DNA of 64,000 nucleotides from Elusimicrobiales bacterium (GTDB taxonomy: Bacteria; Elusimicrobiota; Elusimicrobia; Elusimicrobiales; UBA9959). The notes under the pieces were generated by a model that worked only from the letters and a program-made list of their open reading frames with translations, was not told the origin of the DNA and made no database searches. This document shows, piece by piece, positions 1 to 64,000 of the stretch. The DNA is taken from positions 7,566 to 71,565 of the forward strand of contig JAMPXK010000003.1 of the NCBI GenBank assembly GCA_023701245.1, in the 5' to 3' direction. The number at the start of each line of letters is the position of its first letter. The stretch's first letter is position 1. The position numbers and the translations under genes were made by a program.

Positions 1-714
1 CAGGGTGTTCACCGTCGGTCGGCGGCCCACGCTGAGGACGGCGTCTAAAACTTCGTGTCCCAGCTTTACCCGGGCGGCAAAGATGCCCGGCGGCAGTATC
101 TTGGCGGGGTGCGCGCCGATGTTGGCCGTGGGGAAGCCCAACTTGCGCCCCAGGCCCGCGCCGCGGATCACCGGGCCGCTTACGCTGTACTCCCAGCCCA
201 GGCACCTGTTGGCTTCCTGCACCCGGCCCTCGCGCAGGTGGGCGCGGATAAGGCTGGAGGAGATCTTGTGCCCGCCGCGCCTGGCGAAGGCGACCGCGCG
301 GAAAACCATGCCCGCCTGGCGGCTGGCCGCGCGCAGGAAATCCAGGTGCCCCTCGCGCCCGCGCCCGACGGCAAAATCGGGTCCCACGCAAAGCCCGCCG
401 CCCAGGAAGCGGTCCAGCAGCACGCGCGCGAAGAAGTCCTCCGCCGGCATGGCGGCCAGTTCCCTGGTGAACACCAGCGGCTCCACGCTGTCCGGGCGCA
501 GGGAAGACAGGAGGGCGTCGCGTTCCTCGGGCAGGGTGATAAGGCAATTCTGAGTCTCGCCCGAAAAAAAGAACTTGGGGGGGAAAGGGAAATAGATCAC
601 TCGGCTTTTCATGCCGCGGCGCAGGGCTTCCCGCACGGCCGCCTTGACGATGCGGCGGTGGCCCAGGTGTACCCCGTCGAAAGTGCCGACGGCCAGGAAG
701 TTAATGCTACGCAT
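1..714 (-). CDS. ribF: bifunctional riboflavin kinase / FMN adenylyltransferase (3' end outside window)
   Basis: Own minus-strand translation from ATG at 714 gives MRSINFLAVGTFDGVHLGHRRIVKAAV (GTFDGVHLGH FAD-synthetase motif). The frame stays open to position 1 (...SVGRRPTVNTL, riboflavin-kinase part). Absent from the ORF track because it runs off the edge. Start overlaps the truB stop by 8 nt. Confidence 0.85.
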   Translation of the reverse strand, partial: MRSINFLAVGTFDGVHLGHRRIVKAAVREALRRGMKSRVIYFPFPPKFFFSGETQNCLITLPEERDALLSSLRPDSVEPLVFTRELAAMPAEDFFARVLLDRFLGGGLCVGPDFAVGRGREGHLDFLRAASRQAGMVFRAVAFARRGGHKISSSLIRAHLREGRVQEANRCLGWEYSVSGPVIRGAGLGRKLGFPTANIGAHPAKILPPGIFAARVKLGHEVLDAVLSVGRRPTVNTL

Positions 715-1420
715 TGGCGCCCTCCGGGACCGGCACCAGGCGGGCGGCGGCCTCTTCGGGGGTCATAGCGGCCAGCGCCTGGGCCGTTACGGCGTTGGCG
801 ACGCTCCAGCGGCCTATGGCGAGGCGGCGCAGGGCGGACAAATGCGCCCGGGAACCCAGCAGGCGGCCCATTTCACAGGCGATGGACCGCACATAGGTGC
901 CGCCGGAACATTCCAGTTCGAAATCCAGCGCCGGGGGACGCGCGGCCCAGGACAGCCAGCGCACGTCGGCCTGGCGTTTTATCTCGGGAACTTCCTTGTT
1001 GGCGCGGGCGAGTTTGTAGCGCGCCTGCCCGCCGCTGCGCACCGCGGAATAGGCCGGAACGCTCTGGATGATCCGGCCGCTGAAAGCCTGGACGGCCTTC
1101 CTCAGAGAATCCTCGTCGAACGCCGGCGGCGGAGCTTCCGCCACTACCTTGCCCTCGGCGTCCCAGGTGTCCGTCTCCGCGCCGAAAAGTATGGTGCCGC
1201 AATAGGTCTTGGCAGAGCCCTGGAGCGAGGCCTGGGAGCGGGTGGCCTGGCCCACCAGCAGTATGAGCAGGCCGGTGGCCATGGGGTCCAGCGTGCCGCT
1301 GTGGCCTATGCGCCGGATGGAGAGCTTGCGGCGCAGCAGGCCTACCGCGTCGTGGGACGTGATGCCTTTGGGCTTGTCGAAGAGCAGGAGGCCGCAGGGC
1401 GGCAGGGCGGGCTGGACCAT
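707..1420 (-). CDS. truB: tRNA pseudouridine(55) synthase
   Basis: 237 aa; LLLFDKPKGITSHDAV and GHSGTLDPMATGLL (catalytic Asp motif); conserved position downstream of rbfA. Confidence 0.95.
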   Translation of the reverse strand: MVQPALPPCGLLLFDKPKGITSHDAVGLLRRKLSIRRIGHSGTLDPMATGLLILLVGQATRSQASLQGSAKTYCGTILFGAETDTWDAEGKVVAEAPPPAFDEDSLRKAVQAFSGRIIQSVPAYSAVRSGGQARYKLARANKEVPEIKRQADVRWLSWAARPPALDFELECSGGTYVRSIACEMGRLLGSRAHLSALRRLAIGRWSVANAVTAQALAAMTPEEAAARLVPVPEGANA

Positions 1421-1423
1421 GAG

Positions 1424-2410
1424 CTAAGCCAGCAGGCGGGCGAGCACCGAAACCACTTTTTCTTTGACTGCGGGGAGGGCGCCGCGCATACGGCAGCCGG
1501 AGGCGTTGCGGTGGCCGCCGCCGCCGAAAGCCTTTGCGACCGCGCTGACGTCCAGGTGGCCGCGCGAGCGGAAGGTGACGCTGATGCGGTCCTCTTCCTC
1601 CCGGAACATGACGGCCGCCTTTACGCCGGGCGGCATCATGCCGAAATTTATCACGTTCTCGCTGTGCTCGGAACGGGCCCCGAATTCCTTGAAGTCGGAA
1701 GCCAGCAGGGTCAGCACCGCCAGCCGGCCGCCGCTCCTGAGCTGCAGGCTTTCCAGCGCGCGGCCGAGGATCTTAAGGGATTCGCAGGCCTTGGTGGCGT
1801 AAAGCAGGTCGTTTATGCGGGAGAACTTAAAGCCCGTCTCCAGCAGGCGGGAGGCGATCTCCAGCGTGCGGGGGGTAGTGGCCGGGAAATGGAAACGGCC
1901 GGTGTCGGTAACGATGGCGGTATAGAGGCAGGTGGCTTCCCGGCGCGTCATGTTGACGTTCATGTTGTAGAACAGGCGGTAGACGATCTCGGCGGTGGAG
2001 GAGGAGTGGGGCTCCACGATGTTGATGTCCCCGTAGAACTCGGAGGTCTTGTGATGGTCGATGTTGACCACCTTGCCGCAGCGCCTGAGCACCGGCTCCA
2101 GCGCCCCGCCCCTGGAAGGGGTGGAGCACTCCAGCAGTATCGCGGCGTCGAACTTGCCCACGGGCATCCTGGAATGGATGTTCTTGACGTGGGGCAGGAA
2201 GCGCAGGTTCTCGGGGACAGGGTCCTGCGAGAACAGGCGCACTTTCTTGCCCAGGCGCTTGAGCACCGAGCCGATGGCCAGCATGGAGCCTATGGTATCC
2301 CCGTCCGGGTTCAGGTGGCCCGCCAGGAAAAAGGTCTGCGAGCCGGCTATCAGTTCCTCGAGGCGCTTGAACTCAGTTTCGAGGTCCAGTGTTCTCATCG
2401 GTTTTGTCAT
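1424..2410 (-). CDS. DHH/DHHA1 phosphoesterase (NrnA-like oligoribonuclease/pAp phosphatase)
   Basis: 328 aa; GHLNPDGDTIGS, NIDHH and FGGGGHRNASG (DHHA1) motifs; 38-nt overlap with rbfA, so an alternative start at 2398 is possible. Confidence 0.85.
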   Translation of the reverse strand: MTKPMRTLDLETEFKRLEELIAGSQTFFLAGHLNPDGDTIGSMLAIGSVLKRLGKKVRLFSQDPVPENLRFLPHVKNIHSRMPVGKFDAAILLECSTPSRGGALEPVLRRCGKVVNIDHHKTSEFYGDINIVEPHSSSTAEIVYRLFYNMNVNMTRREATCLYTAIVTDTGRFHFPATTPRTLEIASRLLETGFKFSRINDLLYATKACESLKILGRALESLQLRSGGRLAVLTLLASDFKEFGARSEHSENVINFGMMPPGVKAAVMFREEEDRISVTFRSRGHLDVSAVAKAFGGGGHRNASGCRMRGALPAVKEKVVSVLARLLA

Positions 2411-2753
2411 GTTCGGAGCGTATCTTGCTGAAGATGTCCTCGATATGGGACGCCTTCTCCGGCGTCTCGTCGAACTTGAAGATCAGTTCGGGGACGTTCT
2501 TGAGGCGCAGGCGCTTGAAGAGCAGCGAGCGCAGGTCCCAGGCGTTGGCGTTGAGCAGCAGCTGCTTGCGCCGGCGGTCGTCTTCGCTCCCCATTACGGA
2601 GTAGTAGACGTAGAGGACCTTGCAGTCGCTGGTCAGGCTGGCGCCCGTAAGCGTCAGGATGCCGTGCGTGTTAACGCCGTTGACATTGCGCAGGGCGCCG
2701 CTGATCTCCTGGAGGAAGAGTTCCTTCAGGCGCTCGTTGCGTTTGGAGCCCAT
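2373..2753 (-). CDS. rbfA: ribosome-binding factor A
   Basis: 126 aa; RbfA-like N-terminus (NERLKELFLQEISGAL); directly downstream of infB. Confidence 0.85.
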   Translation of the reverse strand: MGSKRNERLKELFLQEISGALRNVNGVNTHGILTLTGASLTSDCKVLYVYYSVMGSEDDRRRKQLLLNANAWDLRSLLFKRLRLKNVPELIFKFDETPEKASHIEDIFSKIRSEHDKTDENTGPRN

Positions 2754-2756
2754 AGG

Positions 2757-5244
<2,488 letters not shown>

Positions 5245-5270
<26 letters not shown>

Positions 5271-6600
5271 TTTTCACCTCTTCAGCAACGGGAGCTTCTT
5301 CCTGGACGGGCTGCTGGCCGTAGTTCGGATTCTCTTCTATGAATTTCTTGGCGCCGGCCAGTATCTTCTGGGCGGTCTTCTCGCCTATGCCTTCGAGGGA
5401 GCAGAGCTCCTCTTCGGTAAGGCCGGCCACCGTGCGGATGTCCAGGACGTTCATGGTGATGAGCGTCTCGGCCACCTTGGAGCCTATGCCGTCTATCTTG
5501 AGCAGGTCCTGCATGGCCATGTCGGTGGTGCGCTTGTTCTCTTCGTTGCGCTGGCCTTCGGACTTCACCTCTATCTCCCAGCCGGTCAGGCGGCTGGCAA
5601 GACGGATGTTCTGGCCCTCGCGGCCTATGGCCATGGCCAGCTGGTCGTCGGGGACTATCACCTGGGCGCGCTTGCCTTCCTTGTCGAGCACCTTAACGGA
5701 GCTGACCGTGGCGGGGGAGAAGGACTTGGCGATCATGGTCAGCGTGTCCTCGATGTAGGGGATCAGGTCGATCTTCTCGTTGGCGAGTTCGCTCATGATG
5801 ACGCGGATGCGGGAACCGCGGATGCCTACGCAGGCGCCCACGGGGTCCACCTTCGGGCTGTTGCTGCGGACCAGCACCTTGGCGCGGAAGCCGGGGTCGC
5901 GGACCACGTCCACTATCTCTATGACCTTCTCGGCGATCTCGGGCACTTCGGCCTCGAACAGGGCTTTCAGGAAGTTGCCGGACGCTCTGGAGAGGACGAT
6001 CTGCAGGCCCTTGTTCTCCTTGTCGACGCGGTGAATGATGGCGCGCACGCGCTGGTTGACGCTGTAGTGCTCGCGGCGGATCTGCTCGGAGAAGGGCAGG
6101 ATGGCCTCGGCCTTGCCGAGGTCCACGAAGATGTCGCGGCCGGCCACATGGTGCACCAGGCCGGTGACGATCTCGCCTTCGCGGGGCTTATACTCGTCGA
6201 AGATGCGGACCTTTTCGATCTCGCGGATCTTCTGGATGAGCACCTGCTTGGCGGTCTGGGCCGCTATGCGGGAGAAATCCTGGATCGGCACGGGAATGTG
6301 CACGTCTTCGCCCATTTTGGCCTCGGGCATGTGCTTCTGGGCCTCCTCGAGGGTGATCTCGAGTTCGGGGGTGACCACCGGGTCGGCGACTTTCTTGACC
6401 AGGAAGCCGGCCATTTCACCGGTCTCGGGGTCTATGCCGGCCATGATCTGGGCGGTCTTTCCGAAATACTTGCGCAGCGCGCTCACCAGCGAGTCGGTGA
6501 TGGTCTTGAAGACGTCCTCGCGCTTGATGTTCTTCTCGCGCTCAAGCTGTTCGAGCGCCAGTAAAAGGTCCGATTTGTTCTTCTGTTCCTTGTTCGTCAT
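5245..6600 (-). CDS. nusA: transcription termination/antitermination factor NusA
   Basis: 451 aa; S1 plus KH signatures (GEIVTGLV, GACVGIRGSRI, AIGREGQNIRLA); between rimP and infB; 26-nt overlap with the infB start. Confidence 0.95.
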
Positions 6601-6614
6601 GATATACCCCTGTG

Positions 6615-7082
6615 TTATTTTCCCTTCTTGAAGATCTCGTCGTCGGCCGGGTGAAGCCGGGCCTCGTCGATATCTTCAAGGCTGAATTTTAAGTCGCCGG
6701 CCAGGAGGACCTGTCCGTTTTCAAACCCGGTTATGACGCCGTAGAATACGCGCGCGCCGTTCACCGGGCGCTTCAGGCGGACCTTGATCTGCTGGCCCGC
6801 GAAGCGCTTGAAATCTTTTTCCTTTTTGATGACCCGGTCCATCCCGGGCGAGCCGACCTCGAGGAAATAGCCGTTCTCGTAAAAATTGTTCGTGTCGAGG
6901 CACTCCCCGACTTTTTCGCTGAGCACGGCGCAGTCGTCGAGCAGCACGCCGCCCGTCTCGCGGTCCACAAAAAGCTGTATCAGCGGCTTGCCGTTATGGC
7001 TGGCCAGCTTGAGGTCCACCAGCTCGAACCCGCTCTGGGCGAGGGTGTCCTCTATCGCGCTCTCTAATTTTGACTTGTCCAT
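6615..7082 (-). CDS. rimP: ribosome maturation factor RimP
   Basis: Track ORF is 6615..7166, but RimP-like sequence begins at MDKSKLESAIEDTLAQSGFELVDLKL (ATG at 7082); immediately upstream of nusA. Confidence 0.85.
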   Translation of the reverse strand: MDKSKLESAIEDTLAQSGFELVDLKLASHNGKPLIQLFVDRETGGVLLDDCAVLSEKVGECLDTNNFYENGYFLEVGSPGMDRVIKKEKDFKRFAGQQIKVRLKRPVNGARVFYGVITGFENGQVLLAGDLKFSLEDIDEARLHPADDEIFKKGK

Positions 7083-7189
7083 AAAAATCGCCCTATCAGT
7101 AAAAAAAGCGGCCTGAACAACAGCCACCTTCCATATATAATAATAGCAATTCCTCCCGGATAACACAAGCGGCAGGCGGCGGCGGCAGC

Positions 7190-7211
7190 CGATTTTACAC
7201 CGATTTTACAC
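7190..7211. repeat. perfect tandem 11-bp direct repeat (CGATTTTACAC x2) in the rimP/MFS divergent promoter region
   Basis: Read directly: 7190-7200 and 7201-7211 are identical; preceded by a GGC-repeat tract. Confidence 0.9.
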
Positions 7212-7242
7212 GCGGCCCGCCCGCGGCAGACCGGCAAAAAGT

Positions 7243-7248
7243 TATAAT
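7243..7248 (+). promoter_or_regulatory. -10 hexamer TATAAT, 6 nt upstream of the MFS ATG (candidate leaderless promoter)
   Basis: TATAAT at 7243-7248, then TTCTC... and ATG at 7255; no SD; no good -35. Confidence 0.45.
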
Positions 7249-7254
7249 TTTCTC

Positions 7255-8697
7255 ATGGATACCCCTACACATTCCGGAGCATATCGTTTCCGCCGCGCCC
7301 TTAACTGGGTGCCTCTCGGCTTCGCCTACGCGTTCCTCTACATGGGCCGCTACAACCTCACGGTCTCCAAGAGCGTGATGGGCGACGCCCTTATGACCAA
7401 GGCCCAGTTCGGCGAGATCTTCGCCGTGGGCGCCTGGGTCTACGCCCTCTCTTTCCTCGTGACCGGCCCGCTGGCCGATAAGCTCGGCGGCCGCCTGGCC
7501 ATGCTCATTGGCACCGGCGGCGCGCTGCTGGTGAATTTCCTCATGGGTCTGGCCCTGTATGGGATGGCCAACTGGGGCTGGAACGTGTCCGTCTTCAGTT
7601 CGTTCATGCTGCTCTATGCGCTGAACATGCACTTCCAGAGTTACGGCGCCATCTCCATCGTAACGGTCAAAGCTCCCTGGTTCCACGTGCGCGAGCGCGG
7701 CACCTTCTCCACCATCTTCGGCGCGATGATAGCCTTCGGCCTGTACTTCGCCTTCGACTGGGGCTTCGCCGTGGCCGAAGCCAGCCGCGCCGTCACCGGG
7801 GCGGAGCCGTCCGTGATGGCCAGGGTCTTCGCGTACGTCTTCAGCCTGGGCGGCACCGGCGTGGACCAGAACTGGTGGCTGTTCTTCATCCCGGCCATCA
7901 TGCTGGCCTTCTTCTGGCTCATCATGTTCTTCTTCCTGCGCAATAACCCGAGCGACGCCGGCTACCAGGATTTCGACACCGGCGAGGAATCGGTGTCCGC
8001 CTCCGGCGAGCGCCTGCCCGTGAAGCAGGTTTTCGTGAAGATCCTGACGCACCCGGTGCTGCTGGTGGTCTGCGGTATAGAGTTCTGCAGCGGCGTCATC
8101 CGCAACGGCGTCATGCAGTGGTACCCCATCTACGCCGCCGAGCTGGGCTTCAAGAAAACTTTCTGGGTGTCCAACAACTGGGGCCTGATGCTGCTGCTGA
8201 CGGGCCTGGCGGGTTCTTTCCTGACCGGCTGGTGCTCGGATAAGCTCTTCCAGTCCCGCCGCGGCCCCATGGCGGCCATTCTCTACGGCGTGATGGGGGC
8301 GAGCGCCGGCGTGATGGCCATGACGCTGGGCGCCAATCTCTGGTGGGCGGGTGCCGCCACCATGCTCATCTCCATGTCGGTGACCGGCGTGCACGGCATC
8401 CTGTCGGGTACTTCCACCACGGACTTCGGCGGCGCCAAGAACGCGGGCGCGGCCACGGGCATAGTGGACGGCATGGTGTACCTGGGCACGGGCCTGCAGT
8501 CCATCGTCATCGGCCATATCACGCCGGTGGGCGAACTCGCCAAGGACCCGGCCAACTGGAAAATGTGGCCCGTTTTCCTGGTGCCTTTCTCTATCATCGG
8601 CTTCTTCCTCGCCATGAAGATCTGGAACGCCCTGCCCAAGAAGGCGAAGCAGCCCGTCGCCGTCCCCGCCGAGCCCGAATACCAGCCCGGCACCTAG
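7255..8697 (+). CDS. MFS transporter (organophosphate:Pi antiporter / GlpT-UhpC-like)
   Basis: 480 aa, about 12 hydrophobic segments; N-terminus WVPLGFAYAFLYMGRYNLTVSK resembles the OPA family; followed by an intrinsic terminator. Confidence 0.8.
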   Translation: MDTPTHSGAYRFRRALNWVPLGFAYAFLYMGRYNLTVSKSVMGDALMTKAQFGEIFAVGAWVYALSFLVTGPLADKLGGRLAMLIGTGGALLVNFLMGLALYGMANWGWNVSVFSSFMLLYALNMHFQSYGAISIVTVKAPWFHVRERGTFSTIFGAMIAFGLYFAFDWGFAVAEASRAVTGAEPSVMARVFAYVFSLGGTGVDQNWWLFFIPAIMLAFFWLIMFFFLRNNPSDAGYQDFDTGEESVSASGERLPVKQVFVKILTHPVLLVVCGIEFCSGVIRNGVMQWYPIYAAELGFKKTFWVSNNWGLMLLLTGLAGSFLTGWCSDKLFQSRRGPMAAILYGVMGASAGVMAMTLGANLWWAGAATMLISMSVTGVHGILSGTSTTDFGGAKNAGAATGIVDGMVYLGTGLQSIVIGHITPVGELAKDPANWKMWPVFLVPFSIIGFFLAMKIWNALPKKAKQPVAVPAEPEYQPGT

Positions 8698-8717
8698 CCG
8701 CAAGTGCTCACAACCAA

Positions 8718-8750
8718 GGACCGCCGGGCTCTCCCGGCGGTCCTCTTTTT
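8718..8750 (+). terminator. intrinsic terminator of the MFS gene
   Basis: GGACCGCCGGG-CTCT-CCCGGCGGTCC followed by TCTTTTT. Confidence 0.85.
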
Positions 8751-8797
8751 ATAGACCGCTAAAAGTCCGGTCGGGACTGACTGGGGGTGCGGGGTCG

Positions 8798-8996
8798 CGC
8801 ACACCGTGCTGGGCGGCCTACCGTGCCGACCGGAACGCAAAACGCGTTCGGCCACACCGTGGCCTCACTCATCATTCGGATTCGGCGCTGCGCAAGCCTC
8901 ATCCTCACGAAGGTTTTGCTAACCCGGTCGGCACGGTCTCCGCCCAGACTTCTCCATTTGGGAATACGGTTATATCGTGTCGCTTAGCTCCACCCG
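8798..8996. repeat. structured intergenic repeat, copy A (mosaic; core hairpin 8811-8945)
   Basis: Shares exact or near-exact blocks with copies B and C: CGCACACCGTGCT, CGGAACGCAAAA, TCGGCCACACCGTGGCC, GGTTTTGCTAACCCG, GTGTCGCTTAGCTCCACCCG. Outer stem: CCGTGCCGACCGG (8821-8833) pairs with CCGGTCGGCACGG (8924-8936); GGGCGG pairs with CCGCCC. Confidence 0.8.
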
Positions 8997-9009
8997 AGGT
9001 ATTAGAATG

Positions 9010-9033
9010 AAAAAGCCCCTTGCGGGGCTTTTT
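9010..9033. terminator. bidirectional intrinsic terminator (serves the minus-strand DUF1116 operon end)
   Basis: AAAAA-GCCCC-TTGC-GGGGC-TTTTT, 20 nt beyond the stop at 9054. Confidence 0.8.
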
Positions 9034-9053
9034 CGTCCGGCGCGGGCTTCGAT

Positions 9054-10448
9054 CTACTTCATGTTCCGGGCGAAGTGTTCGAAGGCTTTTACGAAGGGCT
9101 CGGGGGGGGCGCTGAGCACGCCGGCGCCTACCTGGCCTATGCCCGCTTTCTTGTGGGCCACGCCGGTGTCGATGAACGGCAGGATGCCGGACTTGGCAAC
9201 CTTGATGACGTCTATGCCCGTGGGCGTGCCGCGGAAGTTCAGGTAGGGGATCTTGTAGATATTGTTCTCGCCCGCCGTGATCTCGTACATGGCCAGGGTA
9301 TAGCTCACCGCGTCCGCCGCCGTGCCGCCCACGAACTGCACAATGGCCGGCGCCGCCGCTATGGCGAAGCCGCCCAGGCTGTTGGTCTCGGTAATGGCCG
9401 AGTCGCCTATGTCCGGGTTGGCGTCCGCCTTGGTGTAGCCGGGGAAGTACAGCGCGTCCGGCACGGGCGCGGGCCCCGTGAACCAGCGCCCGCCGGTGCC
9501 GGCCAGCTGCACGCCGAACTCGGTGCCGTTGCGGGCCATCACCACCACTACGGAAGAGTCCTTCACGTCCCGGGCCGCGTCGAGCGAGGCCTTGGACAGC
9601 GCCATGCTCAGGTTCAGGAAGAAATGGTCGTTGCCGTTGATGAACTCCAGCACCTTGGCCGCCGTGCCCGGGTCGCGGGAGGTGTTGATGACCGCCGGGG
9701 CGATGGCGCGGTAGAACAGCGACGTGCCGGCGCGGTTGCGGTTATGCACCTCGTCGCCCATGTGCAGGGCCTGCGCCACCATGGACTTCAGGTCTATCTT
9801 GCCCAGGAACTCTATGGCGTCCTTGAGCGTCGGGTAAAGCACCTTCTCCATCCAGCGCAGCCGCTCTATCACTTCGGGCGAATAGGCGCCGTAGCGCAGC
9901 ACCTTGCCCAGGCCTTCGTTCTGCGTGGCGTAGGCGTAATTGCCGTGCGCCTCGTTCTTCACGATGAAGACAGGCATGGAAGCCGAAATAATGCCGGCCA
10001 TCGGCCCGACGGCGCTATGCTCGTGGCAGGGCTCGTACTTGATCTTGCCGGAAGCCGCCAGTTTCTCCGCTTCCAGGGGGTCCTTGGCCAGGCCCTCGTA
10101 CATCAGCGCCGCCATGATGCCGCCGCGCATGGGGCCGCACATGTCGGCCCATTTCACGGGGGGGCCGGCGTGCAGGATAAGGTTCTTCTTCATTCCCGGG
10201 ATCACGTCCAGGGCGATGCCCATGCCCACCAGCGCCGGCTTGGCGGCCAGGATCCTCTCCAGCGCTTTCGCGTTGGCCTTCTGGATGCGGGCGGAGTACT
10301 TGGAAGCCCTGGCGAAAAGCCCCGCCTCCTGAGAGAGCGGCGGCTTGAACTGGACCTGCACGTTCTTCACGCCGGTATCGTTCAGGCCCTGCCGGAAGGA
10401 TTCCAGGCCGATATTGATGACCTTAAGCTCGGATTCGAAAAGTTTCAT
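9054..10448 (-). CDS. DUF1116 protein (YlbE/AllG-like, FdrA partner)
   Basis: 464 aa; recognised as YlbE-like from sequence memory (ILHAGPPVKW, EPCHEHSAVGPMAGI); 4 nt downstream of an FdrA gene. Confidence 0.75.
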   Translation of the reverse strand: MKLFESELKVINIGLESFRQGLNDTGVKNVQVQFKPPLSQEAGLFARASKYSARIQKANAKALERILAAKPALVGMGIALDVIPGMKKNLILHAGPPVKWADMCGPMRGGIMAALMYEGLAKDPLEAEKLAASGKIKYEPCHEHSAVGPMAGIISASMPVFIVKNEAHGNYAYATQNEGLGKVLRYGAYSPEVIERLRWMEKVLYPTLKDAIEFLGKIDLKSMVAQALHMGDEVHNRNRAGTSLFYRAIAPAVINTSRDPGTAAKVLEFINGNDHFFLNLSMALSKASLDAARDVKDSSVVVVMARNGTEFGVQLAGTGGRWFTGPAPVPDALYFPGYTKADANPDIGDSAITETNSLGGFAIAAAPAIVQFVGGTAADAVSYTLAMYEITAGENNIYKIPYLNFRGTPTGIDVIKVAKSGILPFIDTGVAHKKAGIGQVGAGVLSAPPEPFVKAFEHFARNMK

Positions 10449-10452
10449 GGAT

Positions 10453-12006
10453 CTACCTCTTTTTGTCCGCCAGCATGACGATCTCGCCGGCGAGGCGGCA
10501 GGCCCCGGCGTTGGAAGGCATCACCAGCACACCGGCGGCTTCCAGGGCCTTCACCACCTTGAAGCGCGCCTGGGGGTCCGTTTCGGTGCCGGTCACCGAG
10601 GCCACTATGGACAGCTCCTTGTTCAGGATGAAAGCCTCCACGATGGCCGGCATGATGTCCTCGAGCGGGTGAAGGTTGGCTCCGTATCCCAGCACCAGGT
10701 CCAGCAGCAGCACCGAAACCTCGGGCTTCGAGGCCTCGGCGACTATCAGCTTGTTGCGCAGGGAAAAGTCTATCATCGGGTGCGGCCGTCCGACGGTAAA
10801 TTCGTCCTCGCCCAGGTCTATCACGGCATGGCCCGACAGCTGCAGGGAATTCTTAAGCTTCAGCCGCTTGTCGAGCGGGGCGTTGGAACGCACCTCACCG
10901 ACCAGTTCCGGCAGTATAACCTGCGCCTCGCTAACGAAAGTCCCGCCGGAAAAGAGACCGCGCAGGAAACGGCTCTTTTTCTTTTTGGCCGACTCCTTGC
11001 GCGCGGACTCCGCGGCCATGAGGTTGATGTCGTAGATGATCTCTTTGGCTTTGCCGACCGCCTGGCCTTTGGCCAGGCAGGCGGCCTTGAAAGCGGCTTC
11101 CTCCAGCGTTTTCGCCGGGTAGAAATTGTCCTTGATCTTCTCCTTGATCTCCCCGCCCAGGAACACGGCCACCACGGGCTTGCGGATCTTCTTTATCTCG
11201 GCGGTGATCTTTTTCAGTATCGAGGGATGGGGGGGCTTGGAGACCAGCAGGATAACCCCGGTGCCGGGGTCCTCGGCCAGCATGCGCAGGGCCTGGATAA
11301 AGGTCAGCGCGCCGACCTCCAGTTTCACGTCGCGCCCGCCGGTGCCGATGGCCTGGGAAATACCCGCGCCGGCGTTGGAGATCAGGGTGGTGACCTCCTG
11401 CAGGCCGGTGCCGGAGGCGCCTACCACGCCTACGCTGCCGCGCCGCACGGAATTGGCGAAAGCTATAGGGGCCCCGTTGATGATGGCCGTGCCGCAGTCG
11501 GGCCCCATCACCAGCAGGCCCTTCTTCTGGGCCTGCTTCTTCAGCGCCACTTCGGTCTCCACGGAGACATTGTCGGAGAAGAGCAGCACGTTGAGATCTT
11601 TCTCCAGGCACTCGGCGGCCAGGCCGCCGGCGAAGCGCCCGGCTACGGAGATCACGGCCAGGTTGGCGCCCTCCAGGGTCTTTACGGCGTCGTCGAGGCC
11701 GGCGGCCTTGCGGTCGCCGGAAGGGTCCGCGGCGGGTTTTTTGTCAAGCAGCGCCTCGGCGGCCGCGAAGGCCGCCTCCGCCGCGGCGATGGTCTCGGCG
11801 CTGACGGCGATCGCCAGGTCATTGTCGCCGGCGGCCTGGATCTCGGGGGTGAGAAGGCCGGAGGACTTGATAATGCCTTTATTTTCCCTGGTGGCCATGA
11901 TCACCGTGGATTCGCCGATGCCGGGCATAGAGCGCAGCACGCTGGCCGCCTGCATAAGCATCACCGAATCGAAATAGGCGTCTTTCTTTATGAGCGTCTT
12001 TATCAT
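10453..12006 (-). CDS. fdrA: FdrA family protein (succinyl-CoA-synthetase-alpha-like)
   Basis: 517 aa; MIKTLIKKDAYFDSVMLMQAA FdrA-type N-terminus; CoA-ligase-like GASGTGLQE segment. Confidence 0.8.
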   Translation of the reverse strand: MIKTLIKKDAYFDSVMLMQAASVLRSMPGIGESTVIMATRENKGIIKSSGLLTPEIQAAGDNDLAIAVSAETIAAAEAAFAAAEALLDKKPAADPSGDRKAAGLDDAVKTLEGANLAVISVAGRFAGGLAAECLEKDLNVLLFSDNVSVETEVALKKQAQKKGLLVMGPDCGTAIINGAPIAFANSVRRGSVGVVGASGTGLQEVTTLISNAGAGISQAIGTGGRDVKLEVGALTFIQALRMLAEDPGTGVILLVSKPPHPSILKKITAEIKKIRKPVVAVFLGGEIKEKIKDNFYPAKTLEEAAFKAACLAKGQAVGKAKEIIYDINLMAAESARKESAKKKKSRFLRGLFSGGTFVSEAQVILPELVGEVRSNAPLDKRLKLKNSLQLSGHAVIDLGEDEFTVGRPHPMIDFSLRNKLIVAEASKPEVSVLLLDLVLGYGANLHPLEDIMPAIVEAFILNKELSIVASVTGTETDPQARFKVVKALEAAGVLVMPSNAGACRLAGEIVMLADKKR

Positions 12007-12065
12007 TGTGGTATCCTTAGGGAAAACCGTCCGGCCGCGTTACCGCGGGCGGCGGCGGCCCCTGA

Positions 12066-12827
12066 TCACTGCCAGGGGAAATTCTTCCTTTCCCCGAGGA
12101 AGGGAAAGCGTTCGCGGGTCTTGCGCACCAGCTCCCGGTCCAGCGGGACCTCGGAAACAAAGATCCCTTCCCTGGTCCCGCAGTCCAGCACCGTCTTGCC
12201 GAGCGGGTCGTAGCACATGGAGTTGCCGGAGTATTCCACCTTGCCTTCCAGCCCGACGCGGTCCACGCCTATGCAGTAGGCCTGGTTCTCCACGGCCCGC
12301 GCGCGCAGCAGCGTCATCCACTGCTCGGCGCGGCGCATAGGCCAGGCCGCTATCACCACGTAAACGTCCACGTCGTGCGCCTTGTTCCAGAACAGGTAGG
12401 GGAATCTCAGGTCGAAACAGACCGCCGGCATGACTTTAAGCCCTTCCAGGCCGAACACTTCCTGCTTCGTGCCGGCCTTGTAGTACTTGTCTTCCTGGCC
12501 GAAGGCGTAGAGGTGGGTCTTGGAGTAGGCGTTGATACGGTTGCCCCGGCGGTCCAGCGTGATAAGGTTGTTATAGCCCTTCTCTACCCCGCCGTAGGAG
12601 ATATTGATATTGTACTCGGCCGCGAGGCCGGAAAAGAAGGCCCGGTCGGAGTCGTCCAGTTCGGAAACGGCCGTGTTCATGGTGAACCCGCTCAGGGTCA
12701 TTTCCGAGAAGACCAGCCAGTCTATGGACGAGGCGCACTTGCATTCCTGCAGCAAGGTCTGGATCTTGCGTTTATTCGCCTCTTTGTCTTCCCACTTGAT
12801 GTCGTACTGGCACAATGCGATCTTCAT
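12066..12827 (-). CDS. carbon-nitrogen hydrolase (omega-amidase/YafV-like)
   Basis: 253 aa; Glu-Lys-Cys triad context (VFSEMT, YSKTHLY, PAVCFDLRFP). Confidence 0.85.
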   Translation of the reverse strand: MKIALCQYDIKWEDKEANKRKIQTLLQECKCASSIDWLVFSEMTLSGFTMNTAVSELDDSDRAFFSGLAAEYNINISYGGVEKGYNNLITLDRRGNRINAYSKTHLYAFGQEDKYYKAGTKQEVFGLEGLKVMPAVCFDLRFPYLFWNKAHDVDVYVVIAAWPMRRAEQWMTLLRARAVENQAYCIGVDRVGLEGKVEYSGNSMCYDPLGKTVLDCGTREGIFVSEVPLDRELVRKTRERFPFLGERKNFPWQ

Positions 12828-12845
12828 TTTATCTCCAAAGCCCGG

Positions 12846-15251
12846 CTATCTGGCCGCGGCCTTTACCGCCAGGGCCACCTTTTCCTTGGTGACCGGCATG
12901 GACTTTACGCGCACGCCCAGCGCGTCGGCCACGGCGTTGGCTATCAGCGGCGCGCAGGGGATCATGGTATGTTCGCCCACGCCGCGCGCCCCGAAAGGCC
13001 CGTCGGGCTGGGGAACCTCTATGATTATAGGCACCACTTCGCCGGGCATGTCCATGGCCGTGGGGATCTTGTAATCCGAGAAGTTGGGGTTTAGCAGGCG
13101 GCCCTTCCCGTCATAGCGCATATCCTCGTAAAGCACCGTGGCGAAGCCCTGCATCAGGCCGCCCACGATCTGGCCTTTCACCAGGTCCGGATTGATGGCC
13201 TTGCCGCAGTCCACGGCCAGCGCCACCTTGAGGATCTTCATCTTGCCGCTCTCCCTGTCCACTTCCAGGACGATACCGGCGGAACCGGTGGTGTAATGCA
13301 CGTTGGGGTGCCCGCCCTGGCCCGTCTCGGGATCGCCTATGGCCGAGGCGAATTCCGGCATGAACACGCCGGACCCCATTATGGGCCCGCCCTTGAAGGT
13401 GTGGTCTTCGGCCTGGATGCCGTTGATGACGAAGTCCCTGAACGGCAGCGCGAAATCCGGCTTGGTACGGCATTTCACGCATTCGTCCTGGAGGTAGAGC
13501 GTGCTCTTGTCCAGGCAGTGCACCCTTTGCACCAGGTCGAAGATGCGCTCGCGCGCCTCCAGGGCGGCGCGCTTGACGGCGTTGCCGCAGCCCCAGGTCA
13601 CGTGCGAGCCCACGGTCTGCCACTCATAGGGATTGCGGTCGGTGTCGGGCGTCTCGACGCGGATCTTGCTTACGGGCAGGGCCAGCACTTCGCCGGCGAT
13701 CTGCGCCATCACGGTCAGCAGGCCCTGGCCTATCTCCATGCCCGACACCAGGATATTGATGCTGCCGTCCTCGTTGAATTTCAGAAAGGCGCTGGAACTG
13801 GCGTTGGGCGGCATGGCGGGGGACTTCCAGAAGCAGACCAGGGCCTTGCCGATGGCCTTAGTCGGGTCCTTGGACTTCTGCCTGACGCCCCAAGCTATCT
13901 CCTTCTCCACCTTTTCTATGGCCTGGCGGATGCCGTTGGGGTTCATATGTGCGCCATAGGGCAGCGTGTCGCCTTCGCTGATGGCGTTCTTCTTGCGGAA
14001 CTCCACCGGGTCCAGGCCCAGCTGGACCGCCATGCGGGTGATATGGGATTCCAGCCCGAAGAGGAACTCCGAGTAGCCGAACCCGCGGTAGGCGCCGCAG
14101 GGCGGCAGGTTGGTATAGGTGCACATCGAATCCACGCTGATATTGTCCACGCGGTAGGGGCCGCTGGCCGACAGGCCGGCCGCGTTCACCACGTTGGCGC
14201 CGTATTCCACGTAAGCGCCGGCGTCCCAATGCAGTTTGAAGTCCAGCGCGGTGATCTTGCCGGCTTTGGTCACGCCCATCTTTATCTTGGCGGTGACGCC
14301 GAGGCGCTGGTAAGTGTTGTAGAACTCCTGGGCGCGGTTCCACAGCAGCTTTACCGGGCGGCCCGGCACGGCGATGGCGAGAGCCGCCGCTATGATCTCC
14401 ATGGTGACCCCGGCCTTGCCGCCGAAGCCGCCGCCGATATAGGTACTGATGACGCGTACGTCCTTATGGCCCAGGCCGAAGGCTTTGAGGGTCTCGGCGA
14501 AGACGTGGCGCTGCGTGAAGGGGGACTGGGAGGAGGTCCACATGGTCAGGCGGCCGGAGGCGTCGTAAAGGCCTATGGCTGAGTGCGGCTCTATGGCGCA
14601 ATGCGCGTAGCGCGGCACCGTGTAGGTGTCTTCCAGCACCAGGTCGGCGTCCTTGAAGCCTTTGGCCAGGTCGCCCTTGCGGATCTTGCGCCAGTGGGCG
14701 ATATTGGTGCCGGGCTTGGGGAAGAACCACGGCACGTGCGTATAATCCTTGAGGTTCGGGTGGACGAGAGGGGAATCCTTCTCCAGGGCCTTCACGGCGT
14801 CCATCACCGCCGGCAGCTCCTCGTACTGCACCTTCACCAGGGCGGCGGCGCGCAGGGCTATCTTAGGGTCGGTGGCCACCACCGCGGCTACCTGCTCGCC
14901 CACGAAGCGCACGATATCGGTGGCGAAAACGTAGCGGTCGTTCATGTACAGGCCGAACTTCTGGGTGAAGTTGCGGCCGGTGACCACCTTCACCACGCCG
15001 TGCACCTTCTCGGCGCTGGAAGTGTCGATGGCCTTGATCCGGGCGTGAGCGTGGGGGCTTTCCACCAGGGCGGCGTAGAGCAGGGCGGGACCGAACTCCA
15101 GGTCGTCGGTGTACTTGGCCGCGCCTTTTATTTTTTCCCAGCCGTCCACGCGGGAAAACGATCTGCCGACCACTTCCAGCCCGTCGCCGGCCTGTTGCGG
15201 TTTAGCGCTCTTCTTCGGCTTGGTTATCAGTTTCTGAAGGTCCATAGTCAC
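12846..15251 (-). CDS. xanthine dehydrogenase family, molybdopterin-binding large subunit
   Basis: 801 aa; aldehyde oxidase/XDH a/b-hammerhead N-terminus (VVGRSFSRVDGWEKIKGAAKYTDD) and GGGFGGK motif. Confidence 0.9.
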   Translation of the reverse strand: MTMDLQKLITKPKKSAKPQQAGDGLEVVGRSFSRVDGWEKIKGAAKYTDDLEFGPALLYAALVESPHAHARIKAIDTSSAEKVHGVVKVVTGRNFTQKFGLYMNDRYVFATDIVRFVGEQVAAVVATDPKIALRAAALVKVQYEELPAVMDAVKALEKDSPLVHPNLKDYTHVPWFFPKPGTNIAHWRKIRKGDLAKGFKDADLVLEDTYTVPRYAHCAIEPHSAIGLYDASGRLTMWTSSQSPFTQRHVFAETLKAFGLGHKDVRVISTYIGGGFGGKAGVTMEIIAAALAIAVPGRPVKLLWNRAQEFYNTYQRLGVTAKIKMGVTKAGKITALDFKLHWDAGAYVEYGANVVNAAGLSASGPYRVDNISVDSMCTYTNLPPCGAYRGFGYSEFLFGLESHITRMAVQLGLDPVEFRKKNAISEGDTLPYGAHMNPNGIRQAIEKVEKEIAWGVRQKSKDPTKAIGKALVCFWKSPAMPPNASSSAFLKFNEDGSINILVSGMEIGQGLLTVMAQIAGEVLALPVSKIRVETPDTDRNPYEWQTVGSHVTWGCGNAVKRAALEARERIFDLVQRVHCLDKSTLYLQDECVKCRTKPDFALPFRDFVINGIQAEDHTFKGGPIMGSGVFMPEFASAIGDPETGQGGHPNVHYTTGSAGIVLEVDRESGKMKILKVALAVDCGKAINPDLVKGQIVGGLMQGFATVLYEDMRYDGKGRLLNPNFSDYKIPTAMDMPGEVVPIIIEVPQPDGPFGARGVGEHTMIPCAPLIANAVADALGVRVKSMPVTKEKVALAVKAAAR

Positions 15252-15269
15252 CTCGTGTCGCGGCGGTTC

Positions 15270-15707
15270 TTACTTCCCGGCGGCCGGCACCGGGGGGTTA
15301 AGGGAATTGTAGCCGTGCTCGTAAGAATCGGCGCAGCTGGCCATGTCCAGGGTCACGGTGGCGGGAGCCCTGAGATTGTTCTGCCCGAGGACCGCGCTGC
15401 GCATGCACTGGCCGGCGGCGACGGGCAGGGCTTCTATCTTGACCATATCCAGGATCAGGTACCCGGCCTTGCCGCGCCAGTAGCGCCGCACGGACACCTT
15501 CAGCGGGGAGACCCCGGCCGGGGTCTCGTTCACGTTTACCTGCGCCCCGGGCGGCACGGTAATGACCTCGATCACCTCGTCCACGAACTGGCTCGTCGGG
15601 GCGCCGCCGGCGCTCTCCAGGAAGCCGCGCTTCATCCCCGGTCCGCCCTGCGGTACGGCGCAGGCCGCCAGGAGGCTCACCGCAGCGAAAAGCAGAAAAT
15701 GTTTCAT
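15270..15707 (-). CDS. small lipoprotein with PEGA-like segment
   Basis: 145 aa; signal peptide plus lipobox LLAAC; PPGAQVNVNETPAGVSPLKVSV resembles a PEGA domain; fits exactly between the 2Fe-2S and Mo subunit genes (gaps 2 and 18 nt). Confidence 0.65.
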   Translation of the reverse strand: MKHFLLFAAVSLLAACAVPQGGPGMKRGFLESAGGAPTSQFVDEVIEVITVPPGAQVNVNETPAGVSPLKVSVRRYWRGKAGYLILDMVKIEALPVAAGQCMRSAVLGQNNLRAPATVTLDMASCADSYEHGYNSLNPPVPAAGK

Positions 15708-15709
15708 GA

Positions 15710-16177
15710 TCAGTTCCCTTTCGCCGTCTCGGCGATGGCTTCCACTATCGGTTCATAGCCCGTGCACCGGCAGAGGTTGCCGGCAACGGCTTCCTTTATG
15801 TCGTGGGTGGTGGGTTTGGGATTCTTTTCCAGCAGTTCCGTGGCGGAAAGTATCACTCCCGGCGCGCAGAAGCCGCACTGGAAGGAATTCTTCTCATGGA
15901 ACTTCTTCTGCAGTTTCTGCGTCCACTTGCGGGTGTTGGCGCCTTCCAGCGTCACCAGGTCCGCGCCGTCGGCCTCCACGGCCAGGGCCAGGCAGGAGCG
16001 CACGGTGCGGCCGTTCATCAGCACCGTGCAGGTGCCGCAGTCGCCGCGGTCGCAGCCCACCTTGGGGCTCTTGATGCCCAGGCGGCCGCGCAGCGTATCC
16101 AGCAGCACGTCGTTGGGCTCCACGTCCAGCGCGACCTTCTCCCCGTTCAGAGTGAAATTTATCCTGTGAGTTTTCAT
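15710..16177 (-). CDS. (2Fe-2S)-binding small subunit of XDH-family enzyme
   Basis: CDRGDCGTCTV and QCGFCAPG cluster motifs; the track start at 16198 is TTG, so I prefer ATG at 16177 (MKTHRINFTLNGEKV). Confidence 0.9.
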   Translation of the reverse strand: MKTHRINFTLNGEKVALDVEPNDVLLDTLRGRLGIKSPKVGCDRGDCGTCTVLMNGRTVRSCLALAVEADGADLVTLEGANTRKWTQKLQKKFHEKNSFQCGFCAPGVILSATELLEKNPKPTTHDIKEAVAGNLCRCTGYEPIVEAIAETAKGN

Positions 16178-16194
16178 ATGTTGCCCCTGCTCCC

Positions 16195-17088
16195 TCAAGC
16201 GATATTCTCGGTCCCGTATTTCGGACCCTTGCCGAAAAGACGGGCCACGGCCTTTTCCAGCGCCCGGCCCAGCATCACCTGCGTCATGTGCAGGCGGTAT
16301 TCCTTCGAGGAGCGGATGTCGCTGATGGGGGAAACCTCCTGCAGGATGGTCTCCCTGGCCCTGGCCAGGAGTTTCTCTCCCAGTTTGTTGCCGGCGAGCA
16401 GCGCCTCCGTCCTGGGGCAGCGGGCGGGCTTGGGGCCCAGCGCGCAGGCCGCCACGCGGTAAGTGTTGTCGGAGAAAGCCAGCACCGCTATGCCGCCCTG
16501 GGCCAGGTCCTCGCCCTCGTAGCGGGAAAGTTTCATGTAGCAGCCGGCGTGCTTTTTGGCCGGCAGCCGCATCTCCACGGCCGTCACTATCTCGTCGGGC
16601 TGGAGGGCCGTCTTCTTGGGCCCGGTGAACCAGTCGGCAATGGGCACGCGGCGCTCGCCCCTGATGCTGCGCGCCAGCACCTCGGCGTCGTAGACCGCCA
16701 GCACCGGGGCGGAATCGGCCGAAGGCACCGCGGAACAGATATTGCCGGCCACCGTGGCGCGGTTGCGCACGCCGGTGGAGGCCACCGTCAGCGAGGCCTC
16801 CCAGAGCAGGGGGAACTTGGCTTTTATGACGGGGGAATCGATCAGGTCGGAAAAGGTCACCAGCGCGCCCAGGCGCAGGATGCCGCCCTTGAGGGTAAAG
16901 CCGGCCAGTTCCTGCAGGGCCTTTATGTCCACCACCACTTCGGGGCGGGCCAGGTTCTCTTTAAGGTGCACCACCAGGTCGGTGCCGCCCGCCAGGGCCC
17001 GCGCCTTCTCCCTGTAAAGCGAAAAGACATGGAGCGCTTCGTCCATGTCCCTGGGCTTGACGTATTCGAATTCCGTGGTTATCGGCAT
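16195..17088 (-). CDS. FAD-binding (CoxM/XdhB-like) subunit of XDH-family enzyme
   Basis: Track ORF extends to 17352, but homology begins at MPITTEFEYVKPRDMDEAL (ATG at 17088, preceded by GGAGG); GGTDLVVHLK FAD-binding motif. Confidence 0.9.
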   Translation of the reverse strand: MPITTEFEYVKPRDMDEALHVFSLYREKARALAGGTDLVVHLKENLARPEVVVDIKALQELAGFTLKGGILRLGALVTFSDLIDSPVIKAKFPLLWEASLTVASTGVRNRATVAGNICSAVPSADSAPVLAVYDAEVLARSIRGERRVPIADWFTGPKKTALQPDEIVTAVEMRLPAKKHAGCYMKLSRYEGEDLAQGGIAVLAFSDNTYRVAACALGPKPARCPRTEALLAGNKLGEKLLARARETILQEVSPISDIRSSKEYRLHMTQVMLGRALEKAVARLFGKGPKYGTENIA

Positions 17089-17153
17089 AGGTGTTCGCCT
17101 CCGGTAAACTGCCGTAACTGCGGAGGGCGGGGAAGAACCCCGCCCCCGTTGGC

Positions 17154-17969
17154 TCAGGCCGTCCAGGCCACTACGCGGCCCATGGCCGACTCGAGTTCGA
17201 TGCCCTTGAGGGGGAAGAAACCCAGCCAGCACCGCTTGTTGGAAAGCTTGTCTATCTCGCCGCCTATGTTCTCGGCGTGGACCAGGCGCTTGGGGAAGAG
17301 CTTGAGGTGCATCACCTGGTAGAATTCCTCGGTGGGGAACATCTCGTCCCACTTTTTGCCGTAGGTCTTCACCAGTTTATTCTCGGCCTCCACGAACAGC
17401 TTGGGGTGCCAGTTGCGGATGATGGTGTTCATCGGGTGGTCGGCCGAGCCGCAGTCCACGCCGATCCACTTGAACTTCATGTCGAGCGCCCACTTGTGGA
17501 AGCGGGGGCCGGGGCCGGGGTGTTTGCAGAAGTAGCGGACTTCGTCGCAGGTGCCTTTCTCGTACCAGGCGTACTTGTGGTAGCCGGTGTTGATGATGAG
17601 GATGTCGCCTTTGCGGATGTCGGCGCGCTTCATGAGCAGTTCGGGTTCGTAGAGGTCGTAGTCGCCCACGTCCTTGGAAATGTCCACCACCACGGCCTGG
17701 CCGGCCCATTCGCGCATCGGCACTTCGCCGATGGTGCGGCCGGCGCTGTAAAAGTGGATCTCGCCGTCCATGTGGGTGCCCACGTGGTTGGAAGTGGTCA
17801 TGATCTGCCCGTTGGCGCCCTGGCCCATATGGGCGCCGGCTATGCGCTTGAAGTACTGCAGCTGCAGCGGCATATAGCTGGGCCACGGGGGGGTGTGGAT
17901 GCTCAGCGGCTGGGTCAGGTCGTACATCTTGGCCTTGTCCAGGAACTTGATGAAATCATTGGGCTTCAT
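17154..17969 (-). CDS. cyclase family protein (kynurenine formamidase / isatin hydrolase-like)
   Basis: 271 aa; HVGTHMDGEIHF metal-binding motif typical of the putative-cyclase family; first gene of the minus-strand operon. Confidence 0.8.
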   Translation of the reverse strand: MKPNDFIKFLDKAKMYDLTQPLSIHTPPWPSYMPLQLQYFKRIAGAHMGQGANGQIMTTSNHVGTHMDGEIHFYSAGRTIGEVPMREWAGQAVVVDISKDVGDYDLYEPELLMKRADIRKGDILIINTGYHKYAWYEKGTCDEVRYFCKHPGPGPRFHKWALDMKFKWIGVDCGSADHPMNTIIRNWHPKLFVEAENKLVKTYGKKWDEMFPTEEFYQVMHLKLFPKRLVHAENIGGEIDKLSNKRCWLGFFPLKGIELESAMGRVVAWTA

Positions 17970-18043
17970 GAGGGAACCTCCATTGGGAAAGCGGCAGCGG
18001 TTTCTATTGAAATTTTAACAAATGCGGGGGGGCAAATAAAGGC

Positions 18044-18070
18044 AAAAAAGGCGCCCGGAAGGACGCCTTT
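18044..18070 (-). terminator. intrinsic terminator after the PAS sensor gene
   Basis: Minus strand reads AAAAGGCGTCCTTCCGGGCGCCTTTTTT (imperfect GC stem plus T6). Confidence 0.7.
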
Positions 18071-18089
18071 TCAGCCGGCGAAGAAGGGG

Positions 18090-18674
18090 TCAGTCGGAGT
18101 AGCCCGGGTAGAATTTTCTGGCGCAGGCGGGGCAGAGGCCGTGTGAGAGGTCGGCCTGCGGCACGGTCCTCCTGATGTAAGTTTCTATCTTCTCCCAGCT
18201 CCCGTCCTCCGCCCTGATCTTCTTGCAGGAAGAACAGATAGGCAGCAGGTGGCGTAGGCCAGCCAGCTCGGTCATATTCTCTATCACAAGGAGAGCGTAG
18301 AGGGCGCCCTCGAAGCTGAACGGCGAAGCCGAAATAAGCCCCCGCACCACGGAAGTCTTTCCGCCCGAGACGAAGGAGATATCCGTAGGTTCGCGCCGCA
18401 CGGCCTTGCCGGCGAAAGCTCTGCTCACGGAATTACGCAGCACGCAGTCGGCGCAGTGCGGCCCCGTGCCGCAGCCGCCCGGGGCATCTTCCGCGTGCAG
18501 GCAGTGCATGACGTCGCCGGCGCGTTTGGTGTAGATCTTTTCACCCTTGAGGATATCCCGCCCGGCCTTATTGCGGTAAAGGATCCGCACGTCCTCGTCC
18601 GTCACCAGGACGATGGCCGGGAGGGCGTCCAGCGCGTGACGCATGAAGACCGCGTTATCGAAAAGTTTATCCAT
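18090..18674 (-). CDS. PAS-domain sensor with two Cys clusters, no classical output domain
   Basis: 194 aa; PAS-like N-terminus (LDALPAIVLVTDEDVRILYRNKAGRDIL). Internal HCLHAEDAPGGCGTGPHCADC. C-terminal ICSSCKKIR..W..IE.YI....HGLCPAC. Confidence 0.75.
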   Translation of the reverse strand: MDKLFDNAVFMRHALDALPAIVLVTDEDVRILYRNKAGRDILKGEKIYTKRAGDVMHCLHAEDAPGGCGTGPHCADCVLRNSVSRAFAGKAVRREPTDISFVSGGKTSVVRGLISASPFSFEGALYALLVIENMTELAGLRHLLPICSSCKKIRAEDGSWEKIETYIRRTVPQADLSHGLCPACARKFYPGYSD

Positions 18675-18692
18675 CTGGTCGCCCCGGCCGCC

Positions 18693-20249
18693 CTAGTAAG
18701 ACTTGGCCATCAGCACCCGCTGTTTGGACGGCTTGCCGGTGAGGATGCACTTGCCCTCGCCCTTCGCTTCGGCGGGGATCTGGTCCTCGAAAGGAATATT
18801 GCGGATGCTGGTCTCGAAGCGTTTGGCCAGCTCGTCTTCCTGCGCGGCGTCCCCGGCCCAGTGCACCCAGGCAAAGCCGCCGCCCTCGTCCTTGAAGAAT
18901 TTCTCGAAGTCCTCGAGTTTGTCTATCACGCGCGTCCGCTCCGCCCGGAGGTTCCGGGCGCGCTCCAGCAGTTCCTTCTGCATGGCGGCCAGCGTGGGCA
19001 CGATGGAGGCGATCGCCTCCGCCCGCGGCAGGAACGCCTTGCGGCGCTTGCGCTGGTCGGCGGGGGTCTCGCCCTTGATCTCGGCCACGAAGCGGCGGGC
19101 TATGCAGAGCGAGCCCTTCTCCAGGTCCTTCGGGCCCACTTCTATCCGGAGGGGGACGCCCTTGCCTTCCCACTCGTAGTACTTGGCGCCGGGCATGAGG
19201 CCGTCCCGGTCGTCCACCTTTACGGCGACCCCGAGCGCTTTAAGTTCCGCGGCGACCTTCCGGGCCTCTTCCACGGTCTTAACGCGCTCTTCGTCGCTCT
19301 TGTAGATCGGGATCACGATAACCTGCACCGGGGCCAGCTTGGGAGGCAGCACCAGGCCGGCGTCGTCGGAGTGGGTCATGATGAGAGCGCCTACCAGGCG
19401 GGTGCTGACGCCCCAGCTGGTGGCGTAAACGTATTCCAGCTGGCCTTCCTTGTTCTGGAACTTGACGTCGGCGCCTTTGGAAAAGTTCTGGCCCAGGTAA
19501 TGGCTGGTGCCCATCTGCAGGGCCTTGCCGTCCTGCATCATGCCTTCTATGGAGAGGGTCTCCAGGGCCCCGGCGAACCGCTCGCCTTCCGTCTTGCGGC
19601 CTTTCACCACGGGCACGGCCATGACGTTCTCGGCGAAATCGGAATAGACGTCGAGCATCTTCCAGGTCTCTTCCAGCGCCTCTTTTTCCGTAGCGTGCGC
19701 GGTGTGGCCTTCCTGCCAGAGGAATTCGGCGGTGCGCAGGAAGAGGCGCGTGCGCATTTCCCAGCGCACCACGTTGGCCCACTGGTTTATCAGGAGCGGC
19801 AGGTCGCGGTAGCTCTGGATCCAGTTCTTGTACTGGGCCCAGATGATGGTTTCGCTGGTGGGCCGCACCACGAGCGGCTCTTCAAGCTTTGACTCGGGGT
19901 CCGGAACCACTTCGCCGTTGACGGACTTGAGGCGGTGATGCGTGACCACGGCGCATTCCTTGGCGAAGCCGGAAGCGTGCTTCTCTTCGCGGGTCAGGAA
20001 CGAGAGCGGGATGAAGAGGGGGAAGTAGGCGTTCTCATGCCCCGTCTCCTTGAAACGGTCGTCGAGTTCGCGCTGCATCTTTTCCCAGATGGCGTAGCCG
20101 TGCGGCCGGATGACCATGCACCCGCGCACCGCCGAATGCTCGGCCAGGCAGGCGTTCTTGATAACGTCCAGGTACCACTGGGAATAGTCGCTGGCCCGGG
20201 GGGTGACCGCGGCGGAGACCGTCTTCTGCTGATTGTCGGGTTTGTTCAT
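18693..20249 (-). CDS. proS: prolyl-tRNA synthetase (archaeal/eukaryote-like type)
   Basis: 518 aa; class II ProRS without the bacterial INS domain; ends in ...LMAKSY (terminal Tyr typical of this type). Confidence 0.93.
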   Translation of the reverse strand: MNKPDNQQKTVSAAVTPRASDYSQWYLDVIKNACLAEHSAVRGCMVIRPHGYAIWEKMQRELDDRFKETGHENAYFPLFIPLSFLTREEKHASGFAKECAVVTHHRLKSVNGEVVPDPESKLEEPLVVRPTSETIIWAQYKNWIQSYRDLPLLINQWANVVRWEMRTRLFLRTAEFLWQEGHTAHATEKEALEETWKMLDVYSDFAENVMAVPVVKGRKTEGERFAGALETLSIEGMMQDGKALQMGTSHYLGQNFSKGADVKFQNKEGQLEYVYATSWGVSTRLVGALIMTHSDDAGLVLPPKLAPVQVIVIPIYKSDEERVKTVEEARKVAAELKALGVAVKVDDRDGLMPGAKYYEWEGKGVPLRIEVGPKDLEKGSLCIARRFVAEIKGETPADQRKRRKAFLPRAEAIASIVPTLAAMQKELLERARNLRAERTRVIDKLEDFEKFFKDEGGGFAWVHWAGDAAQEDELAKRFETSIRNIPFEDQIPAEAKGEGKCILTGKPSKQRVLMAKSY

Positions 20250-20279
20250 GAATTTTTTGCCGTCCTCGGGGAACTCGTG

Positions 20280-21380
20280 CTATTTGCCGCTCCTGATCTT
20301 GCGGATCACTTCGTTCACCCATTCGCTTTCCTTCACCACTTTGATCTGCTTGCCTTTCTCTATCCAGATGCCGCGGCCTTTGCCGCCGGCCACGCCGAAG
20401 TCCGCGGAGCGGGCCTCGCCGGGGCCGTTGACCACGCAGCCCATCACCGCTATCTTCATGCCTTCGGAGCGCTTGCGCAGGTCCCGGTCGGAATAGATGC
20501 GGTCCTCCAGTTCTCGGACCACCTTGCCCACGTTGACCTGGCAGCGGCCGCACGTAGGACAGGAGACCAGGTCCGGGCCGTAATGGCGCAGCCCCAGGCT
20601 CTTGAGGATCTCGTAGGCGGCCCGCACCTGCATGACGGGGTCTTCGGTAAGTGAGACGCGGACGGTATCGCCGATGCCCTGGGAAAGCAGCAGGCCTATG
20701 CCCAGCGAGGACTTTACGGTGCCGGCCAGGAAACTGCCGGCCTCGGTAACGCCCAGGTGCAGCGGGATATCGGATTTGGAGGAGAACAGGGTGTTGGCCA
20801 TCACCGTGCGTTCTATATCGTCGGCCTTGAGGGACACCACGATGTCGCGAAAATTCAGGCGTTCCAGGGTCCGGGCCTCGTCCAGCGCCTCTTTCACCAT
20901 CTGCTTGGCCCATTCATAAGGCTCCCAGCGCGGCTGGGGATTCTCCTTAAGGGCCTTGAGCGAGCCGGCGTTGACGCCTATGCGGATGGGCACGCCGGAG
21001 GCCTTGCAGGCCTTCACCACTTCCTTGACCTTGTCCTTGTCGCCGATGTTGCCGGGATTGATGCGCACCTTGTCCACGCCCTGGCGCACGGCCTCCACGG
21101 CCAGCCGCCAGTCGAAATGGATGTCGGCCACCAGCGGGATGCCAATGGCGCTTTTAATGCGGCCAAGGTTCTGGGCCGCCTGCATGTCGGGCACCGCCAC
21201 CCGGATGATCTCGCAGCCGCCGTCCTCCAGGCGCCGGATCTGGTCCACGGTGGCCTTGAGGTCCCGGGTATCCGTATTGCACATGCTCTGCACGGAGACG
21301 GGGCTGGAGCCGCCTATGGAAAAGCGGCCGACTTTCACCTTGCGGGTCTTCCTGGCTTTGCCGTGGCAGTCGCAGGCCAT
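20280..21380 (-). CDS. ispG: 4-hydroxy-3-methylbut-2-en-1-yl diphosphate synthase
   Basis: 366 aa; GcpE family (VSVQSMCNTDT, RINPGNIG, SCPTCGR). Confidence 0.95.
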   Translation of the reverse strand: MACDCHGKARKTRKVKVGRFSIGGSSPVSVQSMCNTDTRDLKATVDQIRRLEDGGCEIIRVAVPDMQAAQNLGRIKSAIGIPLVADIHFDWRLAVEAVRQGVDKVRINPGNIGDKDKVKEVVKACKASGVPIRIGVNAGSLKALKENPQPRWEPYEWAKQMVKEALDEARTLERLNFRDIVVSLKADDIERTVMANTLFSSKSDIPLHLGVTEAGSFLAGTVKSSLGIGLLLSQGIGDTVRVSLTEDPVMQVRAAYEILKSLGLRHYGPDLVSCPTCGRCQVNVGKVVRELEDRIYSDRDLRKRSEGMKIAVMGCVVNGPGEARSADFGVAGGKGRGIWIEKGKQIKVVKESEWVNEVIRKIRSGK

Positions 21381-21381
21381 A

Positions 21382-22464
21382 TTATTTCGCCTGCTGCCCG
21401 GCGGCGGCAGCGGCCTTTTTTGCGTCCCTCGAGGTTTTCAGGCGCATGATGTCGCTATAGGTGGCGAAAAGGAAGATGGAAAGCAGCACCGCTATGCCCG
21501 CGCCGTTGACGTACTTCATCACCTCGGCGTTGACCTTGCGGCGGAAAACGCCCTCGAACAGGAAGAGCACTATCCACCCGCCGTCGAGCAGCGGCAGCGG
21601 CAGCAGGTTGAAGAACCCTACGGCCACCGAGATAAGGCCTATCAGGAAGAAGAAATCCGCCGCGCCGGTATGGGCGGCCTTGCTGACGATGTTGACGATG
21701 CCGATAGGCCCGGCCAGGTCGGGCTTCTCGCGCTTGTAGATATTGGAGGCCAGGGTCTTTACGGTGAACGCGGTCCAGTACCAGCACTGGTGGGCGCCCA
21801 TCGCCAGGCCCTTGGCCAGCGGCACCGAACTGTACGCGATCCCGGGAGAAATGCCGATGACGCCGCGCTGCGCGCCCTCGGGAGCTTTGCGGGTCTTGAG
21901 CTTTACGGTGGTCTCGACCCCGGCCCTGGAGTAGGTGACGGAAAGTTCCTTCTCCACTTTGGAATAGATCCTGTCCGCCATCTCCGCCCAGGTGGCCACC
22001 CCGGCGCCGTCGATCTTCACTATCCTGTCGCCGGGCTTGAGACCGGCGGTATCGGCCGGGTAGCCCTGCGACATGTCGCCTATGACGGGTTCGGTGGAGG
22101 GCACCGGCTCTCCGACGATGAGTATGACCCCGGCGAAGAGGATGAAAGCCAGCAGGTAGTTCATGACCGGCCCGGCCACCACCACGCCCAGGCGCGTGTA
22201 CCAGGGCTTGGAGAAGTATTCGTCGGGGGCGCCGGAAACTTCCTCTACGCTTTCCCCGGCCGGCTTCACGTAGCCGCCCAGGGGGATGGCCCGCACCGAG
22301 TAGCGGGTGGGTCCGCTGGTGCGGCCCCAGAGTTCCGGCCCGAAGCCGAAGGAGAACGCCTCTACCCTGATGCCCGTGAGCTTGCACACTATGAAGTGCC
22401 CGAACTCGTGCAGGAAAATTACCAGGCCGAAAGTGAACAGCACAGCGATGATAGACAGGAGCAT
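21382..22464 (-). CDS. rseP: RIP site-2 metalloprotease
   Basis: 360 aa; HEFGHF zinc motif, PDZ segment, C-terminal LLPLPLLDGG. Confidence 0.93.
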   Translation of the reverse strand: MLLSIIAVLFTFGLVIFLHEFGHFIVCKLTGIRVEAFSFGFGPELWGRTSGPTRYSVRAIPLGGYVKPAGESVEEVSGAPDEYFSKPWYTRLGVVVAGPVMNYLLAFILFAGVILIVGEPVPSTEPVIGDMSQGYPADTAGLKPGDRIVKIDGAGVATWAEMADRIYSKVEKELSVTYSRAGVETTVKLKTRKAPEGAQRGVIGISPGIAYSSVPLAKGLAMGAHQCWYWTAFTVKTLASNIYKREKPDLAGPIGIVNIVSKAAHTGAADFFFLIGLISVAVGFFNLLPLPLLDGGWIVLFLFEGVFRRKVNAEVMKYVNGAGIAVLLSIFLFATYSDIMRLKTSRDAKKAAAAAGQQAK

Positions 22465-22474
22465 TTTTTACCTC

Positions 22475-23647
22475 TTATTTCCGCATCCGCGCGGCTATAT
22501 CGGCGGCCTTCTGGCGCGCCCAGCCGTCGGCTTCTACCGCCGCCGCCAGCGTGAGCCGGCCGGCGCCGCCGTGGCAGGCGGCCAGCGTCTTCTCAACCAC
22601 TTCCGCGATAGCCGTGAACCGCAGGCGCCCGGCTATAAAGCGCTCTACCGCCGCTTCGTTGGCGGCGCTTAGAACGGCGGGATAGATGCCGCCGCGCCGG
22701 GCCGCGTCCAGCGCCAGGGCCAGGCAGGGGAACCGGCTGAAATCCGGCTTGAAGAAATCCAGCCGGGCGAGCTTGTAAAAGTCCAGGGGTACCGCCAGGG
22801 ACGGCGCGCGGTCGGGCCAGGTAAGGGCGTACTGGATGGGCAGCTTCATGTCCGGGTTGGAGAGCTGCGCCAGCACCGACCCGTCCTTGAATTCCACGCC
22901 GGAGTGCACCACGGACTGCGGGTGGACCAGCACCTGGATCTTGGAGATAGGCAGGGAGAAAAGGTTCTGGATCTCGATGGCCTCCAGGCCTTTGTTCATC
23001 AGCGTGGCGGAATCCACGGTGATCTTTGGGCCCATGTTCCAGCGCGGGTGCTTCAGGGCCTGCGCCGGCGTCACCCCGGCCAGCGACCCCTTGTGCGCGT
23101 AGAACGGCCCGCCGGAAGCGGTCAGGAAAACCCGGGAAAGGACGGCGTCGTACCCGCCGGGCTTCACTCCGGCCAGGCACTGGAAGATAGCGGAGGGTTC
23201 TGAATCCACGGGGAGGATCGTGGCCTGCCAGCGCTGGGCCTCCCGCATAAGGAGCCCGCCGGCCATCACCATGGGTTCTTTGTTGGCCAGGGCTATCTGC
23301 TTGGAAGCGCGGATGGCCGCCAGCAGCGGGGCGAACCCGACCGCGCCCGTAACGGAACTCAGCACGATGTCGGCTTCTTTGAGGGAAGCCATTTCCGCGA
23401 GGCCTTCCACCCCGGGCGGCAGCACTTTCACGCCCCGCGGGGCGCAGGTCTTCAGCTCGCGCCAGGCCTCATAGTCGAAAACGGCGATATACGCGGGCTT
23501 GACCGCGCGGGCCTGGGCCAGCAGGGTCTTGAGGTTGGAATTGGCGGCCAGGCCCAGCACGCGCCAGCCTTTGCCGAGGTTCTTCACCGACTTCACGGCG
23601 TTAACGCCGATGGAGCCGGTAGAGCCGAGTATGACTATGTTCTTCAT
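22475..23647 (-). CDS. dxr: 1-deoxy-D-xylulose 5-phosphate reductoisomerase
   Basis: 390 aa; ILGSTGSIG NADPH-binding N-terminus; LANKE and HPQS motifs. Confidence 0.96.
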   Translation of the reverse strand: MKNIVILGSTGSIGVNAVKSVKNLGKGWRVLGLAANSNLKTLLAQARAVKPAYIAVFDYEAWRELKTCAPRGVKVLPPGVEGLAEMASLKEADIVLSSVTGAVGFAPLLAAIRASKQIALANKEPMVMAGGLLMREAQRWQATILPVDSEPSAIFQCLAGVKPGGYDAVLSRVFLTASGGPFYAHKGSLAGVTPAQALKHPRWNMGPKITVDSATLMNKGLEAIEIQNLFSLPISKIQVLVHPQSVVHSGVEFKDGSVLAQLSNPDMKLPIQYALTWPDRAPSLAVPLDFYKLARLDFFKPDFSRFPCLALALDAARRGGIYPAVLSAANEAAVERFIAGRLRFTAIAEVVEKTLAACHGGAGRLTLAAAVEADGWARQKAADIAARMRK

Positions 23648-23663
23648 CGTATCCGCAAGGTCC

Positions 23664-24473
23664 TTAGCGGGCCAGCACGGCGTAGTAATAGATCACCGGG
23701 GCCAGGAAAATATAGGAATCGAAACGGTCCAGGATGCCGCCGTGGCCGGGCAGGAGGTTGGAGGAATCCTTGGCGCCCACGGCGCGCTTGAGCATGGATT
23801 CGGCTATGTCGGAGATCTGCCCGAAAACGCCTATCAGCACGCCGGCCCCGGCCGCGAACAGGGGGGAGAACTCGCCGCCGGCCAGCCGGGTCACGCCCCA
23901 CGCCGTAAGGATGGCGGCTATGAAACCGGCCGCGGCGCCCTCCCAGGTCTTCTTGGGACTGATGGTGGAGAGCTGCCTGCGGCCGAAAGACTTGCCCAGG
24001 AAATACGCGGCGGTGTCCATTACCCAGACGGTGATTATCAGCGTCAGCGTAAGGGCGAAGCCGCCGGGGCGCAGGCCGCGGATGGCGACGAGGTGGAACA
24101 GGCACCAGGAGATCATGAAAATGCCCAGGAGCGTCAGGCCTATGCGCTCCAGGTATTTCTTGGGGGAAAAAAGTTCGTAGGTCATGACCCCTATCACCGT
24201 AAGCGCTATGAAGAACCCGGTGAAGTTGTCGCCGCCGGCCTGGGCCGCGGAATAATGATCGAAGTAGAGCGCGGCCGGCAGCAGCAGGCCGAACAGGTAG
24301 AGCATGGGCTCCTGCACGGGTTTGGCGCCCAGGCGCATCAGCGTGGCGAACTCGTAGAGCGAAACGGCTATGATGGTGAAGACGAAAACCGCGTAAGCCG
24401 GGCCGCCGGCGCGGATGAGCAGCAGCACCACCGGGATGCCGAACAGGGCCGTAAGCACTCTGGGTAAAAGCAT
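23664..24473 (-). CDS. cdsA: phosphatidate cytidylyltransferase
   Basis: 269 aa polytopic membrane protein; C-terminal SxxKRxxGxKDxxxLxPGHGGxLDRxDS signature present. Confidence 0.92.
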   Translation of the reverse strand: MLLPRVLTALFGIPVVLLLIRAGGPAYAVFVFTIIAVSLYEFATLMRLGAKPVQEPMLYLFGLLLPAALYFDHYSAAQAGGDNFTGFFIALTVIGVMTYELFSPKKYLERIGLTLLGIFMISWCLFHLVAIRGLRPGGFALTLTLIITVWVMDTAAYFLGKSFGRRQLSTISPKKTWEGAAAGFIAAILTAWGVTRLAGGEFSPLFAAGAGVLIGVFGQISDIAESMLKRAVGAKDSSNLLPGHGGILDRFDSYIFLAPVIYYYAVLAR

Positions 24474-25177
24474 TATTTTCCTCTCCTTCTATCGCGCGCC
24501 TGGTAGTCAAGCAGCGCGGCCATGAACTCTTTTTCGCGGAAATCGGGCCAGAACGTCTCGGTCACGTAGAACTCGGCGTAAGCGGCCTGCCAGAGCAGGA
24601 AGTTGGAAACGCGCAGTTCGCCGGAAGTGCGGATCAGCAGGTCCGGGTCGGGCAGCGAGGGGGAGTAGAGCAGCCTGGCGAAAGCGGCCTCGTCCACGCT
24701 CTTCACGCCCGACGCCAGCGCCTTGTTCACGGCGTCGGTTATCTCCTGCCTGCCCCCGTAATTAAGGGCTATATTGAGCGTCATGCCGGTCTTGCCCTTC
24801 AGGCGCTCCACGGCCTTGTCCATCACGGCCCGCGCTTTCTTCGGCAGCTGCTCCAGGCGGCCGCTGAACATCAGCCGCACGTTCTCGCGGTCCAGCTCGT
24901 CGGCGTAGGCGGCTATGGTGCGCTCCAGCAGGAACATCAGCGCGCTCACCTCCAGCCTGGAGCGGCCCCAGTTCTCGGTGGAAAAAGCGTAAATGGTAAG
25001 GGCCCTTATCCCGGCGTCGCTGGCCGCCTTTACCACGGCGTGGACGGATTCCACTCCGGCCTTATGTCCGGCTACCGCGGGCAGGCCCCGCTTTTTGGCC
25101 CAACGCCGGTTGCCGTCCATGATGATGGCCACATGGGCGGGCAACCGGGCCGGGTCGAGGGCGCTGCTTTTCGGCAT
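24473..25177 (-). CDS. uppS: undecaprenyl diphosphate synthase
   Basis: Track ORF runs to 25774 (spurious 5' extension). Homology starts at MPKSSALDPARLPAHVAIIMDGNRRWA (ATG at 25177, overlapping the frr stop by 1 nt). Confidence 0.94.
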   Translation of the reverse strand: MPKSSALDPARLPAHVAIIMDGNRRWAKKRGLPAVAGHKAGVESVHAVVKAASDAGIRALTIYAFSTENWGRSRLEVSALMFLLERTIAAYADELDRENVRLMFSGRLEQLPKKARAVMDKAVERLKGKTGMTLNIALNYGGRQEITDAVNKALASGVKSVDEAAFARLLYSPSLPDPDLLIRTSGELRVSNFLLWQAAYAEFYVTETFWPDFREKEFMAALLDYQARDRRRGK

Positions 25178-25746
25178 CAGATGGTGGTGAGTTCCTTCTC
25201 TTTGGCGGCCACCACGTCGTCCACGTTCTTGACGTAAGTATCGGTCAGTTTCTGCACGGCCTCTTCGTGGCGGGCCAGGTCGTCCTCGGTGATCTCGCCG
25301 GCCTTCTGGGCCTTCTTGATCTTCTCGAGCGCGTCGCGGCGCAGGTTGCGCATCTGCACGCGCGAATCCTCGCCCATGGAGTGGACGATCTTGACCATCT
25401 TCTTGCGCTGGTCCTCGGTCATCGGCGGCAGGTTTATGCGGATGACCCCGGCGTTGCGCGAAGGGGAGGAACCGAAATCCACTTTCCGGAGCTCGGCCTC
25501 TATGGCGTCCACCGCGCTGGCGTCCCAGGCGCGGACTTCCAGGGTGCGGGGCTCGGGCACGGACACGGCCGCCACCTGTTTGAGCGGCACCTTGGCGCCG
25601 TAATATTCCACGTAAACTCCGTCGAGCAACTGGGGATTGGCCCGGCCGGTGCGCAGCGAAGTGAGCTCGCGCCGGAACTTCTCTATTTTCTCCATCATCT
25701 CCATCTCTGCTTCGGCGATGACTTCCTGAACGGATGTTTCTGCCAT
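25177..25746 (-). CDS. frr: ribosome recycling factor
   Basis: RRF sequence from MAETSVQEVIAEAEMEMMEKIEKFRRELTSLRTGRANP (ATG at 25746, AGGAGGG upstream). Confidence 0.94.
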   Translation of the reverse strand: MAETSVQEVIAEAEMEMMEKIEKFRRELTSLRTGRANPQLLDGVYVEYYGAKVPLKQVAAVSVPEPRTLEVRAWDASAVDAIEAELRKVDFGSSPSRNAGVIRINLPPMTEDQRKKMVKIVHSMGEDSRVQMRNLRRDALEKIKKAQKAGEITEDDLARHEEAVQKLTDTYVKNVDDVVAAKEKELTTI

Positions 25747-25794
25747 AGAACGCCCTCCTGTGCGCGCGCCGCAAAGCCGGTCGCGCAAAGGATA

Positions 25795-25800
25795 ATTATA
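25795..25800 (-). promoter_or_regulatory. -10 hexamer TATAAT in the AT-rich patch upstream of frr
   Basis: Minus strand reads ...CCCCTTATATAAAATAATATAATTATCC...; about 50-nt leader with AGGAGGG SD; a hairpin plus T6 terminator of gmhA lies just upstream. Confidence 0.4.
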
Positions 25801-25840
25801 TTATTTTATATAAGGGGAAAAAAGCGGGCCCGGCCTTCCG

Positions 25841-26407
25841 CTAGGCCGAAGCCGAGTCCTCTACCAGTTCACAGACTATATGGGCGGCCAGGATATGCAG
25901 TTCCTGGACGCGCGGGGTGTCGGTCTCGGGGGCGAGGAAAGCGAGGTCGCAATGCTTGAGGATGGCGCCGCCTTTGGCGCCGAAGAACCCGATAACGGTC
26001 ATACCGAGCTCGCGGGCCTTGATGGCCGCCTGCAGCACGTTGGGGCTGGACCCCGAAGTGGAAATGGCGATAAGCGCGTCCCCGGCCCGGCCGAGGGCCT
26101 CCACCTGGCGCTCGAAAACGCGGTCGAAACCGTAGTCGTTGCCCAGGCAGGTCAGCACGGAACTGTCCGTGGTAAGGGCGATGGAGGCGATGGCTTTGCG
26201 CTCCTTTTTGAAGCGGCCCACCAGTTCTCCTGCGATATGCTGGCTGTCGGCGGCGGACCCGCCGTTGCCGCAGACCAGGATCTTGCCGCCCGCCCTGGCC
26301 GTTTTGGCGAGCGCCTGGGCGATTGGAGCGAGGGCGGCGTGGTCCGCCTCCAGCGCGGCCACAGCGGCCTGGTTCTTCTTTATAGCGGCCAGTATCTTTT
26401 CTTCCAT
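25841..26407 (-). CDS. gmhA: SIS-domain phosphoheptose isomerase (GmhA/DiaA family)
   Basis: 188 aa; ILVCGNGGSAADSQH and AISTSGSSPNV SIS motifs. Confidence 0.85.
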   Translation of the reverse strand: MEEKILAAIKKNQAAVAALEADHAALAPIAQALAKTARAGGKILVCGNGGSAADSQHIAGELVGRFKKERKAIASIALTTDSSVLTCLGNDYGFDRVFERQVEALGRAGDALIAISTSGSSPNVLQAAIKARELGMTVIGFFGAKGGAILKHCDLAFLAPETDTPRVQELHILAAHIVCELVEDSASA

Positions 26408-26410
26408 GGG

Positions 26411-27118
26411 TTAACCCTGCTGGATCAGCGTGCCGACCTTCTTGCCGGAGAGCGCCTTGCCGATATTGCCGGGCGTGTGCAGGTTGAAGACCAGGATGGG
26501 GATATGGTTCTCCATGCAGAGGGTCAGGGCGCTGGCGTCCATGAACTTAAGGCCCTTGTTGAGGGCGCTCATGTAGGTGATGTCCTTTATCAGGGTGGCC
26601 TTCGGGTCCTTCTTGGGGTCGCCGGTATAGACGCCGTCCACCTGCGTGGCCTTGAAGATGACGTCGGCGCCGATCTCGGCGGCGCGCAGGGCGGCCGCGG
26701 TATCGGTGGTGAAATAGGGGTTGCCGGTGCCGCCGGCGAAAATGACCACGCGGTCCTTCTCCAGGTGGCGGATGGCGCGCCGGCGGATGAACGGCTCGGC
26801 CACGCGGCTGATCTCCACGGCGGTCTGCACCCGGGTGGAGACGCCCTCGTGCTCCAGGGCGTTCTGCAGCGCCATGGCGTTGATGATGGTGGCGAGCATG
26901 CCCATGTTATCGGAGGTAACGCGGTCTATGCCGTGGCCGTCGCGCGCGCCGCGCCAGATATTGCCGCCGCCTATGACGATGGCCAGGCGCGTGCCTTTAC
27001 GCAGGCCTTTGGCGATCTCTTTGGCGATGTAAGTGAGGGAGGAAGGACTGATGGACCGGCTGTCGCCGGGAGTACCGAGGGCTTCGCCCGAAAGTTTCAG
27101 CAGTACGCGTTTGTACAT
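26411..27118 (-). CDS. pyrH: UMP kinase
   Basis: 235 aa; [12 protein letters not shown]-terminus, [10 protein letters not shown]. Confidence 0.96.
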
Positions 27119-27134
27119 AAACCTCCAGTGAGCT

Positions 27135-27175
27135 GGAACCGCGCCGCCGGGATCGGCCCGGCGGCGCGCAGTTCC
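27135..27175 (-). other. intercistronic GC hairpin between tsf and pyrH
   Basis: GCGCCGCCGGG-ATCGG-CCCGGCGGCGC extended by GGAAC/GTTCC; no T-tract. Confidence 0.7.
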
Positions 27176-27177
27176 GT

Positions 27178-28074
27178 TTATTCTACGCCGACTATGTAGC
27201 AGCTGAAGCGCTTGACGGTGACGTTGCCGCCGAGCTTGGCGCCCAGGTCCTTGACGATCTGGGTCACGGTCTTCTTGGAGTCGCGGATGGAAGCCTGCTC
27301 TATCAGGCAGGACTCCTGGAAGTACTTGTTCACGCGGCCTTCCAGCATCTTCTCGAGAGCCTCGGCGGGCTTGGCCTTGTACGGCCTGCCGGCCTCGGCG
27401 GCCTTGGCCTGCGCTTCGGCCTCGTCCTTCTCGGTCTTGGCGCGGTAGATCTCTTTTTCCTTGGCCACCACGTCGGCGGGAACTTCCTCGCGCTTCAAAT
27501 ACTTCGGGTTCATGGCCACGCTCTGCATGGCCAGTTCCTTGGCCAGCGCCTCGAGCTCGGCCTTGCCCTTGGCCAGGTCGCCGTCGAAAGCGAGCTCCAC
27601 CATGGCGCCCTTGCGGTTATCGGAGTGGACGTAGAAGTTGACGGCGCTGCCGGCCGCGTGGTAAACCACGCCGCGGCGGATCTGCATGTTCTCGCCGGTC
27701 TTCATGGCCACGGCCTGCATGCGTTCCTTGGCCTTCTCGCTCTCGGCCGGGTTGGCCAGGGAAGCGTCGGTGAGCATTTCGGAAGCGATGGTGGCGGCAA
27801 AGGCGTGCACGTCGGGGTTCTTGGCCACGAAATCCGTCTCGCAGTTGAGTTCGATGAGGGAATAGGCCTTGCCGTCGGTCTTGGCGACCACCACGCCTTC
27901 CTTCATGGCGCGGCCCGCGCGCTTGGCCAGGCCCGCCAGGCCCTTCTTGCGCAGAAGTTCCACGGCCTTGGCGATGTCGCCGCCGGCCTCGTTCAGGGCG
28001 CCTTTGCAGTCCATGATGCCCGCGCCGGTCTGGTTCCTGAGTGTCATTACCTGTTCGCTGGTGATTGCTGCCAT
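27178..28074 (-). CDS. tsf: elongation factor Ts
   Basis: 298 aa; [19 protein letters not shown]-like N-terminus; between rpsB and pyrH. Confidence 0.96.
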
Positions 28075-28149
28075 AATTGGGGTTCTCCTTTGTGCTTAAG
28101 AAAAAGGGGCGCCGGCGTTGATAGCCCGCGCCCCCGAGGTCAGAACGGC

Positions 28150-28980
28150 TTATTCTTCGGTGCGGACGGGCTCTTCGGCGGCGGGGGCTTCCTGGGCCTC
28201 CGGGGCGTATTCGGGAGCGCCTTCCGGCTGGGCTTCGCCGGCGTCCACGGCGGCTTCGGCCTGGGCCTGCTGGTGAGCGGCGGCCTTTTCGGCCTCGGCC
28301 TCGGCGCGGCCGTCTACCACGGCGTCGGCCATGGTGGCGCAGAACAGGCGGATGGAGCGGGCGGCGTCGTCGTTGCCGGGGATGGGCCAGTCGAGCTGGT
28401 CGGGATCGCAGTTGGTGTCGCAGACGCCTACCACGGGGATCTTGAGCCTGTGGGCTTCCTTCAGCGCGTTGGCCTCGTTGACGGGGTCCACGATGAACAT
28501 GATGTCGGGCAGGGTGCGCAGGTTGCGGATGCCGCTGAGGAGCTTGACCAGGCGGGCCTTCTCCTTGGAGAGGCGGGAAACCTCTTTCTTGGACATCACG
28601 CGGAACAGACCGTCGGACTCGAACTTTTCGAGTTCCTCGAGGCGCTTGAGGGATTTGCGCAGGGTTTCGAAATTGGTGAGCGTGCCGCCCAGCCATTTCT
28701 CGTGCACGCAGGAGACTTCGGCGCGGGTGGCCTCCTCGCGGATGATCTCTTTGGCCTGCTTCTTGGTGCCGACAAAGAGGAAGGTTTTGCCGGCTTTGGC
28801 GGAATCCTTCACGAAGGTATAGGCCTTCTTGATCTCTTTTACGGTCTTCTGCAGGTCCAGGATATGGATGCCGTTGCGTTCTCCGAATATGTAGCGGGAC
28901 ATCTTGGGGTTCCACCTGTAGGTCTGGTGACCGAAGTGGACTCCGGCTTCTAACATGCTTTTCATCGATATGTTCAACAT
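28150..28980 (-). CDS. rpsB: 30S ribosomal protein S2 (acidic A/E-rich C-terminal extension)
   Basis: 276 aa; [18 protein letters not shown] signature. Confidence 0.97.
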
Positions 28981-29065
28981 TATGGTCTAGCCTCCGTGTT
29001 TTTCGTACGTTCCGTTTCTTTTCCCGCCCTCCAGGAGCAGGATTTCAACTGAACTGTATACGCTA

Positions 29066-29095
29066 ATGATATCATAAGCGGGGGGAAGGTTTCAA
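29066..29095 (-). promoter_or_regulatory. candidate rpsB promoter (TTGAAA-18-TATCAT)
   Basis: Minus strand: TTGAAA (29095-29090), 18-nt spacer, TATCAT (29071-29066); about 75-nt leader to ATG at 28980. Confidence 0.4.
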
Positions 29096-29109
29096 CGGCC
29101 AAAGCGGCT

Positions 29110-29139
29110 TTTACAGGCCTGCGGCATATTTTCTATACT
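29110..29139 (+). promoter_or_regulatory. candidate nadE promoter (TTTACA-18-TATACT), -10 ends 7 nt before the ATG
   Basis: TTTACA at 29110-29115, TATACT at 29134-29139, ATG at 29147; no SD. Confidence 0.5.
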
Positions 29140-29146
29140 ACCCCTG

Positions 29147-30793
29147 ATGAAGATAGCCCTGGCGCAGATAAACCCGAAAGTAGGCGATATCGCCGCCAAC
29201 GCCCTCAAGATAGAGGCGTTCGCCCGGCGCGCCATGGCCCTCGGCGCCGACCTGGCCGTCTTCCCGGAACTGGCGCTGACCGGCTACCCGCCCCTGGACC
29301 TGCTGGAAAAAAAAGATTTCATCGACGAGAACCTGCGCGCCCTTAAGCGCCTGGCCGCCCTCCGCCTGAAGACCGCCCTTGCGGTGGGCTACGTGGACCG
29401 CAACCCGGCCGGCAAAGGCAAGCCGCTGCACAACTGCATAGCCCTGATCGACGGGGGCAGGATCGTTGCCCGGCAGGCCAAGTCCCTGCTGCCGACCTAC
29501 GATATTTTCGACGAGGCCCGCTATTTCGAACCGGCCGCGCGGAACAAGCCGGTGAAATTCCGCAAAACGCCCACAGGGCTGACCGTCTGCGAGGACATCT
29601 GGGCCGGCACCACCCTGCTGCCCAGCCGCCTGCTCTACCGCAACGACCCGGTGCGCGCCCTCGCCCGCGCCAAAGCCTCCATCATCATAAATATTTCGGC
29701 CTCGCCCTTTTACCGCGGCAAAGGCGCCAAACGCCGCGCCATCCTTTCCGGCCTCGCCAGGAAGCTGAAGGCCCACATCGTTTACGTGAACCAGGCGGGG
29801 GCCAACGACGAGCTCGTTTTCGACGGCAACAGCTTCGCGCTGGGGCCCGACGGCAAGGAAACGGCCCGGGCGGCCGCTTTCGCCGAGGACCTGGTGCTGC
29901 TCGACACCGCCGCCGCAGCGGCGCTTGCGCCGCAGGCCGCCCACGACGAGACCGGGGAGATACGCGCGGCGCTCACCCTCGGCATACGCGACTATTTCCA
30001 TAAAATGGGTTTCCAAAAAGCGGTGCTGGGTCTGAGCGGCGGCATAGACTCGGCGGTAGTGGCCGCGCTGGCCGCCGACGCGCTGGGCCCGGAGAACGTG
30101 ACGGGCGTGCTGATGCCTTCCGACTACACCTCCAGGCAGAGCACGGACGACGCCCTGCGCACCGCGGCCAACCTGGGCATAAAGACGCGCGTCCTGCCTA
30201 TTAAAAACATCTACGCCGCCTTCCTTAAGGAACTGGGCGCCGGGGACCCGGCGGGCGACGTGAGCCTGACCATGCAGAACCTGCAGTCCCGCGCGCGCGG
30301 CAGCCTGCGCATGGCGTTGGCCAACGCCAATAACTGGCTGGCCCTGGCCACCGGCAACAAGTCGGAGATAGCCGTGGGCTACTGCACGCTTTACGGCGAC
30401 ACCGCCGGCGCCATCGCCCCTATCTCGGACCTGTTCAAGACCGAGGTCTACAAACTGGCCGCTCATTTCAACCGGGCCGGCGAAGTAATCCCCCGGGCGG
30501 TCATAGTCCGCCCGCCCACGGCGGAGCTGAAGCCCGGGCAGAAAGACCAGGACGACCTGCCGCCCTATGCCGAACTCGACGAAGTGATCCGCCTCTACCT
30601 GGAAGAGAACCGCTCTCCCTCCGAGATAATCCGGCGCGGCTTTCCCCGGGACCTGGTGCTGCCTCTCCTGCGCAAGGTGGAAGCCAACGAGTACAAGAGA
30701 AAACAGCTGGCGATAGGCCTGAAGGTAACGGAAAAATCTTTCGGTTACGGCCGCAAGATGCCCATCGTCAAGTCCCTCGGCTTCATCAAATAA
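29147..30793 (+). CDS. nadE: glutamine-dependent NAD+ synthetase
   Basis: 548 aa; N-terminal C-N hydrolase domain plus C-terminal NAD synthase with GLSGGIDSAV PP-loop. Confidence 0.95.
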   Translation: MKIALAQINPKVGDIAANALKIEAFARRAMALGADLAVFPELALTGYPPLDLLEKKDFIDENLRALKRLAALRLKTALAVGYVDRNPAGKGKPLHNCIALIDGGRIVARQAKSLLPTYDIFDEARYFEPAARNKPVKFRKTPTGLTVCEDIWAGTTLLPSRLLYRNDPVRALARAKASIIINISASPFYRGKGAKRRAILSGLARKLKAHIVYVNQAGANDELVFDGNSFALGPDGKETARAAAFAEDLVLLDTAAAAALAPQAAHDETGEIRAALTLGIRDYFHKMGFQKAVLGLSGGIDSAVVAALAADALGPENVTGVLMPSDYTSRQSTDDALRTAANLGIKTRVLPIKNIYAAFLKELGAGDPAGDVSLTMQNLQSRARGSLRMALANANNWLALATGNKSEIAVGYCTLYGDTAGAIAPISDLFKTEVYKLAAHFNRAGEVIPRAVIVRPPTAELKPGQKDQDDLPPYAELDEVIRLYLEENRSPSEIIRRGFPRDLVLPLLRKVEANEYKRKQLAIGLKVTEKSFGYGRKMPIVKSLGFIK

Positions 30794-30797
30794 CATC

Positions 30798-32153
30798 ATG
30801 CCCCGCCTCCTCCACGTCCTCCTGGCCGTAACTTTTTTGTGCGCCTCCGCGCAGGCCCAGACGCCAAAAAAACGGCGCCTCGTCAAGGCCGCCGCCAAGC
30901 CCGCGCAGAGACTGGTCCGCCGGACCGAGCCGGAGACCAAGGAGGACATCCTGAAGACGGTGGGCCGCCAGGCGCCCAAAGACGGCCTGCTCGCGCGCGT
31001 CCTCAACGCCATCACCATCGACACGGCCAACGGCCCGATCATCCCTTTCCCGGTGGTGGATTCCAGCAAGGACCTGGGCCCCAGTTTCGGCGTGATGCCG
31101 GTCATCGCCATACGGGAGAAGGGCACCGGCAACATCAAGTCCGTGCTGGTGCCGTCCCTGAACTACAACCAGAACCTGCGCACCACGGCCACCTACCGCC
31201 ACTACATCTTCCCCGACGAAAAGCGCTTTTTCATCCTCCGGGCCTCGCACTCCGAACGCGTAGAGCGGGAACTGATGGCCTACTACTACACCCCGCAGCT
31301 GCTGGGCACCGGCCTGCGCTTCAGCCTGGAGGGCAAGCACTGGATAACCGGCAAACCTTCTTTCTACGGCTTCGGCATCAATTCCCAGCGCGGCGACAAG
31401 GCCAACTACTCCCTGGAGATGACAGGCGGAGAGGTCATCCTGGACGTGCCGCTGAAGAAGGAACTGTTCGTGAACGTCACCAGCGCTTATTTCGAAAAGC
31501 GCATCGGCGCCGGCCCGGTGAGCAGCGGGCAGCTGCGCGACCTGTTCCCGGCCATCTACTCCGAAGCCGCAGAACGGCGCGCCTTCCTCACCAACCGTTT
31601 CGCGCTGGTCTACGACAATACCGACCACCCGTCCCTGCCGAAGATCGGGACCTACGCCAGCGCCTCGGTCCTGTACTCCAACAGGCGCCTGGGGTCGGAT
31701 TACGAGTACCGCACCTACTCCCTGCAGGCCAAGCACTACTTCAATTACAAGCAGGAAGGGCGCTACGTTACGGCGGCGCATTACCTGCTGCAGTTCCAGC
31801 GGGGGCAGGTCCCGCCGTTCTATGCCCTGCCGCAGCTGGGGGAAAGCACCGGCCTGCGCATGGCCGGCGACGGCCGCTTCACCGGGCGCGGCAAGTTCGT
31901 CTTCACCATAGAAGAGCGCATCACCCTGTCGCGCACGCCGTTCTACAAGTTCGTGAGCGAAACCGAGATAGCGCCGTTCCTCGACGTAGGCACGGTATTC
32001 GACAGGGTCTCTGATTTCCGTGCCAGGGACCTGAAGTACGGGCCGGGCATCTCCGCGCGGCTGGTCATCCGGCCGCAGCTGGTGGCCACGGTGGACTTCG
32101 CCTACGGGTCGGAAGGCACCAACGCCATCATAAAGATCGGGTACCCTTTTTAA
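30798..32153 (+). CDS. outer-membrane beta-barrel, Omp85/surface-antigen-like without POTRA repeats
   Basis: 451 aa; signal peptide (LLAVTFLCASAQA), alternating beta-strand pattern, C-terminal ...IKIGYPF aromatic terminus. Confidence 0.7.
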   Translation: MPRLLHVLLAVTFLCASAQAQTPKKRRLVKAAAKPAQRLVRRTEPETKEDILKTVGRQAPKDGLLARVLNAITIDTANGPIIPFPVVDSSKDLGPSFGVMPVIAIREKGTGNIKSVLVPSLNYNQNLRTTATYRHYIFPDEKRFFILRASHSERVERELMAYYYTPQLLGTGLRFSLEGKHWITGKPSFYGFGINSQRGDKANYSLEMTGGEVILDVPLKKELFVNVTSAYFEKRIGAGPVSSGQLRDLFPAIYSEAAERRAFLTNRFALVYDNTDHPSLPKIGTYASASVLYSNRRLGSDYEYRTYSLQAKHYFNYKQEGRYVTAAHYLLQFQRGQVPPFYALPQLGESTGLRMAGDGRFTGRGKFVFTIEERITLSRTPFYKFVSETEIAPFLDVGTVFDRVSDFRARDLKYGPGISARLVIRPQLVATVDFAYGSEGTNAIIKIGYPF

Positions 32154-32621
32154 ATGATAACCCGCGACAAAAAAGTGCGCATTTCGGCCAAGGCCATAGT
32201 TATAAGGAAAGGGCGCCTGCTTTTGATGCGAGCCGCGGACAGGCAGGGCACTTATTACCTGCTGCCGGGCGGCGGCCAGAAGAACGGCGAAACCCTGCAC
32301 GAGGCCGTAGTGCGGGAATGCGCGGAGGAGACGGGGCTGCTGGTCCAGCCCGGCCAGCCCCGCTACATCCGCGACTACGTGGCCCGGCACCACGAGTTCG
32401 CCCGGTGGGACGCCAGTTTCCACCAGGTGGAGATCATGTTCCCCTGCGAGTTCATAAAGCGCATCGGCGCCCCGCACGAGCCGGACGCGCGCCAGACCGG
32501 CATCAGCTGGGTGGCCACCTCGCGCCTGGGGAAAATACGGCTTTACCCGTCGCTGCTCAAGATCCTCATAGCCCCGGACGGGCGCCTGCGGGGCCCGCTC
32601 TACCTGGGCGACAGCAACTAA
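32154..32621 (+). CDS. NUDIX hydrolase
   Basis: 155 aa; Nudix box GGGQKNGETLHEAVVRECAEETGL; ATG abuts the upstream stop codon. Confidence 0.88.
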   Translation: MITRDKKVRISAKAIVIRKGRLLLMRAADRQGTYYLLPGGGQKNGETLHEAVVRECAEETGLLVQPGQPRYIRDYVARHHEFARWDASFHQVEIMFPCEFIKRIGAPHEPDARQTGISWVATSRLGKIRLYPSLLKILIAPDGRLRGPLYLGDSN

Positions 32622-32629
32622 AACTCCGC

Positions 32630-32781
32630 CCCCACGAACGGGGCGGAACGCAAAAACAGGGTCGCTGCGGTGTCGCTTCGCTCCACCCGCACACCGTGCT
32701 CGCCCTTCCATGTCTCGGCCCTCGCGCTTACGCAAGCTCGGGCCTCCGACACGGTTTTGCTAACCCGCCCCGTTCATGGGG
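32630..32781. repeat. structured intergenic repeat, copy B
   Basis: Outer stem: CCCCACGAACGGGGCGG (32630-32646) pairs with CCGCCCCGTTCATGGGG (32765-32781). Inner stem: GCAAAAAC with GTTTTGC. Core block TCGGCCCTCGCGCTTACGCAAGCTCGGGCCT matches copy C at 28/31 positions. Confidence 0.8.
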
Positions 32782-33609
32782 TCAGGTGTGTTTAGATTCG
32801 CTTGATATCAGTTGCTTGAGGCGGGACTCGAGGGCGGCGCGGAAGCCGTCCTCTACGTTGCGCTGTCCCTTGGAAATGCCGTCGCGGAAAGCCGCGAAGT
32901 ACGGCTGCAGGCGCCCGGCCTGGTCGGTGACGGGGAAGAACAGCAGTTCGCGCAGGGCGCCGCGGACCAGGTCCGGGGACAGGGAGAGGAATTCCTGGGA
33001 GAAACCCGAAACCACCGGCACCGGGTATTCCGCGAGGTAGAGGTTGCCGGCAAGTTCCTGCTCGCCGGCCTCTATCGCCAGCTTCATGCGCCTGGAGGCC
33101 GCCGCGAGGGCGCCGCGCATGGACTCCAGCCGTTGCGCGTCCTTCACCAGCACCGAGGCGTGCTCCAGGGTCTTGAAATATCTTTCAGCCGAAGCCAGTT
33201 TCACCGGCCGCGGGCCCAGCGCCTCCTGCCCCTGCGTCACCCGGCAGGACCGCAAACCGGCCGCGGAGAACGAAACCAGGCGCTCGCCGTGCAGCGCGAC
33301 CAGGCCGCGCACCGGCCTGGGGAAGCAAAAACCGGAAGGTTCCCAGGTCATGCAGCGCTCGAAACGCAAACGGCCCAGGAGGAGGGGGAAGATCTGCGCG
33401 AGGACTTTAGCCTGGGGACCGGTTGGGACCCCGGTGACATACAGCGCGAGGCGCCGGCAGGTACCGTAGGCTTCGATCCCCACGAAGGGCAGGGCGCGGA
33501 CGGCGAATTCCTGCGCGGCCAGCTTACCGAGCTGTTCCACGGCGGAGCGCACGGCGCCGCCGGGGAGATTCTCCGCCAGTATCTCCAGGACCGCGTCGCG
33601 CGCCGTCAT
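32782..33609 (-). CDS. truncated GlyRS beta-subunit homolog (N-terminal ~270 aa only); possible relic or pseudogene
   Basis: 275 aa; aligns by eye to the E. coli GlyS N-terminus (EILAENLP, YGTCRRLALYV, MTWEPSGFCFPRPVRGLVALHG, LAEYPVPVVSGFSQEFLSLSPDLV). Lacks the remaining ~400 aa. ATGA-coupled to the upstream GlyQ-like ORF. Confidence 0.6.
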   Translation of the reverse strand: MTARDAVLEILAENLPGGAVRSAVEQLGKLAAQEFAVRALPFVGIEAYGTCRRLALYVTGVPTGPQAKVLAQIFPLLLGRLRFERCMTWEPSGFCFPRPVRGLVALHGERLVSFSAAGLRSCRVTQGQEALGPRPVKLASAERYFKTLEHASVLVKDAQRLESMRGALAAASRRMKLAIEAGEQELAGNLYLAEYPVPVVSGFSQEFLSLSPDLVRGALRELLFFPVTDQAGRLQPYFAAFRDGISKGQRNVEDGFRAALESRLKQLISSESKHT

Positions 33610-34109
33610 GCGGCCTCCCCGGAGTGCAGTTCTCCGTAGGTCAGGCGCCCGGCCCAGGAGAGTTCCGCGGCCGAGCGTTTGCGCTGGGACACCAGCGCCA
33701 GGCGTTCAAGCACCACCACGATCTCCGCAGAAGCCCGCGCAGCGGCGGCCTTGTAAACGAAACCGGCCAGCGGCTGGCCGTCCAGCAGCACGTTCCAGCC
33801 GGCGCCTTCGGCCGTGCCGCCGGGCCCGTCGGAAGGCAGCCAGCGCAGGTCGTGCTCGGACCTGTCTATGCCGACGGCCCGCAGGGAATCCAGGAAAGCG
33901 CGGCGCGCTCCGTCGGGGGCCGGCTTCAGGAGGACGCGGTAGCGGTAAAGGCCGGGCAGGCCGTCCGGGGCGGGGCCGCGGCGAGCGGCCCCGGCGAGAC
34001 AGAGCGGGCCGGCAAAATCCGCGCGGCCGGCGGCGCCCGGCGGCAGCAGGGCGCAGCCCTGCCGGGCCCAGTAGCGGTCTAATTTTAAGATTATGTCCTG
34101 AAAATCCAC
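33606..34109 (-). CDS. truncated, degenerate GlyRS alpha-subunit homolog; possible relic or pseudogene
   Basis: 167 aa, GTG start. FQDIILKLDRYWARQGC, YRYRVLLKPAPDG, GAGWNVLLDGQPLAGFVY and VLERLALV match GlyQ blocks. The motif-2 region is shortened and the C-terminal domain is absent. Confidence 0.6.
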   Translation of the reverse strand: MDFQDIILKLDRYWARQGCALLPPGAAGRADFAGPLCLAGAARRGPAPDGLPGLYRYRVLLKPAPDGARRAFLDSLRAVGIDRSEHDLRWLPSDGPGGTAEGAGWNVLLDGQPLAGFVYKAAAARASAEIVVVLERLALVSQRKRSAAELSWAGRLTYGELHSGEAA

Positions 34110-34166
34110 GGTACCTCGGCCGGGCTCATGCCGGCAGGCTGATATTGTACATTTTTGCCGGCCGGG

Positions 34167-34793
34167 TCATTTCACGAAAGGCAGCGTGCGCAGGTCCACC
34201 CCGAGGCTTTCGGCGAAAACCCGCCGGCACAGCCCGTCCACGAATTCTCCGGCCGCGGGGTCGGCTTTAAGCCCGCGCACCGCTTTCCACGAACCGGCGT
34301 GCAGGGCGTCCCAGAGCTCCGCGTCGGGGCCGGCCGCGGTCTCCCGGAAGCCGAAACCGGCCAGGTCCAGGGCGCGCAGGGTGAAGGCGCGCCGCAGCCA
34401 GAAAGCGTCCCCGTGCTGGTCCAGGTCGTAAAGCGCCCCCAGGAGCAGGCCGTACTTCTCCGGCGAAGGGCTCTGCGCGGGGGTAAGCTTGTTCACCACT
34501 TCGCAGTAATGCATGGCCAGGTAGAGACTCTCCAGGTCGCGGCGGATGGCGCCGAACGCCGAGAGGGTGCGGCCGCCGGTACAGACGGGGAAGTTGGAGC
34601 CTTTCTTAAGGAAGAACCGGTAGTCGCCCCAGGTAAGCGCCTCGCTGAGCGCCCGCAGTTTGCCCTTGGCCAGGCGGACGCTCTTGAAGTTGACCTCCAG
34701 CTTGCCATGCTCCAGCGTGAAGACGGTGACTATCCTGTCGTTCTCCCTCAGGGGGCGCCGCTGCAGCACAATGCCGTAATCGCAGAAGATCAT
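34167..34793 (-). CDS. recO: DNA repair protein RecO
   Basis: Track ORF runs to 34922, but RecO-like sequence starts at [26 protein letters not shown] (ATG at 34793). Confidence 0.85.
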
Positions 34794-34897
34794 TCCCGCT
34801 ATTCTACAAATTTGCGCGCGGCGCGGCTGCCGGACGGAGGGCCCGGCATTATGGTAAAATTGACCTCCGGACAGCGGAACTCGAGGGAGACTATATA

Positions 34898-36286
34898 ATG
34901 CCTGCGACGACAATGGATTCACTGGTAAATCTCTGCAAACGGCGGGGATTCATTTTTCAGAGCTCGGATATCTACGGCGGCCTTCAGGGCGTCTACGATT
35001 ACGGCCCGCTGGGCGTGGAGCTCAAGAACAACCTGAAAGCCGCCTGGTGGCGGGCCATGGTCTACGAGCGCGACGACATAGAAGGTCTGGACGCGGCCAT
35101 CCTCACGCACAAGTCCGTGCTGAAGCATTCCGGCCACGAAGCCACCTTCTCCGACCCGATGGTGGACTGCCGCAAATGCAAGAGCCGCTGGCGCGCCGAC
35201 CAGATAAAGGACGGCAAGTGCGAGAAATGCGGTTCCGCCGACCTCACCGAGGCGCGGCCGTTCAACCTGATGTTCAAGACCACCGTGGGCCCCGTGGCCG
35301 ACGACGAGCATTACGCCTACCTGCGGCCCGAGACCGCCCAGGGCATCTTCTGCAATTTCAAGAACGTCATGGACTCCACGTCCAATAAACTGCCCTTCGG
35401 CATAGCGCAGATAGGCAAGTCCTTCCGCAACGAGATAACCCCCAAGAACTTCATCTTCCGGGTGCGCGAGTTCGAGCAGATGGAACTGGAATTCTTCGTG
35501 CTGCCGGGCACGGACGAGGACTGGCACACGAAGTGGGTGGAGAGCCGCGTGGCCTGGTGGCGGGAACAGGGCCTGGAGAGCGACAACCTGCAGCAGTTCC
35601 GCCAGCCCAAGGAAGAGCTGGCCCATTACTCCAAGGCCACCGTGGACATACTCTACAGGTTCCCGCACGGCATGGAAGAGCTGGAAGGCGTGGCCAACCG
35701 CACCGATTTCGACCTGGGCTCGCATTCCAAGAACCCCCAGGAACTCGGCCTGACGGCCAAGGTGGACGAGAACGCGGATTCCGTGGTGAAGCTTACCGCC
35801 CCGGACCCGGTCACGCAGAAGCCGCTGGTGCCTTTCGTGATAGAACCTTCGGCCGGCGTGGACCGCGGCGTGCTCGCGGTGCTGACCGAGGCCTACACCG
35901 AGGAGAAGCTCGAGAACGGGACCGAGCGCATCGTCCTCAAGCTCAAGGCGCACCTCGCGCCGATCAAGGTAGCCGTGATCCCGCTGGCCCGCAACAAGCC
36001 CGAGATCGTGGCGAAGGCCAAAGAGATAAAGGACGCCCTGCTGAAGCTGGGCATAGGCCGCATCTACTACGAGAACTCCGGCAATATCGGCAAGAGCTAC
36101 CGCCGTCACGACGAAGTGGGCACCCCGCTCTGCGTCACCGTGGACTTCGACACGATAGGCAAGGGGGAGAACAAGGACCTGGAGGGAATGGTCACCATCC
36201 GCGACCGCGACACCATGAAGCAGGTCCGCGTCCACGCCTCCGCGCTGGCGGACCACATCGCTGGTTATTTCAGGACCGCGCGCTAA
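34898..36286 (+). CDS. glyQS: glycyl-tRNA synthetase, homodimeric alpha2 (eukaryote/archaeal-like) type
   Basis: 462 aa; [35 protein letters not shown], class II motifs and C-terminal anticodon-binding domain. An alternative start at 34913 (MDSLVNL) is possible. Confidence 0.95.
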
Positions 36287-36302
36287 GGCCCCGGCCCGCT
36301 TT

Positions 36303-36331
36303 TTGCAAAAAGCGGCCATTATTTATATAAT
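36303..36331 (+). promoter_or_regulatory. candidate rpmH promoter (TTGCAA-17-TATAAT), -10 ends 9 nt before the ATG
   Basis: TTGCAA at 36303-36308, TATAAT at 36326-36331, ATG at 36341; the -35 lies inside hairpin CCGCTTTT-GCA-AAAAGCGG (36297-36315). Confidence 0.55.
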
Positions 36332-36340
36332 AGACACACT

Positions 36341-36487
36341 ATGCTACCTACATACAGACCCAACGTTAGTAAGCGCAAGAAGCACATCGGCTTCCGCGCC
36401 AAGATGAAGACCAAGGGCGGCAGGAAAACCCTCGCCCGCAGGCGCGCCAAAGGCCGCTGGACCCTCATACCCGACATAAAGAAATAA
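36341..36487 (+). CDS. rpmH: 50S ribosomal protein L34
   Basis: Own translation: [48 protein letters not shown] (48 aa, below the ORF-track cutoff); directly upstream of rnpA. Confidence 0.93.
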
Positions 36488-36503
36488 TCTTTAGCGGGTC
36501 AAA

Positions 36504-36884
36504 GTGAAAAAGTTCGCCTTTTCGAGAGCTTCACGCCTCCGCCTTAAAAAAGACTTCGAGGCGGTTTTCGCGGCCGGCAGGAAGGCGGTCACCAGCGACC
36601 TGGTGGCCTGGCACGACCCCGGCGGGGAAAAAGACAGGAAGATCGGCCTCATGGTCTCAAAGAAGACCGGGGGCGCCGTGAAGCGGAACAGGCTTAAGAG
36701 GCTTCTAAGAGAAGCATTCAGGCTGACAAGCAGAGAGTTAAAGGAAGGCACGCGCCTTATCATTTACCCGAAAGCGGGCTGCGCCATGAAGAACCTGGCC
36801 CAGGCCCGCGCCGCGCTGGACACGCTCCGGCGCAAGGCGCGCCTTGACGATGACGGTAGACAAGACCGAAACGCAAAATCTTAA
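36504..36884 (+). CDS. rnpA: ribonuclease P protein component
   Basis: 126 aa, GTG start; LKKDFEAVF and KKTGGAVKRNRLKRLLREAFR (RNR motif). Confidence 0.9.
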   Translation: MKKFAFSRASRLRLKKDFEAVFAAGRKAVTSDLVAWHDPGGEKDRKIGLMVSKKTGGAVKRNRLKRLLREAFRLTSRELKEGTRLIIYPKAGCAMKNLAQARAALDTLRRKARLDDDGRQDRNAKS

Positions 36885-37092
36885 ATCGCTCGCGCTGCTC
36901 ACGCTGCGCTCGGCATACAGGACTTTCAGGCCGGCCCTAGGGCCCGGTACCTGCAGGTTTCATCCGTCCTGTTCCGAGTACGCGTTCCAGGCGCTGGGCA
37001 GGCACGGGATTTTAAAAGGGACGAGGCTGGCCGCAAGCCGCCTCTCCCGCTGTCGTCCTTTCTCTCCTGGCGGTTACGACCCGGTACCCTGA
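36844..37092 (+). CDS. yidD: membrane protein insertion efficiency factor YidD
   Basis: 82 aa; CRFHPSCSEYAFQAL..HG and RCRPFSPGGYDPVP signature; overlaps the rnpA 3' end. Confidence 0.9.
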   Translation: MTMTVDKTETQNLKSLALLTLRSAYRTFRPALGPGTCRFHPSCSEYAFQALGRHGILKGTRLAASRLSRCRPFSPGGYDPVP

Positions 37093-37131
37093 ACGCCTCC
37101 TTGGAAGCCTTCCGCAGCAGCGGGAGGTTAA

Positions 37132-38664
37132 ATGCAGAAGAATCTTATACTCGCGGTAGTGCTTTCCTCACTGGTCTACATAGGCTGGTACTCCTACATG
37201 GAGAAGAAGGCGCCGCTCCAGAAGCCGCAGACGGCCGCCCAGCAGGCCCAGCCCCAGGCCGGCGCCCCGCAGGCCGCGGCCGCGCCCCAGGCCGAAGCCG
37301 CCGCCCTGCCCGAGAACTGGCAGAAGTCCGCCGTGACCATAAAGGCCGGCAAAGCCGAATACCTCTTCCATACAGAATCCGCCTCGCTCGCCGGCGTGGT
37401 GTACCAGGGCCCCGTGGCCCCGGTGGAACTCATCCCGGACCCCGCGCGCGGTTTTTTCCACGCCTCTTTCCCCGGCAAGTTCCGCCTTACGTCCCGCACG
37501 GACCGCTCCGTGCAGTTCACGGCCCAGCAGGGCCAGGTGCGCTTCACCAAAAAATTCACCTTCGACCCGGACAACGGGATGAACTTCCTGGAGATCTCCG
37601 CGGTCAACACCTCGGGCGCCGCGCAGACGCTGGCCCCGTGGGAGCTGCGCATCGGGCCGGGCCTCAGCACGGTCAAGAGCGAGCTCAAGGAAAACCCCGA
37701 CCTGCTCAAAGCCGAGTACACCTTCATGGAAGAAGGCCGCAAGCACCCCACCCTCAAGGAGCTCAAGGACGAGCCCGCGGCGCACAGCTGGATCTGGGCT
37801 GGCCTGAACAACCGCTATTTCCTGACCGCCCTGACGGCCGGCGCCGATCTCAAGGATACCCGCCCCCTGCGCCGCCTGGAGAAGGTAGGCGAGGAGGAAA
37901 AGACCCCGGTGCTGGTGATCCCGGTCCCCGGCGCGGAGCTTAAGCCGGGGGAAACCCGCCGCTGGGACTCCACGTTCTACCTCGGCCCCAAGGATTACCT
38001 CAAGCTCAAGCAGCTGGGCATGGGCCTGGACCGCTCGGTTGACTTCGGCTTCTTCGCCCCGCTGGCCAAGCTGGCCAACTCCTCGGTGGTCTACTTCCGC
38101 AAGGTCACCGGCAACTACGGCGTGGCCATCATCATCCTGAGCGTCATCATCCAGATCATCCTGACCCCGCTGAGCTTCAAGAGCTACAAGGCCATGGCGG
38201 TGATGAAGAAGATCCAGCCGGAGATGCAGAGCATCCAGAAGCGCTACAAGGACGATCCCAAGCGCATGAACCAGGAGGTCATGGACCTCTACAAGCGCCA
38301 CGGCACCAACCCGCTGGGCGGCTGCCTGCCCATGCTGCTGCAGATCCCGGTCTTCTTCGCGCTGTTCACGGCGCTGCGCAACTCCTGGGACCTGCACGGC
38401 GCGCCCTTCTTCCTGTGGATCAAGGACCTCTCGGCCAAAGACCCTTTCTACGTGCTGCCCCTGATAATGGGCGGTATCATGTTCCTGCAGCAGCACCTGA
38501 GCCCCCAGACCTCTGACCCGGCCCAGGCTGCGATGATGAAATGGATGCCGGTGATCTTCACGTTCATGTTCCTGACCTTCCCGTCGGGACTCGTGCTTTA
38601 CTGGCTCATCAACAGCACGTGGGGCTTCGCCCAGAGCATGTACCTGCAGAAGAAAATGGGCTGA
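37132..38664 (+). CDS. yidC: membrane protein insertase YidC
   Basis: 510 aa; N-terminal TM, periplasmic domain, C-terminal 60-kDa IMP core (NPLGGCLPMLLQIPVFFALF). Confidence 0.95.
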   Translation: MQKNLILAVVLSSLVYIGWYSYMEKKAPLQKPQTAAQQAQPQAGAPQAAAAPQAEAAALPENWQKSAVTIKAGKAEYLFHTESASLAGVVYQGPVAPVELIPDPARGFFHASFPGKFRLTSRTDRSVQFTAQQGQVRFTKKFTFDPDNGMNFLEISAVNTSGAAQTLAPWELRIGPGLSTVKSELKENPDLLKAEYTFMEEGRKHPTLKELKDEPAAHSWIWAGLNNRYFLTALTAGADLKDTRPLRRLEKVGEEEKTPVLVIPVPGAELKPGETRRWDSTFYLGPKDYLKLKQLGMGLDRSVDFGFFAPLAKLANSSVVYFRKVTGNYGVAIIILSVIIQIILTPLSFKSYKAMAVMKKIQPEMQSIQKRYKDDPKRMNQEVMDLYKRHGTNPLGGCLPMLLQIPVFFALFTALRNSWDLHGAPFFLWIKDLSAKDPFYVLPLIMGGIMFLQQHLSPQTSDPAQAAMMKWMPVIFTFMFLTFPSGLVLYWLINSTWGFAQSMYLQKKMG

Positions 38665-38691
38665 CGATCGTTCAGTTAAGGAGACAAGATA

Positions 38692-39738
38692 ATGAGAGAA
38701 ACGAAGACAGAAGCAAAAACCATACAGGACGCCGTTGAAAAAGGCCTGGCCGAACTGGGCCTCCGGCGCGACCAGGTTGAAGTTGTCGTAGTTACCGAAG
38801 GCACCCGCGGCTTCCTCGGCATCGGCGCGAAGAAAGCCTGCGTGATCCTGCGCGAAAAGCGCTGGGGCTCCGGCTCCGGCCGCGAAGAGCACCGCGGAGA
38901 GCGCGGCGGCGGCAGGCGCGAAGGCCGCGGCGGCAGAAGCCGCGGCGGAGAGCGCGGCGGCAGCAGAGGCGGCCGCGGCGGGGACCGCGGAGAGCGCAGC
39001 AGCGCCCCCAGGCGCCCCGGCCGTTACGGCTACGAAGACGCGCGCCTTCCTCCCCCGGAAGAGCACCGCGAAGAACACCGCGACGACCACCGCGAAGAGC
39101 GCCACGGGCGCGACGACCACCGCGGCCACCGGTCGGACCGCATCTACAAAGAAGAACCCCTCGCCGCGGACTACCTGGCCATACAGCCGGCCCAGGACCC
39201 CGTGGAGCACGCCAAAGCCGTGCTGGCCAAGCTGGTTTCGCTGATGGGCATGGAAGCCACCGTGACCGAAGCGAAGCTCGACACCGCCGAGAACCTGCTG
39301 TTCATCCGCTTTGACTGCGCCGATCCGGCCGTCTTCACGGAAGAGAACGGCCGCGGCCTGCAGGCCCTGCAGTTCGTGCTGAACTCCATAGTCAGCCGCA
39401 AGCGCGAGCCGCACCTGGCCCTGCGCCTGGACACCGGCGGTTACTGGGACAGCAAGGAGAAAGAGATCTCCCGCCGCGTGGAAGAGGCGGTTAACGACGT
39501 GAAAGCCACCAGCCAGCCGCACCGGCTGGACCCGATGCCGGCTTCCATGCGCAAGATAGTGCACAACCTCATAAAGGCCAACTATCCCGGCATGGAGACC
39601 GTTTCCGAAGGCGAAGGCCGCTGGCGCAAGGTCGTGATCCGCAAGGTGGACGGCCCCCAGGCAGCCGAACAGGCCCCTGAGCAGCCCGCCGCCCAGCCGC
39701 AGGAGCAGCCGGCCGAGCAGACGACCGAGCAGAAGTAA
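38692..39738 (+). CDS. jag: Jag/KhpB RNA-binding protein (Jag_N-KH-R3H) with ~100-aa RGG/His-Arg-Glu-rich insert
   Basis: 348 aa; Jag_N-like N-terminus, C-terminal KH/R3H (LDPMPASMRKIVHNLI); conserved position after yidC. Confidence 0.85.
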   Translation: MRETKTEAKTIQDAVEKGLAELGLRRDQVEVVVVTEGTRGFLGIGAKKACVILREKRWGSGSGREEHRGERGGGRREGRGGRSRGGERGGSRGGRGGDRGERSSAPRRPGRYGYEDARLPPPEEHREEHRDDHREERHGRDDHRGHRSDRIYKEEPLAADYLAIQPAQDPVEHAKAVLAKLVSLMGMEATVTEAKLDTAENLLFIRFDCADPAVFTEENGRGLQALQFVLNSIVSRKREPHLALRLDTGGYWDSKEKEISRRVEEAVNDVKATSQPHRLDPMPASMRKIVHNLIKANYPGMETVSEGEGRWRKVVIRKVDGPQAAEQAPEQPAAQPQEQPAEQTTEQK

Positions 39739-39756
39739 CAGCTGCCAGGCCGTACC

Positions 39757-39794
39757 GGCGTGACTGCGCATGCGCGGTCACGCCGTTTTTATTT
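39757..39794 (+). terminator. intrinsic terminator after jag, immediately upstream of mnmE
   Basis: GGCGTGACTGCGCATGCGCGGTCACGCC hairpin followed by GTTTTTATTT; mnmE ATG at 39803. Confidence 0.8.
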
Positions 39795-39802
39795 AAAAGT
39801 CC

Positions 39803-41173
39803 ATGAAACTGCCGCAAACAGACGACACCATAGTGGCCCAGGCTACGCCCCCCGGGGCGGGAGCGCTGGCCCTGGTGCGCCTCTGCGGGCCGCGCGCCTT
39901 CGCCGCGGCGGCCTCTTTCCTGCACCCGGCGCCAAAGCAGCCAAAGCACCGCGAGGCCCGGCTGCTGGCCGTCAGGGACAAAGGCCGGCTGGTGGACAGG
40001 GCGGTAGCGGTCTTCTTCCGCGGGCCGGCCAGCTACACGGGGCAGGATACGGTGGAAATCTCCTGCCACGGCTCTCCTTATATTATAAGGACCCTGCTGA
40101 ACCTGGCCGTCAGGGCGGACGCGCGCCCGGCCGGGCCGGGGGAATTCACCCTGCGCGCCTTCCTGGGAGGAAAACTGGACCTGCCGCAGGCGGAAGCGGT
40201 AGCGGAACTTATCGGGGCCGCTTCGGCCGGGGCGCACCGGGCCGCCATTACCCAGGTAGAAGGCGCCGTTTCGGCCGAGGTACGCGGCATAAAAACCCGC
40301 CTGGTGGCCCTCCTGGCCGAACTGGAAGCGCGCCTGGACGATTCTTACGAGGAGCTCCCCGCGCTGCGCCTGCGGGACTTCGCCAGGCGCGCCGCGGCCG
40401 CCAGGAGGGAGGCTGCGCGCCTTGCCGGGAGTTTCGAAGCCGGCCGCGGCATAAAGGACGGCGTCAGGGTGGTTATCGCGGGGGCGCCCAACTCCGGCAA
40501 ATCCTCGCTGCTCAACGCCCTGCTGGGCTTCGACCGGGCCCTGGTCTCGCCCAGCTCCGGCACCACCCGCGACACCCTGGAAGCGGGCCTGGATATAGAC
40601 GGCTTTTCCGTGGTCTTCACCGACACCGCCGGGATGAACGCCCGCCCCGGCTCGCCCCTGGAGCGCGCCGGCATGGCCCGCGCGGCCAGGGCCATAGCCG
40701 CCGCGGACACGGTGATACTGGTAAAGGACGGTTCCATACCGCCTACGCCCAGCGACCTGAAGGCCGAACAGGAAGCCGCGGCCCTGCCCGCCGGCGCCCG
40801 GCTGATACGCGTACTGAGCAAAGCCGACCTGCCCCTGAAGCCGGGGCGCCTGAAGCCCGGGACGCTCAAGGTGTCGGCCAAAACCGGCAGCGGCCTGCCG
40901 CGCCTGAGGGCTCTGCTGATAGCCGGGCAGAAAAAAGTCTTCAGCGACGGAGCGCAGGCCGTAGTGACCTCAGCGCGCCACTTTTCCGCCCTCCAGGCCG
41001 CGCAACAGGAACTGCTCGCCCTGGAAAAACTCCTGCGGGGCGAGCACCTGCAGGCCGAACTGGCTGCGGAGCGCCTGCGCGGGGCGCTGGACGCCCTGGC
41101 CGGCATACTTGGAGAGACCACCCCCGAAGAGGTACTGGCGGGGATATTCGGCAGTTTCTGCGTGGGGAAATAA
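39803..41173 (+). CDS. mnmE: tRNA modification GTPase MnmE
   Basis: 456 aa; DTIVAQATPPG, GAPNSGKSSLLNAL, C-terminal FCVGK. Confidence 0.95.
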   Translation: MKLPQTDDTIVAQATPPGAGALALVRLCGPRAFAAAASFLHPAPKQPKHREARLLAVRDKGRLVDRAVAVFFRGPASYTGQDTVEISCHGSPYIIRTLLNLAVRADARPAGPGEFTLRAFLGGKLDLPQAEAVAELIGAASAGAHRAAITQVEGAVSAEVRGIKTRLVALLAELEARLDDSYEELPALRLRDFARRAAAARREAARLAGSFEAGRGIKDGVRVVIAGAPNSGKSSLLNALLGFDRALVSPSSGTTRDTLEAGLDIDGFSVVFTDTAGMNARPGSPLERAGMARAARAIAAADTVILVKDGSIPPTPSDLKAEQEAAALPAGARLIRVLSKADLPLKPGRLKPGTLKVSAKTGSGLPRLRALLIAGQKKVFSDGAQAVVTSARHFSALQAAQQELLALEKLLRGEHLQAELAAERLRGALDALAGILGETTPEEVLAGIFGSFCVGK

Positions 41174-41931
41174 TGAAAGACTTTTTTCCGCTGAAGGTCC
41201 TTATCCGCCCGGGGGAGGTTTTCTCCGGCATCGCGGCCGGCCGCACCGGCTGGGCCTGGCCGCTCGGCCTCTTCGCGCTGTCCGTACTTTCTTCCGCGGC
41301 CATGCTGGCCTGGGCGCCGCGCGTTTTTTTAGCCGCCACCGCGGCCGGCCTGCCGCCGACCGAAGGGACCTTTATTTCCTACCTGCTCTCCGGGCTGGCC
41401 GGCGGAGCGCTTTTTTCGGCGTTTTCCTGCGCCCTGCTGGCCGGCTTCTGCTCGCTGCTGGCGGGCGGCCGCCTGATGCTGCGCGTTCCGCTGCCCTTCG
41501 CGGCAGCTGCCCTGTACGGTTTTTTCTTCCTGGCCCTGCGCGGCGCACCCGGGCTGCGGCCCGTCGGCTGGGCGGCGCTGTTCGCGGCCGCGGCCCTGGC
41601 CATTTTCTCCGCCTGGCGGCTGCGAGCCGCCTACCCGGCCCTGCTTAAGGCCTTTTTCGCCCTGTCGGTATTCTCCGCCGCGGCGGACCTGTTGGCGGCC
41701 GCCGCCATACCGGTCGGCGCGGCCGAACTTTATACCACGGCTGAATACGCCCTGTCCGCTCTGGCCCTGGTCTGGCTGGTGCGCGCCTGCGCCGCCGTAA
41801 CCGGGCTTTCCGGCGCGCGCGCGGCGGCCGCCGTGGTCCCGGCCCTGCTGGGGGCCGCGGCTTTCGCTTTTTCCCTGCTGACGCTGGGGCTCATAAGCCC
41901 GGAGGTCTTCCACCTGCTGCTGATGATGTAA
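41173..41931 (+). CDS. polytopic membrane protein (Yip1-domain-like)
   Basis: 252 aa, in frame with the 3' part of the artefactual ORF 39760..41931. TAATG overlap with the mnmE stop. N-terminus FPLKVLIRPGEVFSGI followed by 5-6 hydrophobic segments. Confidence 0.65.
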   Translation: MKDFFPLKVLIRPGEVFSGIAAGRTGWAWPLGLFALSVLSSAAMLAWAPRVFLAATAAGLPPTEGTFISYLLSGLAGGALFSAFSCALLAGFCSLLAGGRLMLRVPLPFAAAALYGFFFLALRGAPGLRPVGWAALFAAAALAIFSAWRLRAAYPALLKAFFALSVFSAAADLLAAAAIPVGAAELYTTAEYALSALALVWLVRACAAVTGLSGARAAAAVVPALLGAAAFAFSLLTLGLISPEVFHLLLMM

Positions 41932-41932
41932 C

Positions 41933-43693
41933 ATGAGCGTATTCAACTATCCCGATACTTTCGACGTCCTGATCGTAGGCGGCGGGCACGCCGGCTGCGA
42001 GGCCGCGCTGGCCGCGGCCAGGCTGGGCGCGCGCACGCTGCTGCTTACCCAGGACCTGGACACCATCGCGCAGATGTCCTGCAATCCCTCGATAGGCGGG
42101 GTAGGCAAAGGCCAGCTCGTCAGGGAGATAGACGCGCTGGGAGGGGAAATGGGCAAGGCCGCGGACGCCTCCATGCTGAGCTCCCACATGCTCAACACCT
42201 CCAAGGGCGCCGCGGTGCGCTCCCCGCGGGCGCAGTGCGACAAAAAAATGTACCAGGCCGCCATGAAGCTGGCGCTGGAACGGCAGGAGAACCTGCGCCT
42301 GGTGCAGGACGAAGCGGCGGCCATCCTCACGAAGGGCGGCAGGGCCTGCGGCGTCCTCACGGCGCGCAACACCCGCTACGCCGCCGGAACCGTGGTGCTG
42401 ACGGCGGGCACTTTCCTGCGCGGGCTCATCCATATAGGCCTGGACACTTTCCGCGGCGGCAGGTACAACCACCCGCCCAGCGACCTGCTGTCGAAGGACC
42501 TCAAGGCCCTGGGGTTCAAGCTGGGCCGCCTGAAGACCGGCACGCCCATGCGCCTGCACGCGCGCGGCATAGATTTTTCGCACTGCGAGCGCCAGGCGCC
42601 GGACGCCCCGCCGGCGCCCTTCTCGCATTTTACGGCGAAGGTCGCCAACCCGCAGCTGCCCTGCTGGATCACCCGCACCACCGAGCGCACCGCCGCCGTG
42701 ATCAGGGCCGGCCTGCACCGTTCCCCGCTCTACAGCGGCAAGATCAGTTCGACCGGGCCCCGCTACTGCCCGTCCATAGAGGACAAGGTGGTAAAGTTCC
42801 CGCACCATGGCGCTCACCACCTCTTCCTGGAGCCCGAAGGTTTCGGCACGGAGGAATACTACGTCAACGGCCTCTCCACCAGCCTCCCGGAGCAGACGCA
42901 GGAAGAACTGGTGCGCTCCGTGCCCGGCCTGGAAAAGGCCGAGATCATGCGCGCCGGCTACGCTATCGAGTACGACTACGCCGACCCCTCGCAGCTGGAT
43001 TATACCCTGGAGACCCGCGTGCTGCCCGGCCTTTTCATGGCGGGGCAGGTGAACGGGACCACCGGCTACGAGGAAGCGGCCGCCCAGGGCCTGGTCGCCG
43101 GCGTGAACGCCGCGCGCAAAACGCTCGGGCGCGAGCCGCTGGTCCTGCGCCGCGACGAAGCCTACATCGGGGTGATGATAGACGACCTGGTCTCCAAGGG
43201 CATCGACGAGCCATACAGGATGTTCACCTCACGCGCCGAATACCGCCTGCTGCTGCGCCAGGACAACGCGGACCTGCGCCTGGCGCCCCGCGCCTTCGCA
43301 CTGGGCCTGCTGCCCGCCGCGTTCAAAAAGAACTTCGAGGGCTACCGCGCGGCCGTGGAGGCGCTGCTCGCCGGCAAGAAGCCCAAAGCCCTCCCCAAAG
43401 GCCCGTGGAAAATGCCGAAGGCCCGCTTTACCGCCGCCACGGAAAAGACCTACGCCATGTACATAGAGCGCAACCGGCGGCAGGCGGAGCGCCTCAAAAA
43501 ATTCGAACACCTGGGCATCCCGCCGGATTTCGATTACCTGGCCGCCGCGGCCCTGCCCAACGAGGCCCGCCACAAACTGGCCAGGCACCGCCCGCTTACC
43601 CTTGCCCAGGCGGGCCGCATCCCCGGCGTAACGCCGGCGGACGTCCAACTGCTGTGGGTACTGCTGGAAAAGCGCGCGGGGAGAAAACCATGA
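41933..43693 (+). CDS. mnmG: tRNA uridine 5-carboxymethylaminomethyl modification enzyme MnmG
   Basis: 586 aa; DVLIVGGGHAGCEAALAAARLG FAD-binding N-terminus. Confidence 0.96.
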   Translation: MSVFNYPDTFDVLIVGGGHAGCEAALAAARLGARTLLLTQDLDTIAQMSCNPSIGGVGKGQLVREIDALGGEMGKAADASMLSSHMLNTSKGAAVRSPRAQCDKKMYQAAMKLALERQENLRLVQDEAAAILTKGGRACGVLTARNTRYAAGTVVLTAGTFLRGLIHIGLDTFRGGRYNHPPSDLLSKDLKALGFKLGRLKTGTPMRLHARGIDFSHCERQAPDAPPAPFSHFTAKVANPQLPCWITRTTERTAAVIRAGLHRSPLYSGKISSTGPRYCPSIEDKVVKFPHHGAHHLFLEPEGFGTEEYYVNGLSTSLPEQTQEELVRSVPGLEKAEIMRAGYAIEYDYADPSQLDYTLETRVLPGLFMAGQVNGTTGYEEAAAQGLVAGVNAARKTLGREPLVLRRDEAYIGVMIDDLVSKGIDEPYRMFTSRAEYRLLLRQDNADLRLAPRAFALGLLPAAFKKNFEGYRAAVEALLAGKKPKALPKGPWKMPKARFTAATEKTYAMYIERNRRQAERLKKFEHLGIPPDFDYLAAAALPNEARHKLARHRPLTLAQAGRIPGVTPADVQLLWVLLEKRAGRKP

Positions 43694-44346
43694 ACGACGC
43701 CGTCATCAAGACCCTTGAGGCCTGGGAACTGCGGCTTACCCCGGAAAGCCTGCGCAAGGCGGAAATTTTCGTCTCGGTCCTGAAAGAAAAGAACGCCGTG
43801 CAGAACCTGGTGTCCAGGAACGACGAGCCCCAGCTCTGGGAGCGCCACATGCTGGACTCGCTGGCCGCGGCGCCGCTGCTGCGCCGCCTGCTGCCGCCCG
43901 GCGCGAAGATAGCCGACGCCGGCTCCGGCGCCGGCTTCCCCGGCCTGCCGCTGGCCGCGGCGCTGGAGGACTTCTATTTCCAGCTGCTGGATTCCCGCGT
44001 CCGGCGCTGCGAATTCCTGAAGGAGGCCGCTGCCGCGATGGGGGCTGGCAACGTCCAGGTCTTCAACCGGCGGGTAGGAGAGGGAGGCCCCGGATCGGAG
44101 CAGCGCTACGCCGCGGTGACCGAAAGGGCGATGGGACACCTTGAAAACATACTGCCTCAATGCTTAAATATACTGACTAAAGGCGGGGTGTTCCTGGCCT
44201 GGCAGAGCGCCGCCCAGCTGGCGGCCGACCGGCCCGCCGTGACCGCGGCCATCAAGAAGGCCCGGGCGGAACTGACGCAGACGCTGAACTACCGCCTGCC
44301 CGGCGAAACCGAGGACCGCCACATACTGGTCTTCCGGAAAGTCTGA
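43690..44346 (+). CDS. rsmG: 16S rRNA (guanine527-N7)-methyltransferase
   Basis: 218 aa from ATG at 43690 (ATGA overlap with mnmG); NLVSRNDEPQLWERHMLDS and DAGSGAGFPGLPLA SAM motif. Confidence 0.9.
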   Translation: MNDAVIKTLEAWELRLTPESLRKAEIFVSVLKEKNAVQNLVSRNDEPQLWERHMLDSLAAAPLLRRLLPPGAKIADAGSGAGFPGLPLAAALEDFYFQLLDSRVRRCEFLKEAAAAMGAGNVQVFNRRVGEGGPGSEQRYAAVTERAMGHLENILPQCLNILTKGGVFLAWQSAAQLAADRPAVTAAIKKARAELTQTLNYRLPGETEDRHILVFRKV

Positions 44347-44389
44347 AGCGCGTAACGGGGGGTGCCCCGTACGCCCGAAAGAGAGAACT

Positions 44390-44908
44390 ATGCACATACT
44401 TAACTATTACTTCACGCCGTTCGCCGTCGTCCTCATCCTGTTCGCCATCTACTTCTCCGAGCCCGAGCGCCAGGTAACCTACGCCTCCTTCGCCATACTC
44501 GGCGCCGCCTTCATAGCCAACTACTGGCTGGGCAAGAACACCTACCGCTTCCTGCGCTGGAGCCGCCACATCCGCTCGCTCACCGTCTGGATAAACATGG
44601 CCGTGAGCGCCGCCCTCTTCTACCTGCTGTCGCCCTACTGGGCCCCCATGTGGCTGCTCTTCCTGGCCGCCCCGGCCGCCAGCGCCATGTTCATGAAGAA
44701 GTGGCAGGTATTCCTGATGGCCCTGGCCTCGGCGGCGCTCATGATCGGCCTCTATTACGCCCGCACCCTCGCCTACGGCGAGGGCGGCGGCATGGGCGCG
44801 CAGCTCTGGGGTATGGCCGCCACCCAGGCGGTGTTCATCATGTTCTTCTCCATGTTCACGGCGGCGATGGCCGAGATGATAGTAAAAGTACGGGACTCGA
44901 TGCGGTAG
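44390..44908 (+). CDS. hypothetical integral membrane protein
   Basis: 172 aa, about 5 hydrophobic segments; GC3-rich codon usage; no recognisable family. Confidence 0.6.
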   Translation: MHILNYYFTPFAVVLILFAIYFSEPERQVTYASFAILGAAFIANYWLGKNTYRFLRWSRHIRSLTVWINMAVSAALFYLLSPYWAPMWLLFLAAPAASAMFMKKWQVFLMALASAALMIGLYYARTLAYGEGGGMGAQLWGMAATQAVFIMFFSMFTAAMAEMIVKVRDSMR

Positions 44909-44936
44909 GCGGCCGCCGGCGCGCAGCCGGCCAACG

Positions 44937-46046
44937 ATGGACATACTTTCCAAACTGCGGGTACTGTTCTGGGGCCTAGTCATAGGGCTCTGGGGCCTTT
45001 TCATGTACCAGTACATGGACAATGACATCTCCTCGCTCAGGCGTTTCAAAATAAGCAAGAACCCGTTCTCCGCGCCGCCTTCGCCCGCGGCCGTGCTCAA
45101 GCGCAACCTCCCCAGCCCGCAGCTGCCTTACCAGCCCGCGCACCAGACGCACTCCGGCGCCCAGCAGCCGCCCCAGAGCACCATGAACCTGGTCCGGCCC
45201 GGCGCCGACATCAAAGAAGTCGCCTCCTCGGGAATGATGCCGGAACATTCCGCCGAGGAAAAGACCGCTATCCCTTACTCCCCGCGGGGCGGGGAAGAGA
45301 CCTACCCGCCGGCGCCGGCCGGTTTCGCCATGAAGGAAACCCGCCATTTCGTGCTCTACGAAGAAGGCGCCGAAGTCTCGGCCGAACTGGAAGAGACGGT
45401 GGAAGCGCTGCACGGCAACATCATGCTGGACCTGGTGGCTTTCTCGCCGTGGTCGCGGGAAAAGAAAGTCTACATCTTCTTCTCGCAGGAGCAGGAGACC
45501 TACCGCCGCCTCACCGGCAGGCCCGCCTGGTCCGGCGGCGCCGCGTCCCTCAGCGAGCGCAAGATCTACCTCTACAAGAGCGACGAGGCGTTCGGCATAC
45601 TGGCCCACGAACTCACCCACATTTACTTCGACAGTTTCTTCCCGGCCGGGAGCCCCAGCCCGCTGTGGCTCAGCGAAGGCGTAGCCACCTACATACAGTC
45701 CGAGCGCGGCTTCGCCACCCCAGCCTGGCTGTCCCAGAACCTGGCCCTGCTGCAGGGCGGCAGCGGTTTCAAGCTCAACGACCTGGTTCGCATAGAGAAC
45801 CTGCAGGGCGCGGACGAGGACAATGTCCGGCTCTGGTACGCCCAGTCCTACAGCCTGGTGCGCTTCCTGATGCGCCTCAAGGCCGGCGACGCTTTCTACA
45901 TGTTCTGCAAAAACCTGCGCGACGGCAAGCCCGCCGCCCAGAGCCTCTACCAGGCCTACGGCATGCCCTACAACAAGCTCTCTTCCCTCGAGTATGCCTG
46001 GCGCTACGACCTCAAAACCGGCAAGATTTCCGGCGTAAACCGCTGA
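44937..46046 (+). CDS. membrane-anchored putative zinc metallopeptidase (HExxH; peptidase-MA/DUF1570-like)
   Basis: 369 aa; N-terminal TM helix, P/Q-rich linker, ILAHELTHIYF followed by LWLSEGVATY. Confidence 0.65.
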   Translation: MDILSKLRVLFWGLVIGLWGLFMYQYMDNDISSLRRFKISKNPFSAPPSPAAVLKRNLPSPQLPYQPAHQTHSGAQQPPQSTMNLVRPGADIKEVASSGMMPEHSAEEKTAIPYSPRGGEETYPPAPAGFAMKETRHFVLYEEGAEVSAELEETVEALHGNIMLDLVAFSPWSREKKVYIFFSQEQETYRRLTGRPAWSGGAASLSERKIYLYKSDEAFGILAHELTHIYFDSFFPAGSPSPLWLSEGVATYIQSERGFATPAWLSQNLALLQGGSGFKLNDLVRIENLQGADEDNVRLWYAQSYSLVRFLMRLKAGDAFYMFCKNLRDGKPAAQSLYQAYGMPYNKLSSLEYAWRYDLKTGKISGVNR

Positions 46047-46173
46047 TATTCCCGCCTTATACGTTCCTATACTATATATAGAGTTGACGAAAATCAACCC
46101 TATTTTGGACCTATACTATACTGCCTTTGCGGATAAAAAATCCATTTAAAACAAGCTCTTTTTACCCTGGGTA

Positions 46174-46202
46174 TTGACAAGGGGGGGGTGTTCCTGTATA
46201 CT
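46174..46202 (+). promoter_or_regulatory. dcw/mraZ promoter (TTGACA-17-TATACT) with upstream A/T-rich UP-like tract
   Basis: TTGACA at 46174-46179, TATACT at 46197-46202; A/T tracts at 46131-46165. Confidence 0.7.
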
Positions 46203-46210
46203 TTCATTCC

Positions 46211-46250
46211 AAAGTGGTGGAAAGTGGTGGACAATGTTTTAATGTGGCCA
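46211..46250 (+). promoter_or_regulatory. MraZ operator-like 10-bp phased direct repeats
   Basis: AAAGTGGTGG at 46211-46220 and 46221-46230 and AATGTGGCCA at 46241-46250; between the -10 and the mraZ ATG. Confidence 0.7.
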
Positions 46251-46276
46251 ATAATGTTGTAAACTAGTTGAAAGTT

Positions 46277-46726
46277 ATGAGCTCACTCTACGGCGAATAC
46301 AATTACGTGATGGACGCGAAAAGCCGCGTCTTCATCCCCGCGCGCTTCCGTGACGAGCTCCACAAAGAAGACAAGAACTATTTCATGCTCAGCATCGGCC
46401 TGGACCGCTGCCTCTACATCTTCCTGCCGTCCAAGTGGGAAGAACTGATAGCCAACAACATGGAGATCTTCAAGTCGGAGAACAAGGAAGAGGAGCGGGC
46501 TTTCAAGCGCTTCTTCTTCGGCAACGCGTCGGACGCCCAGCTGGACGAGCAGGGCCGGATACTGATACCCCACAACCAGAAAGTTTACGCCTCTCTCAAG
46601 AAGGACGTACTCATACGCGGCGTGGGCAACAAGGCGGAAATATGGGATGCGCAGGCTTGGTCGAAATACAAAAAAGACGTAATGGAGCCTTCGTTCGAAA
46701 AGTTCAGCAAGATCTTCGACCTATGA
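46277..46726 (+). CDS. mraZ: transcriptional regulator MraZ
   Basis: Track start is TTG at 46268; I prefer ATG at 46277 (MSSLYGEYNYVMDAKSRVFIPARFRDEL). Two SpoVT/AbrB-like halves (DAKSRVFIP, DEQGRILIP). Confidence 0.93.
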   Translation: MSSLYGEYNYVMDAKSRVFIPARFRDELHKEDKNYFMLSIGLDRCLYIFLPSKWEELIANNMEIFKSENKEEERAFKRFFFGNASDAQLDEQGRILIPHNQKVYASLKKDVLIRGVGNKAEIWDAQAWSKYKKDVMEPSFEKFSKIFDL

Positions 46727-47607
46727 CGGAATATACGCACGTTTCCGTCCTGGCCGAAGAGACCGTCAGCCTGCTGATCACCGAGAAGAAGGGCACCTAC
46801 GTGGACGCCACGCTGGGCATGGGCGGGCATACCGCGCGCCTGCTGGCCGCCCTGCCCCCGGAAGCGAGCGTCCTAGGCATAGACTGGGACCCGGAAATGG
46901 CCGGCGTCGCCGCCAACAACCTCAAGCCTTTCGGGGACCGCGTCAAGATAGCGCAGGGCAATTTCGCCAACATAGACGAGATAGTGACCCGCGAAGGCAT
47001 CCGCTCCATCTCCGGCGCCCTGTTCGACCTGGGGATCTCCTCGCTGCATTTCGACAAGCCCTCCCGCGGCTTCAGCCTCAAGCACGACGGCCCGCTGGAC
47101 ATGCGCATAAATCCCGACAACCCGCTGACGGCCTACACCATAATCAACCAGTGGCCCTACGAGCAGATAGAACATCTCATCCGCGTCTGCGGCGAGCGCC
47201 ATTCGGGACGCATCACCCGCGCCATCCTGGAAGCCCGCCGCGTCAAACCCCTGGAGACCACCGCGGAATTGAGCGCCCTCATAGAACGCGTGGCGCCGGC
47301 CCGGGGGGAGAAGATCCACCCCGCCACCAAGACCTTCCTGGCGCTGCGGGTGGCCGTCAACTACGAATTCGACAATCTCACGCGCGGCATCCAGAAGATC
47401 ATGCCGCTGCTCAAACCGGGGGCGCGGATGGGTATCATCACCTTCCACTCCCTGGAGGACCGCATAGTGAAAGAGACGTTCCGCATCATGGCGAAGATGG
47501 GCGGGTGGGAGCTGGTGACGCGCAAGCCTGTGAAGCCCTCGGAGGCGGAAGTGCTCGCCAACAAGAGGGCGCGCAGCGCGAAGCTGAGAGTGATAGAAAA
47601 ACTGTAG
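46723..47607 (+). CDS. rsmH: 16S rRNA (cytosine1402-N4)-methyltransferase
   Basis: 294 aa from ATG at 46723 (ATGA overlap with mraZ); HVSVLAEE, VDATLGMGGH, FHSLEDRIVK. Confidence 0.95.
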   Translation: MTEYTHVSVLAEETVSLLITEKKGTYVDATLGMGGHTARLLAALPPEASVLGIDWDPEMAGVAANNLKPFGDRVKIAQGNFANIDEIVTREGIRSISGALFDLGISSLHFDKPSRGFSLKHDGPLDMRINPDNPLTAYTIINQWPYEQIEHLIRVCGERHSGRITRAILEARRVKPLETTAELSALIERVAPARGEKIHPATKTFLALRVAVNYEFDNLTRGIQKIMPLLKPGARMGIITFHSLEDRIVKETFRIMAKMGGWELVTRKPVKPSEAEVLANKRARSAKLRVIEKL

Positions 47608-47627
47608 ACGGGGGATAAGGAGGCGTT

Positions 47628-47798
47628 ATGTATCCTGAAAACATCCTTAAGGCGGGCGCCAAGTTCAACAAGCTGCTGTCGGGCAGGGCGGCCAGGACCA
47701 AGTTCAACGGGCTCAAGGCGGCGGTATGTCCCACCAAGATCTTCTACCTGTGGGAGAAGCACGGCATAAAGCGCATAGAACTGTTCAGCATGGAATAA
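47628..47798 (+). CDS. small basic protein of unknown function (56 aa) in the dcw cluster
   Basis: Own translation: MYPENILKAGAKFNKLLSGRAARTKFNGLKAAVCPTKIFYLWEKHGIKRIELFSME. Preceded by the strongest SD in the window (AAGGAGG, 47618-47624, 3 nt before the ATG). G/C-rich third codon positions. Below the ORF-track cutoff. Confidence 0.6.
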   Translation: MYPENILKAGAKFNKLLSGRAARTKFNGLKAAVCPTKIFYLWEKHGIKRIELFSME

Positions 47799-47822
47799 CT
47801 CGCGGTATAAGGCAACACGGTT

Positions 47823-48158
47823 ATGCTCAAAAAGACAAGGAACCTCAGGTTGGCGGCTCTCGGCGCTCTCTGCGCGGCGGCGTTCCTGTTCGCGTGGGAG
47901 AACGTGCAGGCGGTCCGGCTGGGCTACAGCATCGAAAAGCTCCGCCGCGAGATCAAGGACCTGGAAAGCGCCAACACCTACCTGAAGAAGGAGATACAGG
48001 TTTCCCTGTCGCCGGAGAGACTGGAGGCCGAAGCGGCAAAGCTCGGCATGGTCTACCCGGAACCCGGCGCCGTCGTAATGCTCGACGGAAAGCCGGCGGC
48101 TAAAAAAGAAGGCCGTGGCTGGCTGGCGAAGCTGCTGCGTTTCAACCGGGCTTCCTAG
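47823..48158 (+). CDS. ftsL: cell division protein FtsL-like
   Basis: 111 aa; single N-terminal TM then coiled coil (IEKLRREIKDLESANTYLKKEI); position between rsmH and ftsI. Confidence 0.8.
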   Translation: MLKKTRNLRLAALGALCAAAFLFAWENVQAVRLGYSIEKLRREIKDLESANTYLKKEIQVSLSPERLEAEAAKLGMVYPEPGAVVMLDGKPAAKKEGRGWLAKLLRFNRAS

Positions 48159-48283
48159 CCGCGACGCCGCCTTCCGGGGCTTCGGCCCGGGAGCATTAAT
48201 GGCGGAAACTGACAACTTCAGAGCGATGTTCGACAGGATCCCCGTCCACGGGGGACACGGCTTCGCAGCAGCGGCAGCCGCAC

Positions 48284-49969
48284 ATGACAGCCAAAACCCT
48301 AAAAACAAGAATTCATATATGCGCCTACGCGGCCACAATTCCGGCTTTGATGATTGGGGCGCGCCTGTTCTGGCTCCAAACCGTCAGGCACGAAAATCTT
48401 TCAGAAACTGCTTCTAAGGAATTCAACAGGACAGTTTCGGAGATAGGCCCCCGGGGCCGCGTCTTCGACGCCGGCGGGGAACTGCTGGCGCAGTCCATAA
48501 CCGCCTGGCACGCGTCCCTCATGAAGAAAGAGGTGAAGGACCACGCCGCCACCGTCAGCGCCCTCACCAAGGCGCTGGACCTGCCGCCCGCCTTCCGCGA
48601 AAAATACCGCAAAGCCAAAAATTTCGTCCCGGTAAAAAAGGACCTGCACCGCGCCGCCGCCGAGGCGGTAAAGGCGCTCAAGCTCAAGGGTGTGGCCCTG
48701 GAGGCCGTCCAGAACCGTTATTACCCGTCGGGAGACCTGGCCCGCAACCTCATAGGGGTAACGCGCCAGGAGCGCGGCCTGACCGGCCTGGAACTGCTCT
48801 ACGACAAGGTGCTCACCGGCCACGTCAGCAAGCGTGAGATCATCCGAGACGCGGCCGGGCGCGTCATCTTCCAGGATAAACTGGAGAAGGACGCCCGCCC
48901 CCGCGACCTGCACCTGACCCTGGACAAGAACATCCAGTATTTCGCCCAGGAGGCCATACGAAAGTCCGTGGAGAAGAACCGGGCCGAACTGGGCATGGCC
49001 CTGGTACAGGACCCGCAGAGCGGCAGGATACTCGCCATGGCCACGTGGCCGCGGGACCTGGAAAAGATCCAGCCGGTGGAGTGGACCTACGAGCCAGGCT
49101 CCACGTTCAAAGCCATAACCCTAGCGGCGGCGCTGGAGACCAAAATAGCGGCGGAGCTGGACACTTTCTACTGCGAGAACGGCGCCTGGGCCTTCAACAG
49201 CAAAGTCACCCTGCACGACCACGAACCTGAGAAGACGCTGACCCTTTCGCAGGTGATAGAGCGCTCCTCCAACATAGGCACGGCAAAACTGGGCCTGAAA
49301 CTGGGGGTCAAGGATTTCTACCTCTACACCAAGGCCTTCGGCTTCGGGGCCAAGTCCGGCCTGGGCTTCGCCGGGGAATCCGCGGGGCTGCTGCGGCCGC
49401 TGGAACGCTTCAAGCAGATAGACCTCGCCGTGGGCTCCTACGGGCACGGCATCGCCGCCACGCCGCTGCAGGTGGTCAACGCCTACTCCGCGCTGGCCAA
49501 CGGCGGCCGGCTTTACGAGCCGCGGCTGGTGGAGCGCGTCACCGAATTCGAGGGGGAACAGGTCTTCGGCAGCGAACCCGCAGTTATCCGCCAGGTGATC
49601 TCCCCGGGCGTGTCCGGCCGGGTAAAGGCCATCCTGCGCAACGTGGTGGAGAAGGGCACGGGCAAGAACGCCGCTATCCCCGGCTACTCCATAGCCGGCA
49701 AGACCGGCACCTCCAAGAAAATAGACCCGCGCACGGGGAAATACCTGACCGGCAAGAACGTGGCCTCCTTCGCCGGCTTCTTCCCGGTACCGGAACCGCG
49801 CTACACCATACTGGTGGTGCTGGACAACCCCAAAGGGCTCACCTACGGCGGCGAGACGGCCGCCCCGGCCTTCCGCGAGATAGCCAAGAAGATCATCACG
49901 CTGAAAGGCATCAAGCCCGACACGCCCGTGAACGCAAAAGACGCGGCCCCGGCCCATGTGTCCGACTAG
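48284..49969 (+). CDS. ftsI: penicillin-binding protein (FtsI/PBP3-type transpeptidase)
   Basis: 561 aa; N-terminal TM; SxxK (GSTFKAIT), SxN (RSSNIG), KTG (GKTGTS) motifs. Confidence 0.93.
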   Translation: MTAKTLKTRIHICAYAATIPALMIGARLFWLQTVRHENLSETASKEFNRTVSEIGPRGRVFDAGGELLAQSITAWHASLMKKEVKDHAATVSALTKALDLPPAFREKYRKAKNFVPVKKDLHRAAAEAVKALKLKGVALEAVQNRYYPSGDLARNLIGVTRQERGLTGLELLYDKVLTGHVSKREIIRDAAGRVIFQDKLEKDARPRDLHLTLDKNIQYFAQEAIRKSVEKNRAELGMALVQDPQSGRILAMATWPRDLEKIQPVEWTYEPGSTFKAITLAAALETKIAAELDTFYCENGAWAFNSKVTLHDHEPEKTLTLSQVIERSSNIGTAKLGLKLGVKDFYLYTKAFGFGAKSGLGFAGESAGLLRPLERFKQIDLAVGSYGHGIAATPLQVVNAYSALANGGRLYEPRLVERVTEFEGEQVFGSEPAVIRQVISPGVSGRVKAILRNVVEKGTGKNAAIPGYSIAGKTGTSKKIDPRTGKYLTGKNVASFAGFFPVPEPRYTILVVLDNPKGLTYGGETAAPAFREIAKKIITLKGIKPDTPVNAKDAAPAHVSD

Positions 49970-49993
49970 CCGCAAATTTTCTATCATCTTAAC

Positions 49994-51472
49994 ATGAAGC
50001 TCTCGCTGCTGTTCCCAACAGGCCCTGCCGGGGCCGACCCGGAAATTTCCGCCATCGTGAACGATTCCCGCCTGGCCGCGCCCGGCGCGCTTTTTTTCGC
50101 CATGCCGGGCAGCAAGACCAGCGGGGAGAATTTCATCCGCCAGGCCCTGGAGAAGGGCGCCGCCGCCGTGGTATGCGCGGCCCAGCCGCCGGCGGCGATG
50201 CGCGGCGCCTTCCCAAAAGCCGTCTTCCTTACCGCCGGCGACCTGCAGCGCGCCCTCTCCGGCGCCGCCGCCGTTTTTTACGGCCGGCCCTCGGAAAAGC
50301 TGAAGGTCTACGGCCTTACCGGCACCAAGGGCAAGACCACCACCGCTTACGTGCTCGAGGCCATCCTGAGCCGCGCCGGCGCCCTGCCCGGCGTAGTAGG
50401 AACCATAGATTACCGCGTGGGCGGCCGGGTGCTGGCGCAGGCGGCCAATACCACGCCCTTCGCGCACACCCTGCAGCAGCTGCTGGCCAGCATGGCAGAG
50501 GCGGGGGCGAAGGCCGCCATCCTGGAGGTCTCCTCCCACGCGCTGGCGCTGGGCCGCGCCGAGGACGTGGCTTTCGACGTGGCCGCCTTCACCAACCTGC
50601 AGAGCGACCACCTGGATTTCCACGGCGACCGGGAAAAGTATTTCGGCGCCAAGGCCCGCCTCTTCGAACTGCTGGAGCGCTCCCCCAAGCCGGCAAAAGC
50701 CGCCGTGCTCAACGCCGACGACGAGCGCGCCCCCGAGCTGCTGGGCCGCATAGGCGGCCGGCTGCCCGTCCTCACTTTCGGTTTCGGGCCCGGGGCGGAC
50801 TTCATGGCGCGGCAGGTGCGCCTGGAAGGAGGAGCCGCCAGCTTCACCCTCCAAGCGCGGGGACGGGAACTGCCGGTACGCATAAACCTGCTGGGCAGGC
50901 ACAACGTCTACAACGCGCTGGCCGCCATCGCCTGCGCCGCGGCCGGCGGGGTACCGCTGGAAACCGCTGCCGAGGCGGCGGGAGACCTTAAGAACGTGCC
51001 CGGACGCCTGGAAAGGGTGGACCTTGGGCAGGATTACACCGTTTTCGTGGACTACGCGCACACCGCCGCCGCGCTGGAGAACGTGCTCGGCAACCTCCGG
51101 CTGCTGCCCCACGGCCGGCTGATAACCGTTTTCGGCTGCGGCGGGGACAGGGACCGCACCAAGCGCGGCCCCATGGGCAGGGCCGCCTGCGCTTTAAGCG
51201 ACGCGGCCATAATAACCAGCGACAATCCCCGTTCCGAGGACCCGGCGCAGATCTTCGCCGACATCGAGGCCGGGATAAAAAAAGATTTCAGCAATTACGA
51301 GCTGCTCCCGGACCGCAAGGAGGCCATCACCCGGGCCGTCGGCCTGGCCCGCAAGGGGGACATAGTGCTGATAGCCGGCAAGGGGCATGAGACCTACCAG
51401 ATCCTCAAGGACCGCACCATCCATTTCAGCGACGCGGAAACCGCGGCCGAGGCGATAAAGGGGAAAAGATGA
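49994..51472 (+). CDS. murE: UDP-MurNAc-L-Ala-D-Glu:meso-DAP ligase
   Basis: 492 aa; GLTGTKGKTTT P-loop, DNPR motif (SDNPRSEDP). Confidence 0.94.
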   Translation: MKLSLLFPTGPAGADPEISAIVNDSRLAAPGALFFAMPGSKTSGENFIRQALEKGAAAVVCAAQPPAAMRGAFPKAVFLTAGDLQRALSGAAAVFYGRPSEKLKVYGLTGTKGKTTTAYVLEAILSRAGALPGVVGTIDYRVGGRVLAQAANTTPFAHTLQQLLASMAEAGAKAAILEVSSHALALGRAEDVAFDVAAFTNLQSDHLDFHGDREKYFGAKARLFELLERSPKPAKAAVLNADDERAPELLGRIGGRLPVLTFGFGPGADFMARQVRLEGGAASFTLQARGRELPVRINLLGRHNVYNALAAIACAAAGGVPLETAAEAAGDLKNVPGRLERVDLGQDYTVFVDYAHTAAALENVLGNLRLLPHGRLITVFGCGGDRDRTKRGPMGRAACALSDAAIITSDNPRSEDPAQIFADIEAGIKKDFSNYELLPDRKEAITRAVGLARKGDIVLIAGKGHETYQILKDRTIHFSDAETAAEAIKGKR

Positions 51473-52818
51473 AGCTTGGCATTGACCTGGGCACCCTGGC
51501 AAAGGCGGCGGGAGGAGAACTGCTCAAGGGCAGCCCCGCGGCCCCTTTCGACTCTTTTGTGACCGACACCCGCAAACTCAGGGCGGGGGATTTTTTCTGG
51601 GCCCTCAAGGGCGCCGCCTACGACGCCCATGATTTCCTGCCGCAGACGCTGCCGCTGGGCGCGGCCGGCTGGCTGGCGCGCGGCGACGCCGCCGCGGCCC
51701 TGAAAACCCTGCCGCCCACCGTGGTGACTGTTCCCGACACGCTTAAGGCGCTGCAGGCCCTGGCCGCCTGGCACCGCGGCCGCTTCAGCATACCTCTTAC
51801 GGCCATAACCGGGTCCAACGGCAAAAGCAGCACCAAGGAGATGCTGCGCAGCATTTTCGAGGCAGCAGGGCAGACCTGCTCCAACGCCGGGAACTTAAAC
51901 AACCAGTTCGGCCTGCCGCTGTCCCTGCTGGAACTGACCTCCGCGCACAAGTACGGCGTCTTCGAACTGGGGGCTTCGCGCCGCGGGGACATAAAGGAAA
52001 TAGGCGACGTCGCCCGCCCCACCTGCGGCATCATCACCAATATCGGGCCCTCGCACCTCCAGTACTTCGGCGACATGGAGACCATTTTCGAGACCAAGAC
52101 CGAGCTGGCAGGCTGTTTGGCCGAAGGCGGCACCCTGGTCTACAATTACGACGACCAGTACCTGTCGCGCCTCAACAAGCGCAGCTTCAAACGGCTGACT
52201 TTCGGGCGGGACCCGGGGGCCGATATCCGCATCCTGGAGGGAAGCACCCTGCGCCTGGAACACAGCGGTACCCTGACGGAGATAGCCCTGCCCTACGCGG
52301 GAGGCCACAATTTCTACAACGCGGCGGCCGCGGCCGGCGCGGCGCTGGCCGCAGGCCTGGACTGGGCGGCCATTAAAAAGGGCCTGGAGAATTACACGCC
52401 GCCGCCTATGCGCCTGCAGGAACTGAAGGTAGGCGGCTCGACGGTAATACTTGACGCCTACAACGCCAATCCGCAGAGCATGGCTTCGGCCATCAAGGAA
52501 ATGCTGGGCAAACCCCGGCCGCTCTATTTCATGCTGGGCGACATGAAAGAACTGGGGCAGTACTCGGCCCATTACCACACGGACCTGGGCGCGGCGCTGT
52601 CGCACACCAAGGCGGAGCGCGTTTTCCTGGCCGGCCCGGAGATGAAACCGGCCATGGAGGCCTACCTGCAGGCCGGCGGGCATTGCCTGGTCTACGGGGA
52701 AACCCTGGACGCCTGGCTGCCGGAAGCCCGCGAGCTTATCCGCGCGGGCAAGGGCTCCTTCCTGATAAAAGCTTCGCGTTCCATGAAATTCGAACGCATA
52801 CTTGAAGGCCTGCTGTAA
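51469..52818 (+). CDS. murF: UDP-MurNAc-tripeptide:D-Ala-D-Ala ligase
   Basis: 449 aa; ITGSNGKSSTKEM P-loop; ATGA overlap with murE. Confidence 0.94.
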   Translation: MKLGIDLGTLAKAAGGELLKGSPAAPFDSFVTDTRKLRAGDFFWALKGAAYDAHDFLPQTLPLGAAGWLARGDAAAALKTLPPTVVTVPDTLKALQALAAWHRGRFSIPLTAITGSNGKSSTKEMLRSIFEAAGQTCSNAGNLNNQFGLPLSLLELTSAHKYGVFELGASRRGDIKEIGDVARPTCGIITNIGPSHLQYFGDMETIFETKTELAGCLAEGGTLVYNYDDQYLSRLNKRSFKRLTFGRDPGADIRILEGSTLRLEHSGTLTEIALPYAGGHNFYNAAAAAGAALAAGLDWAAIKKGLENYTPPPMRLQELKVGGSTVILDAYNANPQSMASAIKEMLGKPRPLYFMLGDMKELGQYSAHYHTDLGAALSHTKAERVFLAGPEMKPAMEAYLQAGGHCLVYGETLDAWLPEARELIRAGKGSFLIKASRSMKFERILEGLL

Positions 52819-52836
52819 CGCCGCCCCAAAACACAA

Positions 52837-52870
52837 CGCGACCGCCGGGACAACCCGGCGGTCGCGCTTT
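52837..52870 (+). terminator. hairpin terminator after murF
   Basis: CGCGACCGCCGGG-ACAA-CCCGGCGGTCGCG (13-bp stem) then CTTTAT (weak T-tract). Confidence 0.6.
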
Positions 52871-52896
52871 ATCACCCGATAATTCGACAGGAGCGA

Positions 52897-53014
52897 CGAG
52901 GGGATGGGTTTTCCGGGCACGCGGTCGGCCACACCGTGGCCGCCGCTCCTCACTCGGCCTTCGCGCTTACGTAAGCTCAGGCCTGCGCGAAGGCCCGGCA
53001 AACCCATCCCCTCG
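52897..53014. repeat. structured intergenic repeat, copy C
   Basis: Outer stem: CGAGGGGATGGGTTT (52897-52911) pairs with AAACCCATCCCCTCG (53000-53014). Internal hairpins GGCCACACCGTGGCC (52927-52941) and GGCCTTCGCGC...GCGCGAAGGCC around the palindrome GCTTACGTAAGC. Confidence 0.8.
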
Positions 53015-53040
53015 CCGCCCCTTCATTCGGATGGAGGGTA

Positions 53041-54327
53041 TTATTTCTTGGATTCGACCACGGCTTTCACCATTTCGTCCCAGTAGGTGTCCCGCGAGAA
53101 GGTCAGGTATTCGTACTTCGGCTTGTAGTTGAGGTAGAAGAGCGGGAAATAGGCCGAGAGGCCGTTGGCGTCCTTGGACTTGTAGCCCAGCGCGTCGTTG
53201 CGGGCGACGAACTTTTCCGACAGGAACACGATGGCCTCTTTGGCGGCGTCCCTCACCGCCGGGGTGGGGGAATTGTCGAAGTAGAGCTTCAGCACCTGGT
53301 AAAGGTCCCGCGCGTCCTCGTCGTCGAAACTGCGCAGTCCCCACTTCTTCTCGTGGTAAAGTTTCATGTCTTCCGGGGAGGCCGCCACCAGGCGGGCGAA
53401 CTTGTCCAGCTTTTTGGCCAGTTCGCCGGCCAGGGCCGGGCGCACTATGGACATGGTCACGGACTTCTTCTCCGTGTTGTAGTAGAACTCGGAAAAACCC
53501 TTCATTACCGCCTGGGCCGCCGTAAAAGCGTCCGCGGGTCTGGCCGCCAGGGCATTGAGGAACACCTCGTAATTGTAGCCGCTGCCCGGCGTGGTCTCCT
53601 GCGATCCCACCACGTACTGCGCGGCGTCCTTCAGGTCGTAGACCACCTCCACGGTCTGCATCAGGCAGGCGTCCGAAGAATAAACGTCCACCCCGCCGCC
53701 GGCCCTTATGGCCGCCGCCAGCTCCGCGGGGGAAATATGGCTGCCTGAAACGTCGTCGTAAGAGATCCCTTTTACGCCGGGGGGAGGCTTGACGCCGCGC
53801 CAGCCGCCGCCGTGACCGCTCACCACCAGGAGATATTTTTTAGCCGGGTAATTGGCCTTGCCCCAGGCGATGAATTCCGCCAAATGCTTCCAGTCGCCCA
53901 TATCGGCGTCGGGATAATGCGCCAGTACCGGGGAATTTATCATCGCCGGGTCGGCGTCCTTGCGCATTAAAAAACGGCGGGAACCCGTCCAGTCGGCCTG
54001 GGGCGGCGGTTTGGGCGCCGGCGCAAAAGGATTGAAAGGAGGTTCGCACTTCATCCGGGCCAGCTCCACCACGACGTTGACCTTGTCGGAGGAGCCGGCC
54101 GCTTCCATCTCATTGACGTCGTTGATGGCCTCGAAGCAGAGATTATTGCGCGCGCTGACGTAAACCAGCACGGTCCACTCTTTGGGGGCCGGCCTGGCCG
54201 GGCGCCCCGGCAGCGGCACGGAGATCTGGTCCGCCGCCCCAAGCTGGTCTACGGCCGGGGGCGTCTGGGCGCCAGAAGGCAAGGGGAACAGCAGCAGACA
54301 AAGGGGGAGGCACAGGCGCAGCGTCAT
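53041..54327 (-). CDS. secreted clostripain-family (C11) cysteine peptidase
   Basis: Signal peptide from MTLRLCLPLCLLLFPLPSGAQ (ATG at 54327; the track ORF extends to 54369). His/Cys dyad contexts VVSGHGGGW and YSSDACLMQT. Confidence 0.82.
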   Translation of the reverse strand: MTLRLCLPLCLLLFPLPSGAQTPPAVDQLGAADQISVPLPGRPARPAPKEWTVLVYVSARNNLCFEAINDVNEMEAAGSSDKVNVVVELARMKCEPPFNPFAPAPKPPPQADWTGSRRFLMRKDADPAMINSPVLAHYPDADMGDWKHLAEFIAWGKANYPAKKYLLVVSGHGGGWRGVKPPPGVKGISYDDVSGSHISPAELAAAIRAGGGVDVYSSDACLMQTVEVVYDLKDAAQYVVGSQETTPGSGYNYEVFLNALAARPADAFTAAQAVMKGFSEFYYNTEKKSVTMSIVRPALAGELAKKLDKFARLVAASPEDMKLYHEKKWGLRSFDDEDARDLYQVLKLYFDNSPTPAVRDAAKEAIVFLSEKFVARNDALGYKSKDANGLSAYFPLFYLNYKPKYEYLTFSRDTYWDEMVKAVVESKK

Positions 54328-54333
54328 AGCATA

Positions 54334-54339
54334 ATTATA
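54334..54339 (-). promoter_or_regulatory. -10 hexamer TATAAT, 6 nt upstream of the C11 peptidase ATG (candidate leaderless promoter)
   Basis: Minus strand reads GGGGGCGTATAATTATGCTATG; ATG at 54327; no SD. Confidence 0.45.
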
Positions 54340-54402
54340 CGCCCCCGGGCCTTGCCGCGCATGAGCCATACGGCCCTGAACCTGCCGGGACCTTGGGGAA
54401 AG

Positions 54403-54431
54403 GGGACAAGGCCTTTAAAAATAGATAAAAT
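54403..54431 (+). promoter_or_regulatory. candidate re-initiating promoter for mraY-murD-ftsW-murG (GGGACA-17-TAAAAT) in an AT-rich patch
   Basis: AT-rich patch at 54414-54440 stands out from the GC-rich background; GGGACA at 54403-54408, TAAAAT at 54426-54431; hairpin at 54441-54463 in the leader. Confidence 0.35.
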
Positions 54432-54476
54432 AAAAATACAGGACCTGCCCGGAGCGGGTCCGGCTCAAAGGAACCG

Positions 54477-55562
54477 ATGCTCTACTACGCGCACTTTTTC
54501 AGGGAACTCTTCAGCCCGCTCAACGTTTTCCAGTACATCACCTTCCGCGCCGGCGGCGCGGTAATGACCTCTTTCCTGCTCAGCCTCGCCATAGGCCCCT
54601 GGCTGATAGCCAAACTGCGCACCTACAAGATAGGCCAGGTCCAGCGCACCGACGGCCCGCAGACCCACCTGGCCAAGCAGGGGACCACCACCATGGGCGG
54701 CCTGCTCATCCTGCTCACCCTCGTCATCACCACCGCCCTCTGGGCCAGGATGGACAACCGCTTCATCCTCCTGCTGCTGTTCACCACCGTGGTCCTGGCT
54801 TTCGCCGGCTGGCTGGACGACTATACCAAGCTGGTCAGGAAAAACCCCAAGGGCGCATCCTCGGCTTTCAAATTCTCCCTGCAGCTGTTCACCGCCGTGG
54901 CCGTGGTGGGCTACCTGGCCGCCTACCCGCCAAACGCCCAGTTCGCCAGCGTGCTCTCCATCCCCTACACCAAGGAGGTCTTCCTGAACCTCGGTTTCCT
55001 CTACGCGGCGCTGGCCATGATAGTCATCATCGGTTCGTCCAACGCCGTCAACCTTACCGACGGGCTGGACGGCCTCGCCGCGGGTTCCATCGTGTTCACC
55101 GCGCTCACCTTCGCCATCATCGCCTACTCCGCCGGCAACGTCAAGTGGGCGGGCTACCTCAAGCTTATCTACGTGGAAGGCGCCGGCGAGATCGCGGTCT
55201 TCCTGGCCGCCATGATCGGCTCCTGCCTTGGCTTTCTGTGGTTCAACGCGCACCCGGCGGAAGTCTTCATGGGCGACACCAGTTCTCTCTTCCTGGGCGG
55301 GGCCATAGGCACCGCCGCCATCTGCACCAAGCAGGAACTGCTCCTGCCCATCGCCGGGGGCATCTTCCTGCTGGAGACCGTCTCCGTCATCCTGCAGATG
55401 GGCTCGTTCAAACTGCGCAACAAGAAACGGTTGTTCCTGATGGCGCCCATCCACCACCATTTCGAGCTCAAGGGCATAGCCGAATCCAAGGTCACGGTCC
55501 GGTTCTGGATAGCCGGCATCATGCTGATGCTCATCGCGCTGTCCTCGCTGAAGATCAGGTAA
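54477..55562 (+). CDS. mraY: phospho-N-acetylmuramoyl-pentapeptide transferase
   Basis: 361 aa; NAVNLTDGLDGLA and PIHHHFEL motifs. Confidence 0.96.
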   Translation: MLYYAHFFRELFSPLNVFQYITFRAGGAVMTSFLLSLAIGPWLIAKLRTYKIGQVQRTDGPQTHLAKQGTTTMGGLLILLTLVITTALWARMDNRFILLLLFTTVVLAFAGWLDDYTKLVRKNPKGASSAFKFSLQLFTAVAVVGYLAAYPPNAQFASVLSIPYTKEVFLNLGFLYAALAMIVIIGSSNAVNLTDGLDGLAAGSIVFTALTFAIIAYSAGNVKWAGYLKLIYVEGAGEIAVFLAAMIGSCLGFLWFNAHPAEVFMGDTSSLFLGGAIGTAAICTKQELLLPIAGGIFLLETVSVILQMGSFKLRNKKRLFLMAPIHHHFELKGIAESKVTVRFWIAGIMLMLIALSSLKIR

Positions 55563-55563
55563 A

Positions 55564-56940
55564 ATGTTCATCCCGTCGAGATTCAAAGGCAAAAGGGCGC
55601 TGGTCATAGGCGCCGGCAAGTCCGGCGCGGCCTGCGCCAATCTCCTGGCCTCCCGGGGGTTCGACGTGCTGCTCACCGAGAAAAAGCCTCTCGCCGAAAT
55701 CAAAAGCCGCCTCAAAGGCCTCCACCGCCGCGTGACCGTGGAGGCGGGGGGACACGGTCCCGCCGCCCTCGCCTGCGGCTTCGCCGTAAAGAGCCCGGGG
55801 CTTTCCCACGCCAACCCGCTCATAGCCGCGCTCAAAAAGGCCCGCGTCCCGGTCTTCAGCGAGATAGAAACGGCCCTCGCTTTTTCCGCCGGGAAACTGC
55901 TGGCCGTGACCGGCACCAACGGCAAGACCACCACCACCGTCCTGCTGGGCGAGCTGATGAAGGCCGCGCTTAAGCCGCGCGGCCGGGCCCTGGTCTGCGG
56001 CAACGTGGGCACCCCGGCCGCCGAAGTGGCCGCCAAGGCCCGCCCCGGCGACGCCGTGGTAATGGAGGTCTCGAGCTACCAGCTCGAAGACAGCTCCTGC
56101 CTGAAGCCCGCCGTCGCGTGCGTGCTCAATATCACTCCGGACCACCTGGACCACCACGGCAGCATGGCCGCCTACGTGGCGGCCAAGGCCAGGGTCTTCG
56201 CCTTCCAGGACAAGTCCTCCCCCTGCGTCTTTAATTACGAGGACCCGGCCTGCCGCCGCCTGGCCCGCAGGGGCCCTTCCAAGGCCCTTTTCTTTTCCTC
56301 CCGCCGCCGCGGCGGCGCCCTGAGCGCCTGGGTTCACGCAGAGCAGCTCTGTTTCAGGCACGGCGCAAAGGTCTTGCGCGTCAGGCCGCCGGCCCTGCCC
56401 GGCGCGCACAACCTGGAGAACGCCATGTGCGCGGGCCTGATGGCCCTGGCCGCCGGGGCAAAGCCCGCCCATCTCCAAAAAGTCTTCTCCGCTTTCAAAG
56501 GCGTCGAACACCGCATCGAGCCCGCCGGCAGCGTGAACGGGGTCCGGTTCGTGAACGATTCCAAAGCCACCAACGTGGATTCCACCCTGGTGGCCCTCAA
56601 AGCCCTGGGCGCCGCCCGCAGCCTCTGGCTGATCCTCGGCGGTCTGGGCAAAGGCAATCCTTACACCCCGCTGATACCGTTCATCCGCAAAAGCGTGAAA
56701 GGCGTGCTGACCATCGGCGAGGACGCCCCCAGGATAGAGCGGGAACTCGCCGGGGCCTGCCCGGTCATAACCGCGCTGACCATGCAGAACGCCTGCCGCG
56801 AGATCCTGCAGCTCGCCGCGCGGGGGGATACCGCGCTCTTCTCCCCGGCCTGCGCTTCTTTCGACCAGTTCAAGGATTTCGAGGACCGCGGCCGCAAGTT
56901 CAAAGCTTTCGTCAAGACCCTGCGCCGCCGGGGCCGGTAA
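55564..56940 (+). CDS. murD: UDP-MurNAc-L-Ala:D-Glu ligase
   Basis: 458 aa; VTGTNGKTTTT P-loop. Confidence 0.94.
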   Translation: MFIPSRFKGKRALVIGAGKSGAACANLLASRGFDVLLTEKKPLAEIKSRLKGLHRRVTVEAGGHGPAALACGFAVKSPGLSHANPLIAALKKARVPVFSEIETALAFSAGKLLAVTGTNGKTTTTVLLGELMKAALKPRGRALVCGNVGTPAAEVAAKARPGDAVVMEVSSYQLEDSSCLKPAVACVLNITPDHLDHHGSMAAYVAAKARVFAFQDKSSPCVFNYEDPACRRLARRGPSKALFFSSRRRGGALSAWVHAEQLCFRHGAKVLRVRPPALPGAHNLENAMCAGLMALAAGAKPAHLQKVFSAFKGVEHRIEPAGSVNGVRFVNDSKATNVDSTLVALKALGAARSLWLILGGLGKGNPYTPLIPFIRKSVKGVLTIGEDAPRIERELAGACPVITALTMQNACREILQLAARGDTALFSPACASFDQFKDFEDRGRKFKAFVKTLRRRGR

Positions 56941-56943
56941 CCT

Positions 56944-58089
56944 ATGGATTTCGCCTCAAAGCGGCAAAAACTTTCCTACAACGTGATAGCCAACCGCAGC
57001 CTGAAGTACATGGACTATCCGTTCTTCTTCATCGTCGTCGGGCTGCTGGTCATAGGCCTGGTCTCGCTGTTCTCCGCCAGCGCGCTGTACGCGGCCAACA
57101 AGGGGCTGGACACCCTTTTCTACACCAAGAAACAGGCCCTCTATATCCTGCTCGGCTTCGGGCTCATGGCCGCCGCCGCCCGGGTGGACCTGGAGAAGGT
57201 CCGCCCCTATATCAAGCCCGCGGTCCTGCTGACCCTCGTGCTCCTGGGCGTGACCCTGCTGATGCCCACGGTGGCCGGCGTGCGGCGCTGGATACCGCTG
57301 GGCTTCATGAAGCTGCAGATGAGCGAATTCGCCAAACCGGTCCTGCTGCTCTACCTGGCGGACTTCTTCGACCGCAACGCCAGCCGCATCCAGGCCGACT
57401 GGCGCGAACTGCTGAAGCCTTTCACCGTGGCCATGCTCATGCTGGGCCTGATAGCCGCGGAACCGGACCTGGGCACCCCGGCGCTGCTGTTCGCGGTCAT
57501 GCTGGGAGTATTTTTCGCGGCCGGGGTGAAGCTGCGCTACCTGCTCGCGCCCATCGGCCTGGGCCTGCTGGTCTTCATAGAGGAGATGGCCCGCAAACCC
57601 TACCGCATAGCGCGCCTGAAGAATTTCCTTTCGCCCTGGCAGGACGCCTCCGGCACCGGCTACCAGCTGGTGCAGTCGCTGCTGGCGGTGGGTTCCGGCG
57701 GCTGGTTCGGCAAGGGCCTGGGCGCCTCCAAGCTCAAACTGATGTACCTGCCCGAGCCTCACACGGACTTTATCTTCCCCGTGGTGGCCGAAGAACTGGG
57801 CCTCGCGGGGGGCCTGCTGATAACCGGGCTGTTCGCCGGGCTGCTGGTAAAAGGCGCGCGCATAGCCCGCAACGCGCCCAGCCTCTACACGTCCCTGGCC
57901 GCCCTGGGCCTCACCCTGGTCATAACCCTCCAGGCTTTCTTCAATATCGCCATGACCACCGGCCTCATCCCGACCAAAGGCATCCCGCTGCCGTTCTTTT
58001 CCTACGGCGGCTCTTCCATCTGGTCGTCCATGCTGATGGTGGGCCTGATCCTCAACATCTCGGCGCACAGGAGCGGCAAATGGGAATAA
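56944..58089 (+). CDS. ftsW: SEDS peptidoglycan polymerase FtsW
   Basis: 381 aa polytopic; LPEPHTDFIF and PLPFFSYGGSS signatures. Confidence 0.93.
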   Translation: MDFASKRQKLSYNVIANRSLKYMDYPFFFIVVGLLVIGLVSLFSASALYAANKGLDTLFYTKKQALYILLGFGLMAAAARVDLEKVRPYIKPAVLLTLVLLGVTLLMPTVAGVRRWIPLGFMKLQMSEFAKPVLLLYLADFFDRNASRIQADWRELLKPFTVAMLMLGLIAAEPDLGTPALLFAVMLGVFFAAGVKLRYLLAPIGLGLLVFIEEMARKPYRIARLKNFLSPWQDASGTGYQLVQSLLAVGSGGWFGKGLGASKLKLMYLPEPHTDFIFPVVAEELGLAGGLLITGLFAGLLVKGARIARNAPSLYTSLAALGLTLVITLQAFFNIAMTTGLIPTKGIPLPFFSYGGSSIWSSMLMVGLILNISAHRSGKWE

Positions 58090-59195
58090 AAAAACGCGCG
58101 CTGATAGCCTCCGGCGGCACCGGCGGCCACTTCTACCCGGGCTTCGCCCTGGCGCAGGAATTGCGCCGGCGCGGCTGGCAGACCGTCTTCCTGGTAAAAA
58201 AGGACGACATCGCCCGCCCGGCGCTGGAGGAAGCGGATTTCCCTTACACCGAACTGGACATGGTCTCGCTGCCGCGGTCGCTGAACCCCCTGGCGCACCT
58301 GGCCTTCCTTGGAAAACTGCTGAAGTCCCTGCTGCTGGCCCGAAGGATAATGGAAGATTTCCGGCCCGACGCCGTGATAGGCACGGGCAGCTACGTGGCC
58401 TTCCCGGCGGCGCTGGCGGCAAAGCTGGCCGGCATACCGGTCTACATCCACGAATCCAACGCTAAATTCGGGCTGGGCAATTACCTGGCCGGCTTCTTCT
58501 GTACGCGCGCGGCCCTCGGCCTGCCCGCCGCGCAGGGCGACTTCGCTAAAAAGACGACCCTTACCGGAACGCCCATCCGGGATTCCTTCGCCGCCCCGCA
58601 GGACAGGGCGGCGGCCCGCGCCAGGCTGGGCCTCGACCCGGACAGGTTCACCGTGCTGGTGTTCGGCGGCAGCCAGGGCGCGCGCCGCCTTAACGCCTCT
58701 TTCATCCGCGCCGCGCATTACCTGAAGGGGGACATCCAGGCCCTGCATATCTCCGGCCGCCGCGACCATGAAGCCGTGCGCGCCGAGTACGAGAAAGCGG
58801 GCCTGGCCGGGGCCCCCAACCTGAAGCTTTACGACTACCGCGAGGACATGCCGGAACTTTACGCGGCCGCCGACCTGGTGCTGGCCCGTTCCGGTGCGAG
58901 TACCGTAGCCGAGCTGGTGCACCTGCGCAAGCCCTCGGTACTGGTACCTCTGCCGTCCTCGGCCGGCGGCCACCAGCAGGCCAACGCCATGGCCCTGGCG
59001 GCCAAAGGCGCGGCGCTGTGCGTGGAGGAGGGGCCGGACTTCGACGCCCGCCTGGAGGCCGCCCTGCGGCGCCTCATGGGCGAACCGGAACTGACGGCGG
59101 CCATGAGCGGCAGCTTCGCGGCCGCGGGCATCCCCGACGGGTCGCAGGCCGCGGCGGCCCTGGCCGACCTGGTAGAGTCAGGAACACGATCTTAA
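58080..59195 (+). CDS. murG: UDP-GlcNAc:lipid I GlcNAc transferase
   Basis: 371 aa from ATG at 58080 (in frame with the 3' part of artefactual ORF 56427..59195); ASGGTGGHFYPGFALAQEL. Confidence 0.94.
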   Translation: MGIKKRALIASGGTGGHFYPGFALAQELRRRGWQTVFLVKKDDIARPALEEADFPYTELDMVSLPRSLNPLAHLAFLGKLLKSLLLARRIMEDFRPDAVIGTGSYVAFPAALAAKLAGIPVYIHESNAKFGLGNYLAGFFCTRAALGLPAAQGDFAKKTTLTGTPIRDSFAAPQDRAAARARLGLDPDRFTVLVFGGSQGARRLNASFIRAAHYLKGDIQALHISGRRDHEAVRAEYEKAGLAGAPNLKLYDYREDMPELYAAADLVLARSGASTVAELVHLRKPSVLVPLPSSAGGHQQANAMALAAKGAALCVEEGPDFDARLEAALRRLMGEPELTAAMSGSFAAAGIPDGSQAAAALADLVESGTRS

Positions 59196-59211
59196 CAGGA
59201 GGATACGCACC

Positions 59212-60327
59212 ATGGAAATCGAAAAAGGGTCCAAGTGGGTAAAGTTCGACGTGATGGAGCGCTTCATGCGCGACGTCTTCAAAGGCATAGGCGTGCCGGC
59301 GGCGGAGGCCGCGGTCTGCGCCGACGTGCTGATCACCGCGGACAAGCTGGGCATCGACTCGCACGGCGTCTCGCGCCTGAAACCGATCTATTACGACCGG
59401 ATCAAGCAGGGGATACAGCTGCCCAAGACCAAATTCGAAGTGGTGCGGGAAACCCCTACCACGGCGGTCATAGACGGGCATAACGGCATGGGCCATTACA
59501 TCGCCAAGCGCGCCATGGAACTGGCCGTGAAGAAGGCCAAGAAGTTCGGCCTCGGCATGACGGCCGTGCGCAACTCCACCCATTACGGCATAGCCGGCTA
59601 CCACGCCATGCTGGCCTCCAAGGCGGGCATGATCGGCATCACCGGCACCAACGCCAGGCCGTCGGTGGCGCCCACCTTCGGCGTGGAGAACATGATGGGC
59701 ACCAACCCGCTCACGTTCGCCATCCCCACCGACGAGAAGTTCCCGTTCCTGCTGGACTGCGCCACGCCCATCACGCAGCGCGGCAAGATAGAGGTTTACG
59801 CCAAACTGGGCAAGAAGATGCCCAAAGGCTGGGTGATCGACGAGAAAGGCAATTCCAAGACCGACTCCCGGGCCGTACTCAAGGACCTGGTGGCGGGCAC
59901 CGCCGCCCTGGTGCCGCTGGGCGGCATCGGCGAAGAACTGGCCGGCTACAAAGGCTACGGCTACTGCACGGTAGTGGAGATCCTTTCGGCCGCCCTGCAA
60001 CAGGGGGCCTACATGAAGGCGCTGCTCGGCGTGGACAAGAAGGGGAAAAAGATCCCGTACCCGCTCGGCCACTTCTTCCTGGCCATCGACATCGGGCACT
60101 TCGTGCCGCTGCGCTCCTTTAAAAAGACCGCCGGCAACATCCTGCGCGAACTGCGCGCCTCTAAAAAGATGCCCGGCGCAAAGCGCATCTACACCGCCGG
60201 GGAAAAAGAGCATCTGGCCTGGCTCTACCGCAGGAAGAAGGGCGTGCCGCTCAACAAGGAAACCCAGCGCGAGATCCTCTCCATGCGCGATGAACTGGGG
60301 CTGAAAGCCTACAAGTTCGACTTTTAG
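59212..60327 (+). CDS. Ldh_2 family oxidoreductase (malate/L-lactate/ureidoglycolate/sulfolactate dehydrogenase family)
   Basis: 371 aa; DSHGVSRL and HYGIAGYHA blocks typical of Ldh_2; AGGAGG SD at 59197-59202. Confidence 0.85.
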   Translation: MEIEKGSKWVKFDVMERFMRDVFKGIGVPAAEAAVCADVLITADKLGIDSHGVSRLKPIYYDRIKQGIQLPKTKFEVVRETPTTAVIDGHNGMGHYIAKRAMELAVKKAKKFGLGMTAVRNSTHYGIAGYHAMLASKAGMIGITGTNARPSVAPTFGVENMMGTNPLTFAIPTDEKFPFLLDCATPITQRGKIEVYAKLGKKMPKGWVIDEKGNSKTDSRAVLKDLVAGTAALVPLGGIGEELAGYKGYGYCTVVEILSAALQQGAYMKALLGVDKKGKKIPYPLGHFFLAIDIGHFVPLRSFKKTAGNILRELRASKKMPGAKRIYTAGEKEHLAWLYRRKKGVPLNKETQREILSMRDELGLKAYKFDF

Positions 60328-60337
60328 GAAGGGGCCG

Positions 60338-61306
60338 ATGCCGGACGAGGAGACAAAAGCCAAAGCGGCGTTGTACGCGGCCATTTTCCTGACCTTCCTG
60401 GGCTACGGGGGCCGGTTCGCGGGGTTCGAGCCTTTCCAGAACCAGTTCTTCGCCTACGCCGTCTGGGCGTACATCCTCTTCGCCGACAACCTGGTCTACC
60501 GCCTGAGCGGCTCTTCCCCGTTCATTTCCCGCACCCTGGAAATGGCAGTGCTGGCGGCCTGGTCGGTGGCGCTCAGCGGCGTCCTGGAACTGCTGAACCT
60601 GCGCCTCGGCGGCTGGTATTATATCCATCAGCCGTCCACACTGTCCCTGCGCTGGGCCGGGCGGGCTTTCGCCTGGGGCGGTTTTCTGCCGTCGCTGTTC
60701 ATAACCGCGGAACTGCTGCGCTGCCTGGGGCTTTTCCGTAACCTCAAGCTGCCGCCCCTGAAGGTAACCCCTGGCCTGCTTAAGGGCTTTTACGCCGCGG
60801 GCTTGCTTTTCACCGTCCTGCCCCTGGCGCGGCCTGCGCTCTGGCCGCTGGTCTGGCTGCCTTTCCTGTTCCTGGCGGAGCCGCTTAACTACCAGCTGGG
60901 CCTGCCTTCCCTGCTGCGGGAATGGGAGGGGGGCGTCCCCGGCAAGACCCTGCGCCTGGCCGCGGCAGGCGGCGTCTGCGGCCTGCTCTGGAGCGCCTGG
61001 AACTCGGCCTCTGGCGCCAGGTGGGCTTACGCCCCGTTCGCCAAGGCCGGGCCGGAGCTTTTCGGCCTGCCGCTGCCGGCGTACCTGGTTTTCGCGCTGT
61101 TCGGGCTGCAAGCCTACTCGGTCTGCTGCCTGGCTTCCTGGTTCAGGGGAGGCCGCACCTGGGAAGAAGGCGCCTGGGAACTGCCTGGCCGCCGCCCGCC
61201 GCCCTGGACCGCCTACGCCATCTGGCCCCTTATTATAATTACCTCTTATATAGCCTTCCGTCTCACCGACGCCTACCTGGTAAAACTCTACATCGGCTGG
61301 CTCTGA
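60338..61306 (+). CDS. hypothetical polytopic membrane protein
   Basis: 322 aa, about 8 hydrophobic segments, Trp/Leu-rich; no family recognised. Confidence 0.6.
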   Translation: MPDEETKAKAALYAAIFLTFLGYGGRFAGFEPFQNQFFAYAVWAYILFADNLVYRLSGSSPFISRTLEMAVLAAWSVALSGVLELLNLRLGGWYYIHQPSTLSLRWAGRAFAWGGFLPSLFITAELLRCLGLFRNLKLPPLKVTPGLLKGFYAAGLLFTVLPLARPALWPLVWLPFLFLAEPLNYQLGLPSLLREWEGGVPGKTLRLAAAGGVCGLLWSAWNSASGARWAYAPFAKAGPELFGLPLPAYLVFALFGLQAYSVCCLASWFRGGRTWEEGAWELPGRRPPPWTAYAIWPLIIITSYIAFRLTDAYLVKLYIGWL

Positions 61307-61369
61307 TTGCCCATAAGGCCCAGAAGCGGCTGGGCCCTATGGCCTCAGTCGGCCTGGGCCCACCGGCTA

Positions 61370-61398
61370 TTGACATTCGTCAACCCGTACTGTATAAC
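61370..61398 (+). promoter_or_regulatory. promoter of the serine protease gene (TTGACA-17-TATAAC)
   Basis: TTGACA at 61370-61375, TATAAC at 61393-61398, GGAGG SD at 61425-61429. Confidence 0.6.
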
Positions 61399-61433
61399 AT
61401 AGCGGAAGTCAACGCTGCTGCACCGGAGGAGTT

Positions 61434-62453
61434 ATGAAAACCTTTAAGACAACCCTGACCTTGACCGCGGCCCTGCTGGCGCTTCCCTTCTTCGCTTTCG
61501 CCGATGACGGCAAAAGCATCTACGGCGAAGACAACCGCAAGGACTATTTCCAGATGAGCGCCGGCATGAAAACCCTGGCGGACTCCGTGGTCTCCTTCTG
61601 GAAAGCCGGCGACGTAGAAACCCTCAATCCCGGAGGCGTCAGGCTCAAGACCGTGAATTTTGGCCAGCGCCTGAACCTCTGCCCCGATGAAAAGTTCCGC
61701 GAACAGCCCATAGGCGCCTTCTGCTCGGGCTCCCTGGTAGGCGAGGACCTGGTGATGACGGCCGGCCACTGCATCAAGAACGAAACCGACTGCCAGAACA
61801 CCAAGATGGTCTTCGGCTTCGCCGTCAAGGAAGCCGGAAAGGACGCCGTCACCTCCCTGCCCGCCAGCGAAGTCTACAGCTGCGCCAGCATAGTAAAGCG
61901 CTTCCTGGGCGGCGAGCCCGGCTCGGCCAACCCGGCCGGCCAGAACCTCGGCCCGGATTTCGCCCTGCTCAAACTTGACCGCAAAGTGACCGGACACAGG
62001 CCGCTGGGCATCAACAGGGGCGCCAACCTCAAGAAAGGCGACGGCATCTTCGTGATCGGCCACCCGGTGGGCCTGCCCGTTAAACTGGCCGGTTTCGCCA
62101 AAGTGCGCGACTTCTCCAAGATAGGGTACTTCGTGGCGGACCTGGACACTTTCGGCGGCAACTCCGGCTCTCCCGTATTCAACGTCAAGACGCAGAAAAT
62201 AGAGGGCATCCTGGTGCGCGGCGACGAGGACTTCCTGGACAGCCCCGCCGGCTGCACCACCATGGCCACCTACGAGCAGACCGCCGGCCGCGGCGAGGAC
62301 GTTACCAAGATAGGCGTACTGGCGGCGGACATCCCCAGGCTGCCCGGCGAGAAAGTGACCAAGGAGATGGAGATGCAGAGCGCCGTGGAAATGGATTCCG
62401 GCGCCATAATGTCGGGCGAGGCCGCCCCCGTGCGGAGCATCAGCTTCGACTGA
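61434..62453 (+). CDS. secreted trypsin-like serine endopeptidase (S1B/Glu-specific-like)
   Basis: 339 aa; signal peptide; catalytic contexts MTAGHC, DFALLKL, GGNSGSPVF; own consensus promoter and GGAGG SD. Confidence 0.85.
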   Translation: MKTFKTTLTLTAALLALPFFAFADDGKSIYGEDNRKDYFQMSAGMKTLADSVVSFWKAGDVETLNPGGVRLKTVNFGQRLNLCPDEKFREQPIGAFCSGSLVGEDLVMTAGHCIKNETDCQNTKMVFGFAVKEAGKDAVTSLPASEVYSCASIVKRFLGGEPGSANPAGQNLGPDFALLKLDRKVTGHRPLGINRGANLKKGDGIFVIGHPVGLPVKLAGFAKVRDFSKIGYFVADLDTFGGNSGSPVFNVKTQKIEGILVRGDEDFLDSPAGCTTMATYEQTAGRGEDVTKIGVLAADIPRLPGEKVTKEMEMQSAVEMDSGAIMSGEAAPVRSISFD

Positions 62454-62475
62454 CGTCCACCAGATCGGGCTTAAG

Positions 62476-62516
62476 AAAAAAGCCGCCCGGGGAAACTCTC
62501 CCCGGGCGGTTTTTTT
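62476..62516. terminator. bidirectional intrinsic terminator between the protease (+) and cupin (-) genes
   Basis: AAAAAA-CCGCCCGGGG-AAACTCT-CCCCGGGCGG-TTTTTTT. Confidence 0.9.
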
Positions 62517-62540
62517 ACGCCGGCAGGCCAGGCCGTCCGT

Positions 62541-62921
62541 TCAATAGGGTTTGCGGGTCTCACCGTCCCGGCGGACCGTTTCGAAAGAGAAAGCAGGAAG
62601 ACAGACCGCGATGTACTCCGCGCCCTCGGGCTCCGGGGTGGAATAGCGTACACGCTCGCCGGGCTCCATTATTATGGCCTGGCGGGCCCGCACGTCGAAA
62701 GTCCCGTTCTGGGTCTCCACGCGCAGCAGGCCGCGCAGGACCAGCGTATACTCGGTAAAGCGGGGCTGCTGCTGCGGCTCCACCCAGCCCCCGGGGCTCA
62801 CCATGCGGGCCATGCTTATGGTACTGGTCTTGGAATTTACCCGGCCGATGTATTCCTCTATGATCTTCGGCTTGTTGCCGGCGGCCTGGACTATGATCGG
62901 TTTTTCTATGAACTTTGCCAC
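62541..62921 (-). CDS. cupin-domain protein
   Basis: The track start at 62960 is TTG. I prefer GTG at 62921, preceded by GGAGG 5 nt upstream. Beta-barrel cupin-like core (TEYTLVLRGLLRVE...GERVRY). Confidence 0.6.
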   Translation of the reverse strand: MAKFIEKPIIVQAAGNKPKIIEEYIGRVNSKTSTISMARMVSPGGWVEPQQQPRFTEYTLVLRGLLRVETQNGTFDVRARQAIIMEPGERVRYSTPEPEGAEYIAVCLPAFSFETVRRDGETRKPY

Positions 62922-62996
62922 AAATCCCTCCGGAAGCTGCTGCTCTCCAGATTCTAGCAAAACGGCGGCGCCCCCGCGAGACGGCGGCCGGCGGAG

Positions 62997-63025
62997 TTGA
63001 CAGACCGCCCCAGCGCTGGTATATT
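62997..63025 (+). promoter_or_regulatory. promoter of the G/S-rich secreted protein gene (TTGACA-17-TATATT)
   Basis: TTGACA at 62997-63002, TATATT at 63020-63025. Confidence 0.6.
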
Positions 63026-63064
63026 CTCACTAGAGGGCTTTGTTTTTTAAACTCCGGAGGTTTT

Positions 63065-63940
63065 ATGCTATCTTTCAGGAACACGGCGTTGCCGGTCGCG
63101 GCGATCTTCCTTCTGGCGGGCTTATGTTCGGACGCGGCCGCGGGGCCCAGGCCAAAGCTCCGGGTAAAAAAAAGTTTCCAGACTGAAACGGCTCCCGCCT
63201 CTTCCACCGCTACCGCCAGGGGCGGCGGCGACAGCAGCAATCCCGTGGGCGGCGCGGGCCTGCGCGGCAGCAGCTGGATGACCACTTCCGGCAGTCTTTC
63301 TTCCGGGGGCGCGTCCGGAGGCGGCTCCTCTTCCGGAGGCGGGGGCGGCTCCAGGTCCATGGGCGGAGGGGGCGGAAGTGCCGGAGGCGGCAATTCCAGC
63401 GGCGGGGGGAGCGCGCACAATTCCGGCGGCGGCAAGCCGGCGGGCGCCGCCAAAGTAGTATTCTCCACAACCCAGAACGGGCCGGCCAAAAACTCTTTCA
63501 GCAACACCCAGCTGATCTACGGGAAAGTGTCGGGACTCGGCGGAGACAGCGTCTACAGCTGCGCCTGTCCCAAACTTTCGGACGGCTGCGACGACCGTTC
63601 AGCCTGGACCCAGCTGCCCAATAACGAGTGGTCCTACAATCCCTCGGACAAGACCTGGCGGATGGCTTCGGCGCTGAACGGCATCCCGCCCGGCTATTAC
63701 AAGCTGGCTTTCGAGGACAGGAACAGCGGCGCTTCCACCGGTTATGTGGACCTGCAGCTTACCCCTCCGGCCGGCACCAGCTGCCGCTGGAACTCTCCGG
63801 ATGCCGTAATAGGCCCCTGCGACGGTCCCTACGTCAGCGGCCAAAGGCTGAACTGCTCGGCTTCCAACAACGGGCAGTTCGTCAACACCTCGGGCACAGG
63901 CGACAGCTGCCAGGCCAGGTGGACCTGCAATTGCAATTGA
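63065..63940 (+). CDS. secreted protein with Gly/Ser-rich linker and Cys-rich C-terminal domain
   Basis: ATG at 63065 after GGAGG (63056-63060). Signal peptide MLSFRNTALPVAAIFLLAGLCS. ~80-aa G/S tract. C-terminal 9-Cys domain ending ...CQARWTCNCN. Confidence 0.7.
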   Translation: MLSFRNTALPVAAIFLLAGLCSDAAAGPRPKLRVKKSFQTETAPASSTATARGGGDSSNPVGGAGLRGSSWMTTSGSLSSGGASGGGSSSGGGGGSRSMGGGGGSAGGGNSSGGGSAHNSGGGKPAGAAKVVFSTTQNGPAKNSFSNTQLIYGKVSGLGGDSVYSCACPKLSDGCDDRSAWTQLPNNEWSYNPSDKTWRMASALNGIPPGYYKLAFEDRNSGASTGYVDLQLTPPAGTSCRWNSPDAVIGPCDGPYVSGQRLNCSASNNGQFVNTSGTGDSCQARWTCNCN

Positions 63941-63968
63941 ATACTTCCCCGGAGCCGGGAAAAAAGCG

Positions 63969-63990
63969 GGGCGGACCCTCTGGTCCGCCC
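63969..63990. terminator. GC hairpin after the secreted protein gene (possible terminator)
   Basis: GGGCGGACC-CTCT-GGTCCGCCC. The A-run lies upstream and there is no T-run downstream, so it may serve a minus-strand gene beyond the window. Confidence 0.4.
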
Positions 63991-64000
63991 TCTGCATGAG

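Follow-up and report, generated by a model that had tools for sequence, protein, structure and literature searches.

A clade of high-GC uncultivated Elusimicrobia (Elusimicrobiales) carries a superfamily of hairpin-rich intergenic repeats that is restricted to this clade and apparently undescribed so far. The element is 125-200 nt long, and three full copies and one fragment lie in the 64,000-nt stretch of DNA analyzed here (the window). We give about an even chance to the reading that it is a non-autonomous mobile element moving via a folded single-stranded intermediate, that is, selfish DNA and not a set of genes. An earlier note on this DNA had described three copies (A, B and C) of a mosaic repeat joined by short common blocks, and these blocks are found where it had placed them. 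By blastn-short, A and C have 23 nt in common at 22/23 (E=5e-5), B and C 32 nt at 29/32 (E=8e-6), and A and B have blocks of 20 nt (19/20), 15, 13 and 12 nt. The 9-mer CACACCGTG occurs four times in the window, always on the plus strand (expected 0.28; 0/100 shuffles reach 4), and GTGTCGCTTMGCTCCACCCG occurs twice against an expectation of 0.04. The three copies are the strongest inverted repeats in the window, and their folding has z-scores of -5 to -9 against shuffled sequence. A covariance model (R1), built from an alignment of 80 copies from other genomes (A1), recovers exactly these three full copies, all on the minus strand, and the fragment (Table 1), which establishes the three-copy family as real.

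The family extends well beyond the window. An exact-pattern scan of one genome per species (CACACCGTG..GCGCT..CGYAAGC) returned at least 118 stretches, and among the matches listed at least 105 are true copies, found in at least about 44 assemblies (MAG species) with a GC content of 51-64%, all of them Elusimicrobia/Elusimicrobiales MAGs. The remaining 13 of the 118 listed matches are chance occurrences within coding sequence of Actinomycetota, Bradyrhizobium and others. In related loci totalling 741 kb, model R1 finds 124 copies. That CACACCGTG and GCGCT..CGYAAGC never vary in A1 follows from their use in the search pattern, and in copies found by the model alone the apical motifs vary (CACUGUGUG, CGCUAUGCG, GCUUGCAUAAGC) with the hairpins kept. 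The core is identical across approximately 105 nt in four different species (L007, L024, L115, L067). The nearest sampled relative of the window is Elusimicrobia bacterium GWC2_64_44, with 88% nucleotide identity in the MFS gene. Rfam gives no match at the gathering threshold or in a search by E-value threshold, its sole matches being far sub-threshold, generic miRNA hairpins, and no tRNA or tmRNA was found. Plasmid and phage collections contain no match to the element, and the single match in IMG/VR viral contigs is a chance one in coding sequence. A full-text literature search found no description of repeats of this type in Elusimicrobia.

Table 1 Features of the repeat copies and their surroundings (window positions unless a locus is named)
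Feature	Position	Strand	Remarks
Intrinsic terminator of MFS gene	8717-8744	+	outside the element
Older type-2 copy, remnant 1	8770-8808	-	R1 fragment match 8794-8810
Copy A, subtype 1a, full element	8809-8947	-	R1 match 8817-8939, 100.6 bits
Copy A P0	8809-8816 / 8940-8947	+	CTGGGCGG / CCGCCCAG
Copy A P1	8820-8833 / 8924-8937	+	
Copy A P2	8837-8843 / 8913-8919	+	GCAAAAC / GTTTTGC
Copy A P3 hairpin	8850-8864	+	
Copy A P4/P5 hairpin	~8870-8910	+	diverged
Subtype 1a 5' leader (folded orientation)	8948-8976	-	conserved upstream of 1a copies L063, L067, L073, L034
Older copy, remnant 2	8977-8999	-	optional hairpin module GTGTCGCTTAGCTCCAC + CCGAGG
Bidirectional terminator	9010-9035		near copy A
Terminator-like hairpin	32615-32649	-	CCGCCCC/GGGGCGG + U-run; overlaps 3' arm of copy B P1
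Copy B, type 1 + optional hairpin	32630-32781	-	R1 match 32635-32780, 78.6 bits
Copy B P1	32630-32646 / 32765-32781		one C·A mismatch on +
Copy B P2	32650-32656 / 32754-32760		
Copy B P3 region	32659-32707		includes optional hairpin 32668-32688
Copy B P4/P5	32712-32752		
Bidirectional terminator hairpin after murF	52835-52868		kept in relative L120, which is without copy C
Putative copy C 3' tail (folded orientation)	52871-52888	-	diverged; from flank comparison
Copy C, type 2	52889-53022	-	R1 match 52892-53019, 114.4 bits; inverted repeat
Copy C closing-stem arms	52889-52918 / 52993-53022		30 nt, 90% complementary
Copy C P3 hairpin	52921-52946		
Copy C P4/P5 hairpin	52950-52992		
F2 example	L051:3353-3501	+	
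F2 example	L018:1315-1465	+	
F2 example	L006:5774-5922	-	
F2 example	L113:1958-2099	+	

All copies are built on a closing stem of 30-45 bp (P0/P1/P2) that carries a three-way junction. One junction hairpin, P3, has the apex CAC-GGU-GUG, and the other, P4/P5, has a tandem G·A internal loop (5'-GA/GA-3'), a GC bulge and the apex GCUUGCGUAAGC. On the folded strand, RNAalifold applied to A1 also predicts an internal loop GUUA/GUU in the closing stem. As P2, type 1 has GCAAAAC/GUUUUGC, and type 2, for example copy C, has GCCCG/CGGGC. The inner helix of C had been described as strand-swapped to GGGTTT/AAACCC, but that pairing belongs to its outer stem, and the true counterpart, the P2 of C, is CCGGGC/GCCCGG. 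A further hairpin, GUG-GA-[stem, GUAA or GAA loop]-GA-CAC, is optional: some copies carry it, and two different positions are known for it. It corresponds to the block GTGTCGCTTCGCTCCAC in B and in the right flank of A, and its module sequence GTGTCGCTTAGCTCCAC is found within B, L002, L047, L073 and L118. Besides P5, P0 and the optional hairpin also contain tandem G·A internal loops. Across approximately 100 copies the outer stems follow subtype consensus sequences (for example GGGACCGG; GGGTATGGG; GGCGGCCTACCG), so that stems once thought to be unrelated between copies are better described as variable and family-specific. Those of type 1 are copy-specific, with only the inner GGNNNGCAAAAC conserved, and those of type 2 end in terminal inverted repeats of approximately 22 nt (GGAGGGGYGGCGAGGGYATGGG). 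The claim that the outer stems pair perfectly fails for B, which has one C·A mismatch on the plus strand (G·U on the other strand).

The compensatory variation suspected from the three copies alone is borne out in the alignment, in which RNAalifold finds compensatory change in 22 of the 27 predicted pairs. Paired cells make up 91.6% (68% in shuffled alignments), and double-change cells number 485 against 164 in shuffles, a count that none of 500 shuffles reaches and that falls to at most 123 when the partners are slid, with the caveat that covariation was counted on paralogous copies and that gene conversion between copies could inflate the counts. The core is enclosed by a median of 34.5 pairs. 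Between L009 and L025, orthologous copies that are otherwise near-identical, a paired change is seen in P5. A small ORF with its AUG inside GGGUAUGGG is not conserved, and the element is non-coding, as had been argued.

The earlier note had described the structure on the strand that carries CACACCGTG, but the folded strand is the reverse complement of that one. Of 101 copies, 98 fold more stably on the strand opposite CACACCGTG (p=7e-18), whose mean energy is -82.7 kcal/mol against -73.3 kcal/mol, and the minus strand is also the more stable in all three window copies when DNA energy parameters are used. Isolated 1x1 mismatches point the same way: counted in Watson-Crick-only helices, they are G·U 51 and G·A 39 on the folded strand, with their complements at 14 and 2 (A·C 51, C·T 39, G·T 14 and A·G 2 on the CACACCGTG strand). 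Together, stability and mismatch bias indicate that the constraint acts on one single strand, RNA or ssDNA, which in the window is the minus strand. Orientation has no clear tie to replication direction in what is a weak test, and GC skew is uninformative here because it tracks the gene strand. As a separate observation, the genes of the window switch from almost all minus to mostly plus near 28-30 kb, within a region (approximately 24000-32000) across which positive GC skew gives way to negative; with a C-rich sense strand, the skew follows the gene strand. The switch could be a replication-origin-like divergence.

A fold of this kind could also mark a multi-copy structured non-coding RNA family with a host function, in which the folded strand would be transcribed, for example as protein-binding 3'-UTR or sRNA modules, and the helices would persist through selection on RNA structure. 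The strong covariation and the one-strand G·U and G·A bias argue for it, and so do the near-identical orthologous copies with the paired change in P5. Tandem G·A loops and GNRA loops are typical RNA motifs, and the near-identity of the core, the recurrent tandem G·A loops and the GUAA/GAA apical loops fit a functional RNA as well as they fit a mobile element. Transcription of B and C probably yields the folded strand, given that both copies lie in the 3' UTR of minus-strand genes, before the terminators. We nevertheless think a host RNA unlikely, since the copies share neither a conserved promoter nor a conserved terminator (no sigma-70-like promoter adjoins any window copy, and flank comparison found no conserved upstream box) and single copies lie at random relative to their neighbor genes, the folded strand being sense in 23 cases and antisense in 27. 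Copy A is situated past the terminator of the MFS gene, with no promoter-like site near. Where copies are paired head-to-head, just 8-100 nt separate their 5' ends, and the longest unbroken helix of a copy measures 15 bp at the median and 28 bp at most. Copies are frequently truncated, nested or assembled from swapped modules, and gain and loss at orthologous sites are fast, as described below. The sRNA family that had been listed among the candidate identities is hence the weaker one, in view of the lack of promoters, the random orientation and the short distance between head-to-head 5' ends, and the REP/MITE-like or hairpin-targeting element listed beside it is the best, in view of gain, loss and nesting. 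The same orientation counts (27 versus 23) also reject a 3'-UTR element whose strand would follow that of the gene upstream.

Copies sit at gene 3' ends. The gaps occupied by the family are tandem in 32 + 21 cases (co-oriented and opposed to the CACACCGTG strand, respectively), convergent in 25 and divergent in only 5, according to crude in-house gene calls, so divergent gaps are avoided. All three window copies lie in convergent gaps, as first reported: A between an MFS gene and AllG, B between a NUDIX and a GlyS-like gene, and C between MurF and a C11 peptidase gene. Copy B is directly adjacent to the GlyS-like gene's stop codon (32782). Beyond it, at 32782-34109 on the minus strand, lie two short neighboring ORFs with partial matches only, one of 167 aa to GlyQ (profile positions 60-188 of 278) and one of 275 aa to GlyS (120-320 of 536); they could be truncated paralogues or decayed genes. 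Near copy C, a small hairpin, CCCTTCATTCGGATGGAGGG, lies at 53019-53038 (plus strand) between the copy and the stop of the C11 gene, and its TCATTCGGAT recurs within copy A at 8873-8882.

The preference for gene 3' ends suggests another possibility, namely host-selected DNA or RNA structures at gene ends (terminators, insulators or mRNA 3'-end protection hairpins, as proposed for REP/BIME) that would have spread mainly by recombination or gene conversion. In L120 the C11 gene's own terminator hairpin occupies the place of copy C, and copy B overlaps a terminator-like hairpin with a U-run that offers an alternative pairing to its P1. Moreover, one orthologous gap holds three subtypes in three species (L033, L072, L061), which suggests replacement by conversion. 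However, B is the only window copy with such an overlap. Canonical separate terminators already stand beside A and C, and no U-tract follows the stems of A, C or most other copies. The outer stems are therefore not ordinary terminators, and the element as a whole is not an intrinsic terminator. A strand-specific fold with gene-independent orientation would be unexpected for terminators, and copies also stand between genes whose counterparts in relatives overlap or are translationally coupled. We regard host-selected gene-end structures as distinctly unlikely. An origin of the outer stems as terminator palindromes split by insertion was also rejected: no class of long, empty palindromes is present in the window, the stems follow a subtype consensus, and empty orthologous sites are without such a hairpin.

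Comparison of related species reveals rapid turnover. Between species pairs with 71-86% nucleotide identity, 16 of 42 orthologous intergenic sites are filled in one and empty in the other, the identity in these 16 cases being 72-82%. Where the element is missing, the neighboring genes touch or overlap each other, and some are translationally coupled in relatives. The site of copy C, downstream of murF, is empty in five relatives. Even between the window and GWC2_64_44 the element content differs at site A, and GWC2_64_44 has a copy where the window (12018-12068) has none. At L092:5710-6040 the stop codon of a nadB-like gene is replaced by the insertion, and the ORF now ends at a TGA inside the element. 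No target-site duplication flanks 10 well-delimited copies or the filled/empty sites, although diverged relatives could hide short ones, and the relatives are too diverged for a precise insertion junction to be defined at the filled/empty sites. At the GWC2_64_44 site orthologous to copy A (L117:2910-3572, minus strand), a low-GC ORF of 220 aa lies between a core-A copy and a copy of a second family, F2 (see below). It is hypothetical with a signal-peptide-like N-terminus, and the window has nothing there.

Copies also nest into older copies at the P3 hairpin. At least eight full copies directly abut a fragment (L007, L048, L072, L090, L115, L060, L023 and window A). The abutting fragments keep only the 3' part of the folded strand, their breaks cluster at the P3 hairpin, and they are always next to full copies, never dispersed. 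Copy A itself is a composite, a full 1a copy nested in an older type-2 copy: it interrupts a remnant consisting of the outer frame GTCGGG... and half of a P3 hairpin ending in CACACCGTG, and a second remnant lies on its other side. The B-type blocks that had been noticed at both ends of A are indeed there, but they result from this nesting and not from a different architecture. A single locus, L088:6800-7090 (plus strand), has 5' fragments: two of them, comprising the P1/P2/P4 5' halves and UAUUGUYAGCGUAGUCUGGG, stand in tandem upstream of a full copy beside a tRNA gene.

Most copies are single, not paired. Where two core-A copies are adjacent, they are head-to-head, (-)(+) on the folded strand, in 15 of 15 cases, and in 24 of 24 when F2 partners are counted, independent of the orientation of the flanking genes. 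F2 is approximately 145 nt long and has an unrelated core, GGGGGCCCCGCC-AUAAUUUCCCAA-GGCGGGGGG with the hairpin GGAACCG-CGCAA-CGGUUCC, bounded by the type-2 frame and tail. Its copies have ends of approximately 22 nt in common with type 2, and the two families have a common chassis with ..GCCAGGCCCCCGAC-UGGGCAUCUCGCGG at the 3' side and GGAGGGG... at the 5' end. The diverged tail of copy C can be assigned tentatively as the counterpart of the conserved type-2 tail ..CCCCGAC-UGGGCAUCUCGCGG. Approximately 17 F2 copies are present in the sampled loci and none in the window, those adjoining a core-A copy are always head-to-head with it, and F2 has no match in Rfam. The known modules thus comprise three outer frames (type 2, subtype 1a and copy-specific type 1), two cores and the optional hairpin. 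The presence of F2 on the type-2 chassis implies that modules recombine, and makes 'mosaic' an apt description.

A 3' frame and tail common to two families with different cores, together with 3'-end-only fragments and a strand-specific structure, would also suit a SINE-like retro-mobile RNA, reverse-transcribed in trans starting at its conserved 3' end, the enzyme stalling or switching template at P3, but this is very improbable given that no reverse transcriptase gene lies near any copy examined, fragments adjoin full copies, 5' fragments do occur (L088), no poly-A or other priming signature is seen and transcription is only putative.

The reading as a non-autonomous mobile element draws on the copy number, the turnover at orthologous sites, the nesting at a specific hairpin and the strict pairing geometry, as well as on the 'safe-haven' positions at gene 3' ends, the absence of promoters, the gene-independent orientation and the perfect long stems. 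Further evidence for it comes from the covariation, the strand-specific fold, the three subtypes in one orthologous gap and the replaced stop codon. The variable outer stems count against it, being unusual for MITEs with fixed terminal repeats. Under this mobile-element reading, an enzyme encoded in trans would recognize the folded strand by its shape and its conserved loops and bulges, in the manner of REP/REPIN with RAYT or of IS200/IS605 ends with a Y1 HUH transposase. Preferred targets would be the element's own hairpins and 5' flank. The long stems would be kept paired by selection on the folded strand and probably also by hairpin-templated correction during replication, and inserted copies may secondarily serve as 3'-end RNA structures. 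Neither the window nor approximately 1 Mb of sampled loci yielded a transposase, a RAYT or a reverse transcriptase; E. coli RayT used as a tblastn query gave no match in either, which for the window agrees with the earlier note. The sampled loci likewise contain no autonomous copy (split ends enclosing an ORF) and no recurrent transposase-like neighbor: the recurring neighbors are two-component and ABC paralogues only, and the genes bracketed by copies are ordinary. A bolder proposition, in which our confidence is low, is that the folded strand of this modular, phylum-restricted superfamily, in which one chassis bears exchangeable cores (core A here, core F2 in relatives), is the substrate of an undiscovered trans-acting machine. 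One candidate would be an ssDNA transposase or recombinase of a new kind that recognizes structure and targets the element's own hairpins; the alternative would be an RNA-based (retro-)mobility or ribonucleoprotein system recognizing the tandem-G·A motifs.

Among known systems, the element behaves like a BIME/REPIN or BOX-type mosaic repeat and belongs to none of them. Like the REP/BIME/REPIN sequences of Proteobacteria, which occur with RAYT (TnpA-REP) transposases, it forms high-copy extragenic hairpins at gene 3' ends, with inverted pairs the rule, mosaic subtypes, compensatory stems, no target-site duplication and no cis-encoded transposase. Membership of REP fails on unit size, since REP units are imperfect palindromes of 20-40 nt and the element here is 125-200 nt with a three-way junction. 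It also fails on the GTAG (or CGTC) tag found at one end of every REP hairpin: here GTAGGCC stands beside the outer stem in subtype 1a only, and type 2 has GACAGG or GCCAGG in that position. Furthermore, REP sequences are genome-specific, whereas this core is conserved over at least about 44 species. Correia (Neisseria), ERIC (Enterobacteria), BOX and RUP (Streptococcus pneumoniae) and RIME (Rhizobia) are likewise non-coding intergenic repeats of 100-200 nt with long self-complementary ends; the A/B/C modules of BOX are a similar modular design, and MITE-like repeats of this kind are present or absent between relatives and occur in either orientation. The element differs from them in its copy-specific type-1 stems, its strand-asymmetric fold and its strict head-to-head rule, and no related insertion sequence was found for it. 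Classical MITE membership fails because no target-site duplication is seen. The terminal repeats are conserved in type 2 and F2 but are not fixed in all copies.

Strand-specific subterminal hairpins, a lack of duplication and insertion at hairpins are also features of IS200/IS605 ends, their ORF-less derivatives (PATEs) and the hairpin-targeting IS110/IS1111, the likely preferred target here being the element's own P3 hairpin and 5' flank. However, no TnpA, TnpB or DEDD transposase and no conserved tetranucleotide target was seen for this element, and its closing stem spans the whole element. HEARO/IscB omega RNAs and IS605-orfB RNAs are similarly multi-copy, supported by covariation and present or absent between relatives, but the element is shorter, has no Rfam match, no adjacent IscB or TnpB ORF and no single-stranded guide. 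Integron attC sites carry R''/L''-L'/R' boxes and occur in same-orientation cassette arrays next to intI. They were rejected as an identity, given that the AAC motifs here lie on the same strand on both sides and that copies, single or in inverted pairs, are scattered among housekeeping genes.

With these repeats, a phylum that is known almost exclusively through metagenomes gains a large repeat superfamily with clear limits and rich covariation. Among bacterial interspersed repeats it is unusual in its multi-helix junction, in a core maintained over at least about 44 species, in its one-strand fold and in a head-to-head rule to which the sample contains no exception. With such properties, the missing partner (an enzyme or a binding protein) becomes a concrete target to search for. 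In practice, the elements are usable as lineage markers for Elusimicrobiales, and they alter gene 3' ends, as in the replaced stop codon noted above. They also break contigs and can cause chimeric joins in MAGs, of which we have one example. In L050 (LBTN01000004.1, 'Candidatus Magasanikbacteria GW2011_GWA2_37_8', 1500-4331) the GC content changes from approximately 30% to approximately 60% and the contig ends inside a true copy, the most probable explanation being a chimeric assembly join or the mis-binning of Elusimicrobia DNA.

Follow-up and report, generated by a model that had tools for sequence, protein, structure and literature searches.

Within a 64,000-nt stretch of DNA from an Elusimicrobiales bacterium (hereafter the window), the bacterial-type glycyl-tRNA synthetase (GlyRS) is represented by two short ORFs, here called GlyQ' and GlyS'. 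We are moderately confident that they form a selected, non-aminoacylating GlyRS-derived alpha'beta' module, probably a non-catalytic binding module built around the remodelled cleft between the alpha core and the beta subunit's B3 domain. Because catalytic and tRNA-binding parts have been lost yet selection still preserves the pair, it probably has some other job than tRNA charging.

Organization of the locus

The preliminary description of this DNA reported two ORFs coupled by an ATGA overlap, with recO upstream on the same strand and a full alpha2-type GlyRS gene divergently adjacent. These features and their coordinates were all confirmed, and the elements of the locus are as follows.

GlyQ', 33606..34109, minus strand: remnant of the GlyRS alpha subunit, class II core only; GTG start, 167 aa (PF02091, AF2, Foldseek, dN/dS).
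GlyS', 32782..33609, minus strand: remnant of the GlyRS beta subunit, B1 and B3; ATG start, 275 aa (PF02092, PDB alignments, AF2, Foldseek, dN/dS).
ATGA start/stop overlap of GlyQ' and GlyS', 33606..33609, minus strand: 4 nt, read in the sequence, coupling translation.
Shine-Dalgarno-like GGGGAGG, 33614..33620, minus strand: 4 nt before the GlyS' ATG, within the end of GlyQ'.
Shine-Dalgarno-like GAGG, 34114..34117, minus strand: 4 nt before the GlyQ' GTG start.
recO, 34167..34793, minus strand: probably 208 aa, with translation from M44 of a 251-aa ORF; heads the ancestral recO-glyQ-glyS unit.
alpha2-type GlyRS, 34898..36286, plus strand: intact, 462 aa, between rnpA and recO and divergent from recO (PRK04173).
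Terminator-like hairpin, 32623..32649, minus strand: ~130 nt past the GlyS' stop, between GlyS' and the Nudix gene, from a consensus scan only.

The recO gene lies directly upstream of GlyQ' and matches RecO_N, RecO_C, and TIGR00613 (91 bits). Its profile matches begin at aa 44-47 of the 251-aa ORF, and recO is 208 aa long in related loci. Translation most likely starts at M44 (34793), in which case recO would not overlap the alpha2 GlyRS gene. The alpha2 GlyRS clears the NCBIfam equivalog cut-off (PRK04173, 590.7 vs 312 bits) and is presumed to be the working glycine-tRNA ligase. On the other side of the pair, a Nudix gene is convergent with GlyS', and the terminator matches found here are consensus matches only. 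A sigma-70 promoter scan gave no match in the region, and scans of the whole window with Rfam (gathering thresholds) and for tRNAs gave no matches, with no T-box or other leader among the results. The gene neighbourhood offers no linked partner, ligand hint, or biosynthetic genes, and its context is that of the ancestral synteny.

Homology and domain content

The proposed homology of both ORFs to GlyQ and GlyS was borne out by profile searches, in which GlyQ' matched PF02091 (E 1.1e-25, 90.9 bits) and GlyS' matched PF02092 (E 7.8e-47, 160.8 bits). Solved GlyRS alpha and beta chains were the sole significant matches of the two proteins in a PDB sequence search. GlyQ' scores far under the NCBIfam equivalog cut-offs (90.7 vs 369 bits for NF006827 and 83.1 vs 361 bits for TIGR00388), and GlyS' is likewise under that of TIGR00211 (160.4 vs 300 bits).

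Aligned with full-length GlyQ, GlyQ' retains the helix of motif 1, the two strands of motif 2, whose loop is shortened, and motif 3. It ends after 'LTYGELH' and lacks the linker and the C-terminal three-helix (dimerisation) domain. The truncation, the shortened motif-2 loop, and the lost helical domain had been recognized in the preliminary description, and two further losses can be added: the GAGT glycine-binding loop (a ~16-20-aa deletion at alpha residues ~20-40) and the Trp-bearing amino-acid loop. The AF2 model of GlyQ' (pLDDT 87, pTM 0.84) reached TM scores of 0.75-0.83 to GlyRS alpha structures in Foldseek with no other fold matched, and by these models the class II alpha core fold is predicted to be present.

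GlyS' consists of B1 (body) and B3 ('unknown domain 2'), the alpha-contacting platform, with the domain limits of E. coli GlyS taken from PMC8464048. Its residues 1-62 match ~1-62 of E. coli GlyS, and its residues ~65-265 match ~127-327; in structures, the counterparts of 1-62 and 63-264 are 7lu4 317-371 and 433-637, and that of 69-264 is 7eiv_C 130-327. The B2 domain (tail, tRNA elbow) has been excised internally (~60 aa, a 61-residue gap), and the chain stops around E. coli residue 327, close to where B3 ends, without HD, ATL, and the anticodon-binding domain (ABD). GlyS' had been taken for the first ~270 residues of GlyS without the tRNA-binding part; the tRNA-binding part is indeed gone, but the internal deletion of B2 means that GlyS' is not a simple N-terminal stretch. 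The AF2 model (pLDDT 90.4) gave TM scores of 0.79-0.87 to GlyRS beta in Foldseek, with no other fold matched. The best-conserved stretch, FFPV..GRLQPYFAAFRDGxSKGQRNVExGFRAALE, comes from full-length GlyS and lies in B3, the domain that roofs the alpha cleft.

Active-site losses and glycyl-tRNA synthesis

Residue numbers are those of E. coli GlyRS, and conservation was counted over 43 short GlyQ' sequences. Five glycine-binding residues (T39, Q82, Q84, W121, and E162) are invariant in (alpha-beta)2 GlyRS. The loops bearing T39 and W121 are deleted in GlyQ', Q82 is replaced by Arg in 39/43 sequences and Q84 by Arg in 31/43, and the E162-equivalent, retained in 35/43, is the only one of the five left. 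Among the ATP and Mg2+ ligands, the motif-3 Arg (R169) is retained in 42 of the 43 sequences, R76 is changed to Gly in 41 and E141 to Pro in 38, and E134 is variable. An Arg and an Asp, found in 37/43 each, possibly represent motif-2 R64 and D67 in a region where the alignment is ambiguous. The rewritten motif-2 region was aligned differently by HMMER, by MAFFT, and by the AF2 strand assignment, and because of this disagreement R64 and D67 are treated as only possibly kept. In GlyS', neither beta R326 nor beta D329 is conserved, and the pair does not provide the full ATP/Mg2+ ligand set (alpha R64, D67, R69, R76, E134, E141, and R169; beta R326 and D329). The alpha CCA contacts (W121, E122, T125, N256, R269, and R277) are all missing from GlyQ'.

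Both proteins carry the public annotation 'glycine--tRNA ligase subunit alpha/beta', and urzyme-size GlyRS alpha fragments are reported to activate glycine in vitro. That the pair still serves glycyl-tRNA synthesis, whether by acting as a minimal GlyRS or by assisting the alpha2 enzyme, is nevertheless barely credible, as invariant glycine-binding residues are missing or replaced, the tRNA-binding domains are all gone, the scores are far under the equivalog cut-offs, and an intact, highly constrained alpha2 GlyRS adjoins the pair in every case. Judged by its sequence, the pair cannot be classified as a glycine-tRNA ligase and appears to have lost its aminoacylation capacity.

Conservation and selection

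The short pair occurs with the same boundaries in at least 12 Elusimicrobia species-level genomes; 11 GTDB species genomes and 6-10 metagenome loci carry it, and 43 GlyQ' clusters and 47 GlyS' clusters (about 45 protein clusters) have common ends. The pair is intact, without frameshifts or stops, in each of the 12 genome loci and in every complete metagenome locus, and gaps among the short pairs are in frame. The NTGA overlap is kept in 12/12 short-pair loci examined, the GGAGG-like site ahead of GlyS' in 11/12, and a GGAG(G) with the same spacing before GlyQ' in 13/13 loci examined. A pattern scan of the short-pair genomes found no second glyS. An apparent 'short glyS' of 289 aa in locus L044 was rejected, since its length reflects a masked stretch of N and not a truncation.

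Across five independent pairs, dN/dS was 0.24-0.34 for GlyQ' and 0.19-0.28 for GlyS' (P(neutral) 1e-5 to 1e-14), similar to that of the neighbouring nudix, yidC, and rnpA. Constraint on the short pair is 2-5x weaker than on full-length GlyQS at the same columns, and composition has drifted to Ala, Gly, Pro, and Arg (GC 0.72 vs 0.60 at similar GC3). This strong drift implies that much of each protein is evolving freely.

The scarcity of stop codons in GC-rich DNA had been suggested as the only reason why the frames are still open, and a functionless, decaying relic might look intact for this reason in 70% GC DNA if too little time had passed. Long spurious ORFs are common, and since the antisense strand also holds an open 275-aa ORF, an open frame alone is no evidence here. 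The relaxed constraint relative to full-length GlyQS, a composition that follows GC pressure, and the eroded catalytic motifs would also fit decay. This suggestion is refuted by the termini, Shine-Dalgarno sites, and NTGA coupling shared among genomes whose recO genes are only 75-84% identical, by the in-frame gaps, and by the dN/dS of 0.19-0.34, for which P is as low as 1e-14 across the five independent pairs. The truncations fall at domain boundaries and not at random positions, the AF2 folds are confident, and a 274/277-aa intermediate type is under strong constraint (GlyQ omega 0.08). Purifying selection and short forms throughout a clade, named in advance as the findings that would count against a relic, are what was observed, and we regard decay as very improbable. 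A chance ORF in GC-rich DNA is ruled out by homology and selection.

Displacement of the bacterial-type enzyme

Comparison of the recO locus among relatives, as proposed in the preliminary description, revealed full-length, intermediate, and short forms. Four locus states occur: GlyQS only, GlyQS with alpha2, a 274/277-aa pair, and the 167/275-aa pair. The alpha2 gene sits as a clean insertion between rnpA and recO in all short-glyS loci with a visible junction (12/12 genomes, 6/6 additional metagenome loci, and the window), but in just 2 of about 24 full-length loci, and it is not at this junction in outgroups. Loci L038 and L042 hold both GlyRS types intact and equally constrained. Non-orthologous displacement of the bacterial-type GlyRS by the alpha2 GlyRS is thus supported by the presence of alpha2 in all short-glyS loci, its absence from the outgroup junction, and the redundant intermediates. 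The earlier view of a displacement caught in progress holds for the clade, but not for this genome.

The alpha2 GlyRS proteins of short-pair genomes are 89-97% identical, with dN/dS of 0.06-0.12. In gene trees, all short forms group with the L013 intermediate as a single clade, which has bootstrap 100 and a long stem. A 'species' tree of five flanking genes has backbone bootstraps of 2-25 and is too poorly resolved to order events. Within this same tree, locus state differs between relatives grouped with bootstrap 100 (L022 vs L008/L009, and L020 vs L038), which points to recombination or repeated loss.

A possible role for the short pair

The following sequence of events would account for these observations. 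An alpha2-type GlyRS gene would have inserted between rnpA and recO and taken over tRNA-Gly charging. The old GlyQS would then not have been lost but pared down along domain boundaries until a minimal module of two proteins was left, in which the alpha core shed its glycine site, most Mg/gamma-phosphate ligands, the CCA-binding residues, and the dimerisation domain, while beta was reduced to B1 and B3, the domains that clamp alpha and roof its cleft. The two genes have stayed translationally coupled and are held by purifying selection. GlyQ' and GlyS' are expected to use the ancestral alpha-beta interface still, and so to form a compact alpha'beta' complex unable to aminoacylate tRNA-Gly. This pseudoenzyme would act as a binding module whose conserved, remodelled alpha/B3 cleft binds some ligand or partner. 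The preliminary description had raised a neofunctionalised heterodimer as its second reading, and selection and the clade-wide short forms favour it, with the heterodimer and the new function themselves standing as predictions. We infer a complete loss of catalysis, as well as the kind of target that is bound; some catalysis may have been retained, because the motif-3 Arg, the E162-equivalent, and possibly R64 and D67 survive at the nucleotide site.

The same residues bear on whether the pair is still an enzyme, with a remodelled pocket in which another substrate, probably an anionic one, is activated or ligated and no tRNA takes part. The alpha core and the N-terminal part of beta form the minimal adenylate-forming unit of bacterial GlyRS, and two new conserved arginines would stand in for the glycine-binding glutamines. 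The motif-3 Arg, the E162-equivalent, and the possible motif-2 Arg and Asp are present in 81-98% of members, and the change of Q82 to Arg is fixed in 39/43. Related truncated forms lend this some weight: the truncated GlyS loci L077 and L079 have full ATP-site residues and altered glycine-site residues, and the paralogous truncated pair L074/L081, with a near-intact alpha subunit, lies among radical SAM and PqqD genes. The window type, however, has lost E134, E141, R76, and beta R326 and has a shortened motif-2 loop, and in E. coli a single change to alanine at such a Mg/gamma-phosphate site carries a cost of 11- to 985-fold. Its Pfam alpha score has fallen to 91 bits, vs 282-302 for the alpha subunits of L077, L079, and L074, and its neighbours reflect ancestral synteny and are not biosynthetic. 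Retained activity on a new substrate is therefore unlikely for the window pair. A carbamoyltransferase gene beside the truncated pairs L074 and L077 was considered as a functional link and rejected as plain synteny, because the L077-type enzyme also adjoins full-length glyS in L015, L017, and L056.

An RNA-binding factor is another candidate, in which B1 and the basic surface of B1 and B3 would still bind the acceptor arm of a tRNA, or some other RNA, but not charge it. The B1 'body' is RRM-like and homologous to the body of the CCA-adding enzyme, and in the E. coli complex B1 touches the acceptor stem backbone. Most window-type GlyS' proteins retain W150 and R159 of the H3-S7 loop, which are needed for aminoacylation in E. 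coli (PMC8464048). The median pI of GlyS' is 9.4, a basic value, and the pI of GlyQ' has moved from 5.1 to 8.5. Conversely, the net positive charge of B1 and B3 has dropped from +11 to +5, the loop with W150/R159 is deleted in the related truncated types P0098 and P0100, and all elements of tRNA-Gly affinity and specificity are gone (the B2 elbow contact, HD/ATL for the acceptor and U73, ABD for the anticodon, and the alpha CCA contacts). We consider RNA binding as the selected role to be quite unlikely, and continue to prefer a binding module at the alpha/B3 cleft.

No single conserved surface was found across all truncated forms. The L077/L079 and L074/L081 types suggest that the module may be an evolvable device for activating or binding amino acids or other acids outside translation. 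On this view, held with somewhat less than even confidence, Elusimicrobiota may repeatedly have made GlyRS into a tRNA-independent module of alpha core plus B1 and B3 with a new selected function, of which the window pair would be the most reduced form. Its remodelled alpha/B3 cleft would then serve either to sense a ligand or partner or to carry out a ligase reaction of a new kind.

The two GlyRS types are patchily distributed across bacteria, and no model fully explains this (bioRxiv 10.1101/2023.05.29.542759). The Elusimicrobia clade shows a whole GlyRS replacement series around one conserved locus, in which displacement need not end in deletion. The alpha- and beta-holding parts of the old enzyme are kept by selection, which implies that bacterial GlyRS has, or easily gains, a second role apart from tRNA charging; a 'cryptic function' of GlyRS has been raised from its X-shaped structure (PMC8464048). 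The annotation as 'glycine--tRNA ligase subunit alpha/beta' is misleading for reconstructions of metabolism and of the translation apparatus. A literature search gave nothing relevant, either on a short GlyQ/GlyS pair or on GlyRS in Elusimicrobia. The pair would be the first aaRS-like protein derived from bacterial-type GlyRS, none being included in a 2022 review.

Comparison with known systems

The short pair shares with bacterial GlyQ/GlyS its orthologous descent, the same recO-glyQ-glyS slot, and coupling through overlapping genes, as well as the alpha core and B1 and B3 folds (TM about 0.8), motifs 1 and 3, and most B1/B3 core positions. It differs in lacking the GAGT and Trp loops, the alpha linker and C-terminal helices, B2, HD, ATL, and ABD, together with the CCA and most of the glycine, Mg, and gamma-phosphate contacts, and in scoring below the equivalog cut-offs.

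HisZ is a paralogue of HisRS that serves as the regulatory subunit of ATP phosphoribosyltransferase. Like HisZ, AsnA, EpmA/PoxA, GluQRS, and the POLG2 accessory subunit, the pair would represent a class II fold selected after loss of aminoacylation (see the 2022 review), and in all of these the anticodon- or tRNA-binding parts are lost or unused. A synthetase fold under selection is found here too, with the loss of activity read from the residues that are missing. The HisZ-type proteins, in contrast, arose by duplication beside a housekeeping copy, and each has a known partner or substrate. The short pair occupies the orthologous slot, with no second glyS in the pattern scan and no linked partner gene, and would be the original orthologue converted in situ after displacement; it also has two subunits and most of its ATP and amino-acid ligands are eroded.

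The GlyCA 'urzyme', an 81-229-aa fragment of Streptococcus GlyRS alpha in an arctic fox assembly, is also a natural, much shortened ORF derived from GlyRS alpha (PMC11602164). Unlike the short pair, GlyCA is 99.75% identical to normal GlyQ, with motifs 1-2 intact, and is a recent truncation or a contaminant (PMC11602164). It has no beta partner and no sign of conservation or selection, whereas the short pair belongs to a family that is old and conserved, includes a beta partner, and has eroded motifs.

Both GlyRS types have been found in one genome in Haloactinopolyspora alba, 1 of 542 proteomes (bioRxiv 10.1101/2023.05.29.542759). Two unrelated GlyRS types likewise co-occur, both intact, in L038 and L042. 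In the window genome, by contrast, the bacterial-type enzyme is neither whole nor deleted but persists as what appears to be a non-synthetase remnant.

Results

Genes of the glyQS locus

The preliminary description named four genes at this locus, and profile searches bore out each of these identifications:

34167..34922 as listed, probably 34167..34793, minus strand: recO, identified as RecO by profile search
33606..34109, minus strand: GlyQ', a short glycyl-tRNA synthetase (GlyRS) alpha subunit of 167 aa, GTG start (PF02091, E 1.1e-25)
32782..33609, minus strand: GlyS', a short beta subunit of 275 aa, ATG start (PF02092, E 7.8e-47)
34898..36286, plus strand (divergent): alpha2-type GlyRS of 462 aa, passing the NCBIfam equivalog cut-off (590.7 versus 312 bits)

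The ORFs of the short pair overlap at ATGA, and both proteins fall well short of their NCBIfam equivalog cut-offs (GlyQ' 90.7 versus 369; GlyS' 160.4 versus 300). The GC content of the region is 65-73%, and the antisense strand also carries a 275-aa ORF, so open frames are uninformative here; the analysis was built on homology and comparative data instead. Throughout the region, real genes are shadowed by long antisense ORFs, the longest of 466 aa (32812-33639 and 33608-34270 on the plus strand, 34919-36319 on the minus strand, and others), which are typical GC-rich artefacts that gene callers could pick up. Downstream of yidC, a Jag/KhpB-like gene (38692-39738, plus strand) contains a long and highly charged low-complexity insert rich in Arg, Gly, Glu and His at approximately aa 60-150. 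No tRNA genes or Rfam families at gathering threshold were found in the whole 64 kb (window 1-64000).

Conservation and selection

The window's GlyQ' and GlyS' are 100% identical to Elusimicrobiales MAG entries named "glycine--tRNA ligase subunit alpha/beta". The ends of the window proteins recur in 42 more clusters of GlyQ' (157-189 aa; 53-82% identical) and in 46 of GlyS' (mostly 256-279 aa; 52-80% identical). Scanning one genome per species yielded 47 loci, every one in Elusimicrobia; 11 carry the short pair (L001-L010 and L026), one (L013) combines a 274-aa GlyQ with a 277-aa GlyS, and the remainder are full-length recO-glyQ(~290)-glyS(~692), a pattern repeated in a metagenome scan. A GGAG(G) site lies at a fixed distance upstream of the GlyQ' start in 13/13 loci, and all 12 short pairs examined overlap at NTGA. 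The short pair is a conserved family and not a one-off.

Selection was estimated, as the preliminary description had proposed, from dN/dS (Nei-Gojobori) in five close pairs (dS 0.3-0.9) that are phylogenetically independent of one another, and omega was well below 1 for both short genes. GlyQ' gave 0.24-0.34 (P for neutrality 1e-5 to 4e-8) versus 0-0.19, median about 0.05, for the same columns of full-length GlyQ, and GlyS' gave 0.19-0.28 (P 1e-10 to 4e-14) versus 0.04-0.21, median about 0.10, for full-length GlyS, which means that constraint on the short pair is 2-5 times weaker than before. It is of the same order as in ordinary neighbor genes (closest genome comparisons: alpha2 GlyRS 0.06-0.12, nudix 0.15-0.22, yidC 0.14-0.33, rnpA 0.12-0.46). 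One earlier reading, that the pair is a relic left open by GC richness, is contradicted by these values (omega 0.19-0.34, P 1e-5 to 4e-14) and by the ends common to the clusters.

Composition reflects the relaxed constraint too: the GC fraction of the genes is 0.71-0.72 in short versus 0.60-0.63 in full-length forms with similar GC3, the Ala+Gly+Pro fraction is 0.31-0.34 versus 0.18-0.20, and the pI of GlyQ' has moved from 5.1 to 8.5. The GC-rich composition clearly bears the mark of mutational GC pressure on amino acids after constraint relaxed. Among columns that 26 full-length relatives conserve at ≥90% and that the short form has not lost, the same residue is kept (at ≥60%) in 102/158 for GlyS' and 51/122 for GlyQ', and at 15 positions of GlyQ' a new residue has become fixed. 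The best-conserved GlyS' stretch (aa ~225-261) is unchanged from full-length GlyS and lies in B3, the domain folding over the alpha cleft, which lends indirect support to a surviving alpha-beta contact.

Domain anatomy

E. coli GlyS consists of five parts, namely B1 (1-65 and 125-215), the tRNA elbow domain B2 (66-124), B3 (216-340), HD (341-540) and ABD, of which B1 and B3 are in tight contact with alpha (PMC8464048). When GlyS' is aligned to solved chains with HMMER, residues 7-61 fall on 7LU4 317-371, 63-264 on 7LU4 433-637, and 69-264 on E. coli GlyS 130-327, which identifies GlyS' as B1+B3. By alignment, an internal deletion of ~60 residues has removed B2, and the C-terminus falls just short of HD. 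GlyS' had previously been described as the first ~270 residues of GlyS without the tRNA-binding part; the loss of that part stands, but the missing internal B2 revises the rest. In the terms of a later preprint, the "body" and "unknown domain 2" are kept, while the tail, HD, ATL and ABD, which make up every element demonstrated to recognize tRNA-Gly, are gone. Two GlyS proteins of low-GC organisms (P0224, 639 aa; P0250, 627 aa) lack B2 (tail) alone and are otherwise full length, so B2 may be dispensable in some working GlyRS.

GlyQ' retains the motif-1 helix, both motif-2 strands, the central sheet and motif 3. It stops right after "LTYGELH", where the linker and C-terminal three-helix domain (58% of the alpha2 dimer interface) start in full-length GlyQ, in agreement with the C-terminal loss noted earlier. 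AlphaFold2 models built with family alignments were confident (pLDDT 87.0 for GlyQ' and 90.4 for GlyS'; pTM 0.84 for both), and strong structural matches were only GlyRS alpha chains (TM 0.75-0.83) and beta chains (TM 0.79-0.87), respectively. Residues 36-43 of the GlyQ' model ("PLCLAGAA") form a strand, which points to retention of the first motif-2 strand and to loss of the preceding GAGT loop and helix in the larger deletion. The top Foldseek match of the GlyS' model, 9a71_B, is from an integrative crosslinking model of butyrate kinase with GlyS, a hint from others' data of GlyS protein partners outside GlyRS.

Catalytic and tRNA-contact residues

The glycine ligands (E. coli numbering) are T39, Q82, Q84, W121 and E162, and those of ATP/Mg are R64, D67, R69, R76, E134, E141 and R169 together with beta R326 and D329; alanine substitution at these sites costs 11- to 985-fold. 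Across 43 GlyQ' sequences the T39 and W121 loops are missing, Arg replaces Q82 in 39/43 and Q84 in 31/43, Gly replaces R76 in 41/43, Pro replaces E141 in 38/43, and E134 is variable, while E162 (35/43) and R169 (42/43) are retained. The rewritten motif-2 region has an Arg and an Asp (each 37/43), and three alignment methods disagree on whether these are R64 and D67. Beta R326 and D329 are unconserved in GlyS'. This tally substantiates the class-II motif erosion first noticed in the window protein. Going by these residues, the short pair cannot act as a glycine-tRNA ligase; residual nucleotide binding is possible. A new adenylating or ligase activity, which we rank second among possible functions, would fit the retained Glu and motif-3 Arg and the newly fixed arginines but must contend with the loss of Mg and gamma-phosphate ligands.

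The alpha contacts of the CCA end (W121, E122, T125, N256, R269, R277) are all gone from GlyQ'. RNA binding is ranked third, as B1 backbone contacts are all that is left of the known tRNA contacts, and related forms dispense with the B1 loop.

Displacement by alpha2 GlyRS

All loci share the order yidC-yidD-rnpA / recO-glyQ-glyS / (nudix) omp85-like nadE, confirming the ancestral position of the pair, and the divergently adjacent alpha2 GlyRS is a clean insertion at the rnpA / recO junction. It is present in 12/12 genome loci with short glyS plus the window and in 6/6 further metagenome loci with the junction visible. Among full-length loci it occupies the junction only in L038 (6953-12076) and L042 (6500-11767), and it is absent from that position in the ~22 others and in outgroup lineages. 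L038 and L042 have both enzymes intact, and GlyQS is as constrained as elsewhere (GlyQ omega 0.07-0.10, GlyS 0.14-0.155), with no relaxation. The L013 type, with a second instance in L075, is intermediate: GlyS is already B1+B3, and GlyQ keeps the C-terminal domain, W121 and the motif-2 strand with RR but no longer has GAGT, E162 or the motif-2 loop. Selection on this type is strong (GlyQ omega 0.08, GlyS 0.25).

NJ gene trees of both proteins unite the short forms with L013 in a single clade at bootstrap 100, on long stem branches and with L013 as sister to the short forms. Most simply, gain of alpha2 GlyRS would have created redundancy, followed by a single loss of the beta tRNA-binding parts and later by loss of the alpha C-terminal domain. 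The non-orthologous displacement proposed earlier is supported by the insertion in all short-glyS loci, the redundant L038 and L042, and the L013 intermediate.

The flank-gene tree is poorly resolved, and close relatives still differ in locus state. Nearest relatives by flanks (bootstrap 100; 80-99% protein identity) contrast a full-length locus without alpha2 GlyRS with short pairs having it (L022 versus L008/L009), or absence with presence of alpha2 GlyRS (L020 versus L038). Inter-lineage recombination or repeated loss therefore probably also occurred. The contrasts suggest allelic replacement of the glyQS locus by recombination, or repeated gain and loss.

Wider truncated relatives

When 1.8 billion representatives were searched by profile, additional GlyS-like proteins without B2, HD and ABD turned up, every one from Elusimicrobiota.

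Further truncated GlyQ/GlyS pairs (lengths in aa)
L079/L080: GlyQ 303 + GlyS 280; L079:6088-7843 (GCA_022703115.1); recO slot
L077/L078: GlyQ 277 + GlyS 287; L077:5171-6864 (GCA_016218545.1); recO slot
Third type (L074:195-5442, L081:2-4554, L082): GlyQ 280-284 + B2-less GlyS 321-323; paralogous pair, not beside recO

No alpha2 GlyRS was found at the rnpA-recO junction of the first two types. Their alpha subunits (L077, L079), close to full length, retain the ATP-site residues and have a rewritten glycine pocket (T39 to V/L; Q82/Q84 to R/R or S/H, L077 having Arg at both). In the third type the GlyQ catalytic residues are largely intact (NCBIfam glyQ 327 bits), and L081 shares its MAG (CAZYFL01) with L016, which carries normal full-length glyQS. 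Neighbors of the paralogous pair encode radical SAM proteins (STM4011-like), a peptide chaperone of the PqqD family, an aminopropyltransferase-like protein and a NodU-like carbamoyltransferase; this pair may be a tRNA-independent glycine-activating module of a peptide or natural-product cluster. The truncated types do not all cluster in an NJ tree, so the alpha plus B1+B3 architecture probably arose more than once, long-branch artefacts being possible. Its recurrence speaks for a module that is both stable and usable.

Discussion

The short pair is neither a synthetase, to judge from its residues, nor a relic. It has been retained as a coupled pair, and the surviving parts are exactly those that contact each other in the full-length enzyme. 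We infer an alpha'beta' complex acting by binding and not by catalysis, and a non-catalytic ligand- or partner-binding pseudoenzyme ranks first among the functions considered. The neighborhood is ancestral, and gene context is thus no guide to function.

Both GlyRS types were found together once in 542 proteomes, and the patchy distribution of the types is unexplained (2023 preprint, bioRxiv 10.1101/2023.05.29.542759); L038 and L042 represent a co-occurrence that the cited literature calls extremely rare. A 2022 review of aaRS-like proteins contains none derived from bacterial-type GlyRS, and in our literature search neither a short GlyQ/GlyS pair nor the evolution of GlyRS in Elusimicrobia was found to have been described. 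The closest concepts are the HisZ-like pseudo-synthetases and the GlyCA fragment. Unlike these, the short pair derives from the orthologous enzyme, which was converted at its own locus once non-orthologous displacement had taken place; it also comprises two subunits and is conserved across a clade.
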